From: Candidatus Iainarchaeum sp. | GTDB taxonomy: Archaea; Iainarchaeota; Iainarchaeia; Iainarchaeales; JAFCCW01 | Assembly: GCA_017609985.1 (NCBI GenBank) | Contig: JAFCCW010000004.1 | Location: 23,558-87,557 of the forward strand | Direction of reading: 5' to 3' | DNA length: 64,000 nt | Shown: positions 1 to 64,000 of the stretch, in pieces | Layout of the letters: every line of letters begins with the position of its first letter | Position numbering within the stretch: the stretch's first letter is position 1 | Made by a program: the position numbers and the translations under genes | Notes under the pieces: model-generated | Database searches by the model: none | Told to the model about the DNA's origin: nothing | The model's input: the letters and a program-made list of their open reading frames with translations, nothing else

Positions 1-128
1 TTTTTCATTCCGTCGCCGTCAATTACTGCAGTCAATGTTTTTTCATCAATCTCAATAACTACTGCTTTTTGTCCAGCATTTTTTCCAGCAAGTTTGTAAC
101 ATACTGCTCCAGTTTTTATTCCACTCAT
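1..128 (-). CDS. rpl14e: 50S ribosomal protein L14e (partial, runs off the window start)
   Basis: Hand translation from ATG at 128 gives MSGIKTGAVCYKLAGKNAGQKAVVIEIDEK..., the KOW-type L14e N-terminus. ATGA overlap with the cmk stop; canonical position. Confidence 0.9.
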   Translation of the reverse strand, partial: MSGIKTGAVCYKLAGKNAGQKAVVIEIDEKTLTAVIDGDGMK

Positions 129-604
129 TTCAATTCACCTAAACTCTTTTTTACCAAAGCAATTGCTCCATCATCTTTTATTTTTTCAAGACTAACCACA
201 AGATCGTATCTGCTCAAATCAAAAACATCAATTCCCTTTGCTTCAAGCATTGCATTTCCAATATTTTCTTCAAGTTCTTCCAGCATTGAAACTGCTTCCA
301 CTTCACTAATATTTTTTGAGATCGCGAGATTCTTTGCTCTGTTCTTTTCTGAGGAAAGCAAAAACACGCTTAATTCCGGTTTAACTATTGCTGGAGCAAT
401 AATTCCTTCCACTAATTTTCCTTTTTGAATTTTTTCTTTAATAATTTCCTCCATTTTCTCAGCGGATTCCTTGTCTGAAACAATCACGTTGCTTTCTTTT
501 CCAAGTTCTTCCTCTGAAACAAAGTTTAATCCAAGTTCTAGTGAAAGAGCTTTTCCAAGCTTTTTTGTATGAGTTCCAGGATAACCGCTAAGAGTAATAA
601 TCAT
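125..604 (-). CDS. cmk: Cytidylate kinase-like protein (degenerate P-loop)
   Basis: N-terminus MIITLSGYPG and C-terminal DLSRYDLVV motif; sits between L34e and L14e as in archaeal spc clusters. Confidence 0.75.
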   Translation of the reverse strand: MIITLSGYPGTHTKKLGKALSLELGLNFVSEEELGKESNVIVSDKESAEKMEEIIKEKIQKGKLVEGIIAPAIVKPELSVFLLSSEKNRAKNLAISKNISEVEAVSMLEELEENIGNAMLEAKGIDVFDLSRYDLVVSLEKIKDDGAIALVKKSLGELK

Positions 605-936
605 TTCTTTTCACCCTTAACCATGTATTTTCTAATCTTAATGCTCACGTCTTCAACACTTTTTGCTTTTGAAACAACTTTTGCTGTTTCCTCTGCAAGA
701 TTTCTTCTGCATTCTCCGCACAGCACTCCGCCATGCTTTGCAGTAGGCCTCTTTTCTGATTTTGAAAGCTTCAAAATATCACTTTTTGGCTTGTGGTTAG
801 GTACTCCGTGAAGTGGCTTTCCACACAGTCCGCACGATTGCTTTCCAGGTGTTCCTCTTTCAAAGACTCTTTTACTTTTTCCCTTAGTAGTCTTCCTGAA
901 CTTTTTCTTTTTTGTTCTGTCGCCTGGTTTAACCAT
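601..936 (-). CDS. rpl34e: 50S ribosomal protein L34e
   Basis: Motifs CGLCGKPLHGV and KRPTAKHGGVLCGEC. Start moved to ATG 936, which follows a GGTG SD. Confidence 0.92.
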   Translation of the reverse strand: MVKPGDRTKKKKFRKTTKGKSKRVFERGTPGKQSCGLCGKPLHGVPNHKPKSDILKLSKSEKRPTAKHGGVLCGECRRNLAEETAKVVSKAKSVEDVSIKIRKYMVKGEKK

Positions 937-1429
937 TCTGAACACCTTTTGCTTTTTCAAATATCTTTAAACCAATGCCCACGAGAATATTCATTGTAAG
1001 ATAACTCACAAAATACCATCCAAACCAACTGGTTTCACTATAAAATGTAAATGCAAAGAATCCTTGTTCTGCAAACCAAGGCAATGCAACAGGCAAGGCA
1101 AATGGTTCAAATTGAGTATAAAACATTCCCAGCAAATAAAATGCTATGAGAAACACTGGCAATGAAATCATCATATATCTCATGCTTGTCTGCATACTCT
1201 TCTGCATTGTCTCCATCATTTCCTTGTTTATCTGTTCAATCTCCTGCTTGCTTTTTTCATCATCCTTACCCATAAGTTCTTTAACACGATTTTGCTGTGT
1301 CTTCATTGTTTCTCTATCTTGCTTCATCTGAGCCTTGTTCATAAATTTTGACTGCATTACTTTGGAAACAATTACTAATACGGCAGATATCATAACGATA
1401 TCAATGCTTGGTGAAATAAACGGAATCAT
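929..1429 (-). CDS. DUF106/EMC3/TMCO1 family (Oxa1/YidC superfamily) membrane protein
   Basis: TM, Met/Gln-rich coiled coil, TM, then WFGWYFVSY motif; canonical position after secY. Confidence 0.85.
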   Translation of the reverse strand: MIPFISPSIDIVMISAVLVIVSKVMQSKFMNKAQMKQDRETMKTQQNRVKELMGKDDEKSKQEIEQINKEMMETMQKSMQTSMRYMMISLPVFLIAFYLLGMFYTQFEPFALPVALPWFAEQGFFAFTFYSETSWFGWYFVSYLTMNILVGIGLKIFEKAKGVQNG

Positions 1430-1541
1430 CTTTATCCCTCTAAAACCATTTCCAAAAAGTTGGAGCCCAAAAAGCAGGTTTTGTGGCTATAACTATTATT
1501 TCCGCATGGAATACTATATAAATGCTTTGTTGTCATCTCAT

Positions 1542-2951
1542 TCACCCTAACAGTTTTCCCAGCATTGGATGCATTTCTGCTAACTGGCTCCTTGCAAGTT
1601 CTTCATAAAGTCTGTAAACTATTCCAACTGTAAGCAAAATTCCCATTCCACTCACTAGTGTTCCAAGAGACATGTCTCCCAAGCCAGCTAAAAGTCCAAC
1701 AAAAACTGAACCCAAAATTGTTATTGTCGGAATATATCTGTCAAGAATTCCCTTAATTATTCTCTTGTCTCGTCTGAATCCAGGAATATACATTCCGCTA
1801 CTCTGCAACTGCTCTGAAATTGCTTCCGGACCCTGTCCACCCATTTGAACCCAGAATTTTCCAAACACAATACATGCTGAAATAAGTATTGCTAAATAAA
1901 CAAGTGCGTGTCCAAGAGCAGGAGCCATAATCATTAAACCATTAATTGGTCCTTCAGCAATAACCCTTAGTACAAGATCCTGAATTAAATTATAAGGAGA
2001 TGTAGTGGCCCAGGCAAGGAATCCAAGAATTCCCCCAGTATCTGGTGCTGCTGGAAGAAACTCTAGTCCGTTTCCAATTATTGGAATTCCTGCAGTCATC
2101 ATGCTCCAAATTCTCACGTTTGCAAAAAGTGCTGCTGCAAGAATAACCGGCATGTTAGAAACGTAAAGCAGTTTAACTGGAAATCTGCCCCCAGTTCCGC
2201 GTCTTCCCATAGTAATTGGAATATTTACATGCATTCCCTCTGCGAAAACAATTATTATAAAAATTGCCAAAGCAATAATTACTGGAATAAGTGAAATAAA
2301 GTCAGCGCTTCCTGAAGCAATGCTCGAGATAAATCTTGAAATAATTCCTCCCTGAATTCCAGCAAGAGCTCCAACTGGCGGGGCAAAAACCTGCCAAAAG
2401 AATGCTCCTGAAACTCCGCCTGCAATAAACAATCCTACTCCTGAGCCAATCCCGTGCTTTGAAACAAGTTCATCTAAATAAAGCAGTATAAGCGAACCAA
2501 GAGCAACCTGTAGCACTATCACGAGAAGCATTCCCTCCATTGGCTGAAGAAGACCTGATGCAGTGTAAACAAATGCTTCAAAAAAGCAAAGCACTATTGC
2601 GAAAAGCTTTTGAAGCCCCTGAAATCTTGCCTTGTCTTTTGGATTTGACAAATCAATGTCAAGAATTTTTCCACCGACAAGAAGCTGCAAAATGATTGAT
2701 GCAAGAACAATTGGGCCAATTCCAGCACTAATTAAGGAACCTGTATTGCTTGCAAGAATAGTCTGCATTTGAGCAAGAACAGCTCCTCTCTCTGCTGAAA
2801 GACCTATTAGTTCAATGTTTCCCATTATGAAAAACAACAACAGTGCAAGAGAACTCCATACTAATTTTTTCTTGATGCTTGGCTCTGTTTCAGGCGCCTT
2901 TATTTCTGGCAACACACTGTAAACAGGTTCCAAAATATCAAGAATTCCCAT
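1542..2951 (-). CDS. secY: Preprotein translocase subunit SecY
   Basis: Motifs GIGPIVLASIILQLL, GIGSGVGLFIA, LLYVSNMPVIL and IPGFRRD. Confidence 0.98.
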   Translation of the reverse strand: MGILDILEPVYSVLPEIKAPETEPSIKKKLVWSSLALLLFFIMGNIELIGLSAERGAVLAQMQTILASNTGSLISAGIGPIVLASIILQLLVGGKILDIDLSNPKDKARFQGLQKLFAIVLCFFEAFVYTASGLLQPMEGMLLVIVLQVALGSLILLYLDELVSKHGIGSGVGLFIAGGVSGAFFWQVFAPPVGALAGIQGGIISRFISSIASGSADFISLIPVIIALAIFIIIVFAEGMHVNIPITMGRRGTGGRFPVKLLYVSNMPVILAAALFANVRIWSMMTAGIPIIGNGLEFLPAAPDTGGILGFLAWATTSPYNLIQDLVLRVIAEGPINGLMIMAPALGHALVYLAILISACIVFGKFWVQMGGQGPEAISEQLQSSGMYIPGFRRDKRIIKGILDRYIPTITILGSVFVGLLAGLGDMSLGTLVSGMGILLTVGIVYRLYEELARSQLAEMHPMLGKLLG

Positions 2952-2962
2952 GCTCTAACACC

Positions 2963-3541
2963 TTAAGCTTTCTTTTCCTCTTTGCCTTTGTTATCTTTAC
3001 TATCTTTACTTTCAGTTTTACTTTCTTTAACTGCCTTTGCAGGCTCTTCTTTTTCTTCAATTGCTTGTTCTTCATTGATTTCAGCAGAAGTTTCTTCTTC
3101 AAACTCTTCCAGTTCTTCTTCTGCTTCTTCTCCTGCGTCTCCACCAGCTTCCAAAATCTTTTCAATAGCAGACTTGCTTGCTTTAATGTTAACAAGTTTT
3201 ACAGGCACTGTGATTTTTCCTTTTCCAAGAATCTTATCAATGTCTGTTTTTATTCCATCAAAGACATACATTTTTCCATGCTTTTCAATTTCTTTGGATT
3301 TTTCAAGCTTTTCAATAATCGAAGAAATATCTTCAACATTAATAGTTTTTTCAGTATTCTTTGGCTTCAATGCTGGTTCTTTTCCAAAGCTATCATAGTA
3401 CTTGCTGTACTTGTGCTTGTGTGATCCAGCTCTTCCTCTTCCGCCTCGGCAACCTGCTCCGCGTTTATTCTTTGTATCACCTTTTCCATGCGATCTATTT
3501 CCACGAAGCTTGTTTTTCTTTCTAATCCTTCTTGTTACCAT
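2963..3541 (-). CDS. rpl15: 50S ribosomal protein uL15 with acidic/Lys-rich C-terminal tail
   Basis: Motifs RGNRSHGKG, RGAGCRGGRGRAG, KILGKG and AIEKILEAGG. Start set at ATG 3541. Confidence 0.95.
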   Translation of the reverse strand: MVTRRIRKKNKLRGNRSHGKGDTKNKRGAGCRGGRGRAGSHKHKYSKYYDSFGKEPALKPKNTEKTINVEDISSIIEKLEKSKEIEKHGKMYVFDGIKTDIDKILGKGKITVPVKLVNIKASKSAIEKILEAGGDAGEEAEEELEEFEEETSAEINEEQAIEEKEEPAKAVKESKTESKDSKDNKGKEEKKA

Positions 3542-3550
3542 AAAACTCAC

Positions 3551-4009
3551 CTAAATCATTTTCTTTATCAGCAGGTTTATGTCTGAAGCCCTGTATCCAA
3601 GTGCTCCTCCAACTGTATAACTTTTCTTTATTCCTGCTCTTTCATAACCTTTTTTTGGAGGCCTTAATCTGAACACAGGTTTTATTCCAAGTTCCTTAAG
3701 CTTTTTTCCAGCAATTACTGTTTCAGCTAATTCTTTGAAATCTTTAATCTTGCTTTCTTTGAAGAATTCTTCTCCAATTTTTTTGTTTCCCGCTAGTCTT
3801 CCTCTTTTTTCAAGAACTGCTGCAAGAGTTTCTGCAGTAATTTCACCAAAAGTAACATAGTTTTCTGTTTTTCTCAGCATGCTTCTGTTTTGTTTGTTTT
3901 CTTCAGAAACAACAAGATGATTTACTCTTGTTAAACGGAGCAATTCCATTGTCTTTTTTATGTCAGGTTTTATGTTAACATTTCCTCTGACTCTAACAAC
4001 TGCGTACAT
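3551..4009 (-). CDS. rpl30: 50S ribosomal protein uL30
   Basis: Motifs MYAVVRVRG, PVFRLRPPKKG and GGALGYR. Confidence 0.97.
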   Translation of the reverse strand: MYAVVRVRGNVNIKPDIKKTMELLRLTRVNHLVVSEENKQNRSMLRKTENYVTFGEITAETLAAVLEKRGRLAGNKKIGEEFFKESKIKDFKELAETVIAGKKLKELGIKPVFRLRPPKKGYERAGIKKSYTVGGALGYRASDINLLIKKMI

Positions 4010-4015
4010 CTTTTA

Positions 4016-4732
4016 TCACTCTTTCCTTCCTGTTGAAAACTTTTTTGAAATATCTTCTGAAATTCTCATTTTTGCTGTTTTTGAAAGTGCATCAATTGCA
4101 GCTATTGCAAAATTAATTGTTGTTTTTGTTGCGCCAGAAGTATTGCTCCAAACATCTTGGATTCCTGCAAACTCTAAAACCTTTTTTATATTGTCTCCTG
4201 CGACAAGTCCAATTCCTTTTGGCGCAGGGATAAGTGTTACGCGAACTGAAGCGCATTTTCCCTCTACTTTGAAAGGAACTGAATGCTGATCATTGCATGG
4301 GCACTCCCAGCTTCCACAGCCTCTTTTTATTCTAACCAAATTTAATCTTGCTTTTCTTTTAGCTTTGTCTATTGCAGGCCATTTGTCTGTATCCTTTGCA
4401 GTTCCAAGCCCCACAAGACCGTTTTTGTTTCCAATAAGCACTGATGTTCTGAAAGCAAATTTTCTTCCAGCTCTCACAACTCGAGAAGTTTTCTTAATAT
4501 CAATTATTTCTTCTTGCATTTCCACTAGATAATCAACTATTTCTGGTTCAAGAATTGAAATATTCTTTTCAAATATTTCATCAATGGAAGTAATTTCTCC
4601 ATTTTTAACTTTTTTTCCCAAGCTTGTTTTTGGAACCCAGTTGGTGAGCATAGCTTCCTTGTTCTTTTCATCTTGCTCTCTTCTGCTTTCTTTTCTTCTC
4701 GCTTCTCTTTTTGTTTTGTCATTCTCAGTCAA
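4016..4732 (-). CDS. rps5: 30S ribosomal protein uS5
   Basis: Motifs WVPKTSLG, RGCGSWEC and PAPKGIGLV. Probable TTG start at 4732, 5 nt after GGTGA. Confidence 0.96.
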   Translation of the reverse strand: MTENDKTKREARRKESRREQDEKNKEAMLTNWVPKTSLGKKVKNGEITSIDEIFEKNISILEPEIVDYLVEMQEEIIDIKKTSRVVRAGRKFAFRTSVLIGNKNGLVGLGTAKDTDKWPAIDKAKRKARLNLVRIKRGCGSWECPCNDQHSVPFKVEGKCASVRVTLIPAPKGIGLVAGDNIKKVLEFAGIQDVWSNTSGATKTTINFAIAAIDALSKTAKMRISEDISKKFSTGRKE

Positions 4733-4737
4733 CTGAA

Positions 4738-5316
4738 TCACCATTTTTTATTTGAAATCTTTTCCTTTACTTCTTCAAATTTTTTTGAGATATTCTTCAC
4801 GTCAAAACCTTCTTTTACATAGCGTGAAAATCTTTTATTAAACTCTTCTTCCCCAAGCTTTTCCACATATTCTTCAATATGCTTGCCTGAAACCCTGTTT
4901 GGATCAGCCAATGCTTTTTCGTCGTGCGGAATATTCATTCCAGCGTCAATTGCTCCCTTTAATGCTGCAAAAGGGATACTTCCGTGAACCGGTGCTCGAA
5001 AGCCAAGGTCAAATACTGCTTCTTTTGCATTATTCTTGATTGCAATAAATCCGCAAGCAAAACCTGTCAGATAAGCACTTGGAATATTTCTTGAACCAAC
5101 CCATCCGAATTCATCAAGCTTTTTTGAATTAAATTCTGCAACAATCTTATCCCCGTGTTTTTGCATTTCAATAGCCTGAACCTTTACTCCAGTATTTGAG
5201 TCTCTGACAACAAGTCTTATTTTTCCAGACTTCACAAGAGCTAGTCTCTTCTTATAATTTGTTTTTCCCTCTCTTCTTCTTCTGAATTTTACACTAAACG
5301 TTGCCTTGTTTGCCAT
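4738..5316 (-). CDS. rpl18: 50S ribosomal protein uL18
   Basis: Motifs FRRRREGKTNY, NIPSAYLTG and GAIDAGMNIPH. Confidence 0.97.
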   Translation of the reverse strand: MANKATFSVKFRRRREGKTNYKKRLALVKSGKIRLVVRDSNTGVKVQAIEMQKHGDKIVAEFNSKKLDEFGWVGSRNIPSAYLTGFACGFIAIKNNAKEAVFDLGFRAPVHGSIPFAALKGAIDAGMNIPHDEKALADPNRVSGKHIEEYVEKLGEEEFNKRFSRYVKEGFDVKNISKKFEEVKEKISNKKW

Positions 5317-5324
5317 AAAAACAC

Positions 5325-5768
5325 CTACTTATTTCCTTTCACATAAGATTCAACATATTTTTTTCCTCTGAAGAACCCGCCTTTAATTTTTCTGTACACA
5401 TTTGAATAACCTGCTTTTTCAACATCTTCAGGACTTTCTGCTCTTAATTCTCTTAATTTTCTTCTCTGAGCTCTTACATTTTTTATCCAAGTCTTCTTTT
5501 TGTTAGTTCTTGCTTTTTTTGTTCCCTTTCTTTTTCCAGGGCCTTTCTTTCTTCCTGCTGCTTTTTTGACCTGAAGTTTTCTTGCTCTTGACCTGCTTTG
5601 CCCGTTAACTTCCTTTTTCTTTATTGCTCCTTCTTTAATCAGTTCTCGAATGTCATCTTTTGTAATGACTTCGCTGATTTTTTCTCCCTGTACTGGGTCA
5701 AGCCATATTCTGTTTCTTCCTGTCTTCAGCACTCGGGCTGCAATGCTTTTAACTTTGTCCAGATCCAT
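5325..5768 (-). CDS. rpl19e: 50S ribosomal protein L19e
   Basis: Motifs RIWLDP, GPGKRKG and YRKIKGGFF. Confidence 0.97.
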   Translation of the reverse strand: MDLDKVKSIAARVLKTGRNRIWLDPVQGEKISEVITKDDIRELIKEGAIKKKEVNGQSRSRARKLQVKKAAGRKKGPGKRKGTKKARTNKKKTWIKNVRAQRRKLRELRAESPEDVEKAGYSNVYRKIKGGFFRGKKYVESYVKGNK

Positions 5769-5772
5769 AAAC

Positions 5773-6321
5773 TCACCTATTTAGTACAACAATTCCTTTT
5801 TTTCCAGCTTCTTTTACGATTCCAATTCTTTTCTTTTTTCCAACAGTTCCGCTAATTCTTGCAGCTTCTCCTTCCTTCAAAGCAACAAGTTCTTTTGGGT
5901 TGTTAACTAATACTTCCCTGTAACCAGACGGGTGCAAGCCTCTAACTTCTTTTGCAGTTCTATAACCTGTTTTTGGCATTGCTCCATCCTCTTTTCTGTT
6001 AAGCACGTCAATTCCTCTTGGCTTTCTCCACTTCTGCCACTTCTTATTGCTCTTTCTTCTAAACTGTTTTTTTCCAAATCTTCCTCTAAAAATTGGAAGT
6101 TTTTTCTTTTTCTTAATCTTTGTTTGAAGTTTTTTAACTGATTCTGGTTTTTTAATCTTTTTTGATTTTGGCTTTTCTAAAGTTTTCTCAGTTTTCATAG
6201 GTGCTTGTTTTTCAGTTTTTGGACTAGCCACTGTCTTTGAAACAGGCTCTTTTTCCATTTTGGAAATTGTTTTCTTGGTTACTGCTATTTTATTATCTTT
6301 TGATGGCTTGTCTTTACTCAT
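5773..6321 (-). CDS. rpl32e: 50S ribosomal protein L32e with Lys-rich N-terminal extension
   Basis: Motifs KWRKPRGID, GYRTAKEVRGLHPSG and VGKKKR. Confidence 0.95.
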   Translation of the reverse strand: MSKDKPSKDNKIAVTKKTISKMEKEPVSKTVASPKTEKQAPMKTEKTLEKPKSKKIKKPESVKKLQTKIKKKKKLPIFRGRFGKKQFRRKSNKKWQKWRKPRGIDVLNRKEDGAMPKTGYRTAKEVRGLHPSGYREVLVNNPKELVALKEGEAARISGTVGKKKRIGIVKEAGKKGIVVLNR

Positions 6322-6886
6322 TGTCTTCACCCTTTGTTTCTTCTTCGTTCTTCAAAAATCCTTTTTCAACAAGATATATACCGTCCTGAAAAATTCTAGT
6401 ATCCCTATTTTTTATCCTTGTAGCCTGTTCAAGATTTGCTGAAGTCTGGCTTACACGTTCCTTATTGATTCCTGAAACAGTGATGTCCTTCCCCTTAATT
6501 TCAACCTTGACTCCTGGCCTGATTTTTGCAATTCTTGGCTTTTTTTCTCCTGCAAAATTGTTTATTTCAACATTTTCTCCCTGCACTACAATGTTCATTG
6601 GAAAGTGAGAAAAAACAACTGAAAGCTTGTATTGAAATCCTTTCTCAAGACCGTCAATAAGATTGGTAACATGCGTTTTGAAAGTTTTTACAAGAGCTCT
6701 TACTCCCCTGGTATCCGGTTTTCCTCTGATTGCGATTGAGTTCTTTTCAGGAACAAGCATAACATTTGCTGATTCAAACACATAGCAGTTTTCTTCTCCG
6801 CCTTTCTTCAGGCAGAGCTTTTTGCCATGTATTTCAAATTCTATTCCTTCAGGAATCTCAATTTTTTCTTCGTAAATCTCAATCAT
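6314..6886 (-). CDS. rpl6: 50S ribosomal protein uL6
   Basis: Motifs SHFPM, NFAGEKKPR and RDTRIFQDGIY. Confidence 0.97.
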   Translation of the reverse strand: MIEIYEEKIEIPEGIEFEIHGKKLCLKKGGEENCYVFESANVMLVPEKNSIAIRGKPDTRGVRALVKTFKTHVTNLIDGLEKGFQYKLSVVFSHFPMNIVVQGENVEINNFAGEKKPRIAKIRPGVKVEIKGKDITVSGINKERVSQTSANLEQATRIKNRDTRIFQDGIYLVEKGFLKNEEETKGEDNE

Positions 6887-6895
6887 TTTATTCAC

Positions 6896-7288
6896 CTAGT
6901 AAACAAACGCAAGAAGTCTTCCTCCAACGCCGTTTTCTTTTGCCTGCTTGTGAGTAAAAACTCCTTTAGGAGTTGTTACTATGATGATTCCAACATCCTT
7001 TGAAGGAAGATATCTTTTTTCATATTTTTCAAATTCGTCTTTCTTAACAGCATATCTTGGCTTGATTGCCTTGCATGCATTAATTGTTCCGTTAAGTTCA
7101 ACCGTGAAAAAACCTTCTCTTCCGTCTTCCACAAACTTGAAATCTCCCACATATTTTTCTTCTTTCATGACATTAAGGATTTCTCCAAAGAGCTTGGACG
7201 CAGGCCTACAAATACATTCTTTTTTTGAAGCAAGGTCACTGTTCTTAATGTTCACAAGTGCATCTGATATTGGATCAACTAAAGTCAT
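6896..7288 (-). CDS. rps8: 30S ribosomal protein uS8
   Basis: Motifs DPISDAL, AIKPRY and GGRLLAFVY. Confidence 0.98.
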   Translation of the reverse strand: MTLVDPISDALVNIKNSDLASKKECICRPASKLFGEILNVMKEEKYVGDFKFVEDGREGFFTVELNGTINACKAIKPRYAVKKDEFEKYEKRYLPSKDVGIIIVTTPKGVFTHKQAKENGVGGRLLAFVY

Positions 7289-7297
7289 TCTGTCACC

Positions 7298-7447
7298 TCA
7301 CCCAAACTTCCTGAAGCCAAGATCTATTGCTATTTCTTTAAAACATCTTCTGCAGATTTTCAGACCATATTTGCTGATGACTCCTCTTTTAGTCTTGCAA
7401 ATTCTGCACTCTGATGGCTTCTTTTTCCCAGTCTCTTTTTCAGTCAT
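7298..7447 (-). CDS. rps14: 30S ribosomal protein uS14 (Zn-binding type; absent from ORF track)
   Basis: Hand translation gives MTEKETGKKKPSECRICKTKRGVISKYGLKICRRCFKEIAIDLGFRKFG* (49 aa); lies between L5 and S8. Confidence 0.96.
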   Translation of the reverse strand: MTEKETGKKKPSECRICKTKRGVISKYGLKICRRCFKEIAIDLGFRKFG

Positions 7448-7941
7448 GCAATTTCAACTCCAAACTTTTCTGTAATAAACTCAATTGCTTCTTCTCGTGA
7501 AACACAATGCTTTCTTCCAACTTTTTTCTTTCCTATTTTTCTTTTCTTAATTCTGTATCCTGCTCTCTCAAGAGAAACAAGAACATCAAATCCCTTTATC
7601 CCAAGCTCTGGTTCATACTTAATGTTTGGAAGATCAATATACTCTTTGATTCCAAATCCGAAATTTCCATTTCTGTCAAAATTTTTTCCCGCAAGCATGT
7701 TTTCTTTTGCAAGAAAAGCTTGTTTCAAAAATTCAACAGCATCAGTTCCTCTGAGAGTAACCTTTGCTCCAATCGGAAGACCAGGCCTGATATTTAAAGT
7801 TGGAGCCTTTACTTTGCAGAGAGTCTGAATAGGCTTTTTTCCAGTGATTTTTTTCAAAATCTTGATTGCTTTTTTCAGCTCTTCACCGCTTTCGCCAACA
7901 CCCATGTTGACTGTGATTTTTCCAACTTTAATGTCTTTCAC
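7444..7941 (-). CDS. rpl5: 50S ribosomal protein uL5
   Basis: Motifs NMGVGESG, PIGAKVTLR and FDRNGNFGFGIKEYID. Confidence 0.98.
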   Translation of the reverse strand: MKDIKVGKITVNMGVGESGEELKKAIKILKKITGKKPIQTLCKVKAPTLNIRPGLPIGAKVTLRGTDAVEFLKQAFLAKENMLAGKNFDRNGNFGFGIKEYIDLPNIKYEPELGIKGFDVLVSLERAGYRIKKRKIGKKKVGRKHCVSREEAIEFITEKFGVEIA

Positions 7942-7943
7942 TT

Positions 7944-8681
7944 TTACTCACCTTTTGTCTCCAGTCCCTTTAATTCAACACTTTTTTCTCCAACAATAAA
8001 AATTTTATCCTTTACTGTCAAAAACTCGTCTCCATCCTTTGGTTTCAAGGAAATAAGTGGAGGTCGCTTCATTGTTCCAGTCTGCACCCGCAAAACAGTT
8101 CCTATTGTTGAAACACGTCTTCCCCCTGTTACAATAGCTGTGTTTCCCTCAACAAGCTTGAAAATTTTTACAATTTTTTGGTTTGGAAGCTCTATCTTTA
8201 GCACGTCTCCTGTTGAAATTTCATTCTTGTCATCTGAAAATATTCTTCCATCCTGGCTCTCAACAACAATCTTGTTTTTTGCGACTGTTTTTTTGCCAGT
8301 TATCTTGCATAGTTTGGATGACTTTTCTTTGAAATCCAATTCTCTTACTTCAAATCGTCCGAGTTTGTCAAGTGCAAGTAGATATTTTTTCTTTATTTTT
8401 TCAATTGTAATTATGTCAAAAAGACCAACCGGAAACCTGTAATCTTTTCTTACAACTTCATCAACTTTGACTTCCTGATTTTTAAGCACAATTCTTGTTT
8501 CTCTTAGATTATCTGTCAACCCAAGCAAGTTTCTGACAACAAATCCTAATGGCACGCTTTCTTCTCTAGAGTGCGGTCCTGGATTTGAACGAATTGTCCA
8601 AGTACTTTGTTTTCTTTCAATCTTTCTGGACTTACTTGTACTAAGAGTTTTTTCCGCTGTTTTTCCGCCTTTTTTACCCAT
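7944..8681 (-). CDS. rps4e: 30S ribosomal protein S4e
   Basis: Motifs PGPHSREESVPL and VRKDYRFPVGLFD. Confidence 0.96.
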   Translation of the reverse strand: MGKKGGKTAEKTLSTSKSRKIERKQSTWTIRSNPGPHSREESVPLGFVVRNLLGLTDNLRETRIVLKNQEVKVDEVVRKDYRFPVGLFDIITIEKIKKKYLLALDKLGRFEVRELDFKEKSSKLCKITGKKTVAKNKIVVESQDGRIFSDDKNEISTGDVLKIELPNQKIVKIFKLVEGNTAIVTGGRRVSTIGTVLRVQTGTMKRPPLISLKPKDGDEFLTVKDKIFIVGEKSVELKGLETKGE

Positions 8682-8686
8682 AAATA

Positions 8687-9175
8687 TCACGCCTTCTTCT
8701 TTTTGCCTGAGTTTTCCTTTTTTGTTTCAGTTTTCTTTTCAGTCTTTGCTTCAGGTTTTTTTGCTTTCTTTTCAGTATTTTTCTCTACTTTTTCAGATTT
8801 TTTTTCAATACTCTTTTTTGAAATCTTCTTTCCTCTCTTAAATCTTTTATCATCATCTCTTTCAATTTCCAAAACAACAATATTTGAAGGATTTATTGGA
8901 ACAAGAATTTCTGTTCCGTCTGATTTCTTTCTGATAATTTTTTCAATATAAATTCTTGCTCTTTCCCTGTTAATTCTTGAAATTTTTCCCTCTTTACCTT
9001 TTTTGCTTCCCCGCACAATCTTTACTTTATCTCCTTTTCTAAGCGCTATGCTTCTTTTTTCAAGTTCTTTTCTCAATTCTTTTGACAAATGGCCTGAAAC
9101 TCTGCTGGTTTGATGGTGCAGAGGCATGTTGTAAAATACTTTTCTCTGTTTTGAAGGTTTGCTACTTTTCATCAT
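8687..9175 (-). CDS. rpl24: 50S ribosomal protein uL24 with K/E-rich tail
   Basis: Motifs SSKPSKQRK, RKGDKVKIVRG and PINPSNI. Confidence 0.96.
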   Translation of the reverse strand: MMKSSKPSKQRKVFYNMPLHHQTSRVSGHLSKELRKELEKRSIALRKGDKVKIVRGSKKGKEGKISRINRERARIYIEKIIRKKSDGTEILVPINPSNIVVLEIERDDDKRFKRGKKISKKSIEKKSEKVEKNTEKKAKKPEAKTEKKTETKKENSGKKKKA

Positions 9176-9181
9176 AAACAC

Positions 9182-9580
9182 CTAAACTATTGACGAGGCA
9201 AGACCTGCTATTTTTGGCCATCTTTCTCCAACCTCTTTTGCTACAGCTCCTTTTATTTCAGATGCTTTTGGAAGACCTTTTTCATCCACTAGCACAACTG
9301 CATTGTCTGAAAATTTTATTCTGGTTCCATTAGCTCTCTTAAATTCTTTTTTTGCTCGAATAATAATTGCTCTTTCAACTTTTTTTCTCATTTCAGGTTT
9401 TCCCTTTTTTACAACAACATTAACTACATCGCCGATTCCTGCTTTTGGATTCATTCTTCTCTTTCCCCTAAATCCGAAAACTGAAATAATCTCAACTTCC
9501 TTGGCTCCGGAATTATCTGAACAGACACATCTGCTTTTTTGAGTCAAGCTTTTTGCTACTGACGCGCTTATTGCTTTCAT
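9182..9580 (-). CDS. rpl14: 50S ribosomal protein uL14
   Basis: Motifs DNSGAKE, FSDNAVV and IKGAVAKE. Confidence 0.98.
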   Translation of the reverse strand: MKAISASVAKSLTQKSRCVCSDNSGAKEVEIISVFGFRGKRRMNPKAGIGDVVNVVVKKGKPEMRKKVERAIIIRAKKEFKRANGTRIKFSDNAVVLVDEKGLPKASEIKGAVAKEVGERWPKIAGLASSIV

Positions 9581-9629
9581 TTTTTATCGCCCTTTTTTTC
9601 TTCGATTTTTTCTTTTTTTACTTCTTCTT

Positions 9630-9995
9630 TTATTGAGTCTTTATTTCAGGCACTGACTCGGATTTTTTTTCCTTCATTTTTTCTTCCTTTACTTTATCTA
9701 CTTTTTCTGCTTTTTTCTCAATTGACATAACAACAAAGCTTTTTGTCTTGCTAAGCCTTCTTGTTTCACCAACAGTTACAATGTCACCCTCGCCTGCAGC
9801 AATGCATTCAGGGTTATGAGCATAAATTTTTGAAGTGAATTTTTTGTATCTTTCATACTTTGGAATCTGTCTTATAAGTGTTCTTGTAATCACTACAGTG
9901 CGATGTGGCTTTGCGCTGACAACTGTTCCAGTAAACATATTGCCTCTTATTTTTAGTCCGCCATGCACGGGACATTTTTTGTCATTGCATTCCAT
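9630..9995 (-). CDS. rps17: 30S ribosomal protein uS17
   Basis: Motifs CNDKKCPVHG, PKYERY and GETRRLSKTKSF. Start set at ATG 9995 after GGAGG. Confidence 0.96.
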   Translation of the reverse strand: MECNDKKCPVHGGLKIRGNMFTGTVVSAKPHRTVVITRTLIRQIPKYERYKKFTSKIYAHNPECIAAGEGDIVTVGETRRLSKTKSFVVMSIEKKAEKVDKVKEEKMKEKKSESVPEIKTQ

Positions 9996-10290
9996 TTTTT
10001 TTCCTCCAAAATTCCTTAATCCTGTTTTCTGGTTTTTCTTCAATAAACTTTCCATCAATCCTAACTCTTTCTTTTCCCAATAAAAACTCTATTACAACTT
10101 CCCTTTTTGGAATAATTTTTTCGCCTGAACCTGTTTCAACAACAAGAGTGTTTTTTGTTTCATCAACAACTCTTCCGCACAACCCTTTTCTTGAGCTTTC
10201 CTTGCTTTCCAAGACCTTTACTTCAAGTCCGATAAGCTCGTGTGCTCCAAGGTTTTCTTTTGTTATGCGATATTGCTGTGATTCAAGCAT
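9982..10290 (-). CDS. rnp1: Ribonuclease P protein component 1 (Rpp29)
   Basis: Motifs HELIGLEV, GRVVDETKNT, IPK and PENRIK; canonical position. Confidence 0.93.
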   Translation of the reverse strand: MLESQQYRITKENLGAHELIGLEVKVLESKESSRKGLCGRVVDETKNTLVVETGSGEKIIPKREVVIEFLLGKERVRIDGKFIEEKPENRIKEFWRKKNGMQ

Positions 10291-10585
10291 CAATCAATTC
10301 CTCCTTAAATCCTTTTTTTATCAGGAAATCTTTAACTTTTTTCAGATGGTTTCCCTGCAGTTCAATTTCATCATCTTTTATTGTTCCTCCACAAGCAAAC
10401 TGCCTTTTCATTTCCTTTCCAAGCTCCTGAATGTTTGCATCTTTTTCTATTCCATTTACCGTAGTGACAATTTTTCCAAATCGTCTTCTTACTGTTCTAA
10501 CTTTTATTTTTGTCGATTCTTTTGCGATTTCACTGCAGACACAAAGCGACTGCGGCATTCCACATTTTTGGCAAACTCCACTCAT
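10283..10585 (-). CDS. Translation initiation factor SUI1/aIF1
   Basis: N-terminal CQKCGMPQSLCVC plus RRFGK, ACGGT and IELQGNH. Confidence 0.95.
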   Translation of the reverse strand: MSGVCQKCGMPQSLCVCSEIAKESTKIKVRTVRRRFGKIVTTVNGIEKDANIQELGKEMKRQFACGGTIKDDEIELQGNHLKKVKDFLIKKGFKEELIDA

Positions 10586-10815
10586 TCGCTTTTACTCACC
10601 TCTGGTTTTTTCTTTATTTCAATTTCATTAAGAATTGTAAGCGTTCTGGCAATTTCTCTCCTATTTTTTCTGATAATTCCCGGATTCTCCGGCCTGGTTC
10701 CTGAAGAAATCAGAGCACGTTCCTTTGAGAGTTCTTGCTTAATTGTCACTATTCTCTCCTTAAGCTCTTCTTCGCTCATTGCTCTCAAATCTTTTGGTTT
10801 AATCTTTTTTGCCAT
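10582..10815 (-). CDS. rpl29: 50S ribosomal protein uL29
   Basis: Motifs LRAMS and PENPGIIRKNRREIARTLT. Confidence 0.95.
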   Translation of the reverse strand: MAKKIKPKDLRAMSEEELKERIVTIKQELSKERALISSGTRPENPGIIRKNRREIARTLTILNEIEIKKKPEVSKSE

Positions 10816-10821
10816 TCAAAA

Positions 10822-11802
10822 TCACTCTTTTTTATCTTCTTTCTTGTCTGTTTTCTTTTCTTCTTTTGCTTTTTCTTCGTTCACTATTTTATTTTCTTTC
10901 TTTGTTTCTTCTTTTTTCTCGTTCTTTTTTTCCTTTGCAGGCTCAGACTTCTCTTTTTTTACTTCTTCTTTTTTTGGCTCTTCTTCTTTCTCATTTTCCT
11001 TTTTCTTCTCTTTCTTTTCTTTGTTTTTATTGTCTTCTTTTCCTGCTTTTTTTTCCTTGTCTGTTTCTGGTTTCTCTTTTTCTTCTTTCTTTTCAGAACC
11101 AGTTTTTTCCTGCTTGACTTCCTTTTCCTTTTTTTCAACTTCTTTCCCGCTTGTTTCTTTTTCAACAGTCTTTGCTACTGTTTCTTCTTTTGGTTCCTCT
11201 TTAGACATTACATCTGCAATATTAACCTTGTCAGGAAACACTACTTCTGGTCTGATAATCCTAAGTTTTATTCCAATAGCGCCTGCTTTTGGATAAGCTG
11301 ATGCTTTTGCATAATCAACTAATTCAGTTTGAGCTCCAACTTTTTTCATATAACCGCTTGCGATTCTGTGTTTTCTTTTTCTTCCGCCTTTTCCAGCAAG
11401 CTTTCCTGAAAATACTAATTCTATTCCCTGTGCCCCTGCACTCTGAATATCTCTGACTGATCTGAAAGCAACACTTCTCCAAGAGAAACCTCTCTCAATC
11501 AGGGAAGTCATTTTGTCAACCATTGCTTTTGCATTAAGCTCTGGATTCTCGATTTCTTTTATTTCCAACTGTGGGTTTTCAAATCCAAATTGTTCTCCTA
11601 TTTCTTCAGTCAAGCGTCTGATATTCTTTCCGCCTTTTCCAATTGCAAGGCCAGGGTGAGTAACATTAAGCACAATTCTTGTAACAAGCGGAGTTTTCAC
11701 TATGTCAAGGTGAGTGAAGCCCGCTCCATCAAGCTCTTTCTTAAGGTATCTTTCAAGTTCAACCTTTTTGATTCCTTGTTTTATAAAAACTCTTTCAATC
11801 AC
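10822..11802 (-). CDS. rps3: 30S ribosomal protein uS3 with ~125-aa Lys/Glu-rich C-terminal extension
   Basis: KH domain (PGLAIGKGG) plus GAQGIE..SGKL and GAIGIKLRI. Confidence 0.96.
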   Translation of the reverse strand: MIERVFIKQGIKKVELERYLKKELDGAGFTHLDIVKTPLVTRIVLNVTHPGLAIGKGGKNIRRLTEEIGEQFGFENPQLEIKEIENPELNAKAMVDKMTSLIERGFSWRSVAFRSVRDIQSAGAQGIELVFSGKLAGKGGRKRKHRIASGYMKKVGAQTELVDYAKASAYPKAGAIGIKLRIIRPEVVFPDKVNIADVMSKEEPKEETVAKTVEKETSGKEVEKKEKEVKQEKTGSEKKEEKEKPETDKEKKAGKEDNKNKEKKEKKKENEKEEEPKKEEVKKEKSEPAKEKKNEKKEETKKENKIVNEEKAKEEKKTDKKEDKKE

Positions 11803-11810
11803 TTTACCAC

Positions 11811-12281
11811 CTATGCTGCCTCCATAACGACGATTTCGATATGGGTACTTTTCTTTTTTCTTCTTTTTCCTGCGATTCTTCCTTTTGACTGATAAGAATT
11901 TCTTCTAAATCCCTCTGAAGCAAAAGCATGAATTATGAGAAGTTTTTCTGCATCAAGCCCCTTAAAGTCAGCATTTGCTTTTACACTTTCTAAAATGTCA
12001 AGAAAAGCCTTGCATGTGTTTTCAGGATATCTTCCTGACTTAACTCCACTCTTGCTATCTCCTTTTCTGTGACCAACTTTCTTGTTGTATTTTTTCAAAG
12101 GAATAAAATCCTTGTGTTCAATTACTCTCTTCAAATAATCTTCAATTTTTGAAACTGGTTTTCCCTTTATTTCTCTGCAAATTTCAGTAGCGTACTTGGT
12201 TGAAACAGGCTTGTTCTTTCCGATCGCTCGAGCAGTCTTCTCATGAGATTCCTGCATTGCCTGATAATTTTTCTTTACCAT
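11811..12281 (-). CDS. rpl22: 50S ribosomal protein uL22
   Basis: Motifs VGHRKG, GRYP, NADFKGLD and THIEIV. Confidence 0.97.
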   Translation of the reverse strand: MVKKNYQAMQESHEKTARAIGKNKPVSTKYATEICREIKGKPVSKIEDYLKRVIEHKDFIPLKKYNKKVGHRKGDSKSGVKSGRYPENTCKAFLDILESVKANADFKGLDAEKLLIIHAFASEGFRRNSYQSKGRIAGKRRKKKSTHIEIVVMEAA

Positions 12282-12290
12282 AAAATCACG

Positions 12291-12698
12291 CTATCCTCTT
12301 GCTGTTGCAATTGCTGTTGAAGATCTTGTAGCTCCAATTCCTGCTTTTCCATGTGAAAGCTTTTTTCTTGTGAGTGCAAACTCTCCAAGATAGTGCCCGA
12401 GCATTTCCGGCATTACTTCAACATTAACAAACTCATTTCCTTTATGAACTGCAAATTTTGCTCCAATCATTGCAGGAATCACAATAATATCTCTCCTGTG
12501 TGTTCTGATTACTTTTGGTTCAGTTTCCGGGCCAGATACTTTCTTTGCATTTTCAAGCTTTTGCATAATTTTCTTATTAACTCCTCGCTTAAGTGTTCTT
12601 CTTGCTCTTGAGTCAACAAGCTCTGCAAACTGTTCGATAGTCATGCTCTGCAATTCTTCCAAAGTTTTTCCCTTGAATGTAAATATTTTCTTTGCCAT
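12291..12698 (-). CDS. rps19: 30S ribosomal protein uS19
   Basis: Motifs IRTHRRD, EMLGHYLGEF and GIGATRSS. Confidence 0.98.
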   Translation of the reverse strand: MAKKIFTFKGKTLEELQSMTIEQFAELVDSRARRTLKRGVNKKIMQKLENAKKVSGPETEPKVIRTHRRDIIVIPAMIGAKFAVHKGNEFVNVEVMPEMLGHYLGEFALTRKKLSHGKAGIGATRSSTAIATARG

Positions 12699-12710
12699 AG
12701 TCAATCACCG

Positions 12711-13418
12711 CTATTTTTTCTTTCGCCCAGTTCTTTTTGACGCTATTGCTCCAACCTTTCTTCCCGGAGATGCATGTCTTGAAGTGCTTTTACTCTTTCC
12801 AGCATGATGTTGTTCTCCACCAAATGGATGGTCTGAAGCGTTCATTGCAACACCTCTGACTCTGGGCCATTTTCTGCTTTTTGCCTTCATAAACTTAAAT
12901 TTTGCTCCAGCTTTAACCATTGGCTTTTCTTTTCTTCCGCCCCCGGAGCAACAACCAATGCTTGCTCTTGAAACAAGAGGAATATTTTTGATGTTACCGC
13001 TTGGCAACTTAATTCTGGCATAAGTCTTCTCTTTTGAAACAAGGATAGCATACATTCCGCTTCCCCTAACAAGCTTTCCACCGTCTCCGTTCACAAGCTC
13101 TATATTAAACACAGGACATCCTTCTGGAATTCCTGACAAAGGCAGAGTATTTCCAATGCTTATTTCAGAATCTAGCCCCATTGAAACTTTTTGTCCCACG
13201 GAAAGTCCTTCTGCTGCAATAACTGTTTCTTTGTTTCCATTGTTAAATTCTATATTCGCCATAACTGTGCTTCCACCATTATCTTTTTCAAGATTCATAA
13301 CTTCTCCTGCCACAGTTTTGTCTGCATCAGAAGAACAGTATTTAGAGCAGATTCCTTTCTTTTTTGCTCTGAACACAGATGTTCCGCGCCCTCTTCTCTG
13401 TAGCATCAGTTTAGCCAT
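12711..13418 (-). CDS. rpl2: 50S ribosomal protein uL2
   Basis: Motifs QRRGRG, WPRVRGVAMNASDHPFGG and PGRKVG. Confidence 0.98.
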   Translation of the reverse strand: MAKLMLQRRGRGTSVFRAKKKGICSKYCSSDADKTVAGEVMNLEKDNGGSTVMANIEFNNGNKETVIAAEGLSVGQKVSMGLDSEISIGNTLPLSGIPEGCPVFNIELVNGDGGKLVRGSGMYAILVSKEKTYARIKLPSGNIKNIPLVSRASIGCCSGGGRKEKPMVKAGAKFKFMKAKSRKWPRVRGVAMNASDHPFGGEQHHAGKSKSTSRHASPGRKVGAIASKRTGRKKK

Positions 13419-13428
13419 ATTAATTCAC

Positions 13429-13695
13429 CTAAATAACTCCAAGCTTGGTTGCAAGTTCCTCTGCTTTAAATTCCTTGCCAAGCTTTACAATTGCTTTTTT
13501 TCTTCCCTTTGTATCGTTAATAACCTTTATTCCTTCAACCTTAACTTTGTGAACTGTTTCAACAGCATTTTTTATCTCTGGCTTTGTTGCTAACTTATTG
13601 ACAACAAATGAAATCTTGTTTTCTCGCTCAATCATTCCGACTGCTTTTTCAGTAATAAGCGGGAACAAAATTATTTCATCAATCCTTAAAGTCAT
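13429..13695 (-). CDS. rpl23: 50S ribosomal protein uL23
   Basis: Motifs PLITEKA, ATKPEIK and KKAIVKL. Confidence 0.97.
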   Translation of the reverse strand: MTLRIDEIILFPLITEKAVGMIERENKISFVVNKLATKPEIKNAVETVHKVKVEGIKVINDTKGRKKAIVKLGKEFKAEELATKLGVI

Positions 13696-14504
13696 GCAAC
13701 CACTCTCTTTTCAGCCTTAAGACCTTCGATTGCGGTTTCTGTCCAGACAGTCAATCTTCCTGGCATGCAACCAGGAGCAAGCTTCTCTGCACTAATGCTT
13801 GAAACAGTTGAAATATCCACTCCTTCAAGATTTCTTGCTGCTTTGTAAATTTCTGCCTTATCCCCAGTAACAATCAAAATACTCTTTTTTCTCTTATGAA
13901 CTCTTCCCCTCTTCTTTCCCTTGCCAGCTCTTCTCTTTTTCTTGCTTTTTGCGCTTTCAATATCTTCATAAATTCCAATCTTGCTAAGCACATCAACAAT
14001 CTGTTTTGTTTTTGCAAATTTTTCAAAATCACTTTCAATAATAACTGGAAGCACTATGTTTCCAAGAATATGTCTTTTTGAAACAAGGTCTTTGTTTGCA
14101 GTTGCAGCAATTGCTGAAGCAATAGCCTTTGCTTTTTCCTTTTTGTTAACTTTTTCTTTTATAACCTGCTCGACTTTCGGAGCGTGTGCTTTTGGCCCTC
14201 CAACAGCCTGTGAAACAGCTGCAACTCTTCCTGAAAGAAGACCGCGTCTGTTCTTCATTCTTGGAAGTCTTGCTTTTCCAACATTAATTGTTCTTGCATG
14301 CTGTGGCAGGCTTCTTGAACCGCGGTATTCAGCAGTATTGTCTCTTCCAGCCTTTGGTTTAACTCCTTTTGGCTGTTTTCTTGCAGATTGTCCTGCAAGC
14401 ACTGCTCTCTTAATCAATCCGGGCTCGTAAGCCGAACTAAAAACTTTTGGCAAGTCAATAGACTTAAGTTTTTTTCCTTCAACTGAAAAAACATCTGCTT
14501 TCAT
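13692..14504 (-). CDS. rpl4: 50S ribosomal protein uL4
   Basis: Motifs GGPKAHAPK, RAGKGKKRGR and LAPGCMPGRLTVWT. Confidence 0.97.
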   Translation of the reverse strand: MKADVFSVEGKKLKSIDLPKVFSSAYEPGLIKRAVLAGQSARKQPKGVKPKAGRDNTAEYRGSRSLPQHARTINVGKARLPRMKNRRGLLSGRVAAVSQAVGGPKAHAPKVEQVIKEKVNKKEKAKAIASAIAATANKDLVSKRHILGNIVLPVIIESDFEKFAKTKQIVDVLSKIGIYEDIESAKSKKKRRAGKGKKRGRVHKRKKSILIVTGDKAEIYKAARNLEGVDISTVSSISAEKLAPGCMPGRLTVWTETAIEGLKAEKRVVA

Positions 14505-14521
14505 AACACATCACATTTAAT

Positions 14522-15568
14522 CTAATTAACAATCTTTTCGATTTCCTCTAGTTTAATTTTTTCAGTAATTCCTTTTCTCATGTTTGTTCTAAGCGCAATT
14601 AATCTTTTTCTTGGACCCGGCACTGAACCTGCAAGCAGTACAAAAGAGTTTTTGACAACCCCATAATTTGTAAAACCAGCTTTTGGATTTATTTCGTTTA
14701 CATCACTCCCAAGCTTTAAAATCTTCTTGTTGTATTCTGTTCTGCACTGGTATCCGAGCTGGCCTGGTCTTGCAACAGTCCACATTACAGTAGCTGGATG
14801 CCATGGTCCAATACTTCCCATAACTCTCTTGTGCTTTGCTTTGGGTCTGTGAATCTTGACACCAGCTCTTTTAACAACTCCCTGAAAACCTTTTCCTTTT
14901 GTAACAGCTTTTACGTCAACAAATTGTTTTTCCTTGAAAACTTCTTCTATTGAAAGCTCTTTTCCAAGTTTTTCTTTTGCGTAAGCAAGCTGTTCTTCAC
15001 TGTTTCCAGACAGCATTATTTCAACAATTTCTGGCTTCTTTTTTCCAGTTCCAGTAATTGCCGGCTGAGAATGTGCAAGAAGTCTTATTCCAACAATTCG
15101 CTCCAAATCCTTTTCTAAATCAGAAACAGTTGTCTTCTTTGCACTTTCTTTCTCCTCTTCTTTCTTTTCTTCTTTTGCCCCACTTCCTTTGCCTTTCTTT
15201 TGTTTCTTTTCCCGGAATGCTTTAATTTTTCTCAAAAGATGCTTGTCTGCTTTCTCAGCTAAGACATCTCCCAAAACCTTTAATCCATAAGCGTCTTTTT
15301 TGTAAGCCCTGATTCCAAAAATTTTTATTGGGGGAGTCTCAATAACTGTTGCTGCCTGTGAAGTGCTCATTCCATAGCTTGGGCTTTTCTCATGCATATT
15401 CTTTCCAATCACGTGAGACATTCCTGCTTTGTAACCAACAAAGTTAAGTGGAACACAAGTTTCTTGCTCAGCCAGCCCTGCATTGCTGAAGCTTGGTGTT
15501 TCTTTCTTTGCTCTTTTCTTTGGATAGAAAGCAAGACTTCCAGACCTTGGCTTGTGTTTTTGACCCAT
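14522..15568 (-). CDS. rpl3: 50S ribosomal protein uL3
   Basis: Motifs PRSGSLAFYP, GYKAGM, TKGKGFQGVVKR and GSVPGPRKR. Confidence 0.98.
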   Translation of the reverse strand: MGQKHKPRSGSLAFYPKKRAKKETPSFSNAGLAEQETCVPLNFVGYKAGMSHVIGKNMHEKSPSYGMSTSQAATVIETPPIKIFGIRAYKKDAYGLKVLGDVLAEKADKHLLRKIKAFREKKQKKGKGSGAKEEKKEEEKESAKKTTVSDLEKDLERIVGIRLLAHSQPAITGTGKKKPEIVEIMLSGNSEEQLAYAKEKLGKELSIEEVFKEKQFVDVKAVTKGKGFQGVVKRAGVKIHRPKAKHKRVMGSIGPWHPATVMWTVARPGQLGYQCRTEYNKKILKLGSDVNEINPKAGFTNYGVVKNSFVLLAGSVPGPRKRLIALRTNMRKGITEKIKLEEIEKIVN

Positions 15569-15593
15569 TCTTACACCATCTTATTCAAAAAAA

Positions 15594-15702
15594 GCACAGT
15601 CTTGTCTCTCCCAAGTTTCAGATGAATTTCCCTTCAATTGAGGGCAGCCAAACAAACAGTTGGCATTTATATCCGACCCGGTTTGGGCAAGACACAGTGT
15701 GC
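15594..15702 (-). promoter_or_regulatory. Candidate structured 5' leader RNA of the rpl3 operon
   Basis: Nested complementary blocks GCACA/UGUGC, GUCUUG/CAAGAC, CCCAA/UUGGG and UCGGAU/AUCUGA enclose two hairpins (GCCAA..UUGGC, CCCU..AGGG). GC-richer than its flanks. Confidence 0.55.
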
Positions 15703-15755
15703 TCTATTATTCTATATTCTATATTTTCTATACAGTAAGCTTTAAAAATGCAACT

Positions 15756-17837
15756 TTATTCAATCCATTCTTCTTTTCCTTCTGCTTCAGCCCAGGGCTC
15801 TTCTGGCTGTTCTCTTCCAATTACTATGAAGACAGCAATAATTAAAATCGCGATTACTACAAGCGCAATCCAGAAGCTTTCAACAAATGAAAACAAAGCT
15901 GCTCCAAGATTAAAACCTGTTTCTTGTTCAGTTGCGTCTCCTTCTTCAGCAGGTGTTTCTTCAACAATCTCTTCTTCTGAGTTGTCAGCCTGCTTTTTTA
16001 CAACCTGAACAGTGTGTTCTCCTGCGCTTGTTCCTTCAAGGTCAACAGAAAACTTTATTTCTCCTGTTCCATTTGTTTCAATATTTGCATAAAAAATTTC
16101 TTCCATTTTGTTAGGAACTGAAATAACTCTTGGCTGAACTTTTGCATTGACTGCACTCAAAGCAATATTTGCTCTTTTTCCTGAAAAATTGCTGACTCTG
16201 AAAACAAGTATGCCCTTGCCATTCTCAAGCTCTTTAAAGGAGGCTGTGCTCAGATTAAATCCTGAAATATCTGCTTCCTGTTCGTTTTCCCTGCTTGCTT
16301 GATTTCTTGTTGAATTCTTTTCAGAGGGCAAAACAAGAACACTAAATCTCTTTGAAAGATGGTTTTCATAGCAGTTTTTTCCTGAAGCAAAATGCCCTCT
16401 CACTTTCAAAAACCCGGTTGGGTCAACTGCTTTGCCAATTGATGAAACTTTAACAATTATTTCTCCCTTGCTGCCTGGTTCAATCACACGCTCTCTAGAG
16501 TGCTCTTCAGTTATTATGTCGTCACTCAAGTCATAGGCATAAACCCAGTCAACATAGAATACTTCGCTTGAATGATTCCAAAGGAAAAAAGAAGCATAAA
16601 CACTTTCATCTTCGTAAAGTGAAACATTATTTCCTGAAATAGAGAGCGCTGAGCAGCTTGAATCATTTGAAGCAAAATATGCATAATCTTTGCTTTCTTG
16701 CTCTGTTCCATTCATTGTTGTTGTTTCATTTTCTGTGTTTCCTGCGCTGTTTTCAAGAGTCAACGGAGTAAATGAATTAGTTTTAACAATATGTGCTGTT
16801 TCTTCAAATTCAAAAGAATCCTCAATTGTTATGTAGAAAGGTCTGTTTGTTTTCCTGCATTCTATTCCGCTTTCAAAGTGGCCTTCAAGGCTTGCGTATC
16901 CTGTACCTCTCTCTTGCCCGATAATTTCTCCAGAGTAAACCTTAACCTTAATTTTTGCTGTCCCGTATGGCTCAATGTAACTTGGTTGGTGCACAGCTTC
17001 TGCTTCGAACCTGTCGTTGTAATCTCTTACTTCAAGTCCGTCAATATAAAATGCTTTTCCTGAAGTATTGTAAACAGTAAAATTCTTTTCCTGTGCACTG
17101 TTTTCTTCCAGCTCAAAATCTGCTGTGCTGAATCTTATTTCTGAACAGTCTGCTTTCGGCTCCTGAAATTGCTCAATATAACTCTGGTTTGTATTAAACT
17201 GGTTTTGCTCTTTTCCTGTTTCTTTGTATTCTGGTTCTGTCTCTTCTGCTTTTTTCCAGTTAGTGACCTGTACATAAGCATTCTCGCTGTCATATGAATT
17301 TTTTCCAGCAATGCTTGTCTTGATGCTTATTTTGTATTCTTCAAATTCTCCTGCTGTGAAAGCATTCCTGAATTCAAAAAATTTTGTTGAAAAACCATGC
17401 TTTGTCCAGCTCTGGAAATAAGATCCAGTGCTTGCATAGCCATATCCACACCATGGCTCAAAATAGCCCATTATTGTGCTATATGTGCTTCCGCTGTCCA
17501 TGTAATTGTAAGTATCATAACCATATCCCTTTGGATAAACATAATCATATTCTGCTGGCAGAGTCTTTACTTGCTTCCAGACTCCGTCTTCGTTGCCATA
17601 AACAGTTGCTTCTGCCTTGACTTCGTAATATGGCTCATAGCCCTTGTCAAGGAAAATACTTGCATGAATATCTATTCTGTCGCCTGTGCTTGCTTTTGCG
17701 TGGTGCAGCCACTCGCCCCCGTCAGCTCTTGCTTCAGCAAAATTTATTTTTACATGTGCTGTGTTGCTGCTGGCTACTGCAAAAGAACACAAAAAAGCCA
17801 GAGCGATGAATGCGTAGAATAGCTTTGAAAAAGTCAT
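15756..17837 (-). CDS. Secreted, C-terminally anchored surface protein with two internal beta-rich repeats
   Basis: N-terminal signal peptide, many NxS/T sequons, repeated C..F..N.S...FY.D...IEP.....VKV.S...G...GHF.SG..C units and a C-terminal TM helix. Confidence 0.75.
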   Translation of the reverse strand: MTFSKLFYAFIALAFLCSFAVASSNTAHVKINFAEARADGGEWLHHAKASTGDRIDIHASIFLDKGYEPYYEVKAEATVYGNEDGVWKQVKTLPAEYDYVYPKGYGYDTYNYMDSGSTYSTIMGYFEPWCGYGYASTGSYFQSWTKHGFSTKFFEFRNAFTAGEFEEYKISIKTSIAGKNSYDSENAYVQVTNWKKAEETEPEYKETGKEQNQFNTNQSYIEQFQEPKADCSEIRFSTADFELEENSAQEKNFTVYNTSGKAFYIDGLEVRDYNDRFEAEAVHQPSYIEPYGTAKIKVKVYSGEIIGQERGTGYASLEGHFESGIECRKTNRPFYITIEDSFEFEETAHIVKTNSFTPLTLENSAGNTENETTTMNGTEQESKDYAYFASNDSSCSALSISGNNVSLYEDESVYASFFLWNHSSEVFYVDWVYAYDLSDDIITEEHSRERVIEPGSKGEIIVKVSSIGKAVDPTGFLKVRGHFASGKNCYENHLSKRFSVLVLPSEKNSTRNQASRENEQEADISGFNLSTASFKELENGKGILVFRVSNFSGKRANIALSAVNAKVQPRVISVPNKMEEIFYANIETNGTGEIKFSVDLEGTSAGEHTVQVVKKQADNSEEEIVEETPAEEGDATEQETGFNLGAALFSFVESFWIALVVIAILIIAVFIVIGREQPEEPWAEAEGKEEWIE

Positions 17838-17903
17838 GTATATATTTGCTGTTGAACCAGTATTTAAATGTTCCTAATTAACGGGAATTGGTTAATTAGG
17901 TTA

Positions 17904-19355
17904 TTATCCCTTTATGCAAACAACAGGTTTCAATCCAACAACTTTTTCCGTAATTCCTGCCTTGTGCATTACTTCAACAACATCAACAACATCTTTGTAT
18001 GCGTCCGGGGCCTCTTCTGCAATCCCTTTGATTGAACGTGCTTTGATTATTATTCCTTTTTCTTTGAGTTTTCTGACTACTTCCTCTCCCTTCCATTTCT
18101 TTGTTGCTGCTGTTCTTGACATGCTTCTTCCCGCTCCGTGGATAGTGCTTCCAAAAGTCTCATCCATTCCTTTTTCTGTGCCCTTAAGAAGATATGAAGA
18201 CGTGCCCATCGTGCCCCCAACAATCACTGGCTGGCCTATACTCCTGTATTTCTCTGGAACTTCCTCTCTTCCAGGTCCGAATCCTCTTGTGCTCCCCTTT
18301 CTCTGCACTAAAACATTCTTTCCTTTACCTAAAATCTTATGTTTCTCTATTTTTGCGGTATTATGTCCTATATCATAAACCTGCTTGATTTCCTTTTCTC
18401 CAACTCCAAAAACCTCGGCAAACGCTTGTCTTGCAAGATGTGCAATAACCTGGCGGTTAGCAAAAGCAGTATTTATTCCTGCTTTTACTGCTGAAAAAAA
18501 TTCCTGTCCTTCTTCGCTTTCAATCGGAGCACAAACAAGTTCTCTTTCAGCAATCTCTATTCCATACTTTTTTCTTGCGCTATCTAGTTTTCCAAGATAG
18601 TCTGTTCCAATCTGGTGACCGAGAGCACGGGAACCACAGTGAATGCTTATCAAAGTCTGTTCTTTCTCCAACCCATAGGTTTTTGCTGCTTCTTCATCAA
18701 AAATTTCTTCAACAAACTGAACTTCAGCATAGTGATTTCCACTTCCAAGAGTACCAATCTGCTTGAAAGCACGTTTTTTTGCCTTTTGAGACACGTGCTC
18801 TGGCCCAGCCCCCTTTATTTTTCCGCCTTCCTCTGTAAACTGCAAATCCTCTTTTAATCCATATCCTTGTTTTACTACATACTCTGCTCCATTCACAATT
18901 ACTTCATCAAGCTCTGCTTCATTCAATCTAAGCTTTCCAGTGCTTCCAAGTCCTGCTGGGATGTGTTTGAACAATGCATCTGCAAGTTCTTCTTTTTTCT
19001 TTTTCACTTCCTGCTTCGTAAACGGAGTTGCAAGAGTTCTTACTCCACAATTAATGTCAAAGCCAACTGCTCCGAAGGTAATTACTCCTTCTTGCAGGTC
19101 TGAAGCAATCACTCCTCCTATTGGGGCTCCGTAGCCTGGATGCACATCGGCAAGAGCAAGAGAATATTTTTCCACTCCTGGAAGCATTGCAACATTCTTT
19201 ATCTGTCTTAACGCACTCCAAGCCTCTGGTCTTGACTCTTCTTCCACGAGCTGTTCCATTATTTGCTTGTTTCCATAGAACCTGCCTGGAACAGTCATCT
19301 TTCCTTGTTTGGGAATTTCCCAGACAAACTCTTCGATTTGCTTTAATTCAGTCAT
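17904..19355 (-). CDS. rtcB: RNA-splicing ligase RtcB
   Basis: Motifs DVHPGYG, GFDINCG, GTLGSGNH, HCGSR, HGAGR and EEAPDAYK. Confidence 0.97.
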   Translation of the reverse strand: MTELKQIEEFVWEIPKQGKMTVPGRFYGNKQIMEQLVEEESRPEAWSALRQIKNVAMLPGVEKYSLALADVHPGYGAPIGGVIASDLQEGVITFGAVGFDINCGVRTLATPFTKQEVKKKKEELADALFKHIPAGLGSTGKLRLNEAELDEVIVNGAEYVVKQGYGLKEDLQFTEEGGKIKGAGPEHVSQKAKKRAFKQIGTLGSGNHYAEVQFVEEIFDEEAAKTYGLEKEQTLISIHCGSRALGHQIGTDYLGKLDSARKKYGIEIAERELVCAPIESEEGQEFFSAVKAGINTAFANRQVIAHLARQAFAEVFGVGEKEIKQVYDIGHNTAKIEKHKILGKGKNVLVQRKGSTRGFGPGREEVPEKYRSIGQPVIVGGTMGTSSYLLKGTEKGMDETFGSTIHGAGRSMSRTAATKKWKGEEVVRKLKEKGIIIKARSIKGIAEEAPDAYKDVVDVVEVMHKAGITEKVVGLKPVVCIKG

Positions 19356-19408
19356 TTTATCACTCAAAAAAATAGTCTAACAAAAACCTTAATAGTATAC
19401 ATCAAATA

Positions 19409-19828
19409 CTAGACATCCACAATACACTGTGCTTTCCAGATAATATCTTCTCTCTCCACTCTCAACCCCGAGTAGGTTGCTGCTTTTACTTCAGTTTTGA
19501 CTTCCTGCGCATCATTCATTTTTTCACCAAAAACTTTTCCGTTTAACTCATATCCTTTTCTTTTCTTTTTTATTTCCTTAATCTCAAAACCAGAGAAAAA
19601 CATGCTGTGCACATCCTTTAAGTAAAGCAGTTCATTAAGCCATTCAACAAGCAGTTGTTCTAAATCATAGCTTGTAACTATAACTTCTTTTTCTTCTTTC
19701 TTCTCAATCTGCTCCAAATCAATCATTATTGAAAACATTGCTTTTGCACACTCAGAAAAAGCTTCTTCTCTACTTTTTCCAACACCCCTAATTCCCATAT
19801 CTGCCTTGTGCTCAAAAGTCTCAAACAT
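19409..19828 (-). CDS. Archease (RtcB cofactor)
   Basis: Motifs EHKADMG, WLNELLY, EVKAATY and C-terminal DV; adjacent to rtcB. Confidence 0.95.
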   Translation of the reverse strand: MFETFEHKADMGIRGVGKSREEAFSECAKAMFSIMIDLEQIEKKEEKEVIVTSYDLEQLLVEWLNELLYLKDVHSMFFSGFEIKEIKKKRKGYELNGKVFGEKMNDAQEVKTEVKAATYSGLRVEREDIIWKAQCIVDV

Positions 19829-19838
19829 TTTTTACTCT

Positions 19839-20288
19839 TCACTCCAAATCCATTATCTTGTCAACGCGCCTTTTGTGCCTTTCCCCATCTGGCTTGTTTC
19901 CATCAAACTCTGCGTCAAAAAATGCAGCAAGACAGGTTTTAGCAGTCTCAAGCTCAAGAACCCGGGCTCCGACACAAACAAGGTTTGCGTTGTTATGTTC
20001 TTTTGCAGCTCTGCCAGTAAATTCGTTATGTATAACTGCCGCTCTGATTCCCTTAATTTTTCCGGAAGCCATGCTCATTCCAATTCCTGTTCCACACACA
20101 AGCACTCCATAGTCTGCTTTTCCACCTGCTACTGTTCTTGCAACTTTTTCTGCATAATCAGGATAGTCTACGCTTTCTTCATTGTCTGGCCCAGCATCTT
20201 CTACTTCATAGCCTCTTTCTTTCAAGAATTCTTTCAAACCTTTTTTGTATTCTACTCCTGCATGATCGCTTCCAATAACAACTTTCAT
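19839..20288 (-). CDS. rpiB: Ribose 5-phosphate isomerase B
   Basis: Motifs GSDHAG, DYPD, CGTGIGMS, EHNNAN and RHKRRV. Confidence 0.95.
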   Translation of the reverse strand: MKVVIGSDHAGVEYKKGLKEFLKERGYEVEDAGPDNEESVDYPDYAEKVARTVAGGKADYGVLVCGTGIGMSMASGKIKGIRAAVIHNEFTGRAAKEHNNANLVCVGARVLELETAKTCLAAFFDAEFDGNKPDGERHKRRVDKIMDLE

Positions 20289-20911
20289 TATATCACGTCC
20301 TCTGACTTGCACTCTCCCAATCTATCAAGACAGTCTTCCTTTATTTCTTCATCTACTTCAGTACAAAGCTGTTCCAGTTTACTTAATTGGTCACAAACCT
20401 CTTGAGAAACAATATTTCTCAAAACAGTCTTATAACAGCCCTGCTTGTTTGCTTCGATTGAAATATTTTCACAAACAAATGGATTGTCTGTGTAAATAGC
20501 CACGCTGTAAAAACAGAATCTCTGATCGTCTATTGGAAGACTTTTGCATAGGGAAGCATCTTCTAAAATTGACGCAATTCCTGAAACACAATCAAGTCTA
20601 GTATATTCATCTTCAATGCTGTTGCAATAGCTTATGTTTTCTTCTTCAAGTGAAAGCTCTTTGTAACAATAGTCCCTTGAAACTCCTTCTTCTCGCTCAG
20701 CACACTCTGGACTTTGTTTAATCTGCCAGTCCTCTAGTTCTGGTTCTGGCACGTCATCAGGAGTCAGGTTTTCGAATTCTTGATTGCTTATTTCCGCAAG
20801 ATTAAGACTGTCTTTTTCTTCCACAGTCTTTTTACTCGCTGGAGAAAATAGTGTAATTGCTAAAAATACTAGTGCAAGTGCAATCACTGCGTGCTTCCAG
20901 TTTAAGTCCAT
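20288..20911 (-). CDS. Secreted/membrane-anchored Cys-repeat hypothetical protein
   Basis: N-terminal hydrophobic segment followed by ~25-aa periodic Cys-containing repeats. Confidence 0.7.
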   Translation of the reverse strand: MDLNWKHAVIALALVFLAITLFSPASKKTVEEKDSLNLAEISNQEFENLTPDDVPEPELEDWQIKQSPECAEREEGVSRDYCYKELSLEEENISYCNSIEDEYTRLDCVSGIASILEDASLCKSLPIDDQRFCFYSVAIYTDNPFVCENISIEANKQGCYKTVLRNIVSQEVCDQLSKLEQLCTEVDEEIKEDCLDRLGECKSEDVI

Positions 20912-21021
20912 TCAAACCATTAGAAGATAGTTCTTTGAATTTAAATAGTTTTCTAAAAAACTTTTCTACAATGTTTAGTTGCTTTACTTCTTTGATTTCA
21001 AAAAGTTTTCTAAAAAAGGTT

Positions 21022-21330
21022 CTAGTCTCTTAGCTCAATTTCTACATGCACGTCTTCTGGAATTTCAACACGCATAATTCTTCTAAGCGTACTTTCGTCT
21101 GCTTTGATGTCAATTAGCCTTTTGTGAATTCGCATTTCCCATTTTTCATAGGTTTCTGTTCCGCCACCGCAAGGACTCTTTCGGGTTGGAATAACGAGTT
21201 TTTTTGTTGGCAATGGCACTGGACCAGAGTACTTAGCACCTGTTCGCTCAGCTACTGCAATCACCTGTCTGGCGATTTCATCAACGCGCTCGAAACTTTT
21301 CGAACTCAGTTTTACTCTAGCTTTCTGCAT
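21022..21330 (-). CDS. rps10: 30S ribosomal protein uS10
   Basis: Motifs [15 protein letters not shown] and [11 protein letters not shown]. Confidence 0.98.
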
Positions 21331-21365
21331 AACCAATCAACTCAATTAAAAGCAATTAAGCCTTT

Positions 21366-21394
21366 TTTCCCTAAAAATAAAAAAAATAGGGAAA
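21366..21394 (-). terminator. Hairpin with U-rich loop between tuf and rps10 (possible terminator or processing site)
   Basis: Inverted repeat tttcccta/tagggaaa immediately after the tuf stop codon. Confidence 0.35.
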
Positions 21395-21399
21395 GAACA

Positions 21400-22668
21400 T
21401 CACTCTTTTGGAGTGATGCCTGTTACCATTCCTGCAGCTACTGTCTGGCCCATATCTCTGATTGCGAACCTTCCAAGCTGTGGGAATGCCTTGTATTCCT
21501 CTACAACAACTGGTCGAGTTGGAACAATCTTTACGATTGCTGCATCTCCTGTTTTGAGGAATTTTGGATTCTCTTCCTTGACGTTTCCTGTTTTAGGATC
21601 AAGAGATTTTTGCAATTCTGTCAAAGTACAGCTGAGCTGTTCTGTGTGCATATGGAACACTGGAGTGTATCCTGCAGGAATTGCAGTAGGATGACTTAAC
21701 ACAACAATCTGTGCAGTGAACTCTTTTGCCACTGAAGGCGGATTGTTTGTGTGACCAAGCACGTGTCCTCTTTTGACCTGTGTCTTGTCAAGTCCTCTTA
21801 CATTGAATCCAATATTGTCACCTGGCACTGCTTGTGGCAACTGTTCGTGGTGCATTTCAACAGTTTTTACTTCTCCTGTTGCACCTGATGGTTGCACAAT
21901 AATTTGGTCTCCAGGCTTAATTATTCCTGTTTCCACTCTGCCGACAGGAACCATTCCAACACCCTTTATGTTGTAGACATCCTGAATTGGAAGTCTCAGT
22001 GGTTTGTCTGTTGGTGGCTCTGGTGCAATAAGGTCGTCTAAAGCATCAATTAGGGTTGGCCCAGAATACCAAGGCATTTTTTCTGTCTTTTTTGCAACAT
22101 TATCGCCTTCCCACGCTGAAACAGGGATATATTTGACTGTTTCTGCCTTGAATCCGATTCCGCCAAGCAATTTTTCCATTTCACCCTTGATTTCCTTGAA
22201 CTTGCCTTCTTCATAGCCGACTTCATCCATCTTGTTAATGGCTATAGTAAGCTGCTTTATTCCCATTACCTGGGAAAGAAATGCATGTTCTTTTGTCTGA
22301 GGCTTTACTCCCTCTTTTGCAGCAACAACCAGTACAGCAGCGTCTGCCTGACTTGTTCCTGTAATCATGTTCTTTACAAAATCTTTATGTCCAGGAGCGT
22401 CAATTATTGTAAAGTCGTTCTTTTTTCCTTCAAACTTCTTGTAAGCAACATCAATTGTTACTCCGCGCTCTCTTTCCTCTTTTAGATTGTCCATTGCATA
22501 AGCAAAGGCAAAAGTTCCTTTTCCTTTTTCCTTAGCTTCTGCTTCCAGCTTTCTGTACTCCTGCTCACTCAAAGAGCCAGAGTCGTACAACAGCCTTCCG
22601 ACAAGTGTAGACTTTCCATGGTCAACGTGACCAATGAAAACCAAATTCAAGTGTGGTTTATCTGCCAT
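21400..22668 (-). CDS. tuf: Translation elongation factor 1-alpha
   Basis: Motifs [23 protein letters not shown] and GRFAIRDM. Confidence 0.99.
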
Positions 22669-22803
22669 AAAATCCCTCCAATTTATTGATGCTTTAGCGT
22701 AAACAATTCTTAATCGAAAGTATTAAAAAACTAAATTCAAGCGAAATTCCGCTAAATCACTAACTTATATGGCCTCACAATGTTTTAAAATCTATTGATA
22801 TTT

Positions 22804-24996
22804 TTACTCCAGGAAGAAGTTGAATGCTTTGACTGATTCAGACATTCCCTTTCTTAATCTAATTTCCTTGATTGTTTTCTCCTGCAGTTCGTAAGGCAAA
22901 AGCTCGTAGCCAGCATACTCTGCTGTCCAGATAGCTCTTCCCTGTGTAGCAGAACGCATGTCTCCTGCAAATCCAATTAATTCTTTTACTGGGGCTTTTG
23001 CAATAATTATTGAACTGTCTCCCTCTTGCCTCATTTCGTTAATTTGAGTTCTTCTCTGTCCTAATTCTTTTGAAACTGCTCCCATATAATCCTGTGGCAC
23101 AGTAATTGTAAGAGTTTGCTTTGGTTCAAACAATTTTGTTCCAGCCTGCAACATACAAGCATAAATTCCTCTTGTGATTGCTGGCAAGACCTGTGCTGGT
23201 CCTCTGTGAATTGCATCCTCATGCAAGGTTGCATCTTCTAACAATAACATAACTCCAAAACATTTTTCTTTTGCAAGTGGTCCAGCATCCATTGCATCCT
23301 GAAAACCCTGTATTACAAGTTCTCTAATCTCGTGCAATGCATCAATTCCTCTGGTTGAATCAATCAACACATTGTTGTTGTGCACACACCAGATTTTCTT
23401 TGAAACATCAGTTTCAAAACCAATTTCCTGGAATTTTGCAATCATTTCCTTGTCTTTTGCTTTTACTTTTTGGTTAATCTTTTTCTCTATAAGTTTTTCA
23501 AGAATTGCTTCAGAAATAGGCTTTACACTAATCTTGAATTTATTATGCTTGTTTGGACTTTTTGCTTCAAGTGTCTCGCTGTTATTGTCAATTGTTTCTC
23601 TGTACACAACAATTGGTGGAGAAACCTCTATTGGAATTCCATGATGCTTCTCAATCCTGTACTGTGTAATTTCAAGATGTAATTCTCCCATTCCGCTCAA
23701 CAGATGTTCTCCTGTTTCCTGATTGAGTGTTGCTTTTATGTTTGGATCCTCTTTTGTAATCTGTCTAATAACCTCGATAAGCTTTGGAAGATCCTTTGTT
23801 TCCTTTGCTTCAACAGAAATTGTAATCACTGGCTCTGCATCTGACTTAAAGCTTTCAAATTCAGCTATTTCTTGTTCAGAAACAGTTTCTCCAGTATAAA
23901 CTTCTCTTAATCCAACAAGTGCAGCAATGTTTCCCGCAGGAACTTTGTCTGTTTCAACAAAATCCGGGCCCATAAAAACACCAACTTTTTGAAGTACAGC
24001 ATCTTTTTTTGCTCCAATCAATTTGATTGGATTTCCCTTTTTTGCAGTTCCGCTGTAAATTCTGCCTGTTGCAATATCTCCTGCGTGCTTGTCAACACTC
24101 ACATCAGTAACCATCATTGCAAATGGAGCATTTTCATCACATTCAATCATTCCCTTTCCAACCTTGCTTTCAGAATCTCCTGCCCAGATTTCTTTTGATC
24201 TGTATTTTTGTGCAGAAAGCGGATTTGGAAGATGGTCCACAATCATATTAAGAACTGCTGTTGAAAGCGGAGACTTTTTTGCAAGCTCATCCTGCTTTTC
24301 ATCTTTCATAAAATTGTAAACTTCCTTGAAAGAAATTCCTGTTTTCTGCATTGTTGGAACTGAAACAGCCCATTTGTGATATGCAGAACCAAAAGTAACT
24401 GAACCATTCTTTACATCCACAATCCAGTCTTCTAGATATTGTTTAGGCGCATTCTTTTTGATTAACTTGTTTACCTGTGAAATAACCTTGACAAACTTTT
24501 CCTGCATCTGCTCTTCTGTAACCTGCAATTCATTAATCAGTCTGTCCACCTTGTTAATGAACAAAACAGGTTTTGCCATTTCCTTCAGAGCCTGTCTAAT
24601 AACTGTTTCTGTTTGAGGCATTACTCCCTCTACAGCGTCAACTACAAGAACAACTCCGTCAACAGCTCTCATTGCTCTTATAACGTCTCCTCCAAAATCA
24701 ACATGCCCTGGAGTGTCAATAACATTAATCAAGTGTTCTACTTCATCTTTTTTGTAAAGCAATGAAATATTTGCAGCATTAATTGTAATTCCTCTCTCTT
24801 GCTCCTGGTCTTCTGAATCCATAAACAATTGTTTTCCCGCAAGCTCTTCACTCATTAGCCCTGATGCAGCAATAAGTGAATCAGTCATAGTGGTTTTTCC
24901 ATGGTCTATGTGAGCAACTATTCCTATGTTTCTTATGTTTTCTCTGTTTTCCATAAGCTTTTCAGCCAGCTTCACAATATCTTCTTTTTTTGCCAT
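22804..24996 (-). CDS. fusA: Translation elongation factor 2
   Basis: Motifs AHIDHGKTT, DTPGH and NKVD; diphthamide loop HEDAIHRGPAQ is intact. Confidence 0.99.
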   Translation of the reverse strand: MAKKEDIVKLAEKLMENRENIRNIGIVAHIDHGKTTMTDSLIAASGLMSEELAGKQLFMDSEDQEQERGITINAANISLLYKKDEVEHLINVIDTPGHVDFGGDVIRAMRAVDGVVLVVDAVEGVMPQTETVIRQALKEMAKPVLFINKVDRLINELQVTEEQMQEKFVKVISQVNKLIKKNAPKQYLEDWIVDVKNGSVTFGSAYHKWAVSVPTMQKTGISFKEVYNFMKDEKQDELAKKSPLSTAVLNMIVDHLPNPLSAQKYRSKEIWAGDSESKVGKGMIECDENAPFAMMVTDVSVDKHAGDIATGRIYSGTAKKGNPIKLIGAKKDAVLQKVGVFMGPDFVETDKVPAGNIAALVGLREVYTGETVSEQEIAEFESFKSDAEPVITISVEAKETKDLPKLIEVIRQITKEDPNIKATLNQETGEHLLSGMGELHLEITQYRIEKHHGIPIEVSPPIVVYRETIDNNSETLEAKSPNKHNKFKISVKPISEAILEKLIEKKINQKVKAKDKEMIAKFQEIGFETDVSKKIWCVHNNNVLIDSTRGIDALHEIRELVIQGFQDAMDAGPLAKEKCFGVMLLLEDATLHEDAIHRGPAQVLPAITRGIYACMLQAGTKLFEPKQTLTITVPQDYMGAVSKELGQRRTQINEMRQEGDSSIIIAKAPVKELIGFAGDMRSATQGRAIWTAEYAGYELLPYELQEKTIKEIRLRKGMSESVKAFNFFLE

Positions 24997-25040
24997 AAAC
25001 ACCACGTCCATTCATAAATGCATTTAATCAATAACTCTAA

Positions 25041-25643
25041 TTACCTGCTTGCTTTTGCAATTCTTTCAACTTCATCTCTTCTCTTCACAGAAAAGCTTTT
25101 TTTGTCCTCGTCTGCTGCAAGAATAAGCTCGTTTGCAAGAGCATCCTCTGCACTTGTTTTATTGTTGAACGAAGAAGAGAATCCTGCAAGTGCAATATTT
25201 TTAACAGCTTCATCAACTCTTTTCAGTGGAGCAATATCAACTGCCTGTGAATAAGAAATTCCCCCTCTTTTAATTCTGGTTATGTCCTCTCTTGGAGCTG
25301 CATTTTCTATTGCAGTAATCAAAACCTGAACAGGATTTTTCTTTGTTTTTTGTTCAACTATTTCGAAAGCGTTTTCTACAATTCTCATTGCCTGAAGTTT
25401 TTTTCCGCAGCTTCCTCTGCCTCGGATGTATTTTCCGCTAAGTTTTCTTTTTCCCTGTCCGCTTCTCATAATCTTGTTAATTAGTCTTTCAACAATAGCA
25501 ATATTTGCTTTTTCAAATTTCTTTGTAGTATTTTGTCCAAAACTATGAGGAATAGTTTTTGACTCAAGATTTATATATCTTGCAAGACCTGAATCTCTTA
25601 CCTTAATTTCTTTTGTGTCCCATCTGTCGAAAATCAGCGTCAT
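25041..25643 (-). CDS. rps7: 30S ribosomal protein uS7
   Basis: Motifs IVERLINK, NPVQVL..AIENAAPRE and ERIAKASR. Confidence 0.98.
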   Translation of the reverse strand: MTLIFDRWDTKEIKVRDSGLARYINLESKTIPHSFGQNTTKKFEKANIAIVERLINKIMRSGQGKRKLSGKYIRGRGSCGKKLQAMRIVENAFEIVEQKTKKNPVQVLITAIENAAPREDITRIKRGGISYSQAVDIAPLKRVDEAVKNIALAGFSSSFNNKTSAEDALANELILAADEDKKSFSVKRRDEVERIAKASR

Positions 25644-25652
25644 TCAACTCAC

Positions 25653-26075
25653 CTATCGCTTAACCTTTTCTTTTCTTCCAGATCTCAGCATTTCAAGACT
25701 CTGGTTATTAACCTTTATAACTTTGTATTTAACTCCCCAAAGATCTCCTGGAGCACCGCCTTTTCTTCCTCCAAGACCCTCCACGATAACTTCATCGTGT
25801 TCATCAATATACTTTATTGCCCCATCTTTTGGAGCAAAAGCTGTTAATTCTCTTCCATTCTTTATAAGCTGAACTCTTACACATTTTCTGATTCCTGAAT
25901 TTGGCTGTCTTGCAGTAACTCCTCTTTTTTCAATTACAAGACCTCTTCCCTGCGGGCTTCCTTCAAGCAAGTCAGATTTTTTCTTCTTATGTCTCTTTTT
26001 TTGGCGAGGATCCTTATGTTTCCATTTCTTTCGCTTTTTTTCAAGTTGTCTTGCTGAAAATTCACCTTTAGCCAT
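25653..26075 (-). CDS. rps12: 30S ribosomal protein uS12
   Basis: Motifs [18 protein letters not shown] and TAFAPKDG. Confidence 0.97.
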
Positions 26076-26079
26076 AAAT

Positions 26080-26493
26080 TCACCTAATCATCATGTTTCC
26101 TATGTTATAATTTCTTTCGGCAATCATTTTAACTCTTTTTAATTTTCTTCCTCTTTCCCTGATTTTTATCTTGCTTTCTGGCGAAAGAGAAACAATTGCT
26201 TCCTTACTGCCATTTTCTTCAACAACATTAACTTTGTCAAAATTTATTTCACTCATTGCTGCTTTTAGAAAAGAACCAAAATCCTGATTGTATGACAGAA
26301 TTTCAATCTTTTTTCCAAGTGCATCATTGAGTTTTTTAACATTCACCGCCTTTTTTCCAATTGCTTTTCCAACATCCTTCGGGGGCACGAGAAAAGAAAC
26401 TATTTCTCGGTCAACCACACAGTCTCTTGCACTCACACCAGATATTGATTCAAGTGCGTTAATCATTCTTATCTGGTCTTCATCAATTTTCAT
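26080..26493 (-). CDS. nusA: Archaeal NusA
   Basis: KH motif VGKAIGKK; lies between L30e and S12. Confidence 0.92.
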
Positions 26494-26804
26494 GCATTCC
26501 CCTTTCCCTTGACTAAGTCAAGCACTTTGCTTTTTCCAACATTTTCTATAGTAAGAGCGGAAATTACAAATGGTTTTCCACAAATGCTTCCCAATGCAGA
26601 AGCAGGTTCTCCAAATTCATAATGTGGAATTCCTGCAACTTTTCCAAGCTGTATAAGTTTTTCTTTAACATTTTCAACTGTATTAGAGCTAAACACAATA
26701 AGTTTTGCACTTCCAGTTAACAGAGCTTTCTCACTCTGTCTGACACCAAAAAGCACTTTGCCAGTGTCAACAGCTCTTCTGATTTCACGTTTTTCATCAA
26801 CCAT
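26490..26804 (-). CDS. rpl30e: 50S ribosomal protein L30e
   Basis: Motifs AVDTGKVLFG and LGSICGKPF. Confidence 0.96.
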   Translation of the reverse strand: MVDEKREIRRAVDTGKVLFGVRQSEKALLTGSAKLIVFSSNTVENVKEKLIQLGKVAGIPHYEFGEPASALGSICGKPFVISALTIENVGKSKVLDLVKGKGNA

Positions 26805-26837
26805 TCAGGCCACTCTCAAGTATTCAAATCAAAAAAC

Positions 26838-26884
26838 CACTAGAGAAAAAGTATTTGAAACGCCTTCACATTTTTTCTCCAGCG
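26838..26884 (-). promoter_or_regulatory. Long hairpin in the putative 5' leader of rpl30e-nusA-rps12-rps7
   Basis: 13-bp stem CGCUGGAGAAAAA/UUUUUCUCUAGUG starting ~23 nt downstream of a TTTAAAAA TATA-like box. Confidence 0.45.
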
Positions 26885-26922
26885 TTAACATATTTCCCAA
26901 GCTAATGTTTTTAAATGAAATG

Positions 26923-28158
<1,236 letters not shown>

Positions 28159-30768
28159 CTACAAGTCCTTTTCTATTGATTTTTTAACATTCATACTTTT
28201 TCCCTTAATTGACTTCATTGGGAAAATTCCGTCTTCTCCGTAAGAATACTGCACAAGATTCTTTGACGCAGTTCTCACTGTTCTGTCTGTTTCAACAAAC
28301 AAGTCTTTCAGAGAATTTGCCAGACGCCTGTAAAGATATCCTGACACTTTTGTGGACACTCCAGTGTCAACTTCTCCCTGTCTTCCGCCCATTGAATGAT
28401 AGAAGTATTCTTTTCCCTTCATTCCATCCATAAAGTTCTGGTTGATAAATCCGCCAGTAATAAGGCCAACATCATCTTTTTCATTAAGGGTAATAAGCCT
28501 GTTTTTGAAACCGCGTTTTGGTCTTCCTTCTCTTACCGAAGCCTGCCCCCAGAATCCAGCAATATTCATCAGGTTTGTACTGCTTCCTCTGCTTCCACTT
28601 AAAATCATAACCGTAGTGTTAAGTTCTGGATTTTTTCCAAGAACTTTTTGGACTTTTTCACTCATAATCATTTTTTCAATCTCTTCTTTTGTTTCTGCTG
28701 AAAGTCGCATCATTCCAATTTCAAAACTTTCTTGCAGTGTTTTTCCGGGAATAATATCAAGAGTCTTGTTTTCGTATTTTTTCACAAGCTTGGTTCCTTC
28801 CTTTAAAGCATTTTCTATTGAAGACTCGGAAGCCTTCTTTATCTTGTCACTCATTTCGTATTCGTCAAGTCCTGCAGTCATTCCCTTTTTTGTAAGAAGA
28901 TCTGAAACCACTCTGTTAACCATGTTGTAAAATTTTTCAATTACGTCGCTGCTGTATTGTCTTGCAAGAGTGTCTATTAAGATTCCCTTTGCTTCTCCCA
29001 AACTTGAACTGTCAATAACTCCTGTTTCAAGCACGCCATCCTTTATTTTGACATAAGCTCCGTAAGGACATTTGTCTCCCTTACAAGCACTAGTGCAGAC
29101 ACCTGTCTTTTTCAATACCTTGCAAGTGTTTGAAGTGTATTCAAGGTTAAGGTCGTCTGGAAGCATTTGACTGAAAATAAGTTTTCCTGAATAATTCTTT
29201 CCCTTGTCTGGTTTTGGAAGCTCTTTAATTCCCATTTCATAAAAATACTTCATTGCTTCGTCTTTTGAAAATTCTGTACTGTCAAGTGTTAAAATATATA
29301 CTCCGCTTACTCCGTCTTCTTCAAGCACTACAACTGGTGCTCCGTATCTTGGACTAATAACATTGTTTTGCACATACATTAACTCTTGCGCTTCACTCTT
29401 TCCTTCTTCTGTTTGTGGGACATGAATATTCATTTCGTCTCCATCAAAGTCTGCATTGTATGGCTTGCAAACAACTGGATTAATTCTCAAAGTCTTGCCA
29501 TCCATTATTCTTACCTTGTGTGCCATCATACTCAGTCTGTGGAGTGAAGGCTGTCTGTTAAAAAGAACAATATCTCCGTTCTGCAAGCTTCTTTCAATCT
29601 TAAATCCTGGTTCAATTTCTTCAAGAATAAGGTCTCTTGTTTCATCAGTAATTTTTCTTCTCTGCCCGTTTGGTCTTGCAACATATTGAATTTCATCAGT
29701 TTCCTTGATTTTTTTCTTGATTGCGTCAATTGTTGCCTCAGTAATTGGCTCAGGCAAAGTTAAATCATTTGCAATATCTTGCGGAATCCCAATTTCGTTA
29801 ATTGAAATAAATGAGTCTGGACTCACAGTAGATCGTGCAGCAAAATTAACTCTTTTTCCGGTTAGATTGTGTCTGAATCTTCCCTTTTTTCCCTTAAGTC
29901 TCTGAACAAGAGTTCTCAAAGCTCTTCCAGACCTGTGTTTCGCTGGGGGAACGCCAGCAGTATTATTGTTATAGTACGTTGTCACGTGATACTGAAGCAA
30001 ATCCCATAAGTCCTCAATAATAAGCTGTGGTGCTCCTGCATCAATATTGTCGTTAAGTCTCAGGTTAACCCTGATTATATCAACAAGCTTGTGAGTTAAG
30101 TCATCTTCACTTTTGACCCCGCTTTCAAGTGTAATAGATGGGCGTACAGTTATTGGTGGAACTGGCAACACTGAAGTGATAAACCATTCAGGTTTTGTAA
30201 TTTCCAAATCATATCCTAAAAGTTTCAAATCCATTTCTGGAATTTTTTCAATCCATTCTCTTATTTCTGTCGGATAAATTCTTTCCTTTCCAAGGAAGAA
30301 ATTTGTTGGTTTGTCAAGCAGAATTTTTTCTTTTGGTGCCTTGCAATGCTCACATTCTTTTGCAGTTTTTGCTTTTCTCACAATTTTTGTAGGAACCTCT
30401 AAATCTCCTTTCTCCAGTTTTGATTCATACATTTTAAGCTTGTCATCTGGAAGATTTAGTCTGCCACATTCTTGACAGGTTGACTGCATTATAAGCTCAA
30501 GCTTTTTGCTGAATTCAGGATGCAAAACAGGTCTTACAAATTCAATGCTTCCAAAGTGACCTGGACAGTCCTTCATTTTTTGACCGCAAGTCTTGCATCT
30601 AAGACCAGGATTTATTACTCCAAGATGTGGATCCATTAATCCCCCATCCATTGGATAACCATCTTTGTCATAAGTATCAGGTGTCTTTATTTCTATCGCA
30701 GACATTTTTCTGATTGTTTTAGGATCAAGAACACGAAAATCAATGCTGTGAATTTTCTTCATAAACAA
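28159..30768 (-). CDS. rpoA1: RNA polymerase subunit A' (Rpo1N)
   Basis: Catalytic YNADFDGDEMN plus CPGHFG, NRQPSLH and SGYLYRRL. Confidence 0.99.
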   Translation of the reverse strand: MFMKKIHSIDFRVLDPKTIRKMSAIEIKTPDTYDKDGYPMDGGLMDPHLGVINPGLRCKTCGQKMKDCPGHFGSIEFVRPVLHPEFSKKLELIMQSTCQECGRLNLPDDKLKMYESKLEKGDLEVPTKIVRKAKTAKECEHCKAPKEKILLDKPTNFFLGKERIYPTEIREWIEKIPEMDLKLLGYDLEITKPEWFITSVLPVPPITVRPSITLESGVKSEDDLTHKLVDIIRVNLRLNDNIDAGAPQLIIEDLWDLLQYHVTTYYNNNTAGVPPAKHRSGRALRTLVQRLKGKKGRFRHNLTGKRVNFAARSTVSPDSFISINEIGIPQDIANDLTLPEPITEATIDAIKKKIKETDEIQYVARPNGQRRKITDETRDLILEEIEPGFKIERSLQNGDIVLFNRQPSLHRLSMMAHKVRIMDGKTLRINPVVCKPYNADFDGDEMNIHVPQTEEGKSEAQELMYVQNNVISPRYGAPVVVLEEDGVSGVYILTLDSTEFSKDEAMKYFYEMGIKELPKPDKGKNYSGKLIFSQMLPDDLNLEYTSNTCKVLKKTGVCTSACKGDKCPYGAYVKIKDGVLETGVIDSSSLGEAKGILIDTLARQYSSDVIEKFYNMVNRVVSDLLTKKGMTAGLDEYEMSDKIKKASESSIENALKEGTKLVKKYENKTLDIIPGKTLQESFEIGMMRLSAETKEEIEKMIMSEKVQKVLGKNPELNTTVMILSGSRGSSTNLMNIAGFWGQASVREGRPKRGFKNRLITLNEKDDVGLITGGFINQNFMDGMKGKEYFYHSMGGRQGEVDTGVSTKVSGYLYRRLANSLKDLFVETDRTVRTASKNLVQYSYGEDGIFPMKSIKGKSMNVKKSIEKDL

Positions 30769-30781
30769 CTTTTAACACCTA

Positions 30782-32593
30782 CTAAACCTTGTCTCCAATA
30801 TTAAGTTTTGGCATGACTCCAAGAGCTTTTAGCTCATCAAGCAAAAGCTTGAAACCATAACTCATTTCAACAGGATAAACCTTTGAACTGTCACAAATTG
30901 GACAAAATTTTCTCTTTCTAATATTGTCTTCTACAGCTATTACTCCGCATTTTTCACAAACAAGCTGTACAACCCTGTCACTGTCTTCTATAAGTTTTTC
31001 CTGCAAAAGCATTGCTGCTCCGTGCCCAACCAGTGTTTCTGTTTCCATCTCTCCAAATCTTAAGCCGCCTTCTTTTTCCTTTCCTTCAGTTGGCTGTCTT
31101 GTGAGAATCTGCACTGGTCCTCTTGACCTTGCCTGCATTTTGTGGGATACAAGGTGGAACAATCTTCTGTAAGAAACAATTCCATTAAAAATTTCTCCTT
31201 CAAGTTTTTCTCCACTTATTCCGTCGTAGAAAACCTCTTTTCCATCTCCTCTAAAACCATGCTTTTTCATCATTTCTTCTAATTGTGCCTGTGGCTCTGA
31301 ATTGAATGGTGTTCCATCAATAGTTTCTCCTTCAAGAGAAGAAGCTTTTCCTGCTAGCATTTCAAGCAAGTGGCCCACAGTCATTCGGCTTGGAATTGAA
31401 TGTGGATTAAGAATCAAGTCAGGTTTTATTCCATCTTCAGTAAACGGCATATCTTCTTCTGGAATTATTGCTCCAATAATTCCTTTCTGCCCATGTCTTG
31501 AACTAAATTTGTCTCCAACTTCCGGGATTGTTTCACTTCTAACCTTAATCTTTGCAAGCTTGTTTCCATCTTCACTCTCTGTAATCATTACCTGGTCAAC
31601 CCAGCCTTCTTTTCCTCTTCTTGCAAGCATTGAACTCTCTCTTCTCTTTTCCTTAACAATTCCAAATTCTGAAATTTCTTCAAGAAATCTTGGGGGTGAG
31701 GTTCTTCCAATAATAATTCCCTTGTCTCCAACATAGCTCTCAATATTTACAATTCCGTCTTCTCCAATATTTTTGTAAGCGTCTTCTCCAAGATATCCCA
31801 CTGTGTCCTCGTCTGGAATTTCAAACTTGTCTTTTTGTCCTCCAGGATATCTCTGCTGTGTTGCTTCGTACATTCTGTAATAACCGCTTCTTCCAAGCCC
31901 TCTTTCAACAGCTCCCTTGTTGAGCACAAGAGCATCGAGAACATTGAATCCATAGTATGGAAGAATTGCAACAACAAAATTCTGACTCTGTGGTCTTTTG
32001 TCCAGTCCAATTAAATCCATTGTCTTTGTTTTAACAATGTTCTTTTGAGGATAGTGAAGCAGGTAACTTTCTGTATCAGTTCTTAGCTTGAAATTAATTC
32101 CGCTTATTCCAAGAGCCTGTTTGAACATTTTTGCTCCGTGAAGAGCTTTTCCAGCCATGTCATGCTGAATATAAGGAATCATTGAAGAAATAACACTAAG
32201 CATTCCAATTGCATCAATTTCAAGATGGGTGTGCTCTGCAGTTAATTCTTCTTCACTAAGTGCAACAAGAGCATTTTCTTCTTCTTCTGCGTCAAGATAT
32301 TCAATAATTCCCTTGTCAATAAGATCTTTCCAACCTAATTTTCCTGATTTAACTTTTGCTAAAGTTTCGTCTGAAAGCTTGCTTTTTCCATTCTCAACAA
32401 CTATTACTGGTCTCTGTACTCTTCCAGAATCAGTGTTAATATAAATTTCATTTGTTTCTTCATTAAATGCTATGTTCACGCCTGACTCAATCTTTCCGTC
32501 TCTTCTTGACTGTTTTAGGTCTTTCACAAGCTTGTCAGAGCTTTGGTGAAATCCAATAAGCCTTCCGTTGATGTAAACCTTTGCCTTTTCCAT
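30782..32593 (-). CDS. rpoB1: RNA polymerase subunit B' (Rpo2C)
   Basis: Motifs GDKFSSRHGQKG, PSRMTVG and GGLRFGEME; C-terminal Zn ribbon. Confidence 0.98.
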   Translation of the reverse strand: MEKAKVYINGRLIGFHQSSDKLVKDLKQSRRDGKIESGVNIAFNEETNEIYINTDSGRVQRPVIVVENGKSKLSDETLAKVKSGKLGWKDLIDKGIIEYLDAEEEENALVALSEEELTAEHTHLEIDAIGMLSVISSMIPYIQHDMAGKALHGAKMFKQALGISGINFKLRTDTESYLLHYPQKNIVKTKTMDLIGLDKRPQSQNFVVAILPYYGFNVLDALVLNKGAVERGLGRSGYYRMYEATQQRYPGGQKDKFEIPDEDTVGYLGEDAYKNIGEDGIVNIESYVGDKGIIIGRTSPPRFLEEISEFGIVKEKRRESSMLARRGKEGWVDQVMITESEDGNKLAKIKVRSETIPEVGDKFSSRHGQKGIIGAIIPEEDMPFTEDGIKPDLILNPHSIPSRMTVGHLLEMLAGKASSLEGETIDGTPFNSEPQAQLEEMMKKHGFRGDGKEVFYDGISGEKLEGEIFNGIVSYRRLFHLVSHKMQARSRGPVQILTRQPTEGKEKEGGLRFGEMETETLVGHGAAMLLQEKLIEDSDRVVQLVCEKCGVIAVEDNIRKRKFCPICDSSKVYPVEMSYGFKLLLDELKALGVMPKLNIGDKV

Positions 32594-32608
32594 TCAAACA
32601 CCCAGCAC

Positions 32609-34069
32609 TTATTTAAGTGAAACTCCTTTCGATTTGAGCAATTCTTCAATTGGCTCTTCATCTGATTCAGTTGTAACTTCTGCAAGCATTGAAAGATTCT
32701 TTACAAGTCCGCACTGTGGCCCATCAGGAGTTTCAATTGGTCCAAGTCTTCCCCAGTGAGTTCCATGAACATCTCGTGCTTCGTAAAGCTCTCTGTTTTT
32801 GTTCAATGGGCTCTTAACCTTTCTCAAGTCAGTTAATGGTGAGAGATAATTTACTCTGTCCATAAACTTGCTTACTCCAGTTGCTCTGCCAATCCAGTTT
32901 CCAGTACTCATTGCAAATCTTATTCTTTCAGTAATTGCCCCTGGCCTTACAACTGTTGCAATATTCAATTTTCTTCTTCTAGTAATTGTTCTGTCAATCT
33001 GGAATCTTAAATCTTTTATAAAATACTTGAAAGCATATCTGAACAAGTGCTCCATAAGTTTTCCGCTTAACTCAAGTCTCTTGTTTCCGTAATGGTCTTT
33101 GTCATCCTCACCTCTTAGGTTATGGAATCTTTCAATTGCCTTTGTTGCCATCATTCCAAGATAGTAAGCTTTTGCAAGCCTGTTTTCCTTTTCCTGTCCA
33201 ATGTGTGGCAGAAGGAAAGCATCAATAACTTCCTGTGCTCTCTTGAGCCTGTAATCAATAACCTGGCCTGGAGCAACATATTTTCCTATTTTGTCAATTG
33301 CTTCTTCTTCAGTTTTTATTTCACAATTTTGCCAGTTAAGCAGTATGTCGTTCTGAATTTCAACACTTTCACCAAAAGCATTTGAAATCTCTTTAAGGCT
33401 TCCAAGTCCAAGAGCTTTTAACAACACGAACAAATTAAGCTTTCTTGGAGACGAAGGAAATGTGACAGAAAGCATTCCGTCTTTTCTTCTTCCAATTCTT
33501 ACTCTTCCCTTAAAAGCACCCTTTGTAGAAATTACTTCTGAAGTAACGTCTCCGCTTCTTTCTGAAATCATAACTCTGTCTGATGCGAGAACTTCCTGAG
33601 TCATCAATGCTTTTTCAGAGCCATTAATTACAAAATAGCCTCCAAAGTCCATTGGGTCTTCGCCCATTTCAATAAGCTCTTCTTCTGTCTTGCCATTAAG
33701 CCAGCAAAGATTACTTTTCAGCATTATTGGCAATTCTCCAATATAAGTTCTTTTGATGTCCTGTTCTACATCTCTTCTAAGCAGTCGCATTGTAAGAAAA
33801 ACAGGTCCAGAATAAGTTCTGTTTCTAAGTCTTGCTTCCATTGGAAAAAAGTTCTCTCTTGGAGAACCATCTGCTTCAAGAATTCTTGGATGCAAGACCT
33901 CTATTTCTGAAAGTTCAAGTTTTACTTCCTCAATTTTTGGAATTATTTCATCATTTTCTTCAACAACTTCTGGAATTTTTTGTTCCACAAATTGATTGAA
34001 TGAAGCAACTTCCATGTCGGCAAAATTTTTACCATCAAAATAAGAGTTTATAACAGGCCATTTGTTCAT
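32609..34069 (-). CDS. rpoB2: RNA polymerase subunit B'' (Rpo2N)
   Basis: Motifs GGYFVINGSEK, DDKDHYGNKRL and ETPDGPQCGLVKNL. Confidence 0.98.
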   Translation of the reverse strand: MNKWPVINSYFDGKNFADMEVASFNQFVEQKIPEVVEENDEIIPKIEEVKLELSEIEVLHPRILEADGSPRENFFPMEARLRNRTYSGPVFLTMRLLRRDVEQDIKRTYIGELPIMLKSNLCWLNGKTEEELIEMGEDPMDFGGYFVINGSEKALMTQEVLASDRVMISERSGDVTSEVISTKGAFKGRVRIGRRKDGMLSVTFPSSPRKLNLFVLLKALGLGSLKEISNAFGESVEIQNDILLNWQNCEIKTEEEAIDKIGKYVAPGQVIDYRLKRAQEVIDAFLLPHIGQEKENRLAKAYYLGMMATKAIERFHNLRGEDDKDHYGNKRLELSGKLMEHLFRYAFKYFIKDLRFQIDRTITRRRKLNIATVVRPGAITERIRFAMSTGNWIGRATGVSKFMDRVNYLSPLTDLRKVKSPLNKNRELYEARDVHGTHWGRLGPIETPDGPQCGLVKNLSMLAEVTTESDEEPIEELLKSKGVSLK

Positions 34070-34079
34070 TTAATCACGC

Positions 34080-34310
34080 TCAGTCCACAATCCTATAATA
34101 GGTAGTTTTTCCTGCTGTTGGAGAATAACGATTTATTTTGACTATGTCCCCCTTTTTTGGCTTAAATTCCTTTATTGCTGGGTCGCCTTTTGGGATTTTT
34201 GGAAGTTTTGATTTGTCAATTCCAAGTTCAGAAATAATTTGTTCAACGCTATCGCTGTCAAGAAGAGAATGCCTTGGAACCAGAAAGTGTTCTTTTACGT
34301 CAAATGCCAC
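34080..34310 (-). CDS. rpoH: RNA polymerase subunit H (Rpo5)
   Basis: Motifs HFLVPRH, LPKI..DP and SPTAG..YYR. Confidence 0.96.
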   Translation of the reverse strand: MAFDVKEHFLVPRHSLLDSDSVEQIISELGIDKSKLPKIPKGDPAIKEFKPKKGDIVKINRYSPTAGKTTYYRIVD

Positions 34311-34486
34311 GCTTGTCTCACCAATTTAACGCGGATTTTTGAAGGATTTTGAAATAATTGCTTAAAGCACCAGTTAAAGCCTTGTCATCATATCCAAAAA
34401 AACCGCGAGCAGAAATACATCTAATAAACTTTTATCAAATTTTATACGGAAACTATTAAAAAGCTTTGTTCAAAAGTCTTGTTTAT

Positions 34487-35542
34487 ATGCTTGAATTTCT
34501 TTCACAACAGTATTTTGGAAACAATCTTTTACAGTATTCTTTATTCTTCGGAACACTTATAATTTCTTTGATAGTTGGAAAAATACTTTCTTTTATTATC
34601 AAAAACTATGCTCAAAAACTTGCTGACAAAACCAAGAGCAAGATAGATGACATGCTACTTGACATAATTGAGAAACCAATTCTTGTAATTCTTGTTCTAT
34701 TGGGTGCTGGTGTTGGTTTTCAGTTTTTGAATTCTCCAAACAGCTTTGCTGATTTTTTTTATAATTCATTAAGTATTGTTGGGGTAATCATCTTTGCCTG
34801 GTTTTTAATCAGGCTTGTTGATGCTTTCATTGAAGAAGTTGTAAAACCTGGTTTTGACAAAACAGAGTCAAAACTTGATGACCAGCTTCTTCCCATAATC
34901 TCGAGAGGAGTTAAAGCTTCAATCATAATAATTGCTTTTGTAGTAATTCTTTCCTCTTTCGGATATGATGTTACTGCATTGGTTGCAGGTCTTGGAATCG
35001 GAGGTCTTGCTTTTGCTTTTGCTGCAAAGGAAACAATCTCTGACGCATTTGGGGGGTTAAGCATTTTCACAAGCAAACCATTTGTTGTTGGCGACTGGGT
35101 TCAAATAGACAAAGTTGTTGGGGTTGTTGAAGAAGTTGGCTTAAGGTTCACGAGAATAAGAAACCTTGACAAGCGACTTGTTACAATTCCAAACAGCAAG
35201 GTTGCAAAAGGAATAATCGAAAATATTTCTTCTGCTCCAAAAAGAAAAATAGTGCTTAACCTTGGTCTTACTTATGGAACATCCTCTGCAAAGCTGGAGA
35301 AAGCAAAAAAGATGCTGTCAGACATCATAAACAAACATCCTGAGTGTGAGGATAATCCTCATATTTCTTTTTCTGAATTTAAGGACTCCTCCTTGAACTT
35401 GTTTGTAATCTATTATATTCTTCCCGGCGAAAAAAGCTGGCTTGAAGTCAGAGGGGAAATAAACGATGAAATCAAAAAACAGTTTGATAAGGCAAAGCTT
35501 GATTTTGCTTTTCCGAGCCAGTCAATTTATTTAGAAAAATAA
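34487..35542 (+). CDS. Small-conductance mechanosensitive channel (MscS family)
   Basis: Motifs AGLGIGGLAFAFAAKET, KPFVVGD, VTIPNS and FAFPSQ. Confidence 0.93.
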   Translation: MLEFLSQQYFGNNLLQYSLFFGTLIISLIVGKILSFIIKNYAQKLADKTKSKIDDMLLDIIEKPILVILVLLGAGVGFQFLNSPNSFADFFYNSLSIVGVIIFAWFLIRLVDAFIEEVVKPGFDKTESKLDDQLLPIISRGVKASIIIIAFVVILSSFGYDVTALVAGLGIGGLAFAFAAKETISDAFGGLSIFTSKPFVVGDWVQIDKVVGVVEEVGLRFTRIRNLDKRLVTIPNSKVAKGIIENISSAPKRKIVLNLGLTYGTSSAKLEKAKKMLSDIINKHPECEDNPHISFSEFKDSSLNLFVIYYILPGEKSWLEVRGEINDEIKKQFDKAKLDFAFPSQSIYLEK

Positions 35543-35578
35543 TAGCAGTTTTTTAAATATCTGTTTCCTAACTAGTTA

Positions 35579-36148
35579 ATGCTTGCAAAATCAAATATCT
35601 CAAAGTCAAACATTTCAAAGCCAAATATTCGGGAAGCAGACATCTTGGAAAAAATACTTCCTTATGTAGAAGATGGCGAGCGTCTTTTAGATGTTGGTTG
35701 TGGAAAAGGCAAAATTGCAAAAATAATTTCTCAGAAAAAAGATGTTCTTGTTGTTGGAGCAGAAATTTATGATTCCAATTGCTGTATTGACTGCAAGCGG
35801 TTTGATGGTTGCAATCTTCCGTTTAAAGATTCTTCTTTTAATACTGTTGTTGTTGTAGATGTTATTCATCATGCAGACGATGGTTTGAAGCTCCTTAACG
35901 AGCTCTGCAGAGTTGCGTCAAAAAAAGTCATAATTCGAGATCATTATTATTCAAGCTGGCTGGGCCTCTTATTTCTCAAATTTGTTGACTGGACAACAAA
36001 CATAATTCATGGAGTCAGCACTCCGTTTAATTTTAGGACAAAAAAAGAATGGGAAAAAGACCTTGCTTCTTTGCCCGCAAAAAACTTAAAAATTGAGTAT
36101 TATCCTAAATTTGGGATAAAAAACATTGTTGCAGTTCTTTTTCTCTAA
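35579..36148 (+). CDS. Class I SAM-dependent methyltransferase
   Basis: Motifs LLDVGCGKG, LPFKDSSF and DVIHH. Confidence 0.85.
   Translation: MLAKSNISKSNISKPNIREADILEKILPYVEDGERLLDVGCGKGKIAKIISQKKDVLVVGAEIYDSNCCIDCKRFDGCNLPFKDSSFNTVVVVDVIHHADDGLKLLNELCRVASKKVIIRDHYYSSWLGLLFLKFVDWTTNIIHGVSTPFNFRTKKEWEKDLASLPAKNLKIEYYPKFGIKNIVAVLFL
35585..35630 (+). repeat. Three imperfect 15-bp tandem repeats encoding KSNIS-KSNIS-KPNIR
   Basis: caaaatcaaatatct / caaagtcaaacattt / caaagccaaatattc. Confidence 0.7.
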
Positions 36149-36197
36149 TCGTTTTTTGATTGTCTTTTTCTTTAAAATAATTAGTTCGATAAACAGC

Positions 36198-36248
36198 TAA
36201 CAAGAAATACTTTTAATAAGAAATACTTTTTTTAATAAGAAATACTTT
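36198..36248. repeat. Three 16-bp direct repeats TAA(C/T)AAGAAATACTTT
   Basis: Copies at 36198, 36214 and 36233 in an AT-rich spacer between convergent genes. Confidence 0.8.
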
Positions 36249-36306
36249 ATTTCTTTTATTAATATTCTATATATTAAAACCACAATTTACTTCTTTAATA
36301 ACTTCT

Positions 36307-39000
36307 TTATTTCTTTTTCTTCTTTTTTTCAAATTTCAACAGAGCCTTGTATGCGTTTTCTTCAGGAATATTCTCCATTTCAAAGCCTCTTGCCTTGCAC
36401 ACATCCACCATTATCCTGTTTTCCTTCATTATTGTGCCGTAAACCTGCTTTAATCCTCTTTTTCTTGCAATCTCAAGAATATAATCCATCATTTCGCTTC
36501 CCAGTCCCTTGCCCTGCCATGGATCCCCCACAACTATTGCAAACTCTGCACTCTCATTGTTTGGGTCGTGAATAAGCCTTACTACTCCGAGCATTTTTTT
36601 CTCACCTTTTTCTTCAGCTTCTGCAATAATTCCTATTTCTCGGTCATAGTCATTGTGAGTATATCTGACAAGCAAATCATGGGTTACCTCTTTGATTATC
36701 CTAAAAAATCTGTACTTCATGGTTTTCTCGCTAAATGTCTTGAACATTTCTGCTTCCATTGGCTCGTACTCTGGTCTGTTTGGCTTTAGCATGATTTTTT
36801 TTCCATCAACATTAATTTCTTTAATCAATTCCTTTGGATAAGGTCTTATTGCAAGATGTGAATAGGTTTCATCTTTTTCCTTTGGCTCGCTTTCAAGAAT
36901 AATTCTTGCATCAAGCACAACAGCACCCTGTTCATCAACTAAAACAGGATTCATATCAACCTCTTTTATTTCCGGAAAGTCAGCAAGCAAATAAGAAAAC
37001 CTAATAAGCATGTTTTCCAGCTCACGAATATTCGCAGGCTTCTTGTGCCGGTAACCCTTCATTGCATCAAACACTTTTGTTTCCTCCATAAGCCTTCTTG
37101 CAAGAGTCTGTGTTAGGGGTGGCAATGCAATATTTCTGTCCTTCATAACCTCAACTGCTGTTCCCCCTGCCCCAAAAACAATAACTGAACCAAACAAGCT
37201 GTCCTTTTTGGAACCAATCAATACCTCATAACCCTCTTTATTAATCATTCTTTGAACAGTGACTCCCTCTACTTTTGCATCTGGATTTGCTTTCTTCACA
37301 TTCTCCATTATTGTTGTAAAAGCAGTTTCAACTCCTTTTGTTGACTGCAGGTTAAGAATTACTCCTCCAACATCGCTCTTGTGAGTAACCTCTTTTGAAT
37401 CAATCTTGAGCACAACAGGAAATCCAATTTTTTCAGCTGCCTTTCCCGCTTCCAACCCATTCTCTGCCTTAACTGTTTCAACTGAATGAATTCCATACTC
37501 TTTCATAAAATTCTTGCTCTCTGCCTCTGTCAAAATCATTCTCTTTTCCCTGCACGCTCCGGAAATTATTCTTTTCAGTTCTTTCTTGTCTGGATTAATT
37601 CCTGAAACAACTGCTTCCGGTGTCTCGTAAAGAAGCTCTACATTGTGCTTGTATCTATACATGTTCATGAAAGTGCTCACAGCATCTTCCGGGGTAAAAT
37701 AATTTGGAATATTGTTACTGTGAAGAGTATTTACTGCTTCTCTCACTGAAGTCTCCCCAATAAAAGACGCAAACACTGGCTTATCTGTAAGCTTTGCATT
37801 TTCAATAATTGCCTTTGCGCTACCGGTTGCATCACTGCCATCCTGTGGAGTAAAGATTGCAAGAATTCCGTCAGCATCAGATTTTTTTGCGCAAACCCTT
37901 AGTGCTGAATCATATCTCTCTGCCTTTGCATCTCCCAAGATATCAACTGGATTGCTTCTGCTCCAACACTTTGGAAGAACCGCATCAAGCTCTTTTACTC
38001 CCTTACTGTTAAGCGAAGCAAGCTCTCCACCCTTTTCAATTAATTCATCAGTAGCCATTACTCCTGGTCCGCCTGCGTTTGTAATAATGCAGAGTTTTTT
38101 TCCTGAAGGACGGGGCTGCATTCCAAGAACCTGTGCACAGTTGAACAAGTCTTCAATATCATAAACACGAAGCACTCCAGCTCTCTTGAAAGCAGCATCA
38201 TATATTGCATCTTCCCCTGCCAAAGCACCAGTGTGGGAAGCAGCAGCCTCTGCACTCTCCGCAAACCTGCCGCTCTTAACAACAATTATTGGCTTGCTTC
38301 TGGCAAAACCTGAAGCAGCAGACATGAAAGATCGCGCATCCTTTATTGACTCAATATACAAAATAATACTGTGAGTGTGACTGTCTTCTCCAAAATAATC
38401 AATCAAATCACCAAAGTCAACGTCAAGCATTGAACCAATCGAAACAAAGTTGCTGAAACCAATGTTGTTGTAAGTAGCCCAGTCAATAACTGAAGTGCAG
38501 AGCGCACCAGACTGGCTTACAAAAGCAACACTTCCTTCCAACGGCATCATCGGAGCAAAGCTTGCATTAAGATTCAGTGGAGGCCGAATTATTCCAAGAC
38601 AATTTGGTCCAATAAGCCTCATGTTCTTTTTTCTGGCAGTTTCTGCAATATTTTGCTCTAGCTTTTTTCCCTCTTCATCCAACTCTCCAAATCCTGCTGA
38701 AACAATTACTGCACCGCCAACGTCTGAATCAGCACATTCTTGAATCACGCCTGGAACAAACTTTGCAGGAACAGCTACTACTGCTAAATCAATTTCTGCA
38801 GGCACTTCTTTTATTGAAGTATACGAGTGTATTCCCTGAACACTTTTATGGTTTGGATTAACTGGGTAAACAGTTCCCTCAAAACCTCTTCCAATCATGT
38901 TTTTGAGAAGAGAATAACCAACCGAACCCTGCTTTGAACTGGCTCCAACCACAGCAATATTCTTGGGAGAAAAAATCTTGTCCAAGTTCTTCGTACTCAA
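36307..39000 (-). CDS. ADP-forming acyl-CoA ligase family / GNAT acetyltransferase fusion (Pat/Pka-like)
   Basis: CoA-binding domain (VVGAS, GPNCLG, SQSG), ASHTGALAG, ATP-grasp (HKSDVGGV, DMNP) and C-terminal GNAT (WQGKGLG). Confidence 0.92.
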   Translation of the reverse strand: MSTKNLDKIFSPKNIAVVGASSKQGSVGYSLLKNMIGRGFEGTVYPVNPNHKSVQGIHSYTSIKEVPAEIDLAVVAVPAKFVPGVIQECADSDVGGAVIVSAGFGELDEEGKKLEQNIAETARKKNMRLIGPNCLGIIRPPLNLNASFAPMMPLEGSVAFVSQSGALCTSVIDWATYNNIGFSNFVSIGSMLDVDFGDLIDYFGEDSHTHSIILYIESIKDARSFMSAASGFARSKPIIVVKSGRFAESAEAAASHTGALAGEDAIYDAAFKRAGVLRVYDIEDLFNCAQVLGMQPRPSGKKLCIITNAGGPGVMATDELIEKGGELASLNSKGVKELDAVLPKCWSRSNPVDILGDAKAERYDSALRVCAKKSDADGILAIFTPQDGSDATGSAKAIIENAKLTDKPVFASFIGETSVREAVNTLHSNNIPNYFTPEDAVSTFMNMYRYKHNVELLYETPEAVVSGINPDKKELKRIISGACREKRMILTEAESKNFMKEYGIHSVETVKAENGLEAGKAAEKIGFPVVLKIDSKEVTHKSDVGGVILNLQSTKGVETAFTTIMENVKKANPDAKVEGVTVQRMINKEGYEVLIGSKKDSLFGSVIVFGAGGTAVEVMKDRNIALPPLTQTLARRLMEETKVFDAMKGYRHKKPANIRELENMLIRFSYLLADFPEIKEVDMNPVLVDEQGAVVLDARIILESEPKEKDETYSHLAIRPYPKELIKEINVDGKKIMLKPNRPEYEPMEAEMFKTFSEKTMKYRFFRIIKEVTHDLLVRYTHNDYDREIGIIAEAEEKGEKKMLGVVRLIHDPNNESAEFAIVVGDPWQGKGLGSEMMDYILEIARKRGLKQVYGTIMKENRIMVDVCKARGFEMENIPEENAYKALLKFEKKKKKK

Positions 39001-39216
39001 TAAATCACCCTTTGTTCATCAAATCTTTCTTAACTCAAAATAAAAAATAAAGAAAAAAAGCTATTAATATAGTTTGCGAGAAAAAATATTAATAAATCTA
39101 TTTGATTGTTTGTTCTGGAAAAATTCTTGGTCAATTTCCTCTTGCTCACTGTTCACACAAGAAAGCAAAAGAATTTAAAACAAAACGCAGACCAAATTAA
39201 TAGTAATGCGATTTTT

Positions 39217-39288
39217 GCCCCTGTAGTCTAATGGTTAGGATACAGCCCTGTCAAGGCTGTGATTCGGGTTCGAACCCCGGCGGGGGCG
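39217..39288 (+). tRNA. tRNA-Asp (GUC), intron-less, CCA not encoded
   Basis: Acceptor stem GCCCCTG/CGGGGGC, anticodon arm CAGCC-ctGTCaa-GGCTG, T loop TTCGAAC and G discriminator. TTTAAAA box at ~39174. Confidence 0.95.
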
Positions 39289-39300
39289 CTTTAATCCTTC

Positions 39301-39741
39301 TCATTCTTCCAAAATTCTTTTTTCAAAAAACCAGGCAAGCCCTATTCCTGCTAATGGAAGTTCTATCAGGGGAGCAAAAGCCCAGCTTGCAACAATTGCG
39401 AGAGGATAGTTCATTGAAGTAAGCACAAGAAACTGCCCGGGCACTGTTGCAACAATCCAGACAAGAAAGCCAAACACTAATCCTTTTTTGACAAATCCCC
39501 TGGCTTTAACACAGTCTCCAAGCTGTGAATAAACTCCAGCCATTGCTAAACCGTAAACAAATGGGTGAAGAAAAAACAAAAGCATCATTGGGTCGTCCCA
39601 AGCCCTCATTCCTGGTTGTCCAGCCAGCCACTCTCCATAATCTGGAATCATTGCTTCAAATGCAAAATTCATCATAATCATTATTAAAAAAATTATTACT
39701 CCTGCAACAAGACCTGCTCCAACAATCTTTTTCAAATTCAA
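39301..39741 (-). CDS. Four-TM membrane protein (DUF1761-like)
   Basis: Four hydrophobic segments with a KGLVFGFLVW motif; TTG start after GGTGA. Confidence 0.6.
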   Translation of the reverse strand: MNLKKIVGAGLVAGVIIFLIMIMMNFAFEAMIPDYGEWLAGQPGMRAWDDPMMLLFFLHPFVYGLAMAGVYSQLGDCVKARGFVKKGLVFGFLVWIVATVPGQFLVLTSMNYPLAIVASWAFAPLIELPLAGIGLAWFFEKRILEE

Positions 39742-39750
39742 TTAATCACC

Positions 39751-41316
39751 TCATAAAAAAATCTGCTTTACGCTAATAATGTTTTCAATGTTTTTTAATT
39801 TATCCATAACTTCTTCGCTGAGTGCAGAGTCAAGATTTATTATCGCAAGAGCTTTTTCTCCCTTGCTTTTTCTGCCAAGATGCCATTCTCCGATATTTAT
39901 TTTGTTTTCTCCAAGCAGGGTTCCCACTGCTCCAATTACTCCTGGCTTGTCGTAATTTTCCATGAGCAAAATTGTCCCAGCAGGGATAAAATCAGTATTG
40001 AATTCTTTAAGCTGGACAATTCTTTGCTTTTTTCCTTCAAGAATCGCTCCCTTTAAAACCTCGCTCTTGCTTCCATTGGATTTAACAGTTATCATGTTTG
40101 TGTAGTCTTCTTCTTCAAAACTTTTAGCCTGCTTTACTATGATGCCGTGCTTTGCCGCAATGACTGGGGAATTAACATAGTTTACTCCGTCTCTTATTCT
40201 GGAAAGCAATCCCTTGAGAAACGCAACAGTAACAAGTTTTATTCTTCCCTCCATTTCTCCCCGCGCCTCTATTTCAATTCCCTTGCCTGCATCCTCAAGC
40301 TGAGAATGCAGGTTTCCCATTGCCTCGGCAAGCTCAAGAAACGGTCTTAGCTTTATATAGTCCTCTCCTTCAAACGGCAGGTTTACAACATTTCTATAGC
40401 TTTTTTCTTTCAGTGCATCAGCAACCTGTTCTGCAAGCTGAATGGAAACTTTTTTCTGGCTCTCAAAAGTGTTTGCTCCAAGATGAGGAGTCACAAGAGT
40501 CTTTGGGTGCTTCACAAGCTTGCTTTCTTTTGGAGGTTCGTCTTCAAAAACATCAAGGCCTGCTCCATAAAGCTCTCCTTTGTCAAGAGCCTTAAGCAAT
40601 GCTTTTTCATTAACTATTCCTCCTCTGGCACAGTTAATTATCACAGCATTCTTTTTCATTTTTGAAATTTCCTTTTCTCCAATTAAATCTTTTGTTTCCG
40701 CATTCATTGGAGCGTGAATTGTAAGAACATCGCATTTCTCAAGCAGTTCCTCCAAGTCATCAACAAGTGTTGCTCCGCATTTCCATGCTCGTTCTTCTGG
40801 AATGTACGGGTCAAAGGCAAGCACCTCCATTTCAAATGCCTTGCATCTTTTTGCAATTCTGCTTCCAATTCTTCCAAGTCCAATTATTCCAACTGTTTTC
40901 TTGTAAAGCTCAAAACCAGTGAACTGTTTTCTTTTCCATTCTCCCTGTTTGAGGGAATCATTTGCATTAGGAATAGTTCTGCAAAGAGACAACAGCAAAG
41001 CCATTGTGTGTTCCACAGCACTAATTGTGTTCGCATCAGGAGTATTCATTACAATAATTCCTTTTTCAGAAGCACTGTCCAAATCTATGTTGTCAATCCC
41101 CACTCCGCCTCTGCCAACAAGTTTTAGTTTTCCAGAATTTTTCAAAAGCTCGCAATCAATCTTGGTTTCACTTCTCGTCAGCAGAGCATCAAATTCTCCA
41201 ATCAGGTCAAGCAATTCATTTCTTTTAATTCCTTGCTTTTCAACAACTTCAAAACCCTGTTCTCTTAGCATGTCAAGACCGCTTTTTTCAATTTCTCCAG
41301 TCACAAGGATTTTCAT
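39751..41316 (-). CDS. serA: D-3-phosphoglycerate dehydrogenase (long form, ASB + ACT)
   Basis: Motifs RGGVGIDNID, GLGRIG, NCARG, DVFEDEP and TPHLGA; C-terminal ACT domain DKPGVIG. Confidence 0.95.
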   Translation of the reverse strand: MKILVTGEIEKSGLDMLREQGFEVVEKQGIKRNELLDLIGEFDALLTRSETKIDCELLKNSGKLKLVGRGGVGIDNIDLDSASEKGIIVMNTPDANTISAVEHTMALLLSLCRTIPNANDSLKQGEWKRKQFTGFELYKKTVGIIGLGRIGSRIAKRCKAFEMEVLAFDPYIPEERAWKCGATLVDDLEELLEKCDVLTIHAPMNAETKDLIGEKEISKMKKNAVIINCARGGIVNEKALLKALDKGELYGAGLDVFEDEPPKESKLVKHPKTLVTPHLGANTFESQKKVSIQLAEQVADALKEKSYRNVVNLPFEGEDYIKLRPFLELAEAMGNLHSQLEDAGKGIEIEARGEMEGRIKLVTVAFLKGLLSRIRDGVNYVNSPVIAAKHGIIVKQAKSFEEEDYTNMITVKSNGSKSEVLKGAILEGKKQRIVQLKEFNTDFIPAGTILLMENYDKPGVIGAVGTLLGENKINIGEWHLGRKSKGEKALAIINLDSALSEEVMDKLKNIENIISVKQIFL

Positions 41317-42386
41317 TAATTCATCGCCTCAACAATTTCATTAATTGTTTCCAGCAATTCATTCACATCATTTAGGCTAGTGTCCCCCATGTGAGCAATC
41401 CTGAAAGTTCTTCCTGCAAGTTTTCCATATCCGTTTCCGATGAGAAAACCTTCTTTTTCAAGCTTTGAAATCAGCTCTGAAACATCAAGTCCTTTGTTGT
41501 TCTCAACAGCAGTAACTGTTAGGGATTCATAACCTGGTTCTGCAAACAAAGCCCATTCTTCTTCCGCCCATCCCTGAACAAGCTTTGCCATTTCCCAATG
41601 CCTCTCAAATCTCTGCTCCAGCCCCTCATCAAGAATTTCATTCAGTTTATGGTTTAGTGCATAAATTTGTGGAATTGCAGGAGTGCTTGGAGTCTGTGCT
41701 TTTTTATCATATTTTGCAAACTCTGTAAAGTCAAAATAATGCCCCCTGTTTTTGGTTTCAGAAGCTCGCTTAATTGCTCTGTCTGAAACAGATGCCATTG
41801 CAAGTCCTGGAGGGATAGCAAGACATTTTTGAGAAGATGCAAGAAGCACATCTATTCCAAGCTTGTCTGTTTCAATTTTTACTCCCCCCAAAGAACTCAC
41901 TGCATCAACACAAAACATTGTTTCAGGAAAGTCTTGCACAATTTTTGCAATTTTTTCAAGCTTGTTCATGGCACCGGTTGAAGTTTCATTATGAGTTAAA
42001 AAAACAGCATCAAATTTTTCTTTGCTCAACTGTTCTTCAACATCCCCTGCCTTGATTCCCAAACCCCAGTCATATTCAAGCTTTTCTGCTTTCTTTCCAT
42101 TTGCTTTTGCTATCTTAAACCATTTCTCGCTGAAAGCTCCGTTTACAAGATGAAGAGATTTGTTCTGGACAAGATTTCTTGTAGCTGCTTCCATGAGTCC
42201 GCTTCCGGAAGAAGTTGACAAAAAAATTCTGTTATCAGTAAACATTATTTTTCTTAAATTTCCAGTGACCTCTCTGTAAAGTTTAGAAAAGTCTTCTGAC
42301 CTGTGCCCAATCATCTGTTTTGAAAGACTGTTTCTAGTATTTTCACACAAGTTAACAGGCCCTGGAATAAACATTCTCTTAATCAT
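41316..42386 (-). CDS. Class V PLP aminotransferase (serine-pyruvate/phosphoserine aminotransferase type), probable SerC role
   Basis: Motifs IPGP, HNETSTG, DAVSS, SQK (PLP Lys) and FRIAHMG; overlaps both serB and serA. Confidence 0.88.
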   Translation of the reverse strand: MIKRMFIPGPVNLCENTRNSLSKQMIGHRSEDFSKLYREVTGNLRKIMFTDNRIFLSTSSGSGLMEAATRNLVQNKSLHLVNGAFSEKWFKIAKANGKKAEKLEYDWGLGIKAGDVEEQLSKEKFDAVFLTHNETSTGAMNKLEKIAKIVQDFPETMFCVDAVSSLGGVKIETDKLGIDVLLASSQKCLAIPPGLAMASVSDRAIKRASETKNRGHYFDFTEFAKYDKKAQTPSTPAIPQIYALNHKLNEILDEGLEQRFERHWEMAKLVQGWAEEEWALFAEPGYESLTVTAVENNKGLDVSELISKLEKEGFLIGNGYGKLAGRTFRIAHMGDTSLNDVNELLETINEIVEAMN

Positions 42387-43230
42387 CCTGTTTCACCTTC
42401 AATAAAGAATTTAGGTGGCTTCTTATTTTAATTGCTTTTCCTGAAAAATCAACCTGTTCAATCGCAAGTCTTGTTCCCTTTTTTGCAAGCAGGTCTCCAC
42501 CTTCAACAGCTTTCTTTAGTTTCTCTTGTCCAAGAGCAATTGCGTAAAAAGGAGCAAGTGATTCACAATTAATATAAACATCTGATTCTTTCTTCACGTT
42601 CTCTCTTTTCTCCACTCCACCGTATCCTGCAAAAAGCCCCACCTGATTTTTTACTTCAAGATCGCTTGACCCGTCACCAGTGTATATTATTTCCTCTGGC
42701 TTCGCTCCAATTGATTTAATCATCTCAATCTTTCCCTCGCTTTTCCATAAGGGGGATTTTTTATCAAATCCGATGAATTCCTGTTTTTTTCCATTTTCAA
42801 AATCAGAGTAATTCCACCAGTTTCCTGAAAGCTGGTCAAAGAACAATGGAACTGCGAGCACGTTCTTTTTTCTTATTCCAAGTCTCCAGGCAAATTTTTT
42901 CACTGGCTCTGAATAGCCTCCGCTTACAACAAAAACTTCAATTCCATTTTTCCTTAGACTTTCCACAGTTTGCTTTGCATCTTCAACTGCATTCTTTGTG
43001 TAAAGCTTCACCAGCTTTTCAATCTGTTCTCTTGACGGATTAATTATTTTCAGTCTTTTTTGAAAAACCTGTTCAAGTGGAATCTCTCCATCCATTGCTT
43101 TTTTTGTAAGCTCTTCAACTGCCTCAAACTTTCCCGCCAAGCGTGCTAGCTCGTCAATTCCCTCTATTCGTGAAAGCGTGGAATCACAATCAAAAACCGC
43201 AACTCTAAAACTGTTATCAAACAAGAACAA
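42379..43230 (-). CDS. serB: HAD-IB phosphoserine phosphatase
   Basis: Motifs FDCDSTL, EGIDELA, T..AMDG, VSGG and GDGSSD; TTG start after GGTGG. Confidence 0.88.
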   Translation of the reverse strand: MFLFDNSFRVAVFDCDSTLSRIEGIDELARLAGKFEAVEELTKKAMDGEIPLEQVFQKRLKIINPSREQIEKLVKLYTKNAVEDAKQTVESLRKNGIEVFVVSGGYSEPVKKFAWRLGIRKKNVLAVPLFFDQLSGNWWNYSDFENGKKQEFIGFDKKSPLWKSEGKIEMIKSIGAKPEEIIYTGDGSSDLEVKNQVGLFAGYGGVEKRENVKKESDVYINCESLAPFYAIALGQEKLKKAVEGGDLLAKKGTRLAIEQVDFSGKAIKIRSHLNSLLKVKQDD

Positions 43231-43273
43231 GCACCACCAAAAATTTTTGAATGCCTGCTTTATAGTGAGCAGG
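43226..43273 (-). promoter_or_regulatory. Alternative RNA helices (putative attenuator) covering the serB SD and start codon
   Basis: AGCAGG can pair with upstream CCUGCU, or AGCAGGCAUU can pair with GGUGCUUGUU (SD plus UUG start). Confidence 0.55.
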
Positions 43274-43325
43274 AAGATGACGAACTAGAACAAGAGCAAA
43301 AAACTGAATTTCTCAGGGCCATCAT
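43260..43325 (-). CDS. Putative Ser/Cys-rich leader peptide of the serine operon (MMALRNSVFCSCSSSSSSCSL)
   Basis: 21-codon ORF with 9 Ser and 3 Cys. Six consecutive Ser are encoded TCT AGT TCG TCA TCT TCC. Ends 29 nt before the serB start. Confidence 0.7.
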   Translation of the reverse strand: MMALRNSVFCSCSSSSSSCSL

Positions 43326-43364
43326 AAAATAATAAAGGCTCTACTTGTTTTTATTCTTTTCCAA

Positions 43365-44099
43365 CTATGAAAAAACTAGTTTAAACAAATACATTAAGCT
43401 TATTCCAATCGCAAAAGCTCCAAGCGCAGCAACAGACTTTTTCCAGCTTGTTTCCTTTTTTATTTCCGGAATCAAGCCAGATGCTGCAATGTACATAAAA
43501 CTTCCAGCAGTAAATGGGATAAGAGAAACAGCAAGCCAGCCAATATTTCCCATTATAAAATACCCTACAAGTCCGCCGATTATAACAGTCAGTGCAGAAG
43601 CAAAATTAAACAAAAGAGCTTTCATTTTGCTGAATCCGCCATAAACAAGAACTCCAAAATCGCCTATCTCCTGTGGAATTTCATGAAGTGCAACAGCAAA
43701 AAACGTGGTTATTCCAAGCTCAAAACTGGTTAGAAAAGATGCAGCTAAAATTAACCCATCAATAAAATTATGAAAACCATCTCCAATAAGAATCAGGTAT
43801 GACAAAGAATGCTGTTCACATTTTCCGCTGTGACAGTGATGCCAGTGAAGAAATTTTTCAATCGCCAAAAAAACACTAAATCCAATTATTGCAAGAACAA
43901 ACGCACCAATTCCTGGAATTTGCTCTGCAGCTTCAGGCAGCAGATGGAGTAAGGCACCGCCCATAAAAGCTCCTGCTGATAGTCCAACAAGAACAAGCAG
44001 TATCTTGTCCAAAATCTTGTCATTAATTGCAAGTGATACAATGCCTACAAATGCAATAAGTGCAATCGCAAAACTGCTTCCTAAAATCCATTCAAGTAT
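43365..44099 (-). CDS. ZIP family metal transporter
   Basis: Motifs HLLPEA, HWHHCH, DGFHNFIDG and HEIPQEIGDF. The frame stays open upstream of the ORF-track start to an ATA at 44099, adding TM1. Confidence 0.92.
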   Translation of the reverse strand: MLEWILGSSFAIALIAFVGIVSLAINDKILDKILLVLVGLSAGAFMGGALLHLLPEAAEQIPGIGAFVLAIIGFSVFLAIEKFLHWHHCHSGKCEQHSLSYLILIGDGFHNFIDGLILAASFLTSFELGITTFFAVALHEIPQEIGDFGVLVYGGFSKMKALLFNFASALTVIIGGLVGYFIMGNIGWLAVSLIPFTAGSFMYIAASGLIPEIKKETSWKKSVAALGAFAIGISLMYLFKLVFS

Positions 44100-44990
44100 C
44101 TAATCACCTATTTCTCCAAGAACACTTTCAACAATTGGCTCGAACAGTTTTTCAATCTTTGTACTGAATTCAACAGCAGGTTTCAGTTCCACAAGAGACT
44201 TTACAAAATCCTTGTCATAGGGGATTTTTCCAAGAACAGGAATCCCACTCTCTTTCGCAAAGATCTCTATTTCCTCTGTTTTTTCAGGATTCAAATCCCA
44301 TTGATTAATTATTATTCCATAAGGAATTCCAAATTGTTCCACAACCTGTAGGGCTCGTTTAAGGTCACTAAATCCGCTGGGGGTTGTTTCAGCTATTCCA
44401 ACAACAAAATCGCTTTCCCTTACTGCCGCAATAACCGGGCAACCAATTCCAGCAGCAGCATCCACTATAACCAATTCTGTATTTTCTTCTTCCGCAAGCT
44501 CTCTTGCAGCTTGCTTTACTTCATCAACAACTTTTCCAGAACCAGATTCTCCCATTTCAAGCTGGGCTCCAACCATCTTGAACCCATAATCTGTTTCTCC
44601 TCTCACTGCACTTGCATTCTCTATTTCCACAAGCTTGATTGCTCCAGCAGGACAGGCAAGAGCACATGCTCCGCAGCCCTCACAAAGAAATCTATTGAAC
44701 ACTGGTTTCTCTCCTGGTTTCCACGAAATCGCATTAAAGGCACAAATCTCCGCACACTTTCCGCAAGCAAGACATTTTTCTTCTGAAAAACTTGACTTGT
44801 GAGCCGCCTTTATTTTTTCTACTTCTTTTAACTTGTTTTTAAGACCAAGGGAAATTGCAAGATTTGGAGCATCAACATCAGCATCAACTGCCACAATCTT
44901 TTTTTCTTTTGCAATCATTACTGCAAGCGATGCGGTTATGGTTGTCTTTCCCGTGCCACCCTTTCCTGACAAAATAGTTAGGGTCTTCAT
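44100..44990 (-). CDS. MinD-superfamily P-loop ATPase with inserted ferredoxin domain (COG1149)
   Basis: Motifs SGKGGTGKT, DADVDAPN, two CxxCxxCxxxC and D.AAGIGCPV. Confidence 0.92.
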   Translation of the reverse strand: MKTLTILSGKGGTGKTTITASLAVMIAKEKKIVAVDADVDAPNLAISLGLKNKLKEVEKIKAAHKSSFSEEKCLACGKCAEICAFNAISWKPGEKPVFNRFLCEGCGACALACPAGAIKLVEIENASAVRGETDYGFKMVGAQLEMGESGSGKVVDEVKQAARELAEEENTELVIVDAAAGIGCPVIAAVRESDFVVGIAETTPSGFSDLKRALQVVEQFGIPYGIIINQWDLNPEKTEEIEIFAKESGIPVLGKIPYDKDFVKSLVELKPAVEFSTKIEKLFEPIVESVLGEIGD

Positions 44991-45829
44991 TTTAACACCT
45001 CCACTGCATCAGCTATTGCTTCAATTTCCTTTCCACTAATTGCCTCACCCAAAGAATATTTTTTTCTTATTTCTTTACTGTAAGGAATTTTTCCAACAAG
45101 CTCTGCATTAAATTTCTTTGCAATCTCTTCCACTTTTTCACTTTCTGCAATTCCTGCCTTGTTCAAAATAAGGTTTTTTGAAATTCCAAGCACGTCAAGA
45201 AGCTTTAAAATAAGCTGCACATCATGCTCCCCCAAGGGAGTTGGCTCTGTCACAGCAAACGCATGTTCCACACCGACCAGTGCAGAAATAACATTGCAAT
45301 GCGTTCCAGCAGCAGTATCTACAAGAACATAGTCAAATTCTTTCTCTATTTCAGTTGCCTTCTTCATCAAAGCATGGACAATTGGAGAGGCTTCTTCAAA
45401 ACCTATTTTTATTTCTCCAGTGAGAAGAGTAATTCCATCTTTTTCTCCTTTGTAAATAGCACCTATATTTTGCGTGTCATAGCTTATTGCTCCCACTGGA
45501 CATGCAAGACTGCAGGCACCGCATCCAGTGCACTGTTCTTTTACAAGAATAGGAGTTCTGTTTTTTACAAAAACAATAGCATTCTCCATGCAGTGCTCTG
45601 AGCACTTTCCGCACTTGGTGCATTTTTTCGAATCAAAAACAGGAATTTTTCCCTTAATATCATCAATTTTTTTTCTCTCGATTGAAAGAATCAAGTCGTC
45701 ATTAGGACAGTCTACATCCGCGTCCACTAAAAGAACTTTCTTTCCTCTTTTCCCAAGCTCTGTAGCCAAAGCTGTTGAGACAAGGCTCTTGCCTGTCCCT
45801 CCCTTTCCGCCAGTTATTCCAAGTTTCAT
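44987..45829 (-). CDS. MinD-superfamily P-loop ATPase with inserted ferredoxin domain (COG1149), second paralog
   Basis: Motifs GGKGGTGKS, DADVDCPN, two CxxCxxCxxxC, DTAAGTHC and VTEPTP. Confidence 0.92.
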   Translation of the reverse strand: MKLGITGGKGGTGKSLVSTALATELGKRGKKVLLVDADVDCPNDDLILSIERKKIDDIKGKIPVFDSKKCTKCGKCSEHCMENAIVFVKNRTPILVKEQCTGCGACSLACPVGAISYDTQNIGAIYKGEKDGITLLTGEIKIGFEEASPIVHALMKKATEIEKEFDYVLVDTAAGTHCNVISALVGVEHAFAVTEPTPLGEHDVQLILKLLDVLGISKNLILNKAGIAESEKVEEIAKKFNAELVGKIPYSKEIRKKYSLGEAISGKEIEAIADAVEVLK

Positions 45830-45831
45830 TT

Positions 45832-46170
45832 TTACACCTCAAAGTCTTCCAAAGCTTTTATTACCTGCTGCATATACATTAAGGCAGGACCCCCGCCCAT
45901 CATTGTGGCAACCCATGCAGCTTCCATTATTTCTTCTTTTTTAGCTCCGCTCTCCAACGCATTTTTTATGTGAAATGCAATGCACCATTTGCATTGAGAA
46001 TTCACTGATAATGCAACTAAGATAAGTTCTTTGTTTTTTTTAGATATTGCTCCTTCTTTTTCCACAGCATGCATAAATTCGTGAAAACTTTTCATTTGTT
46101 CAGGATATTCTTTTCCAAACTGTGCAAGATTTTTATTTATCTCCTCTAAGTATTTGTTTGAATCATTCAT
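45832..46170 (-). CDS. Carboxymuconolactone decarboxylase/AhpD family protein
   Basis: Motifs KELI, CKWCIAFH, GAKKEEI and MGGGP. Confidence 0.9.
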   Translation of the reverse strand: MNDSNKYLEEINKNLAQFGKEYPEQMKSFHEFMHAVEKEGAISKKNKELILVALSVNSQCKWCIAFHIKNALESGAKKEEIMEAAWVATMMGGGPALMYMQQVIKALEDFEV

Positions 46171-46181
46171 TCTATTGCCTC

Positions 46182-46514
46182 CTAATGCCCACAGCTTTCT
46201 GTTAGATCTTCAAGAAAGTCAAGGTTTTCAACAACTTCTTTAACTGTTCTATAATCGCCAGTTTTAAGAATTATTTTTCTATTTTTACATTCCTCTATTG
46301 CATTCATTCCCAGCCCGTGTGAAAAAATAGCATCTACTTTTTTTTCATCCAATGCAAGCACTGGCGAACAACCCGAACTCATTTGGTTAACTTTCACAAA
46401 CTCTAAACTTTTCGTTTCAGAATCATACACTGCGAGAAAAACAACATGCCCAAAATGGGGTGCGATTTCAGATTCCAATCCTTTATTATCTAATACTGGA
46501 ATTCCAATTTTCAT
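46182..46514 (-). CDS. NifB/NifX family protein
   Basis: Motifs MKIGIP, HFGH..F and GLG..A; C-terminal CGH. Confidence 0.85.
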   Translation of the reverse strand: MKIGIPVLDNKGLESEIAPHFGHVVFLAVYDSETKSLEFVKVNQMSSGCSPVLALDEKKVDAIFSHGLGMNAIEECKNRKIILKTGDYRTVKEVVENLDFLEDLTESCGH

Positions 46515-46783
46515 TCCGAATCAGCTCCGTTTTTTGTTTCTTCTAACTTTTTTGCATTTTGCTCTTCAATTAATTTTATTCCAAGCCCTTTAAACCCATA
46601 AAAAGAAAAATATGCTGAAGCAAAGAAAACAATTAACAAAAAGACATTTCCAAAAGAAAGCAATCCAAACACAATAAACATTGCAGGATAAAGATAACGT
46701 CTATACCAGCAGCTTTCCTCGTTTACAGTAAAATAATATATAAGCGTAAACAGTAACGCAATAATTCCAAAAATTTCATTCAT
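46511..46783 (-). CDS. Small membrane hypothetical protein
   Basis: 2-3 hydrophobic segments; overlaps both neighbours in the operon. Confidence 0.6.
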   Translation of the reverse strand: MNEIFGIIALLFTLIYYFTVNEESCWYRRYLYPAMFIVFGLLSFGNVFLLIVFFASAYFSFYGFKGLGIKLIEEQNAKKLEETKNGADSE

Positions 46784-48041
46784 TCAAACCATCTCCTTTC
46801 TTTGTGTGCTTATCAAGCCTTTCAAGTTTTCCCCCTGCAAAATTTTTTGCAACCTCTTCAACAGTTTTTCCCTTAAGAAAATAAATATCTACGAAATGGT
46901 CTCTGATTGTGTGAAAAGAAATTTCCCCAAGATTTGAAGTAACAAGAGCATCTGCTTTCTCTTTGCAGATAAGATTGGATGCGTCCAACCCTGCTTTGAC
47001 ATTTTTTTTAGTGAATGGATTTTTCTTGCAGTAATGCTCTACAATTTCTCCGCTGTCTGAATTAATTGTTACAAAAATGAATTTCTTTGCTCTGCCAAAC
47101 TTTCCCAAGGCAATACTTTCAAGACCATTATCTTCTTCAACAGGAATAGCAATTTTTTGTTCAACTGTCTTAAATGGTTCTATGTGAATGCTTATTCTTT
47201 CAACTTCGGGAATTGCATTCATAACTCTTTTCTCGATTCTGTCAGAAATTGCATGAGCTCTCTGCACATCAATATTTTTCTTGATTTTTATTATAATTTC
47301 TCCAAAAATAAACGGACCTGCTTTTCTCAGCATAATGTTTCCTATTCCTGCCACGTTTGGAACACTGCTTACAATTCTTGTAACCCTGCTTTCAACTTCC
47401 TTGCTTGCGCCAACATCCATTAGCGCAAAAACAGAGTCTCTTGCATTTTCAAAACCGATTTTTAAAATCATCAAAGAAATTGCAATAGTTATTGCTCCCT
47501 CTACATATGGAACACTAAAATAAGAAAGCAGAATAGCAATGAAAACAATTCCTGACGCAAGAATATCAACTTTTTTGTCGTCAGCATTTGCCTTAAGCGA
47601 ATCAGACTTTGTTTCTTCACCAATCTTTTTCAAATATCTTTCATTCCAAAAGCTTGCAATAATTGAAACCCCTGCTACTCCAAGAGCAATCAAAGGCATT
47701 TCAATATTTGATGGCAAAAATAAAGCAAGATATCCATTGTACAATGTTTCAATTGCAGCGTAAAGAATTACAATTGAAACAGTGAGAGCTGCAAGATTTT
47801 CTGCCTTAAAATATCCATAGGGAAATTTTTCATCTGGTTCTCTTTGCGCAATTTTTAGCCCAAACCAGGCTGCTGCTCCTGCAACAAGGTCTGTTCCAGA
47901 ATGAAGCGCATCACTAATCAATACAACGCTTCCAGACATCAAACCAGCTACTCCCTTTCCCAAAGCAAGAGCTAAAGAAATCAATGCAGTAACTGCTGCT
48001 GCCTTTTCTCCCCTCTTGAGAGACTTTTGCTTTTCATTCAT
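46776..48041 (-). CDS. Cation diffusion facilitator fused to a C-terminal NifB/NifX domain
   Basis: Motifs DALHS..D, FPYGYFKAE, AHAISD and IHIEP, followed by KIAIPV...FGRAKKF. Confidence 0.9.
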   Translation of the reverse strand: MNEKQKSLKRGEKAAAVTALISLALALGKGVAGLMSGSVVLISDALHSGTDLVAGAAAWFGLKIAQREPDEKFPYGYFKAENLAALTVSIVILYAAIETLYNGYLALFLPSNIEMPLIALGVAGVSIIASFWNERYLKKIGEETKSDSLKANADDKKVDILASGIVFIAILLSYFSVPYVEGAITIAISLMILKIGFENARDSVFALMDVGASKEVESRVTRIVSSVPNVAGIGNIMLRKAGPFIFGEIIIKIKKNIDVQRAHAISDRIEKRVMNAIPEVERISIHIEPFKTVEQKIAIPVEEDNGLESIALGKFGRAKKFIFVTINSDSGEIVEHYCKKNPFTKKNVKAGLDASNLICKEKADALVTSNLGEISFHTIRDHFVDIYFLKGKTVEEVAKNFAGGKLERLDKHTKKGDGLNE

Positions 48042-48502
48042 TGCATTCCTCTTCTTCCTGCGCCCATTCCTCGCCCCTGACCAGCGCCTGCTCCTCTGCC
48101 TTGGCCGGCTCCAAAGCCTGCGCCCGTGGTTGGCTTTCCACCGCTTCCCATTGGACCGGGCATGCTTAACTCTTGAAGCTTTCCGCTGGCTGCTTCAATA
48201 ACACTTTTTTCAATGCTTCCGCCATTTCCAACAAAAACCTTTATTCCTAATTCATTCATTACTCCAAAAGCTCTTGGCCCCATGGCTCCGGTTACTATTG
48301 CTTCAACTCCCTCGTTTCCAATAAGCTGTGCTGCGCTGATTCCAGCCCCGCCAGCTTGCCCAACAGCTGTGTTTTGCAAACTTTTTATTTCTTTGACTTC
48401 TTCTCCTTCAACTTCTGCTATTACAAAAAATGGACATCTGCCAAAAATAGGGCTTGACTCTGCATCCAATCCTTGTCCTTGAGAACTTACTGCTATCTTC
48501 AA
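48038..48502 (-). CDS. NifB/NifX family protein with Gly/Arg-rich tail
   Basis: Motifs FGRCPFF, GGAGI and GAMGPRA; tail contains GAGQGRG repeats. Confidence 0.9.
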   Translation of the reverse strand: MKIAVSSQGQGLDAESSPIFGRCPFFVIAEVEGEEVKEIKSLQNTAVGQAGGAGISAAQLIGNEGVEAIVTGAMGPRAFGVMNELGIKVFVGNGGSIEKSVIEAASGKLQELSMPGPMGSGGKPTTGAGFGAGQGRGAGAGQGRGMGAGRRGMQ

Positions 48503-48595
48503 AAAAAATCACCTCTAAACATAACTATGCTTTTCTTTTATTTTAACTTATTTTATTGTAACTTGTCTTCCTTTTCTCGTGTTTTCTTATTTTTT

Positions 48596-48751
48596 CTATT
48601 CCCTAATCATTGCTGTTCCGCACTTTGAGCATTTTTGCTGAAAGCAAGGCAAGCCAGTTGAATGTGCTGACTTTGTACCGCACGAAGGACAGACACATCC
48701 TCCACCAGGCCCCTGTGCAAAACCACCCATTCTTCCTCTTCCGCTCTGCAT
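48596..48751 (-). CDS. Small Cys-rich (Zn-ribbon/Fe-S) protein, 51 aa (absent from ORF track)
   Basis: MQSGRGRMGGFAQGPGGGCVCPSCGTKSAHSTGLPCFQQKCSKCGTAMIRE*, preceded by GGAG. Confidence 0.85.
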   Translation of the reverse strand: MQSGRGRMGGFAQGPGGGCVCPSCGTKSAHSTGLPCFQQKCSKCGTAMIRE

Positions 48752-48805
48752 TATTATCAACTCCTTTTCTATTTATTTAAATATAGAAAAGAAAGAAAAA
48801 CTGAC

Positions 48806-49183
48806 TTACTTTTCTAGTTCAGTCAGCCTTTTTTTGACTGCATTCAGTTCTTGTTCCAATGCGCTGGCTTCCTGATTTAAAGCTTCAATTTCCTGTTGCT
48901 TAAAGTCCTGTTGCGCTACTGGTGTAGACGCATTTGCTGGAACATTATATGCTGGTGCGCCAAGATATTGCTGTGCCTGCACTCCTGCCACAAAAAATCT
49001 TCCGCGAAAGCCTCTTCCTCGACCAAAGCCAACTCCAAAGCCTCTGCCTCTACCGAAACCTCTTCCCGCTCCAAATCCAGGGCCTGTTGCATATCCTGGT
49101 GCATTGTATCCTGCACAATATCCTGTGCCTCTTCCTGTCATTGAACCCATTCCATTAGGTCCTGTTCTGTTTCCAAATGGCAT
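48806..49183 (-). CDS. DUF5320-family Gly/Arg-rich protein
   Basis: MPFGNRTGP.G.G.MTGRG.GYC, GRGFG repeats and a C-terminal coiled coil; GGAGG SD. Confidence 0.85.
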   Translation of the reverse strand: MPFGNRTGPNGMGSMTGRGTGYCAGYNAPGYATGPGFGAGRGFGRGRGFGVGFGRGRGFRGRFFVAGVQAQQYLGAPAYNVPANASTPVAQQDFKQQEIEALNQEASALEQELNAVKKRLTELEK

Positions 49184-49209
49184 TTTTACCAACCTCCGTT
49201 GTTTCTATT

Positions 49210-49296
49210 TTAACAATTTCCCTTTTGAAGCCCTGCTTTTTTTCCTTTCGCTCTCGGACTTCTGCTTCTTGGTCCTGTTCCGTCTCTATCCGGCAT
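49210..49296 (-). CDS. 28-aa DUF5320-like mini-protein (absent from ORF track)
   Basis: MPDRDGTGPRSRSPRAKGKKAGLQKGNC*, preceded by a GGTGG SD. Confidence 0.6.
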   Translation of the reverse strand: MPDRDGTGPRSRSPRAKGKKAGLQKGNC

Positions 49297-49314
49297 TTTA
49301 CACCACCTCTTTTT

Positions 49315-49686
49315 TTACATCCATTTCATTCCTCTTCTGCCTCTTCCTCTGAAGAAAGCAGGCTGGAAAGGAATTTCCTCAATATTCTCTGATATGTCAT
49401 CAATCATTTCCCCAAGGCTTTCAAAGATTGCTCCTGCCTTTCCGCTTCCCATACTGTAAAAAGAAAAATTTCCTGACTTCCTTGTCTTAACCAGCCCGAC
49501 GCTTTTAAGTGCAGACAGGTGATGGGAAACAAGAGGCTGTGACTGGTTAACCTCTATTGCAATCTGTGAAACAGATTTCTCCCCATCCTTAAGCAACTTC
49601 ATTATCAAAAGCCTGTTCGGGTCTGAGAGCACGCTGAAAACGCGTGCAAAGACAAGCGCTTCCTTTCTTTCCTTAGGTGAAATCAT
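49315..49686 (-). CDS. ArsR/SmtB family transcriptional regulator
   Basis: Motifs LSDPNRLLI and SQPLVSHHL..LK..GLV. Confidence 0.92.
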   Translation of the reverse strand: MISPKERKEALVFARVFSVLSDPNRLLIMKLLKDGEKSVSQIAIEVNQSQPLVSHHLSALKSVGLVKTRKSGNFSFYSMGSGKAGAIFESLGEMIDDISENIEEIPFQPAFFRGRGRRGMKWM

Positions 49687-49708
49687 TTTACTCTATACTA
49701 ATTAGCAC

Positions 49709-49732
49709 ACAAACATCTATATAAATGTTTGT
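49709..49732. promoter_or_regulatory. Inverted repeat bracketing a TATA box upstream of the ArsR gene (putative operator)
   Basis: ACAAACAT-ctatataa-ATGTTTGT, a perfect 8-bp inverted repeat. Confidence 0.55.
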
Positions 49733-49748
49733 TTATATGTTTAATTCT

Positions 49749-50342
49749 TTATTTTATTCCTTTCAACACAAACATAGCTGCTTTTTGCTCTTCGCTTGAT
49801 TCAAAAACATTTTCTCCTTCTATTCCAAGAAAGTATTCCTCTTCAACTTCCTTGAAATGCTTTGAGAACATATTTTTGATTTCTTTCAAATCTTTTTGTT
49901 TTATTTTGTTAAAGTAGGAGCCTGGCTTTTTGCTTTTCTCTTTGAAGTAAGATGACTCTGGGTTCAAAAGCAGAGCAATCACTTTTCCATTCTTGCCCAC
50001 TACTCTTTTTGTCTCAGCCAGTGCCCTGTCTGTATCTTCCACAAACTCCAGTGATGTCACAAACAAGGAAGCGTCAAACTCTTCGTCTTCAAAATCCAGC
50101 TTTTTTGCTTCCCCGTGCACTGTTTCCATGAAATCAGGGCACTCTTCCAGCATTTGCCTGCTGGAGTCAAGGCATACAACTTTCTTGCCTCCAATCTGCT
50201 GCAAGCCGGCTTCCAGCACACATGGGCCGGAACCAATGCTCAGAATTTTTTTATAAGGAGCAAGCTCTTGCATTACATAAACCAATTCCTTCTCCAGCAC
50301 CTGCCTGCCAAAATCGGTTTTATAGAAATCCACATAACCCAT
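49749..50342 (-). CDS. Class I SAM-dependent methyltransferase
   Basis: Motifs ILSIGSG, LDSS..ML, FD and TSLEF. Confidence 0.82.
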   Translation of the reverse strand: MGYVDFYKTDFGRQVLEKELVYVMQELAPYKKILSIGSGPCVLEAGLQQIGGKKVVCLDSSRQMLEECPDFMETVHGEAKKLDFEDEEFDASLFVTSLEFVEDTDRALAETKRVVGKNGKVIALLLNPESSYFKEKSKKPGSYFNKIKQKDLKEIKNMFSKHFKEVEEEYFLGIEGENVFESSEEQKAAMFVLKGIK

Positions 50343-50346
50343 TCAA

Positions 50347-50646
50347 TCACTTCTTTTCATTCACTGATTTAATTTTTCCATTCAAGTTCTGTTCCTTGTC
50401 CCTGCGTTCATCCACTTTCAAAAAAGTCACAAGCCTCATAGCCCCTTCTTCCAGCACGGCTTTATGCACTGCCTGCATTCCCCTGCAAGCTTCTTCAATA
50501 TTCTTTGCCTCAAATTCAGTAGCCATTGCCCTGTTCTTTGCAATGAAACCTTCTTTCTCAAGTGCATTTACTGCCTTTACCACATACCTGCTAACACTCG
50601 CAGTTTTTGTCCCAACCGGAACCACACTCAGTTCACAAACAATCAT
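50347..50646 (-). CDS. MTH1187/YqgV family thiamine-binding protein
   Basis: Motifs SVVPVGT..SVSRYV, AMAT.FE and KVDERRDK. Confidence 0.88.
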   Translation of the reverse strand: MIVCELSVVPVGTKTASVSRYVVKAVNALEKEGFIAKNRAMATEFEAKNIEEACRGMQAVHKAVLEEGAMRLVTFLKVDERRDKEQNLNGKIKSVNEKK

Positions 50647-50659
50647 TGTGTTACGCACC

Positions 50660-51004
50660 TTACAGTTTTTCTATTTCTCTGTCAACAGCTCTGACCCAAG
50701 CATGCACAATTTTTGTAATCCTTGCTTTCAAATCTTTTTTATTCTCTACTTCATAAAAAAAAACATAACCGCCTTTTTGTAAATTGCGCTGAATTCTTCT
50801 AACAAGGTTTTTTTCCAGAAGAGTCTTTATTGCTTTTTGCACAGTAGTTCTTTCAAGTTCCATTTTTTCAGCTATTCGAATTACTGTTATTGGACTCTTG
50901 TTTTTAATCATAAAAAACAAAACATTGTATTCTGTTTTATTAATTTCAAAAGAACATCTGATTAATTCATCTGGCTTTATTTTTTTGCAGGCAAATGTAA
51001 TCAT
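50660..51004 (-). CDS. TrmB-like HTH transcriptional regulator
   Basis: Motifs CSFEINKTEY, ERTTVQKAI..L and GGYVFFY. Confidence 0.82.
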   Translation of the reverse strand: MITFACKKIKPDELIRCSFEINKTEYNVLFFMIKNKSPITVIRIAEKMELERTTVQKAIKTLLEKNLVRRIQRNLQKGGYVFFYEVENKKDLKARITKIVHAWVRAVDREIEKL

Positions 51005-51006
51005 CT

Positions 51007-51405
51007 TCAGTTTTCCTCCTTGATTTTAAGCAAATCAAACACAATACATAAACCATGTGCTGTTTTAATATTGTTTCGTTTGCACAGGCTTATTGCCTTT
51101 TCTGATTCAGAGCCTGGCTGCATCCAGATATTTTTTATCCCAAGCTCAATGCACTGCGTTACAATCTGTTCAGTAATTTTTGGAGAAACAACAGTTATTA
51201 CTGTGTCCGGCTTGTGCGGAGTTGATTTCAATTCAGGATAACAGGGCTTGTTTCCAATTTGATTGTGTTTAGGGTTTATTGGAACAGCGTTAATTCCCGC
51301 ACCCAACAGCGCCTCATATATTTTTCTGCCCCACTTCTCTGGCTTCTGTGAAACACCAACAACAGCAACATAATTGCCTTTCCTAAAAAATTCTTCAGGA
51401 TTCAT
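51007..51405 (-). CDS. CoA-binding protein (YccU-like)
   Basis: Motifs AVVGVS..PEK.G, PINP, WMQPGSES and CI. Confidence 0.9.
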   Translation of the reverse strand: MNPEEFFRKGNYVAVVGVSQKPEKWGRKIYEALLGAGINAVPINPKHNQIGNKPCYPELKSTPHKPDTVITVVSPKITEQIVTQCIELGIKNIWMQPGSESEKAISLCKRNNIKTAHGLCIVFDLLKIKEEN

Positions 51406-51718
51406 TTTTGTTTCCAAAAATCTTGCGTATCAAAGATTTTTTAATCCCAAGCGCTTTCTCCAGCTTGTTTATAAGAGCTCCCTCTTCAGGGGTTCCAACA
51501 AACCTAAACAGCTGGTTTTCATCACCATCAACACAAACAATTGTGGGGTAAGCACTTATCCCAAATTTGCCTGAAAGCTCTTTTGCCTCTGGAGTTTTTG
51601 CCCTGACCTTCCTGTATTCAAGACCATGGCTTTCATGGCTGAGGGCAACTTTTTTTGCAAGCGATGCTGCCTTTGGGCAGTGAGGGCAACCTGATGAAAC
51701 AAAAACAAGCAATTCCAT
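51395..51718 (-). CDS. Thioredoxin/glutaredoxin-fold protein (CPHC)
   Basis: Motifs GCPHCP, YPTI and FVGTP. Confidence 0.88.
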   Translation of the reverse strand: MELLVFVSSGCPHCPKAASLAKKVALSHESHGLEYRKVRAKTPEAKELSGKFGISAYPTIVCVDGDENQLFRFVGTPEEGALINKLEKALGIKKSLIRKIFGNKNES

Positions 51719-51728
51719 GGCTATCAAT

Positions 51729-52013
51729 TCACACTTTTACAAATAGCCTGCAATGGCACTGTCCGTCCTTTTCAATTTCTTCTTCATGATAAACACAAGG
51801 GCAAATTATTTTTTTGTCCTCTTCTTTGTCTCCTGTAACACGCCTGCAAGGGCAGTATTGTTCTCCATGTTTTTCTTCATTCAACAGAAGCCCTTTTATT
51901 ATGCCGTCTGCTATTTTCCTGTCAGGGTTAATTTTTATCCCAGTTTCTTCAGCAAATTTTTCTGATTTTTCCCGTACTTCAACCATTTTTTTTTCAAGTT
52001 CTTTTTCTTCCAT
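51729..52013 (-). CDS. Ferredoxin:thioredoxin reductase catalytic subunit
   Basis: Diagnostic CPC, CPC and CHC motifs. Confidence 0.93.
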   Translation of the reverse strand: MEEKELEKKMVEVREKSEKFAEETGIKINPDRKIADGIIKGLLLNEEKHGEQYCPCRRVTGDKEEDKKIICPCVYHEEEIEKDGQCHCRLFVKV

Positions 52014-52192
52014 TAATTTCCCCCCATTTCAATTGCATTGTTTGGGCAGGCCCTGATACAGGCACCACATTTCCTGCAGTTTTCCGGATGAACAACAACT
52101 GCCTTGCCATTTATTAGCTCAAGCACGCCAAAAGGGCAGGCTTTCACGCAAACACCACAGCCTTCACATTTTCCCTCAATTATTTTTACCAT
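52013..52192 (-). CDS. 2x[4Fe-4S] ferredoxin, 59 aa (absent from ORF track)
   Basis: MVKIIEGKCEGCGVCVKACPFG...CRKCGACIRACPNNAIEMGGN*, with TAATG overlaps at both ends. Confidence 0.93.
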   Translation of the reverse strand: MVKIIEGKCEGCGVCVKACPFGVLELINGKAVVVHPENCRKCGACIRACPNNAIEMGGN

Positions 52193-53187
52193 TAATCCGC
52201 CTCCTCAATGCAAATCTCTTTTCTTTTAATTGCTCTGATTGTTTTAATCACTAAAAGCAATACAACCAAATTTAGAAATAAGAATATTCCCCACGAAGCT
52301 ATTTTAAAAAATTCCAGTTTTGTTTCATGGTACATTAAGAATGTTCCAATAGCAAGTGCGTCTATTGGGAATGAATAAGCCCACCAGGACAGGTAAAACT
52401 TAATCTTGGAGAACAGTTTATACTGAAACAAAATTAGAATAAACAGAAATAACCCAAAATAATAAAGCAAATTGCCAATCGGGGTAAGTCCGCCTAGCAA
52501 TTTTGTCAGGGCAATAAATCCAATTACAGGCGGCGCGAACAGAATAAAAAAGGTCGGAATCAATTTATCATCTATGGCTTGGTGAAATATTACCCTGTGC
52601 ATAACCAAAGTAAACAAGATAAGCCACCAGAAAATTCCAATGCTAAAAAAGAACCAGGATAACTCCGGAGAGAAATGTTTTATTCCCGCAATAGGAATTA
52701 ATATGCTTCCAACAACAGGAATAAACCAGGATGGATTAATATGGCGTATTTCAAATTTATCATGTTTAATCCAGGAAGACATTATTATGATTGTAAAAAT
52801 AAACTGGATTGTGACTCCCATCCACCAAGCATATTTTGATATTGTGAGATTTAAACCCAGATAGATAATGCTGACAATCAAAAACAATTTTGCAATTATT
52901 GGGTAAAAATTGAGCTTAATCGGATGGTTAAACTCTTTCTTGACTTCCAGAGGATACTTAGCTAATTTCAAAAGATAAATTATAAAAATAACCAATATTA
53001 CGATTATTGAAAAATACAGCAAATAACCGCTAACCATAAAAGGCAATTCCAGTATCTGCTCTGCTTTCTGCCATGCAAGAGTAAAACCAATTAAACCCAA
53101 GGCAATAGCCAAAAAAGATATTGGAAAATTTCTTAGCCGACTAAGGTCTACAAATTTACCTGCTTTTTTCAGTTTAGTTTTTATCAT
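52192..53187 (-). CDS. SLAC1/TehA/TDT family anion channel
   Basis: About 10 TM segments with HP..LNF, NPSWFIPVVG and SWWAYSFP. Confidence 0.9.
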   Translation of the reverse strand: MIKTKLKKAGKFVDLSRLRNFPISFLAIALGLIGFTLAWQKAEQILELPFMVSGYLLYFSIIVILVIFIIYLLKLAKYPLEVKKEFNHPIKLNFYPIIAKLFLIVSIIYLGLNLTISKYAWWMGVTIQFIFTIIIMSSWIKHDKFEIRHINPSWFIPVVGSILIPIAGIKHFSPELSWFFFSIGIFWWLILFTLVMHRVIFHQAIDDKLIPTFFILFAPPVIGFIALTKLLGGLTPIGNLLYYFGLFLFILILFQYKLFSKIKFYLSWWAYSFPIDALAIGTFLMYHETKLEFFKIASWGIFLFLNLVVLLLVIKTIRAIKRKEICIEEAD

Positions 53188-53256
53188 TTTATTCCCTTCA
53201 TCCTGCTCTTACCTGCATAAATATCTTGTCCTGCTTTTCCACACCACAACGCATAT

Positions 53257-54051
53257 TTATATTCCCTCTGCCTTCAAGAATGGGCACTTGTTTTCTTTTG
53301 CCTTTCCATCAAGCACAGCGCGGATAAATTCATTGCAAGAAGCAAACCCGCATTTTCCGCAATTTCTATTGGGGATTCTTGCCTTCAGGCTTTTGCCAAG
53401 CTTGTATCTCTTCAGTGTCTCATCAGAATCAACTGTTTTGTTTCCATAACAATAACCGCAAACAGCAGTAGGCATTGCGTGCTTTAAAGTAATCTTTCCT
53501 CTGATCTCTGGGCTGTTTCTGATTGCCTCGGCGATGTCAATTGCGCCCTCGCCTGTCAAACCATTTGACTCAACAAGCAATGTTCCTTTTTCAGTCACCT
53601 TAACAACTTCTGACCTGAAAATTTCCCTCTCAGCCTGAGAAATTAAATCCCCCTTGGTTAAAGCAACAACATCAGCCTGTGTCAGCAAAGGCCCATAGCT
53701 CGATGGTTTTCCGGATAAAATGTTTAACACGTTTATTGCAAGACCTTCATGTATGTACGGAGAGCACCTTAAGCACAAGCCAGCTGTTTCAAGCAGGATA
53801 AGGTCTTTGTCTTTGTTACTTTCAATGATTTTTGGAATTTCAAGCGCAGCATAATGGTCTGGGCAAACATCTCCTGAAATCTTTTTTTCAGTGCTTATCC
53901 CAAACTTTTCTTTTATCAATATATGGTCTTCAGTGTTCAGAACATCAAATTTGACATAATGAATATTCAAATCTTTAAGTTCCTGAATAATAAACTTTAT
54001 TGCACTAGTTTTTCCGCTTCCGGGCGTACCGCCAACAATAACAAGTTTCAT
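53257..54051 (-). CDS. HypB/UreG-like (G3E) GTPase with C-terminal Fe-S domain
   Basis: Motifs GTPGSGKT, CPDH, ETAGLCLRCSPY, TKGD and CGYC; C-terminal NCGKCGFASC...CP. Confidence 0.85.
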   Translation of the reverse strand: MKLVIVGGTPGSGKTSAIKFIIQELKDLNIHYVKFDVLNTEDHILIKEKFGISTEKKISGDVCPDHYAALEIPKIIESNKDKDLILLETAGLCLRCSPYIHEGLAINVLNILSGKPSSYGPLLTQADVVALTKGDLISQAEREIFRSEVVKVTEKGTLLVESNGLTGEGAIDIAEAIRNSPEIRGKITLKHAMPTAVCGYCYGNKTVDSDETLKRYKLGKSLKARIPNRNCGKCGFASCNEFIRAVLDGKAKENKCPFLKAEGI

Positions 54052-54054
54052 ATC

Positions 54055-54858
54055 CTATGCCTCCATTGGTGTGCAGATAAGCTTTAATTCTTCAATCTGC
54101 TTTCCTTTCCTTACTTCTTCCCTTACATCAAGAATGTAATTATTAATCCAGGAAAGATAGTTTGCAATGCCTCTTTCTTTTATAGAAGTATAAATTATGT
54201 TCTTTATCGCGCCTGACTTCATCACAAGCCTTTTGTCAGTATCCAAAGCAAGAATAGGGTCATGAGTAACCAAAAAAATAATTTTGCCTTTTTTTATCAG
54301 CAAGTCAAGCGCGCTCTTAATTCTTATGCCTGCATTTTCTATTTCATCAATCAAAATAATGGGGGACTCGCTGACATGGGCAAGATCAGAAATCATTAAA
54401 GCCCTTGACTGCCCGCCAGACAATATAAGCAAGTTCATTCCCTTATCAATTTTTTCACCAGTAATAGTGTTAGCATCATCTATTATTTTATCAATAAGCT
54501 GCTCTGTGCTCTTTTTTGACCTGTGTTTTCCCCTTGTTTTAATATGGGATTCAAGAAAATCCTTCACACTAGAATCAGTCATAAAATTCATGTGCTGAGT
54601 AAGATATCCAATTATTTTCTGGGACGGGTCAATCTTAAAATTTTTTCCAACAGGTTTTCCATTAATTAAAATCTTTCTTCCTGTTTTTGTTTCCCCTGAC
54701 GCGATTTTTTCAATATCATACAATAGCTGACTCTTTCCGGAGCCGGTTGGTCCGACAATTCCTGTTTTCTGCCCGGCAAAAATGTCAATGCTTCCAAATT
54801 TCTCCTTGCTTCCATTTTTTCCTTTTCCTGCCAGAATAGAAAGCTTATCAATTTTCAT
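54055..54858 (-). CDS. Soluble ABC-type ATPase
   Basis: Motifs GPTGSGKS, LSGGQ, ILIDEIENAG and THDP; no adjacent permease. Confidence 0.88.
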   Translation of the reverse strand: MKIDKLSILAGKGKNGSKEKFGSIDIFAGQKTGIVGPTGSGKSQLLYDIEKIASGETKTGRKILINGKPVGKNFKIDPSQKIIGYLTQHMNFMTDSSVKDFLESHIKTRGKHRSKKSTEQLIDKIIDDANTITGEKIDKGMNLLILSGGQSRALMISDLAHVSESPIILIDEIENAGIRIKSALDLLIKKGKIIFLVTHDPILALDTDKRLVMKSGAIKNIIYTSIKERGIANYLSWINNYILDVREEVRKGKQIEELKLICTPMEA

Positions 54859-54938
54859 AAAATCACCGTCCTACAATTAATCCCTTAATCCCCAATTTAT
54901 GTCTAATACGGGCTGATACTGTATCTTCTGTTTTGCAT

Positions 54939-55340
54939 CTATTGCAGGTTCTTGTCCAGCCACTGTTTAACCGCCGGCTCGGGCAATGCTCCTACAAATT
55001 CGTCAACAACCTGGCCATTCTTGAACATTTTTACTGCTGGGATTCCTGAAATTCCGTGCCTGCTGCTTGTAACCGGGTTTTCATCAACGTTAAGTTTTGC
55101 CAGAACAAACTTTCCCTGAAATTCTTTTGCGAACTTTTCAAGGCTTGGCCCAAGCATTAAACAAGGAGTGCACCAGGTAGCCCAAAAATCAACAGCGACA
55201 GGCACTGTTTTTGATTTTTCCAATACCTCTTCTTCAAAATTGCTGTCATTAACTTGAATTTCTGTTTTAATCCTGCTTGTTTCAAGTTTTTTTTTCATTT
55301 CTTTCAGTTTTTTTTCTTTGATATCCTCAGCTTCGTTCAT
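54939..55340 (-). CDS. trxA: Thioredoxin
   Basis: Motifs DFWATWCTPC, NVDENP, GIP and GALP. Confidence 0.93.
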   Translation of the reverse strand: MNEAEDIKEKKLKEMKKKLETSRIKTEIQVNDSNFEEEVLEKSKTVPVAVDFWATWCTPCLMLGPSLEKFAKEFQGKFVLAKLNVDENPVTSSRHGISGIPAVKMFKNGQVVDEFVGALPEPAVKQWLDKNLQ

Positions 55341-55417
55341 AAAATCACTCCTCAGTAGTGATTAATTACGCCACTACCTGGTTAAATAGATTTCTAACTT
55401 GTGGCTTGCAAGCATGC

Positions 55418-55445
55418 AAAAAATCACACCCGTTTGTGATTTTTT
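55418..55445. promoter_or_regulatory. 11-bp inverted repeat (operator or terminator hairpin)
   Basis: AAAAAATCACA-cccgtt-TGTGATTTTTT. Confidence 0.45.
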
Positions 55446-55546
55446 TACCCCTACTCAAGTTTCTGTGTTCAAATAGGATTTGTGAAGAAGGATTTGTGAA
55501 GATTTGTACTTTTGCAAAAACAAGAAGTTTATACTAAAATGCAATG

Positions 55547-55723
55547 TCAGTCAATTGTTTCAATAGTAAATTTTACTTTTTTTCTCATGCCAATCTCAGG
55601 CACAAACAAGGAAAGAAAATCACCAATATCCGCCCCATCACCCTCACACCCAAGATGATTAAAGTCTTTATTGCCCATTTTCTCAATCCTGTTGAACAAA
55701 TAACCTGTTGTTGTTTTTTTCAT
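55547..55723 (-). CDS. 58-aa hypothetical protein (absent from ORF track)
   Basis: MKKTTTGYLFNRIEKMGNKDFNHLGCEGDGADIGDFLSLFVPEIGMRKKVKFTIETID*, with a GAGGTG SD and an upstream TTTTATATA box. Confidence 0.65.
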   Translation of the reverse strand: MKKTTTGYLFNRIEKMGNKDFNHLGCEGDGADIGDFLSLFVPEIGMRKKVKFTIETID

Positions 55724-55808
55724 CCCAACACCTCAACTAATAACTGTATCTAAAGATTATATAAAATAAGTTGTAATAGTTTTTTTTAGTTTTTTTTCCA
55801 AACAGGAG

Positions 55809-56936
55809 TCAGGTACAGAAATTTTCAATACGCATTTGACTTTCCCTGTCCAGCTGAACAAACGGCAATGCCTGTTTCACAATCACTCCGCAGGCCTTCA
55901 ATTGTCTTGTCTCTTTTATCCTGCTCTGCTCTCTTGCTTTCATAAGCCTGTCAGCTCCAACAGGACCTATACCCGGAACTCTCAACAACTCTTCTCTTCC
56001 TGCACTGTTCACATCCACTGGAAACTTTTCCGGCATTCCACTTGCCACTGCTATTTTCACATCTCTCTGAAGCGAAAGATTTCCTTTTTCATTCAAAGCA
56101 TTCTTCACTTCCTTTAATTCAAATCCATAAACCCTCATTAACCAGTCTGACTGGTAAAGCCTGTGTTCTCTTATTTTCCTTTCGCCTTCCATTTCTTCCA
56201 GCGCGGTTCCCTTTACCGGCTCAAAAGCAGAAAAATAAGTTCTCCACAGCTGCGTCTTGCCATATAACTCACTCATCTTTCCAAGTATCTCCAAATCGCT
56301 TTCTCCTCCTGCTCCAAGAATAAACTGGGTTGTAAAACTTTTCATCAAATTTTTTCCTCTAAGCTTGTCAATCCATCTAAGCCTTTTTTCTAAATCTCGC
56401 CTATAATCCTTTGTGCTTCCAAGCTCTGAAAACCTTGTCTTGTCCGGTGCCTCAAGATTCAGAGAAACTCTGTTAGCCAGCTCCGACATCTCCTCTATTT
56501 GGCTCTTTGGCATTGTTGGAAGAATTTTCAGATGAACATACCCTCTGAATCCATACTTTTTCCGAACAAGCCTTGCGCTCTCAATCATGTTTTCTCCTGC
56601 TTTTTTCACTCCACCGCCAACACCCGAGCTCAAAAATAAACCGGTTACATATCCCTGCCTGACAAGTGACATAAACGAGCCTGCTAACTCTTTCGGTTCA
56701 AGACTCTGCTTTCTCTGAGAACAAGTTGAATTCACACAATATCTGCAGTCGTGCTCGCACGTGTTTGTCTGAAGCACTTTCATTAATCTGCATTTTTCTG
56801 ATGATGCAGAACAGTCGTGCACAAAAGAGGAATAATTCGGTGGGATGCCTGATTTTCGTACACTTTTTTGTGTTACCCCCCCACAAGAATCCCAGCTTGC
56901 TGCTGTGCCAAGTCTCTGAAGTTTTTCGATAAGCAT
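55809..56936 (-). CDS. Radical SAM protein with C-terminal HhH (putative DNA modification/repair type)
   Basis: Motifs CEHDCRYC, GLFLSSG, GYVHLKI, REHRLYQSDWL and LLRVPGIG. Confidence 0.9.
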   Translation of the reverse strand: MLIEKLQRLGTAASWDSCGGVTQKSVRKSGIPPNYSSFVHDCSASSEKCRLMKVLQTNTCEHDCRYCVNSTCSQRKQSLEPKELAGSFMSLVRQGYVTGLFLSSGVGGGVKKAGENMIESARLVRKKYGFRGYVHLKILPTMPKSQIEEMSELANRVSLNLEAPDKTRFSELGSTKDYRRDLEKRLRWIDKLRGKNLMKSFTTQFILGAGGESDLEILGKMSELYGKTQLWRTYFSAFEPVKGTALEEMEGERKIREHRLYQSDWLMRVYGFELKEVKNALNEKGNLSLQRDVKIAVASGMPEKFPVDVNSAGREELLRVPGIGPVGADRLMKAREQSRIKETRQLKACGVIVKQALPFVQLDRESQMRIENFCT

Positions 56937-56993
56937 CTATAAATTGCTCTTTTCAGGCTTTTAATCAACACGATGCCCTGTCTTTCCGGTGAA

Positions 56994-57461
56994 CTATTTT
57001 TTCACTTTTATTTTCATCAACTTGACTGCAACAATGAAAATAATGCCAGCAATTATCAGAAAAGAAATAAGCTCGTTTACAAATGCTCCGATTTTTACTT
57101 CTGCTCCAAAAAAAATCCACACAATTTCTTCAAGCGAACCCTGAGGAATAAAAATTCCTAGAAGCGGAGAAATAACATCCTTTACAAGCGAATTCACAAC
57201 ATCTTTTGAAGCGCCGCCAATTATGAAACCGATTGCAAGCGAAATAAAATTGAATTCATTCACAAATTCTTTAAATTCATCAGCCAGTCCCCTGACTTCT
57301 TCAACAGGCTTTGTTTCAAAAACCTTCTGAAAATCTGAAACAGGAACATATCTCACAATTTCCTGCACTGCTTTCTGGCCTGTTGTCTTCTTTATCTCTC
57401 CTTTCTGTTCTCTTATCACAACAGCTTCTCGTACAACATCCCCTTTTTCTTTTTTGCTCAT
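56994..57461 (-). CDS. mscL: Large-conductance mechanosensitive channel (MscL family)
   Basis: Motifs EFKEF...N.I.LAIGFIIG, VNSLVKD.I.P and GAF...LI.FLI. Confidence 0.85.
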   Translation of the reverse strand: MSKKEKGDVVREAVVIREQKGEIKKTTGQKAVQEIVRYVPVSDFQKVFETKPVEEVRGLADEFKEFVNEFNFISLAIGFIIGGASKDVVNSLVKDVISPLLGIFIPQGSLEEIVWIFFGAEVKIGAFVNELISFLIIAGIIFIVAVKLMKIKVKK

Positions 57462-58676
57462 AAAAGCCCTCCAAACAATCCAAACATTTCCTCAAGCAAA
57501 AGCACATCAAGCACTGCAAGAACAATCACAAGAATTATGCCAATAATATTTTTCCACAAGCTGTTCACATTTTTTCCCATTACTTTTTTGTCATTGCATA
57601 GCACGAGCAAAATTATAACGAGCAATGGGAGCAGGAAACCATCAAGCACCTGTGTATAGAAAAGAAATTCAATCGGATTAATTGGCAAAAAAGCAAGAGC
57701 TCCCCCAATAAGCAAGGACAACGCAAACACTATGCAAAATCCTCTAGCGTGTGCTATTGCATTATCCATTCCCTCTTTCCAGCCAAATGTCTCAGCAACA
57801 ACAAAAGCTGTTGAACCAGCAAGAACAGGCAGAGCAAGAAAAGAGCAAGAAAACCGGAAAAAATTACTCCCAACGCAAACAATAATACTGCAAAGTCTCC
57901 GGCAAGTGGCTGTAGCGCAAGAGCAGCCTGCTCAGCTGTTTCAACCCCGATTCCCGTGGCAAACAAAGTGGAACCAGCAGCAATTATGATAAATATTGCA
58001 ATAATATTTGACCAAATCATTCCAGCCGCAGTGTCAAGCTCTAAATCTTTTGGTCTCATAATGCTCTTGTGTCAACCGCAATTATGAGAAAGCCCATGTT
58101 TGAGAAAGCAGGAATAAGTCCTTTGCCAACTTCAATCCAGTTCGGGTTTGCAAGAATAGCTGAAAAAATGTAAACAACCAAAAGCATTGTCAAAATAATA
58201 AGCACTTTTCTCACAGTCTTGTACTGCTTGAATAAAACAAGATATGAAACACCGAGGGCAACTGGAATAATAAACCATAACCAGTTTATTCCAGTAATCA
58301 ATCCCAAAACAGCAGCAATGCCTGCAAGATCTGCTCCAATTGTAGCAATATTTGCTATCACAAGCACAGTCATTATAATTCCTGCAATCCCTGTGCCATA
58401 ATGTTCTTTGATTATGCTGTTCAAACCCTTTTGTTTTACAAGCGCAATCCTTCCAGCCATTTCCTGAACAACAATCATAAAAGGAGTGATTAATACCATT
58501 AGCCATATAAGCGAAAAGCCAGTCTTTGCTCCAGCAGTAGTGTAAGTAATAATTCCAGCAGGGTCGTTGTCTGCTCCGCCAGTAATTATCCCTGGGCCAA
58601 TTCTTTCTCCAATTTTTTCAACTTCTTCTTCAACAAGTTTTTCCTCTTTTTTCAGAAACTTAAAAAATCCAGGCAT
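57458..58676 (-). pseudogene. NRAMP-family divalent metal transporter broken into three ORFs
   Basis: GPG..GADNDPAG and QEM..R motifs. An 11-bp duplication at 57831-57852 and a frame-breaking lesion near 58070 interrupt the frame. Confidence 0.85.
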
Positions 58677-58694
58677 CTTAACCTAAAGGCAATC

Positions 58695-58714
58695 TGCAAA
58701 TAAAAACATTTGCA
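58695..58714. promoter_or_regulatory. Inverted repeat over the promoter of the NRAMP gene
   Basis: TGCAAAT-aaaaac-ATTTGCA. Confidence 0.35.
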
Positions 58715-58750
58715 ATAAAAAAAGAAAAAGGAAAAACCTGCAAAAGCAGG
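58715..58750 (-). terminator. Hairpin plus U tract after cbiM
   Basis: CCTGC-TTTT-GCAGG followed by a long U-rich run on the minus strand. Confidence 0.45.
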
Positions 58751-58770
58751 CATTTTGTGTTTTTATGATT

Positions 58771-59649
58771 TTAGCTGTTCAGCTTTTGCCTTGAAAAGAA
58801 AACTGCTGTTGTAGCAAGTCCAACAAGAACAACTCCAACAAGCCCTGCCAGACCTGTTGCCACTGCGCTCTCACCCATTCCAGGGAACAGGTAATCAGCC
58901 ATTGCTGTTAAAGGAGTCATTGACTCTACAGCAAGATTGTCAAACTCTAGCTGTTCAGCTGTTGCTTCCAATCCATCAGGAAGCGCAGAAGCAAAAGGGC
59001 TCAAGAAAACACCAAAAACAAGCGCTACAAAAGCAATTTTTGCTGGTGAAACACTTATTGACGGCAATCTGTTTTCAGCAAAAGCCCAAGCCACAGTCGA
59101 AATAACTGCTTCTCCTAATCCAATTACCAAGTGCACTGAAACCATTGCAACAAGCACTCCTGTGAACTCAACAGCTCCAGACAACGCAAGCTGTACTGAA
59201 GCAACAACTGATGCTGCGATTACAGAAAGCAATGCTCCGGAAAAAACAGTTGGATAACCTTTTCCAAAACATTTTTTTGCAACTACTCCTCCAAGCGGGG
59301 CAACAATTGCCATATTGAACATGTTTGCTCCCAATGCAAGCACTCCACCGTCATGAAATACAAAAGCTTGCACAAACAGGATAGTAGCCATAATAACCAC
59401 TGCAGGACTGAAACCAAGAAGCAAAGCAAGCAAAGCTCCGCCAATCAAGTGCCCTGACGTGCCGCCTAAAACAGGAAAGTTAAGCATCTGCGCGGCAAAA
59501 ACAAATCCTGCAAGAGCAGCAAACAATGGAATTTTTTTTAGGGAAACATGTTTTCCCATATTTTTAAACGAGAGCCCGACTACTACAAGGGATGCGACCC
59601 AGAAAAACAATGCAAGCTCCAAAGACAAAAACCCATCAGGAATATGCAA
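58771..59649 (-). CDS. cbiM: ECF S component CbiM/NikM fused to a PDGLE domain (Co/Ni uptake)
   Basis: N-terminal MHIPDG plus FAAQM.N, GTSGH and PDGLE. Confidence 0.9.
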   Translation of the reverse strand: MHIPDGFLSLELALFFWVASLVVVGLSFKNMGKHVSLKKIPLFAALAGFVFAAQMLNFPVLGGTSGHLIGGALLALLLGFSPAVVIMATILFVQAFVFHDGGVLALGANMFNMAIVAPLGGVVAKKCFGKGYPTVFSGALLSVIAASVVASVQLALSGAVEFTGVLVAMVSVHLVIGLGEAVISTVAWAFAENRLPSISVSPAKIAFVALVFGVFLSPFASALPDGLEATAEQLEFDNLAVESMTPLTAMADYLFPGMGESAVATGLAGLVGVVLVGLATTAVFFSRQKLNS

Positions 59650-59799
59650 ATTAAATCACCTCAAACAAGCATATGTGAGAAAACAATAAAAGTCTTTGCT
59701 GAAAAACGACTGTTTTGAAAAATTTATCTAAAAGCAAAATTGAGAGCTGAGATTGAAAAAGAAAAAATAAAAAAAAGAAAAAGAGAAGGAATATTTCCT

Positions 59800-60459
59800 T
59801 CATTCTTCAGGAATTGTTACTTCCACACCCTCGCCTGGAATAACAATCGTGCTGTCTCCGCTAACTTCTGGCGGAATCATGTCTTCGTCTGCAACAGTTC
59901 TGCTGAATTCTATTGCTTCAGTCACAGTGTCATTTAACTCGTTTGTCATTCTGCTGTACAGCAGAATTCCATCAGATGAAAAACAATATTCCCCTGACAA
60001 TGGTTCCTCTCCCGTAACCTCTATGCCGTAACAGCTTGCCTGTTCTCCAAGAATTGTTTTGGAAGCAAGATTTGTAAGGCCAGCAGGCATTTCCTCGGGG
60101 TTAATCAAAGGATGCCCTGTAGTTGGTGGGGCAGTCTTCATTTCTGAGTCGGAATAGCTTGTGTCCATTCTATAATTTTCTCCCTTCACATACATTGTGA
60201 ATTCTCCGTCTGCTTCCGGACTCACACTGTTTGTTGTGGAATAAGTTATTTTAAATTCTGAAAGACCGGTTCCAAAGTCTGGCAGTAATCCTTCTTCCCC
60301 ATCTCCTGTGCCTTGCCCTTCACTTCCTGTTTTATCTCCAGCGTCTGCTTGCTGGTCTCCTTCATCTGCCTGATTGCCCTGCTGGTCTTGAGCCTGTGGA
60401 GTTACACAGCCTGCAAAAAGCAAAAGCAAAACAAGTGAAATCATAAAAAATTTCTTCAT
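59800..60459 (-). CDS. Putative lipoprotein
   Basis: Lipobox LFAGC and an acidic linker. Confidence 0.7.
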   Translation of the reverse strand: MKKFFMISLVLLLLFAGCVTPQAQDQQGNQADEGDQQADAGDKTGSEGQGTGDGEEGLLPDFGTGLSEFKITYSTTNSVSPEADGEFTMYVKGENYRMDTSYSDSEMKTAPPTTGHPLINPEEMPAGLTNLASKTILGEQASCYGIEVTGEEPLSGEYCFSSDGILLYSRMTNELNDTVTEAIEFSRTVADEDMIPPEVSGDSTIVIPGEGVEVTIPEE

Positions 60460-60537
60460 TTTTACACCTCCAAGTGAAATATTTTTTGCTTATGTTCTAA
60501 TCATGAATTTTATTTTTGATTATACAAAGACCATAAT

Positions 60538-60780
60538 CTATTTAATTGCCAGTGCTTTTTTTTCCTTTCTTGAAAACTTTTTTATTTCTGCTTCTCGCTT
60601 CATCGCACTGCTTCTAGTTTCTCTTTCTTCAGAGTAAACAAGTCTCACCGGTCTTCTTGCTCTTGTATACTTGCTTCCTCTTCCGCTGTTGTGTTCTTCA
60701 ATGCGCCTGTTCAAATCAGAAGTATAACCGCAGTAATAGCTCTTGTCAGAACACTCCAAAAGATAGACCTGAAAAGGCAT
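60538..60780 (-). CDS. GIY-YIG nuclease family protein (YhbQ/YazA-like)
   Basis: Motifs VYLLEC...YCGYT..L.RR..EH, KYTR.RRP and AMKRE..IK. Confidence 0.92.
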   Translation of the reverse strand: MPFQVYLLECSDKSYYCGYTSDLNRRIEEHNSGRGSKYTRARRPVRLVYSEERETRSSAMKREAEIKKFSRKEKKALAIK

Positions 60781-60842
60781 GCATTAAAAGATGAAACAGA
60801 AGTATAAAAATAATTGGATTTTTTAAAAAAAATTAATATCTA

Positions 60843-61562
60843 TTATTCAAGATTTTTAATCACGATGTCAGCATAATGCAGAGCATCATCGATTGTAACA
60901 TTGCCTCCGTACATTCCCCCAACCAATATGGTGTGAATGATATTATTTGTCCTGAATGAAATAGTTGAATAAGCATAAACTTCTCCTTCTGTTTCTCCAT
61001 CCAGTTCAAACCTATAGGCAATGCTTTCAGTTCCTTTTGTTGGAGCTGACAGAATAGTAAATCCATCACTATTTTTTATTGTCTGTTTCCAGTCAGCAAA
61101 TGCTTCCTTTGCACCCTCACTGCTGTTATAAAGACTTACCTCGTGCTTTACAACAAGGTCTTCAAGCAAAACGCTTGCGCTTTCTTCTCTTTGAAAAAGA
61201 ACCTGATACAATTCAGTCCAGCCCAGTTCAATTGCTTTGTTCTTTTTCTCTTCTGATTCAAAAGCATCTTCTTCTTTTAAGTATCCTGTAGATTCTTTTA
61301 CCTCAAAATAACCTGATTCCAAGTCGTCCAATGAAAGAGCATAGTTTTCTGCAGGGCTTTCAAGCAATGTTTCTGCAGGAGTCGTGTCAACAAAGTCGGT
61401 TTCTTTTATATTGCCTGGATTTTCATTTACTGCTGTCTGCAAATTTTCGTTTTCAGAATCCTGCGAAACTATTGCTGATTCACTATTTTCCTGTTCCGCA
61501 CATCCAGCTAAAAGAATTCCCAAAAAAACAAATGCTGTGATTAAGCAGGAAGTTTTATTCAT
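60843..61562 (-). CDS. Putative lipoprotein
   Basis: Lipobox LLAGC; acidic sequence. Confidence 0.7.
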   Translation of the reverse strand: MNKTSCLITAFVFLGILLAGCAEQENSESAIVSQDSENENLQTAVNENPGNIKETDFVDTTPAETLLESPAENYALSLDDLESGYFEVKESTGYLKEEDAFESEEKKNKAIELGWTELYQVLFQREESASVLLEDLVVKHEVSLYNSSEGAKEAFADWKQTIKNSDGFTILSAPTKGTESIAYRFELDGETEGEVYAYSTISFRTNNIIHTILVGGMYGGNVTIDDALHYADIVIKNLE

Positions 61563-61593
61563 GTTAATAACTGTAGCTAACAGGCATATAAGC

Positions 61594-62541
61594 TTATTTC
61601 AGGCACGCTGAGTCCAGTTTTGAAACAATCTTTGAAATTTTTCCGCTTCCAATAATCCTCGGCTTTGCGTTCAAGTCAATCAGTAAAATCCTGTTTCCTT
61701 CTCGAACAGCAATGTTTTTTCCTGCTTCAATCACAAACGGCTTCACAGACTTTATCCTGCATCCAACTACCTGCATTCTGCACTGCAAGTGAACACTGTC
61801 ACCAGCGCTAATTTCTTTTTTGCAAAAATTGTTTTTTTCAAAATCAATCTCTATTTCGTTTGCTTCAGAAATTTCTTCATCGTCTGTTAAAAGAAGTCCT
61901 CTGTAAAAATCATCTGCTTCAAATCCCTTGATTGACAAGCCAACGCGTTCATTAAATTCAGCTTCCTTAAAATGCTTGTCCTGTTTCTGAATTGTTTTCA
62001 CAAGAATCTCTGCTTCTTTTGGCAAAATTTTCATCTTTTGAAACTGTTCTATATTTCCCTGCTTTACAAACCCAAGAGCAACAGTTCCAACCCCCTTCAC
62101 ATTAAACATTGCGTCAAGGTCAACAATTGTTTTTCCTTCAATTGGCTCAATCTGGACTAAGGAGATTTTTTCAAGAATTTCTTCCTTTTCAATTTTTTCA
62201 AAATCCGTTACGCAGCTCTTCTCTGAAACTTTCCAAAACAATTCCTCGTCAGCGCCTTCATCAAAAACCACAAAACCAGTTTTCAATCCAAGTGCATCAA
62301 TAGCAATAATTGCTTCTCCAAGCGCAGAGTCAATTTCTTTCACATAGAGTAAAACACAGTTTGAAAGATGCAGTGCCTGAAGCAAGGGGCCAGGTTTTTC
62401 CGGAAAACCAGCAGGGCAAACAAAAGTTAACAGATTTTCATCAAACTTTCTGTGATAAAACTCAAGATCTGACTCGCCCTCTCTCTTCCCAAGTTCTCTT
62501 GCAAGCTCTCTGTCAAAAACAGTGCAGATAATCTGAGTCAT
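61594..62541 (-). CDS. Archaeal SelB-like (aSelBL) EF-Tu-fold protein with degenerate G domain
   Basis: LGKR.G.SD and LGE.II.ID motifs, EF-Tu domain II motif FNVKGVGTVALG and RVGLSIKG; no P-loop. Confidence 0.8.
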   Translation of the reverse strand: MTQIICTVFDRELARELGKREGESDLEFYHRKFDENLLTFVCPAGFPEKPGPLLQALHLSNCVLLYVKEIDSALGEAIIAIDALGLKTGFVVFDEGADEELFWKVSEKSCVTDFEKIEKEEILEKISLVQIEPIEGKTIVDLDAMFNVKGVGTVALGFVKQGNIEQFQKMKILPKEAEILVKTIQKQDKHFKEAEFNERVGLSIKGFEADDFYRGLLLTDDEEISEANEIEIDFEKNNFCKKEISAGDSVHLQCRMQVVGCRIKSVKPFVIEAGKNIAVREGNRILLIDLNAKPRIIGSGKISKIVSKLDSACLK

Positions 62542-62627
62542 ACAAAATTCTGCAGACAAGCATTATAAAAACAAAACATGCTGGCTCTGCCTGCTGAAAA
62601 TAGCTTGTTTAATCAACGATCAGAAAA

Positions 62628-63563
62628 TTATTTCTTTCCCTTTTTCTTTTCAGGCATTTTTTTGAGGAGCTGTTCACCTAATCCTACTATTCCCAGCTTT
62701 TCAGCACCCTTTGCAAAATCAGTTGGAATAAGTATCATCAAAGAATTCTGCTCTGCGCCAATCTCCTGCCAGGTTTGAAGCTGTCTTAACTGCATTGCAG
62801 CAGGATTCTTCAGCATTGTCTGTGCTGCTTTTTGGAAATTTGCAGCAGCCTCGTACTCTGCACTAGACTTTATCAGCCTTGCCTTCTTTTCTCTGCTGGC
62901 TTCTGCTTCCTTTGCCATCGCTCTTTTCAACATCTCTGGCAGAACAACATCCTTTATTTCAACGCTTATAACCCTTATGCCCCACGGGTCTGTTGCCTTG
63001 TCAAGAATAACTTTTATGTCGTTTCCAATTTCTTCTTTTTTCATTAAAAGCCTGTCAAGGTCTGATTTTCCCACGATGTCTCTGAGCGTTGTCTGAGCCA
63101 GCTTGACTGATGCGACAGCAAAATCTTCCACATTCATTATTGCATTCTTTGGTTCAGTAATCTGGTAATAGACCACAGCGTCAACCTCTACCGGAACAGA
63201 ATCAGCACTCATTATTTCCTGCGGCTTGACATCCCAGACTCTTACCCTCAAATCGACTTTGTAAGTTGTTTCAAAAAACGGGATTACCAGAAACAAACCA
63301 GCGCCTGCTTTGCGAGAATACTTTCCAAGCCTGAGAATTATAACCCTCTCCCACTCTGCAGCAACCCTTATTGAAAGCATTGCAAGCACGCCAAGCAGAC
63401 ATCCTGCCATAAAAAATCCAAAGCTGTTAAACGCTATAAGCGAAAGAAAACCAAGAAGTATTATAAACGAGCCAATGACAACTCCTATCTGAGTCGGACC
63501 TTTCTTTCCAGTACTATTTTCAATCTCAAAACCCTGAAATCCTTGCAAATGTGGAGCATACAT
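62628..63563 (-). CDS. SPFH/stomatin (slipin) family protein
   Basis: Motifs ERVIILRLG, VDAVVY, AQTTLR, DPWGI.V..VEIKD and RAMAKEAEA. Confidence 0.93.
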   Translation of the reverse strand: MYAPHLQGFQGFEIENSTGKKGPTQIGVVIGSFIILLGFLSLIAFNSFGFFMAGCLLGVLAMLSIRVAAEWERVIILRLGKYSRKAGAGLFLVIPFFETTYKVDLRVRVWDVKPQEIMSADSVPVEVDAVVYYQITEPKNAIMNVEDFAVASVKLAQTTLRDIVGKSDLDRLLMKKEEIGNDIKVILDKATDPWGIRVISVEIKDVVLPEMLKRAMAKEAEASREKKARLIKSSAEYEAAANFQKAAQTMLKNPAAMQLRQLQTWQEIGAEQNSLMILIPTDFAKGAEKLGIVGLGEQLLKKMPEKKKGKK

Positions 63564-63598
63564 AGTGAGAAATATATTGTGCGATTGTTTTTAAAAGG

Positions 63599-64000
63599 CT
63601 ATTTTTTGCTATTTTTTCTTCCAATAGCCCAAGGCCCAAAAAGGGAAACAAGCAAGACAAAAATCCAAATCCTGCCCTCGGCCAGATTATAATCTGCAAA
63701 AAGTTTTTCCCAGCTGTTTCCAAAAACAAAGTGTCCAAACACAAACTCAAAAGCAATTGTTGCAAGAGTCCAGCCAAGACCTATCACAACGAGGTCCCTG
63801 TTTGAATGCTCCAATCCTGCTTTTTTCAAGAGCAGAAAAATTACAACAAGCATTGCTGCAACAAAAAGGACAGTGCTCACCTGGTGGGCGAGAAGGTCTC
63901 CCAATATATCCTTGTAAAGCGCGTTTCTCAGTACACCATTGACTGTTCCAAGCACTGCAAAAAGAAACCAGGCGCCAACAGCAAAAGCGAAAAACTTTTT
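63599..64000 (-). CDS. Membrane hypothetical protein (5' end beyond the window)
   Basis: Frame is open to the window edge; motifs NG.LR, AHQ.ST, FEF.FGH and YNL.EGR.W. Confidence 0.7.
   Translation of the reverse strand, partial: KKFFAFAVGAWFLFAVLGTVNGVLRNALYKDILGDLLAHQVSTVLFVAAMLVVIFLLLKKAGLEHSNRDLVVIGLGWTLATIAFEFVFGHFVFGNSWEKLFADYNLAEGRIWIFVLLVSLFGPWAIGRKNSKK

Follow-up and report, generated by a model that had tools for sequence, protein, structure and literature searches.

Leader peptides that tie gene expression to amino-acid supply belong to the textbook mechanisms of bacteria and rely on the coupling of transcription to translation; the classical examples are the enterobacterial attenuators trpL, hisL, leuL, thrL, ilvL/ivbL and pheL. 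In translation attenuation of the ermC and cat/cmlA type, a ribosome held on the leader opens a hairpin that hides the ribosome-binding site (RBS), the stall being caused by a drug together with the nascent peptide. The ilvBNC attenuator of C. glutamicum, the subject of work by Morbach and colleagues in 2000, is said to have a leader peptide that is made without a ribosome-binding site. Two further actinobacterial variants are predicted by comparison only: cys leaders, whose frames carry Cys runs close to the stop and are not accompanied by a terminator hairpin, and the LEU element, in which a run of Leu codons pairs with the Shine-Dalgarno (SD) sequence of leuA (PMC1262725). Small frames in archaeal 5′ UTRs are described in the full texts covered by literature searches, and these texts contained no amino-acid-sensing leader from archaea and no serine-specific leader.

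We here describe a candidate serine leader in a window (the whole stretch of DNA that was analysed) of 64,000 nucleotides from a DPANN-type archaeon with a genome of 1.16 Mb. A small frame with a codon run for the pathway's own amino acid lies upstream of an operon in the order serB, class-V aminotransferase and serA:

43260..43325, minus strand: leader frame of 21 codons plus stop, MMALRNSVFCSCSSSSSSCSL followed by the stop, rich in Ser and Cys, upstream of serB
42379..43230, minus strand: serB-type HAD-IB phosphatase; the ORF opens at UUG 43230, and the likely start is UUG 43224
41316..42386, minus strand: class-V aminotransferase, overlapping serB by 8 nt
39751..41316, minus strand: serA, D-3-phosphoglycerate dehydrogenase (TIGR01327, 649 bits against a cut-off of 454)

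Like the classical attenuators, this arrangement combines a short upstream frame carrying a run of codons for its own amino acid with hairpins by the stop, and would use the ribosome as the gauge. It differs from them in its archaeal host, in a single stop-adjacent hairpin instead of the conserved 1:2, 2:3 and 3:4 set, in lacking a GC hairpin with an immediate U run and in the leaderless-type spacing of its start; serine is not among the specificities named above, and the hairpin holds the RBS. In its working, the ser copy would come nearest to the ermC and cat/cmlA type, in which a ribosome opens an RBS-hiding hairpin, but these systems are bacterial, their stall is not brought about by tRNA charging and they have no cognate-codon logic. 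C. glutamicum ilvBNC shares with the ser leader a leader peptide made from a leaderless or SD-less start, but is bacterial and a three-hairpin attenuator. The actinobacterial cys leaders and LEU element are bacterial as well, whereas the ser leader is archaeal; in the LEU element it is the codon run that pairs with the SD (PMC1262725), whereas the SD partner in the ser leader lies past the stop.

The serB ORF scores 113 bits against the serB model TIGR00338, under its cut-off of 144, and 82.7 bits against the HAD-IB profile, over its cut-off of 45. A database copy (P0001) and a 73% homologue (P0002) both open with LFDN at UUG 43224, and this second UUG, favoured by SD spacing, is the likely start. 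The aminotransferase reaches no NCBIfam cut-off (99 bits for serC_3), and its operon context suggests that it acts as the phosphoserine aminotransferase. This serB is the only one found in the genome, whose gene set is a crude ORF call, and it is present in one of the 215 phylum genomes searched: searches of 195 other genomes of the order (E ≤ 1e-20) and of 214 others in the phylum (E ≤ 1e-25) yielded no serB-like gene. Metagenome scans for DNA of its relatives, with the window protein and P0002 as queries, found nothing. Relatives in the genome collection are bacterial only (39–45% identity, nearly all labelled Chloroflexota-type), and a Ser-rich small frame lies near serB in 2 of 80 of these bacteria, 161 and 325 nt away. 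The ser operon was probably acquired from bacteria.

The leader encodes nine Ser (TCA three times, TCT three times, AGT, TCG and TCC) and three Cys; codons 10–20 are Ser or Cys throughout, the tail reads ...SCSSSSSSCSL before the stop, and the gap to the serB start is 29–35 nt. Of the genome's 1094 intergenic ATG small frames, this one alone has a run of at least six Ser, and of 1252 upstream frames it alone has seven Ser in eight residues. A related strain retains the frame, with 7 substitutions in 43115–43285 and, among the differences listed, leader changes in codons 3–5 only. Divergence from this strain is about 3–5% on the ser side and in the intergenic stretch, against about 16% in the ZIP gene, and because the ser side diverges so little, the unchanged Ser block does not amount to significant conservation. 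A phosphoseryl-tRNA route as the reason for the Cys codons was considered and rejected, since SepRS was not found and a normal CysRS is present.

Such a frame could also arise by coincidence, with a pyrimidine-rich 5′ region reading Ser and Cys by chance, an ordinary start-site hairpin downstream and a promoter inside the frame. Ser-rich frames are indeed common antisense to genes, and very many windows were examined overall. Against chance stand the five different Ser codons, AGU among them, and the failure to detect a tandem repeat at the leader; further evidence, introduced below, leaves us giving this explanation little credence. The promoter region bears on it directly, and holds two candidate motifs:

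43348..43361, minus strand: weak BRE/TATA-like motif GAAAAGAATAAAAA, 36 nt 5′ of the leader ATG
43329..43342, minus strand: better-scoring TATA-like motif AGAGCCTTTATTAT (score 6.1, reached by 6% of control windows)

The spacing of GAAAAGAATAAAAA to the leader ATG is that of leaderless genes in the same genome. With a promoter matrix built from 291 no-SD genes, the leader ATG obtains a combined start score of 5.54, reached by 33% of the no-SD genes, on which the matrix was itself trained; among 2719 control intergenic ATGs 4.8% attain it, and the density ratio is about 3. From motif score and spacing we infer a leaderless-type start at the leader ATG. The best TATA-like motif, AGAGCCTTTATTAT, favours coincidence: its use would place the transcription start within the leader frame, near 43306. 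Alternatively, this motif could be the U-rich end of the ZIP transcript. No sigma-70 promoter was found at the leader locus.

The intergenic RNA, quoted here as the minus strand of 43277–43225, holds the following elements around the serB start:

43254..43273, minus strand: helix A, CCUGCU (43273–43268) paired with AGCAGG (43259–43254), six Watson-Crick pairs with an 8-nt loop, −8.2 kcal/mol
43226..43259, minus strand: hairpin B, 14 bp, 5′ arm AGCAGGCAUUCAAA, loop AAUU, 3′ arm UUUGGUGGUGCUUGUU, −11.5 kcal/mol
43239..43248, minus strand: A5-U5 palindrome AAAAAUUUUU at the top of hairpin B
43232..43238, minus strand: serB Shine-Dalgarno sequence GGUGGUG, fitting the 16S 3′ end GGATCACCTCCT

An earlier note on this DNA had proposed two mutually exclusive helices linking the Ser leader to the serB RBS, and both are found in the RNA as described, each needing AGCAGG. 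The leader stop UAA (43262–43260) lies in the loop of helix A as the note had it, and the 5′ arm of A does correspond to codons 18–20, but these read Ser-Cys-Ser and not three Ser. Helix B pairs A43259–U43250 with G43235–U43226 (10 pairs, four of them G-U, −8.6 kcal/mol), with the U5 tract at 43243–43239 between its arms. RNAfold adds the pairing of U43250–A43246 with U43241–G43237 (bulge U43236 and G43235, loop AAUU), which gives the 14-bp hairpin B. This hairpin begins 1 nt past the leader stop and, in agreement with the earlier claim that it covers part of the SD and the UUG start, pairs G43238–G43232 (the bulge excepted) and UUG 43230–43228. Since the 3′ end of the genome's 16S is GGATCACCTCCT, GGUGGUG (43238–43232) is a good SD, and SD words are enriched at gene starts of the genome (336/1096, against 1336/10558 internal starts). 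With P(B) = 0.89 in the free RNA, folding predicts an SD-sequestering hairpin of the kind known from ermC and cat translation attenuation.

Alone, helices A and B make a weak statistical case and are not special. The fold z-scores are unremarkable, a further point for coincidence: the 141-nt fold containing the helices has z = −0.33 (72 of 200 shuffles fold equally well) and the 56-nt segment z = −1.22 (equalled by 11% of 1000 shuffles). Of 532 SD-led genes, serB takes 34th place for the folding energy of its start region and 56th for RBS pairing, and nine of them are as extreme as serB in both. As a stop-adjacent hairpin of intergenic small frames, B ranks 38th of 1085; only 3.5% are as strong. 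A serC leader of alpha-proteobacteria is named among the Rfam families. At gathering score, Rfam found only a tRNA in the window, and the seven matches in 43100–43450 at E up to 10 (lowest 0.56) belong to unrelated families and lie far under gathering scores. Two further ideas were rejected: a thermometer, as B outlasts A at every temperature from 25 to 90 °C, and the U5 tract as a special signal, as such tracts are common before SDs in this genome (directly 5′ of the SD in 12 of 263 SD genes, and within −30..−5 in 11% of SD genes). The 7-mer CAGGCAU that the ser and aro hairpins have in common was likewise set aside, as rough arithmetic gives about a 7% chance of such an event.

The mechanism that the earlier note drew from these helices makes A an anti-sequestrator: a ribosome stalled at early Ser codons would leave A intact and the SD free, and fast translation would melt A and let B close. 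In its favour, both helices are present and cannot form together, during transcription no fold is better than A until base 43228 has been made, and A is somewhat better than in shuffled leader tails (z = −1.85; matched by 4.8% of 500 shuffles). The greater stability of B has a parallel in bacterial attenuators, whose terminators likewise exceed the antiterminators in stability. Partition-function models that include a ribosome footprint nevertheless do not support the proposal. No stall site gives a P(A) above 0.20, B is favoured by 2–4 kcal/mol and, in a separate comparison, at all temperatures, and B stays at 0.75–0.96 until the A site arrives at codons 19–22. Ribosomes on Ser14–18 sit over the 5′ arm of A itself, and even when A is forced, a 7-bp apical hairpin still pairs G43238–G43235 of the SD. 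Twelve sister Leu/Val leaders show no A-type pairing (mean z = −0.01), and inspection by eye found none in the genome's aro and leu leaders. A purely kinetic, co-transcriptional role for A may be compatible with equilibrium folding, but we consider the A-based switch very unlikely; helix A is real but probably not part of the mechanism. What stands of the note's central claim is the hairpin link between Ser leader and serB RBS, which is very probably regulatory; the A-versus-B switch is not supported by the folding models.

The same footprint models point to the last codons. As the A site moves through codons 19–22, P(B) drops from 0.95 to 0.60, 0.03 and 0.00, while the unpaired fraction in the start region climbs from 0.2 to 0.5. 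The base of B opens only there and not with the A site on Ser13–18: these six of the nine Ser codons are too far upstream for contact with B, and a modelled ribosome on them leaves B closed. An apical AU stem keeps part of the SD covered until the ribosome is at Leu21 or the stop.

A function-blind screen of 1085 intergenic ATG frames of the genome asked for frames whose last 10 residues include at least five of a kind, that have a hairpin of −10 kcal/mol or below next to the stop and that are followed by a same-strand gene within 260 nt. Tails dominated by one residue occur in 35 frames, of which 7 have the hairpin and 3 also the gene, and all three are cognate to the pathway behind them, which argues against coincidence. 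The first (...WFFNFFFFY before the stop) lies upstream of FSA/transaldolase, pheA, a split transketolase, DAHP synthase, aroB, aroA and aroK, the second (...LEKLLLLLR) upstream of leuA-leuC-leuD-leuB, and the third is the Ser frame upstream of serB. With looser cut-offs 17 frames pass, the Phe, Leu and Ser frames being among those with the four most stable hairpins.

Conservation of the same build for two other amino-acid classes across the order likewise speaks against chance. At ilvB loci, 9 of 29 have frames with at least nine I/L/V in the last 12 residues, compared with 2 of 1070 genes of the genome, and leuA loci of relatives add five more Leu/Val-tailed frames. Frames with F/W/Y-rich tails occur at 22 of 30 pheA loci of the order; 43.7 kb there gave 25 matches, whereas 193 kb of control DNA gave 6. 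Besides the two tails above, sister leaders end in ...LLLVAVLLLVE and ...FYFYFWFFK. The stop-adjacent hairpin of the Leu/Val leaders covaries: it pairs in 93.3% of cells, against 81.9% in shuffled ones (reached by 0 of 500 shuffles), and 5 of its 8 pairs are altered on both sides. The Ser leader shares the build, with cognate residues in the last ~10 codons that end 1–2 codons before the stop and a stable hairpin 0–5 nt past it. We note that this set of leaders with a stop-adjacent hairpin is a class defined in the present analysis.

By sequence, the ser leader is one of four alike-built predicted leaders in the genome (Phe/aromatic, Leu, Leu/Val and Ser), with a leaderless-type start spacing, cognate codons in the last ~10 and a hairpin 0–5 nt past the stop as their common build; hairpin B is the putative ser copy of the order's stop-adjacent hairpin, and nothing in the sister leaders corresponds to helix A. 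A model of the Leu/Val hairpin (R2, 12 sequences, 8 pairs) matches the ser leader weakly at 43264–43228 of the minus strand (10.8 bits; E = 2.6 and rank 9 of 27 over the window, E = 0.007 in the 171-nt intergenic stretch), its stop-codon columns aligning with the leader UAA; the genome's own ilvB hairpin also gives no match with R2. A match in the window at 26426–26463 lies inside a gene and was discarded as spurious. Across the whole genome the best match to model R1 has E = 2.3, and the leader hairpin is therefore not a repeated sequence element.

The sister leaders also raise the question of how the class works. In the aro and leu leaders and those of most relatives, the hairpin lies 29–126 nt before the gene start with the downstream SD outside, so the family's common mechanism may not be RBS occlusion, and a transcript-level event would unify the family. 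The OFF state could then be transcript loss at or near the U5(-6) tract in B, by oligo-U termination or FttA/aCPSF1-type cleavage, the kind of termination that the earlier note named as its alternative, with RBS occlusion secondary; a ribosome on the last Ser/Cys codons would abut the polymerase and shield the nascent RNA, so that starvation means read-through. The sign of control would be correct. Among frames picked by tail composition, 6 of 14 Leu/Val-tailed and 4 of 23 aromatic-tailed cases have a U run whose end lies 23–27 nt beyond the first stop-codon base, and in the ser leader the run ends at 23 nt, a spacing that would place the polymerase in touch with a ribosome that has come to the frame's end. 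This run is retained in the related strain and is longer there by one U (an A inserted behind 43238, plus strand). Yet 6 of 14 Leu/Val-tailed and 8 of 23 aromatic-tailed frames have no T4 within 70 nt, T5 tracts are common before SDs and no denser behind stop codons than in other intergenic DNA, and a scan of 43000–43600 found no bacterial-type terminator, the U5 tract lying inside hairpin B and not behind it. We regard termination or pausing as rather unlikely.

Plain positive coupling, in which any ribosome completing the frame unzips B and the Ser codons either lower expression in starvation or are irrelevant, would suit the position of the stop immediately before B, the loss of B in the model with a ribosome at the stop and the short gap to serB. 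It has, however, the wrong sign for a biosynthetic operon and leaves pathway-matched codon runs in four operons of the genome and dozens of relatives unexplained, and we find it hardly likely.

The explanation we prefer is that the 21-codon frame genuinely encodes a leader peptide with cognate codons for the serB operon and that hairpin B works through the ribosome at its end. When Ser-tRNA (and Cys-tRNA) is ample, the ribosome would run off the leader, and hairpin B would close over the serB RBS, giving low expression. When serine is scarce, ribosomes would dwell on the last Ser/Cys codons (Cys19 and Ser20), and the front edge of a dwelling ribosome would cover the 5′ arm of B, so that the start region opens and serB is translated. 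Both the direction of control and last-codon dwell time as the quantity read are what we infer. Counting against this explanation are the six Ser codons out of reach of B, the apical stem over the SD, the TATA-like motif AGAGCCTTTATTAT and the position of most sister hairpins away from the SD. That the leader frame is a serine gauge at all seems to us highly probable; that it acts by ribosome occlusion has an even chance at best, and the combined reading stands about evenly balanced.

We lean moderately towards a wider reading, in which DPANN archaea run a set of ribosome-read leaders (aromatic, Leu, Leu/Val and Ser), each a leaderless mini-frame with a single stop hairpin that could be re-aimed by a codon swap. 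Such a module would be unlike the bacterial terminator/antiterminator design, and the ser copy would be an example of re-aiming. The ser locus adds a Ser/Cys specificity that lies outside the classical set, and its genome would amount to a natural codon-swap experiment, with four operons, four matching codon runs and a shared build. Because the ser hairpin visibly holds the RBS, the mechanism is testable with a simple reporter. DPANN-type organisms are usually regarded as metabolically dependent; this genome retains pathways for Ser, Leu, Ile/Val and aromatic amino acids that are predicted to be regulated.

The putative Ser leader, a small frame upstream of serB, occupies the spacer between the gene of a ZIP metal transporter and the ser operon. 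The host is an archaeon, as shown by an RNA polymerase whose subunit B comes in two pieces, B'' and B'. Its genome (1.16 Mb, 37 contigs, 86.6% complete) has a 16S rRNA 3' end reading GGATCACCTCCT, and the gene set used here comprises ORFs of at least 100 codons whose starts were assigned by a simple rule. The features of the region are as follows.

44023-44091, minus: Cys-rich frame, 22 codons, MDFRKQFCDCTYCICRHCITCN, 58 nt upstream of the ZIP gene (start 43964 by gene call; the listed ORF opens at 44012); stop hairpin of -9.1 kcal/mol
43365, minus: stop of the ZIP transporter gene
Downstream of the ZIP stop at 43365, minus: 135-nt spacer
43325-43260, minus: Ser leader, 21 codons, MMALRNSVFCSCSSSSSSCSL and stop, 29-35 nt from serB
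43230, minus: UUG at which the ORF of the HAD-IB phosphatase of serB type opens; likely start UUG 43224
Overlapping serB by 8 nt, minus: class-V aminotransferase
Downstream of the aminotransferase, minus: serA, then a 146-codon ORF

The Ser leader is the sole frame with a serine run of at least six among the 1094 intergenic frames of the source genome that open with ATG and span 10-60 codons, and the sole one with seven serines in eight residues among 1252 frames upstream of genes. It uses five different serine codons, including AGU, and TRF detected no tandem repeat in it. Eight of its nine serine codons are TCN, the type that, according to a study in Bacillus (PMC3862929), responds to serine starvation. 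Genes of the source genome that lack a Shine-Dalgarno sequence (SD) have a TTTAAA-type box at positions -30 to -25 relative to the ATG, which indicates leaderless transcripts. A weak box at this spacing precedes the leader ATG, together with a T-rich stretch at -8 to -3; 33% of leaderless-type genes, versus 4.8% of control ATGs, attain its combined start score, with the promoter matrix scored on its own training set. Counting against a leader start, the highest-scoring TATA-like motif in the spacer (43342) would put the RNA start near 43306, inside the frame.

Both helices proposed in the earlier note, A (CCUGCU, 43273-43268, with AGCAGG, 43259-43254) and B (43226-43259), are present on the minus strand exactly as described. 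In RNAfold, B extends to 14 bp and -11.5 kcal/mol; this hairpin begins 1 nt past the leader stop and encloses both the SD of serB (GGUGGUG, 43238-43232) and the first UUG. Taken alone, neither the 141-nt fold (z = -0.33) nor the 56-nt fold (z = -1.22) is unusual, and the serB start region, ranking 34th of 532 SD-led genes by folding energy, is unremarkable by itself.

The switch built on these helices, in which a ribosome stalled at early serine codons would leave A intact and the SD free while fast translation would close B, is not supported by equilibrium folding models with a ribosome footprint at every codon (assumed to reach +11 or +14 nt past the A site). P(A) is at most 0.20 at all stall sites, and P(B) remains within 0.75-0.96 up to the point where the A site is on Cys19, Ser20, Leu21 or the stop, when it falls to 0.60, 0.03 and 0.00. 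In the whole leader, B is favored over A by 2-4 kcal/mol, it wins across 25 to 90 C, and the SD is still partly paired even with A forced. Equilibrium models leave room for a kinetic role of helix A during transcription, when A is the most favorable fold as long as base 43228 has yet to be transcribed.

Frames of the same design precede other amino acid biosynthesis genes. We screened the source genome blindly for intergenic ATG frames with at least five of one residue in the last ten and, starting at the stop, a hairpin at least as stable as -10 kcal/mol, as called by a heuristic hairpin finder. Such tails occur in 35 of 1085 frames, seven of which also have the hairpin, and three of these seven are followed within 260 nt by a gene on the same strand: the Ser leader before serB, and two frames on contig C32, outside the window.

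C32 26548-26640, plus (L144/L146): aromatic leader, 30 codons, ending in AAAWFFNFFFFY and stop
C32 40174-40263, plus (L145): Leu leader, 29 codons

The aromatic leader (...WFFNFFFFY) shows a TTTTTAAAC box at -30, its stop hairpin reaches -17.8 kcal/mol, and it lies 103 nt before an operon for fructose-6-phosphate aldolase/transaldolase, prephenate dehydratase (pheA), split transketolase, DAHP synthase, aroB, aroA and aroK. The Leu leader (...LEKLLLLLR) precedes leuA-leuC-leuD-leuB; its hairpin (-12.3 kcal/mol) begins within the stop codon, with leuA 126 nt downstream. At looser cut-offs 17 frames pass, the aromatic, Leu and Ser leaders being among the four strongest hairpins; the other 13 frames are weak and show no evident cognate match. 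The aromatic leader is conserved in the order: a Phe/Tyr/Trp-rich-tailed frame lies upstream on the same strand at 22 of 30 pheA loci, aromatic-tail matches number 25 in 43.7 kb of these loci versus 6 in 193 kb of control sequence, and most copies inspected show an evident hairpin past the stop. Also on C32 (plus, ~10190-10336, outside the window), a threefold QQVLEEC-coding repeat forming a -18.5 kcal/mol hairpin lies 51 nt upstream of a second isopropylmalate/citramalate-synthase-like gene.

Frames with Leu/Val tails occur before ilvB or leuA at L092, L097, L102, L104, L110-L112, L116, L117, L120, L125, L126, L128 and L132 (loci of the source genome and its same-order relatives). The source genome's own ilvB copy lacks an ATG, although a GTG start is possible, and has a T7 run past its stop.

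C18, about 4166-4261, minus: Leu/Val-tailed frame before ilvB (L092)

An upstream frame with at least nine I/L/V in the last 12 residues is found at 9 of 29 ilvB loci of the order versus 2 of 1070 genes of the source genome; because relatives are not independent, the underlying events are fewer than such per-locus counts suggest. Directly 3' of the stop codon of the ilvB frames stands a hairpin, and a covariance model built from four Leu/Val hairpins led to five new places, all before leuA, its two further matches being seed loci. This hairpin covaries. Across 12 aligned copies, 93.3% of cells pair versus 81.9% in shuffled alignments (0 of 500 shuffles reach this value; row L120, out of register, is kept in the count), five of eight pairs have changed on both sides, and slid registers give 28-64% pairing. 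The ilvB loci L098, L101, L105, L106 and L114 have no Leu/Val-tailed frame and carry another small frame, LQTAAE(K/R)F...QLMR(M/T)L, 55-88 nt upstream; L098, L101 and L105 form family f20.

Hairpin B has the place and build of this stop-adjacent family. Its strength is similar (rank 38 of 1085), and its top is an A-run/U-run, as in several Leu/Val copies. The Leu/Val-only model matches B weakly at the stop codon and in its own register (10.8 bits; E = 2.6 for the window as a whole and 0.007 for the intergenic stretch, such E-values being rough). The same model misses the source genome's own ilvB hairpin; the hairpins therefore share build more than sequence. Helix-A-type pairing, which joins the last nine codons of a leader to the 10 nt past the stop, is at shuffled level across the 12 leaders of Leu/Val type (mean z = -0.01) and marginal in the Ser leader (z = -1.85).

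In these leaders the cognate codon runs stop 1-2 codons short of the stop codon, where the hairpin begins; the hairpin of the Ser copy contains the ribosome-binding site, and in the model B is opened solely by a ribosome on codons 19-22. Scarce Ser-tRNA, and Cys-tRNA, would lengthen the dwell on Cys19 and Ser20, and a ribosome dwelling there would keep B open and allow serB to be translated. Cys-tRNA is included because cysteine is made from serine and the source genome has a normal CysRS. The proposed working is that of the ermC and cat leaders, with a drug acting there and tRNA charging here. Ribosome occlusion has two weak points: Ser13-18 lie beyond the reach of B, and most sister leaders have their hairpin 29-126 nt away from the gene, with the SD outside it. 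Since most sister hairpins are so placed, the common mechanism may instead be a transcript-level event, namely pausing or termination at a U run inside the hairpin, or termination-factor cleavage of naked RNA, blocked by a ribosome parked at the frame end. We consider this unlikely; a U run is not universal in the sister leaders and T5 tracts before SDs are common in the source genome.

Archaeal small frames in 5' UTRs have been called 'reminiscent' of leader peptides (PMC1262725, PMC11456600, PMC10117724 and PMC13158618); no description of an archaeal amino-acid-sensing leader or of a Ser leader was found in the literature searched, with subscription journals mostly outside it. A serB of the window's type was detected with this query neither in 195 other genomes of the order (E <= 1e-20) nor in 214 other genomes of the phylum (E <= 1e-25), and the serB/aminotransferase/serA operon (39301-43230) was found in no other of the 214 phylum genomes searched. 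The closest serB homologue (73% identical) lies on a short metagenome contig; the next are bacterial, at 39-48% identity, nearly all bacterial relatives being labelled Chloroflexota-type. In a related strain from a public DNA run, serB and the spacer differ by ~3-5% versus ~16% in the ZIP gene, and this change in divergence near the ZIP stop (~43363) resembles a boundary of recombination or transfer at the ser-operon edge. With the operon not found in the other phylum genomes searched and its nearest serB relatives bacterial, horizontal acquisition is suggested. The Ser leader is absent at these bacterial serB loci, a Ser-rich frame appearing at 2 of 80, both far away. If the operon was acquired, the leader would have been built or adapted in the archaeal lineage.

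What the first reader, a model, noticed from the sequence alone, without database searches (positions are those of the whole stretch)
43260..43325. Serine-rich leader peptide upstream of an archaeal serB-serC-serA operon: candidate ribosome-mediated serine attenuation
Seen: the 134-nt gap between the ZIP gene and serB contains ATG ATG GCC CTG AGA AAT TCA GTT TTT TGC TCT TGT TCT AGT TCG TCA TCT TCC TGC TCA CTA TAA, which reads MMALRNSVFCSCSSSSSSCSL*. Nine of 21 codons are Ser and three are Cys. The six consecutive Ser use five different codons from both Ser boxes (TCT, AGT, TCG, TCA, TCT, TCC), so this is not a nucleotide repeat and points to selection on Ser decoding. An AATAAAAA box ends 22 nt before the first ATG, which fits a leaderless transcript. 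Established: runs of the cognate amino acid in a short uORF define the bacterial trp, his, leu, thr, ilv and phe attenuators, archaea couple transcription and translation, and Cys derives from Ser. Inference: the ORF senses Ser-tRNA (possibly also Cys-tRNA) charging to control serine biosynthesis. I know of no described Ser leader peptide for serABC, and such attenuation is essentially uncharacterised in archaea.
Basis: partly seen in the sequence, partly recalled or inferred. Interest (0 to 1): 0.92.

Follow-up and report, generated by a model that had tools for sequence, protein, structure and literature searches.

The report
Serine-rich upstream ORF before archaeal serine operon
A 21-codon reading frame that is nearly half serine sits where the messenger RNA of an archaeon's serine-synthesis genes should begin, so it may let ribosomes sense serine supply, but this rests on one genome and no experiment.

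Summary
On the minus strand, 43325..43260 reads MMALRNSVFCSCSSSSSSCSL*. It lies in the 134-nt gap between a ZIP transporter gene and a serB-like/serC-like/serA operon of a 1.16-Mb archaeal genome.

New support:
- This genome widely uses leaderless mRNAs, shown by a TATA-like peak at -30/-29 from ATG starts.
- The first ATG of the small ORF has one of the best such promoter contexts. Its score of 5.97 bits is reached by 8.5% of 246 real genes and by 0.36% of 2795 intergenic ATGs.
- It is the only intergenic ATG ORF of 764 with six or more consecutive Ser.
- It is intact in a near strain.

Against:
- No Ser-rich upstream ORF was found before 21 serC-serA operons of the same order, before one lone serA, or before 153 distant serB loci.
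- There is no terminator or antiterminator.
- Predicted folds are only marginally better than shuffles.
- Modelled ribosome stalling in the Ser run does not free the serB ribosome-binding site.
- There are no RNA data.
- The one informative relative, a SerB 73% identical, could not be fetched.

Verdict: a plausible but unproven lineage-specific leaderless sensory uORF (about 0.4). Chance is about equally likely. Its closest analogue is the mycobacterial polycysteine leaderless sORF attenuators.

The parts
43356..43362 (-). Purine-rich BRE-like stretch (GGAAAAG) just 5' of the TATA-like box
   Evidence: Read. Genes of this genome without an SD are A-rich at -36..-33. Calling it a BRE is inference.
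43348..43355 (-). TATA-like box AATAAAAA, starting at -30 from the first ATG of the small ORF
   Evidence: The genome-wide peak of TATA-like hexamers lies at -31..-28 (22, 42, 39 and 27 of 336 genes). In the profile scan, only 43325-43323 score above 3 bits as a start site in the whole gap.
43260..43325 (-). 21-codon ORF plus stop: MMALRNSVFCSCSSSSSSCSL*. Predicted to begin at or within 2 nt of the transcription start (leaderless).
   Evidence: Intact in the near strain of run X1, where the listed changes fall only in codons 3-5.
43266..43298 (-). Cys/Ser tract, codons 10-20 (C S C S S S S S S C S). Position 1 is T in 10 of 11 codons and position 2 is C or G in 11 of 11.
   Evidence: It is the only Ser run of 6 or more among 764 intergenic ATG ORFs.
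43239..43243 (-). T5 run between the uORF stop and the serB SD (T6 in the near strain). It is part of an AAAAATTTTT palindrome.
   Evidence: One search lists one extra A behind 43238 on the plus strand. A role in archaeal oligo-T termination is only conjecture.
43232..43238 (-). Shine-Dalgarno-like GGTGGTG for serB
   Evidence: SD-like tetramers peak at -11..-9 in this genome. The second GGTG starts at -11 from the TTG at 43224.
43222..43224 (-). Likely serB start codon TTG. An alternative TTG lies at 43230-43228.
   Evidence: The called protein P0001 has 281 aa and begins LFDNSF. Its 73%-identical relative P0002 begins LFDNTF. The SD spacing fits this start.
43143..43163 (-). serB codons for the conserved I-E-G-I-D-E-L-A motif. 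Predicted 3' arm of a long-range helix with the Ser tract (43291-43271).
   Evidence: Inverted repeat I1: 21 nt, 76% complementary. About 17.5 expected pairs in the ensemble. Duplex energy -31.7 kcal/mol, reached by 1.3% of shuffles but by 6.5-18% of synonymous recodings.
42379..43230 (-). serB-like HAD-IB phosphatase (longest ORF)
   Evidence: Pfam HAD families. The best NCBIfam match is serB TIGR00338 at 113 bits, below its cut-off of 144; it passes HAD-SF-IB. JGI names relatives phosphoserine phosphatase.
41316..42386 (-). serC-like class-V aminotransferase
   Evidence: Pfam Aminotran_5. It falls below every NCBIfam equivalog cut-off. Homologues sit next to a serA-like gene in 24 of 29 loci of relatives.
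39751..41316 (-). serA, long-form D-3-phosphoglycerate dehydrogenase with an ACT domain
   Evidence: TIGR01327 at 649 bits against a cut-off of 454. Pfam 2-Hacid_dh, PGDH_inter and ACT.
43365..44012 (-). ZIP-family metal transporter, the last gene of an upstream same-strand metal/Fe-S gene cluster
   Evidence: Pfam Zip, 9.4e-38. Neighbouring genes.

Best explanation
The small ORF is the first cistron of a leaderless serB-serC-serA transcript and acts as a serine-sensing (perhaps serine and cysteine-sensing) leader.

Shown: the ORF exists, it is extremely rich in Ser and Cys, and it lies 35 nt (29 nt to the alternative start) upstream of an SD-led TTG start of serB. Its first ATG has the promoter geometry that this genome uses for leaderless genes.

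Inferred: transcription starts at that ATG, so ribosomes translate the ORF by default. When seryl-tRNA is scarce, ribosomes stall on codons 11-18. The stalled ribosome masks the leader arm that would otherwise pair with serB codons about 60-80 nt downstream of the serB start. That helix encloses the serB initiation region, so masking it raises serB (and serC, serA) expression. When serine is plentiful, the ORF is read quickly, the helix re-forms and expression falls.

This would be a translational attenuator of the mycobacterial leaderless-sORF type, not a trp-type terminator switch. Both the direction of the effect and the role of the helix are the least secure steps.
For: 1. The ORF and its composition are confirmed.
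2. It is rare: the only Ser run of 6 or more among 764 intergenic ATG ORFs, one of 3 among 10491 small ORFs genome-wide, and not a tandem repeat.
3. It lies in the only sizeable gap before the sole long-form serA operon. SerA passes the PGDH equivalog model.
4. Promoter evidence is independent of the Ser tract. TATA-like hexamers peak at -30/-29 from ATG in 336 genes. The profile shows TTTAAAAA at -30..-23, A-rich -36..-33 and TT at -4/-3. The uORF's ATG1 scores 5.97 bits, reached by 8.5% of 246 genes without an SD and by 0.36% of 2795 intergenic ATGs. No other position in the gap scores above 3. Only 52 of 1183 intergenic small-ORF ATGs have a TATA-like hexamer at -31..-28.
5. serB has an SD at the genome's preferred spacing and a weak TTG start. 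The 73%-identical relative also begins with Leu at that position, which suggests a shared TTG start.
6. The Ser tract is complementary to early serB codons. The duplex of -31.7 kcal/mol is reached by 1.3% of shuffled leaders, 1.1% of random genomic 39-mers and 0.6% of random targets.
7. In the near strain of run X1 the ORF stays open. The listed changes are only in codons 3-5 (Ala>Thr, Leu>Val, Arg synonymous), none is listed in 43261-43310, and the one indel lies in the spacer.
8. There is precedent: polycysteine leaderless sORFs attenuate cysteine operons in mycobacteria because stalled ribosomes block an RNA duplex (abstract and Discussion read).
Against: 1. No conservation where it could be tested. 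The longest Ser run in any small ORF was 2 upstream of 21 serC-serA operons of the same order and 3 upstream of 28 serA-like genes. There is none before the lone long serA of G018. The maximum was 4 in 74 metagenome serB loci and 3 in 79 bacterial serB loci.
2. No terminator-like site and no Rfam family.
3. Folds are at best marginal: z -0.56 and -1.46 for the leader and -1.73 for 196 nt, with 14 of 200 shuffles folding as well.
4. Modelled ribosomes on Ser codons 11-18 leave the SD-to-start region as paired as in free RNA (0.24-0.32 against 0.24-0.29). Only a ribosome at the stop codon opens it (0.48-0.53). On its face that predicts the opposite logic, with uORF translation helping serB.
5. 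Any Ser run pairs with any acidic coding stretch, and 6.5% (usage-weighted) to 18% (uniform) of synonymous recodings pair as well. The helix may therefore be a by-product.
6. No second locus of this kind was found in the genome. The two sORFs with Cys-Cys precede unrelated-looking genes, named by eye only.
7. Conservation in the near strain is no better than that of the serB coding sequence (3-5% divergence) and may mark a recombination boundary.
8. No transcript or ribosome data exist, and the scan behind this finding covered very many windows.
Confidence: 0.4

Rival explanations
1. Chance ORF. The gap holds the serBCA promoter and a pyrimidine-rich 5' untranslated region. An ATG happens to lie at the start site and the frame happens to read Ser and Cys. 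It may even be translated, but it has no serine-specific role.
For: No Ser-rich uORF was found in any comparable locus of relatives (and 29, 31 and 32). There is no attenuator structure. Modelled stalling does not free the SD. No other locus of this kind is in the genome. Runs of 6 of one residue do occur in other intergenic ORFs, 2 others among 764. By my estimate, given the size of the scan, a handful of such coincidences are expected.
Against: The joint event is rare within this genome: the only Ser run of 6 or more among 764 intergenic ORFs, a promoter score in the top 0.36% of intergenic ATGs, and a position directly before the serine operon on the right strand. The tract has a strict three-base period but is no tandem repeat. 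The ORF is kept open in the near strain.
Confidence: 0.4
2. RNA-only element. The leader was selected to pair with early serB codons, forming a 5'UTR-to-coding-region helix that sets mRNA stability or initiation. The Ser/Cys reading is a by-product of being complementary to GAN-rich codons (E-G-I-D-E-L-A).
For: The 21-nt inverted repeat. The helix is present in essentially the whole predicted ensemble at three RNA lengths and is worth about 16-20 kcal/mol. The duplex lies in the 1% tail against shuffles and random partners. The lone AGT codon lies in a CTAG that pairs with the CTAG of the target.
Against: The codon choice is not significantly tuned for pairing: 6.5-18% of synonymous recodings pair as well. 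The whole fold has z of only -1.73. This reading explains neither an ATG at the predicted start site nor an open 21-codon frame. No covariation data exist.
Confidence: 0.1
3. A small Cys/Ser-rich peptide with a function of its own, for example a modified-peptide (RiPP) precursor or a metal-binding peptide linked to the neighbouring ZIP and metal gene cluster.
For: Ser/Cys-rich cores occur in azole-containing peptides (recalled, from no call). The ORF lies next to a metal-transport and Fe-S gene cluster.
Against: No YcaO family match was found in the genome, which is 86.6% complete. Only about 9 residues precede the Ser/Cys tract, too few for a usual leader (recalled). No modification enzyme is among the neighbours scanned. 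Residues 3 and 4 differ in the near strain.
Confidence: 0.04
4. Relic of an acidic coding sequence on the plus strand (...YSEQEDDELEQEQKTEFLRAIIK*), left over from a gene disrupted when serB was inserted.
For: The plus-strand frame is open for 52 codons and reads as a typical acidic tail. serB is absent from the serC-serA operons of relatives, so an insertion did happen.
Against: That frame has no ATG, GTG or TTG start, and half of it overlaps the 5' end of serB in antisense. No homologous sequence was found elsewhere in the genome.
Confidence: 0.04

Closest known systems
Mycobacterial polycysteine leaderless short-ORF attenuators (the 'Cys ribulon'; Canestrari et al., bioRxiv 10.1101/834739; abstract and Discussion read)
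   Same: A short ORF starts at the 5' end of the transcript. It carries consecutive codons for the pathway's amino acid. It is the first cistron before an SD-led biosynthetic gene. There is no terminator: the proposed control works by a stalled ribosome blocking an RNA duplex.
   Different: Here the organism is an archaeon and the amino acid is serine (six in a row, plus three Cys). The transcription start is only predicted. The predicted duplex joins the Ser tract to serB coding sequence rather than to the ribosome-binding site, and modelled stalling does not raise SD accessibility. Only one such locus is in the genome. No experiment exists.
Classical leader-peptide transcription attenuators of bacteria (trp, his, leu, thr, ilv, phe; recalled, and summarised in passages of PMC4007540)
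   Same: A short upstream ORF enriched in the cognate amino acid lies before a biosynthetic operon. The logic is sensing of charged tRNA through the speed of the ribosome.
   Different: There is no hairpin-plus-U terminator and no clear pair of alternative hairpins. The leader ORF has no SD of its own. Archaeal termination works differently (recalled).
Predicted leaderless leader peptides of Deinococcus deserti (PMC4007540; abstract, passages and section 16 read)
   Same: [quoted passage not shown] These are likewise bioinformatic predictions supported by mapped start sites.
   Different: Those are bacterial and have experimentally mapped start sites. The list of 14 is in supplementary table S9, which I could not open, so I cannot say whether a serine case is among them.
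Other known serine-charging sensors: T-box control of serine biosynthesis in Paenibacillus polymyxa (PMC8002221) and TCN serine codons of sinR in Bacillus subtilis (PMC3862929). Only the search listing and the start of each abstract were seen.
   Same: Serine supply is read through seryl-tRNA charging or ribosome pausing on Ser codons. Eight of the nine Ser codons here are TCN.
   Different: The T-box is an RNA that binds tRNA, and no Rfam match was found here. In sinR the codons lie inside the regulated gene itself, not in an upstream ORF.

Membership tests
Classical ribosome-mediated transcription attenuator (trp/his type) | Short ORF with clustered codons of the cognate amino acid upstream of the biosynthetic operon, on the same strand | tested here: met
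   9 Ser in 21 codons, six in a row. The stop lies 29-35 nt before the serB start. SerA passes TIGR01327.
Classical ribosome-mediated transcription attenuator (trp/his type) | Intrinsic terminator (GC-rich hairpin followed by a U run) between the leader ORF and the first gene | tested here: not met
   0 terminator-like sites in 43000-43600. Only a T5 run with no adjacent stem.
Classical ribosome-mediated transcription attenuator (trp/his type) | Mutually exclusive antiterminator and terminator structures overlapping the regulatory codons | tested here: not met
   Leader folds have z of -0.56 and -1.46. No switch appeared when ribosome footprints were imposed.
Classical ribosome-mediated transcription attenuator (trp/his type) | Conservation of the leader ORF, with its regulatory codons, in related genomes | tested here: not met
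   None in 21 serC-serA operons and 28 serA-like genes of the same order, none before the lone long serA of G018, and none in 74 + 79 distant serB loci. Only a near strain keeps it. The relative at 73% identity could not be fetched.
Leaderless short-ORF translational attenuator (mycobacterial Cys type) | Transcript begins at the AUG of the short ORF | tested here: inconclusive
   The promoter profile strongly favours 43325-43323 as the start. No RNA run was listed, so the start is not measured.
Leaderless short-ORF translational attenuator (mycobacterial Cys type) | Two or more consecutive cognate codons in the short ORF, upstream of genes of that amino acid's pathway | tested here: met
   Six consecutive Ser codons before the serB-like/serC-like/serA genes.
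Leaderless short-ORF translational attenuator (mycobacterial Cys type) | RNA duplex that hides the downstream ribosome-binding site and is blocked by a ribosome stalled in the tract | tested here: inconclusive
   A long-range helix between the Ser tract and serB codons is predicted and would be blocked by a stalled ribosome. The SD itself sits in a separate local hairpin whose pairing does not change.
Leaderless short-ORF translational attenuator (mycobacterial Cys type) | Downstream expression rises on limitation of the amino acid and depends on the codons | not testable with these tools
   Needs reporter or proteome experiments.
T-box or other described cis-regulatory RNA | Match to a curated covariance model | tested here: not met
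   In the whole window only a tRNA reaches a gathering score. In 43150-43420 only three hits appear, at E 0.43-0.54 and far below their cut-offs.
Azole-type modified peptide (RiPP) precursor | YcaO-type cyclodehydratase in the genome or neighbourhood | tested here: not met
   No PF02624 match in G000, which is 86.6% complete. None among the neighbours scanned.

The most novel reading that the evidence does not exclude
This is the first ribosome-mediated amino-acid sensor found in Archaea. A leaderless sensory uORF reads seryl-tRNA (and cysteinyl-tRNA) supply through ribosome stalling. It switches a horizontally acquired serB plus the native serC-serA pair by masking a long-range leader-to-coding-region helix. 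It would have evolved de novo in one small-genome lineage, in the way proposed for the mycobacterial 'ribulon'.
Probability: 0.3. Interest if true: 0.85.

Novelty: new variant of a known kind. Interest (0 to 1): 0.6.

Why it matters
Leader-peptide control of amino-acid operons is a textbook bacterial mechanism. My six literature searches found no serine leader peptide for serA or serB and no archaeal leader-peptide attenuator.

If this ORF works as proposed, it would show that archaea, where leaderless translation is common, can build amino-acid sensors from nothing more than a 5'-terminal AUG and a run of codons. It would also show that such sensors can arise quickly next to newly acquired genes in very small genomes that have few regulators. 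The case is directly testable with a start-site map and a reporter.

If it is chance, it is a useful warning. A Ser run, an acidic antisense frame and complementarity to acidic codons all come from the same letters.

Tried and rejected
- Close relatives. A single-protein scan of genome contigs found nothing. The metagenome scan returned 80 loci, all at 33-63% identity over the best segment, and not the contig of P0002, the only close SerB at 73%.
- Own phylum. This SerB type was found in 1 of 215 genomes, G000 itself, at E<=1e-20. In the 41-genome search, the best match outside G000 had E 5e-11.
- RNA evidence. No RNA holder was listed. Only DNA contigs of a hydrothermal-vent metagenome study could be laid. 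Of that run's 137 differences, 97 were not printed, so the changes in 43115-43260 of the near strain are unknown to me.
- Classical attenuator, T-box or riboswitch: rejected.
- -1 frameshift fusion of the uORF to serB: rejected by eye. The serB frame has a TAG at 43290-43288 and no slippery site follows it.
- Decayed microsatellite: no TRF hit.
- Duplication of the serB 5' end: only a 12-nt direct repeat (D1).
- RiPP precursor: no YcaO.
- A 'ribulon' of several loci: among 52 TATA-associated small ORFs none other is enriched in a cognate residue. The two with Cys-Cys precede genes that look by eye like a DNA-alkylation-repair protein and a UMP kinase; I did not scan these against families.
- The tRNA next to serA is tRNA-Asp, not tRNA-Ser.
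- Supplementary table S9 of PMC4007540 (the 14 Deinococcus leader peptides) could not be read because supplements are closed. It may hold a serine case.
'Small-genome, DPANN-like archaeon' is my inference from the rRNA matches and the genome size.
Full report
OBSERVATION. The ORF is real and lies on the minus strand at 43325..43260. It reads ATG ATG GCC CTG AGA AAT TCA GTT TTT TGC TCT TGT TCT AGT TCG TCA TCT TCC TGC TCA CTA TAA, which is MMALRNSVFCSCSSSSSSCSL*. It fills the middle of the 134-nt gap between the stop of a ZIP-family gene (43365..44012, minus) and the longest ORF of a HAD-IB phosphatase (42379..43230, minus). All the numbers in the finding check out: 9 Ser, 3 Cys, six Ser in a row using five codons, and AATAAAAA ending 22 nt before the ATG.

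CONTEXT.
- The genome (G000: 1.16 Mb, 37 contigs, 86.6% complete, 38.8% G+C) is archaeal. The archaeal SSU model matches end to end at 1398 bits and wins the clan competition.
- Downstream on the same strand lie a class-V aminotransferase (41316..42386) and a 521-aa phosphoglycerate dehydrogenase with an ACT domain (39751..41316).
- Only SerA passes an NCBIfam equivalog model (TIGR01327, 649 bits against a cut-off of 454). The phosphatase scores best on serB but below its cut-off (113 against 144) and passes only HAD-SF-IB. The aminotransferase passes no equivalog model. 'serB' and 'serC' are therefore names from context.
- Upstream on the same strand is a tightly packed metal/Fe-S cluster: a CDF efflux gene, three NifX-like domain proteins, a CMD-family gene, two MinD-ferredoxin ATPases and the ZIP gene. 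The 134-nt gap is the natural place for a promoter.

IS IT MORE THAN CHANCE?
- Genome-wide, 3 of 10491 ATG ORFs of 10-80 aa have six or more Ser in a row.
- I made a crude gene set of 1131 long ORFs covering 90% of the genome. Within it, 764 ATG ORFs of 10-50 aa lie wholly in 583 intergenic stretches. Three of them have a run of six of one residue: Lys, Leu and this Ser one.
- The tract is not a tandem repeat and the gap is unique in the genome.
- The Ser codons roughly follow genomic usage, without AGC.
- The same letters read Glu/Gln/Asp/Leu on the plus strand, in a frame with no start codon. Codon diversity is therefore not by itself evidence for selection on Ser decoding.

PROMOTER (new evidence).
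- For 336 ATG-start genes with 60 nt of non-coding upstream sequence, TATA-like hexamers pile up at -31 to -28 (22, 42, 39 and 27 genes, against 2-16 at most other positions). SD-like tetramers pile up at -13 to -9. The organism therefore uses both leaderless and SD-led starts.
- The profile of 246 genes without an SD shows TTTAAAAA at -30..-23, an A-rich -36..-33 and TT at -4/-3.
- The uORF's first ATG has AATAAAAA at -30..-23, AAAA at -35..-32 and TT at -4/-3. It scores 5.97 bits. Only 8.5% of the 246 genes and 0.36% of 2795 intergenic ATGs reach this score. The second ATG scores 0.54. In the whole gap only 43325-43323 exceed 3 bits.
- Just 52 of 1183 intergenic ATGs that open 8-50-codon ORFs have a TATA-like hexamer at -31..-28.
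- The best-supported reading is that the serBCA transcript starts at this ATG, so the ORF would be translated as a leaderless first cistron. This is a prediction, not a measurement.

serB START. GGTGGTG (43238-43232) puts a GGTG at -11 from the TTG at 43224, on the genome's SD peak. The database protein P0001 (281 aa) and its 73%-identical relative P0002 both begin with Leu at this position. The uORF stop lies 35 nt upstream of that start.

STRUCTURE.
- No bacterial-type terminator and no Rfam family.
- The leader alone folds no better than shuffles (z -0.56 and -1.46).
- A local hairpin runs from just after the uORF stop, through an AAAAAUUUUU palindrome, to the SD, and partly hides the SD.
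- I imposed 30-nt ribosome footprints. The unpaired probability of the SD-to-start region is 0.24-0.29 in free RNA and 0.24-0.32 with the A site on Ser codons 11-18. It is 0.17-0.44 at codon 20, depending on RNA length, and 0.48-0.53 at the stop codon. In this simple model, finishing the uORF exposes serB and stalling in the Ser run does not.
- With 196-266 nt of RNA, a long-range helix joins the Ser tract (43291-43271) to the serB codons for I-E-G-I-D-E-L-A (43163-43143) and encloses the initiation region. About 17.5 pairs are expected, and blocking the tract costs about 16-20 kcal/mol.
- The duplex energy of -31.7 kcal/mol is reached by 1.3% of 1500 shuffled leaders, 1.1% of 1500 random genomic 39-mers and 0.6% of 1500 random targets. 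It is also reached by 6.5% of 1500 usage-weighted and 18% of 300 uniform synonymous recodings.
- The 196-nt fold has z -1.73, and 14 of 200 shuffles fold as well.
- The helix is therefore real as complementarity but largely follows from 'Ser run against acidic codons'. It gives a possible handle for a stalled ribosome but proves nothing.

CONSERVATION.
- This SerB type is found in no other of the 215 genomes of the phylum at E<=1e-20. In the 41-genome search, the best match outside G000 had E 5e-11.
- The protein database holds one close relative (P0002, 73%, on a 2870-nt JGI contig). All other relatives are 48% identical or less, and the named ones are bacterial. All 80 best genome loci carry bacterial titles; most name Chloroflexota lineages, one names a cyanobacterium and two only 'bacterium'.
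- The longest Ser run in small ORFs within 300 nt upstream is 4 in the 74 of 80 metagenome loci that had enough upstream sequence, and 3 in 79 of 80 genome loci.
- In the same order, 51 of 215 genomes have a SerA-like match at E<=1e-40, but only G018 has the long form. Its serA stands alone and has no such ORF upstream.
- In 24 of 29 fetched loci a SerC homologue (41-55% identical) directly precedes a short serA-like gene. In the 21 loci with a complete 5' end and at least 196 nt upstream, the longest Ser run is 2. Upstream of 28 serA-like genes it is 3.
- serC-serA is therefore widespread in this order. serB, the long SerA and the uORF are peculiar to this lineage.
- A near strain is present in one vent-metagenome run (X1). 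Its contigs cover 43115-43285 (7 changes and one extra A behind 43238) and 43261-44100 (115 changes). Inside the uORF the listed changes are at 43319 (Ala>Thr), 43316 (Leu>Val) and 43311 (Arg synonymous), plus 43328 just upstream. None is listed in 43261-43310.
- If 5 changes fell at random over 43261-43365, all five would land outside the 50-nt tract with probability 0.036 (my arithmetic). However, serB itself is only 3-5% divergent while the ZIP gene is about 14% divergent, so a recombination boundary explains this equally well.

RIVALS. The rivals are chance (about 0.4), an RNA-only helix (0.1), a peptide with its own function (0.04; no YcaO) and a plus-strand relic (0.04; no start codon). 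No other leaderless small ORF of the genome is enriched in a residue cognate to its downstream gene.

LITERATURE.
- Six searches found no serine leader peptide for serA or serB and no archaeal leader-peptide attenuator. The phrase 'serine-rich leader peptide' occurs in 0 papers.
- The closest precedent is the mycobacterial polycysteine leaderless sORF attenuator, where stalled ribosomes block an RNA duplex that hides the next gene's ribosome-binding site (abstract and Discussion read).
- Deinococcus deserti has 14 predicted leaderless leader peptides (abstract, passages and section 16 read; their list is in a supplement I could not open).
- Serine supply is known to be read by a T-box before serine genes in Paenibacillus and by TCN codons in sinR (search listing and abstract starts only).
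- The following are recalled and come from no call: archaeal TATA geometry, oligo-T termination, coupling of transcription and translation in archaea, and the tRNA-dependent route from phosphoserine to cysteine.

VERDICT. It fails the only conservation tests that could be run, it lacks a convincing switch, and it has no expression data. I put a serine-sensing leaderless uORF at about 0.4 and chance at about 0.4. If real, it is a new variant (archaeal, serine) of the leaderless sensory sORF kind, not a classical attenuator.

Noticed in passing
Genome G000, contig C32, plus strand about 10204-10336 (outside the window): A TATA-positioned ATG ORF made of three 21-nt tandem copies (peptide repeats ...EECQQVL...) lies 42 nt upstream of a 515-aa gene. 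By eye that gene looks like a 2-isopropylmalate/citramalate synthase. This could be a repeated regulator site or another leader.
   Followed up: no
window 39751-43230, and loci L094-L122: A serC-like/serA-like pair (short, about 312-aa dehydrogenase) is adjacent in 24 of 29 loci from the same order. Only this genome has a serB-like gene in front and a 521-aa SerA with an ACT domain. The relatives of the serB-like protein that carry names are bacterial, mostly Chloroflexota, which suggests horizontal acquisition.
   Followed up: partly
window 42300-44100: In the near strain of run X1 the ZIP gene differs at 115 of 840 positions (about 14%), but the serB pieces differ at only 3-5%. The change of regime falls near 43311, inside the 5' end of the small ORF. 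This may be a recombination boundary.
   Followed up: no
whole genome G000: The genome has clear dual start architecture. TATA-like boxes peak at -30/-29 from ATG (leaderless genes), and a separate class has GGTG/GGAG-like SD sites at -13..-9.
   Followed up: partly
window 43222-43230: The serB-like gene has no ATG near its conserved DxDxT motif and seems to start at TTG. The 73%-identical relative P0002 also begins with Leu at this position, so a weak start codon may be conserved.
   Followed up: partly
window 44100-48502, minus strand: A compact cluster holds a CDF cation-efflux protein fused to a NifX-like domain, two further NifX-like (Nitro_FeMo-Co) proteins, a CMD-family protein, two MinD-type ATPases with ferredoxin inserts and a ZIP transporter. 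This is a metal and Fe-S handling set in a very small genome.
   Followed up: no
window 39217-39289, plus strand: A tRNA-Asp (GTC) gene lies just beyond the end of serA on the opposite strand.
   Followed up: yes
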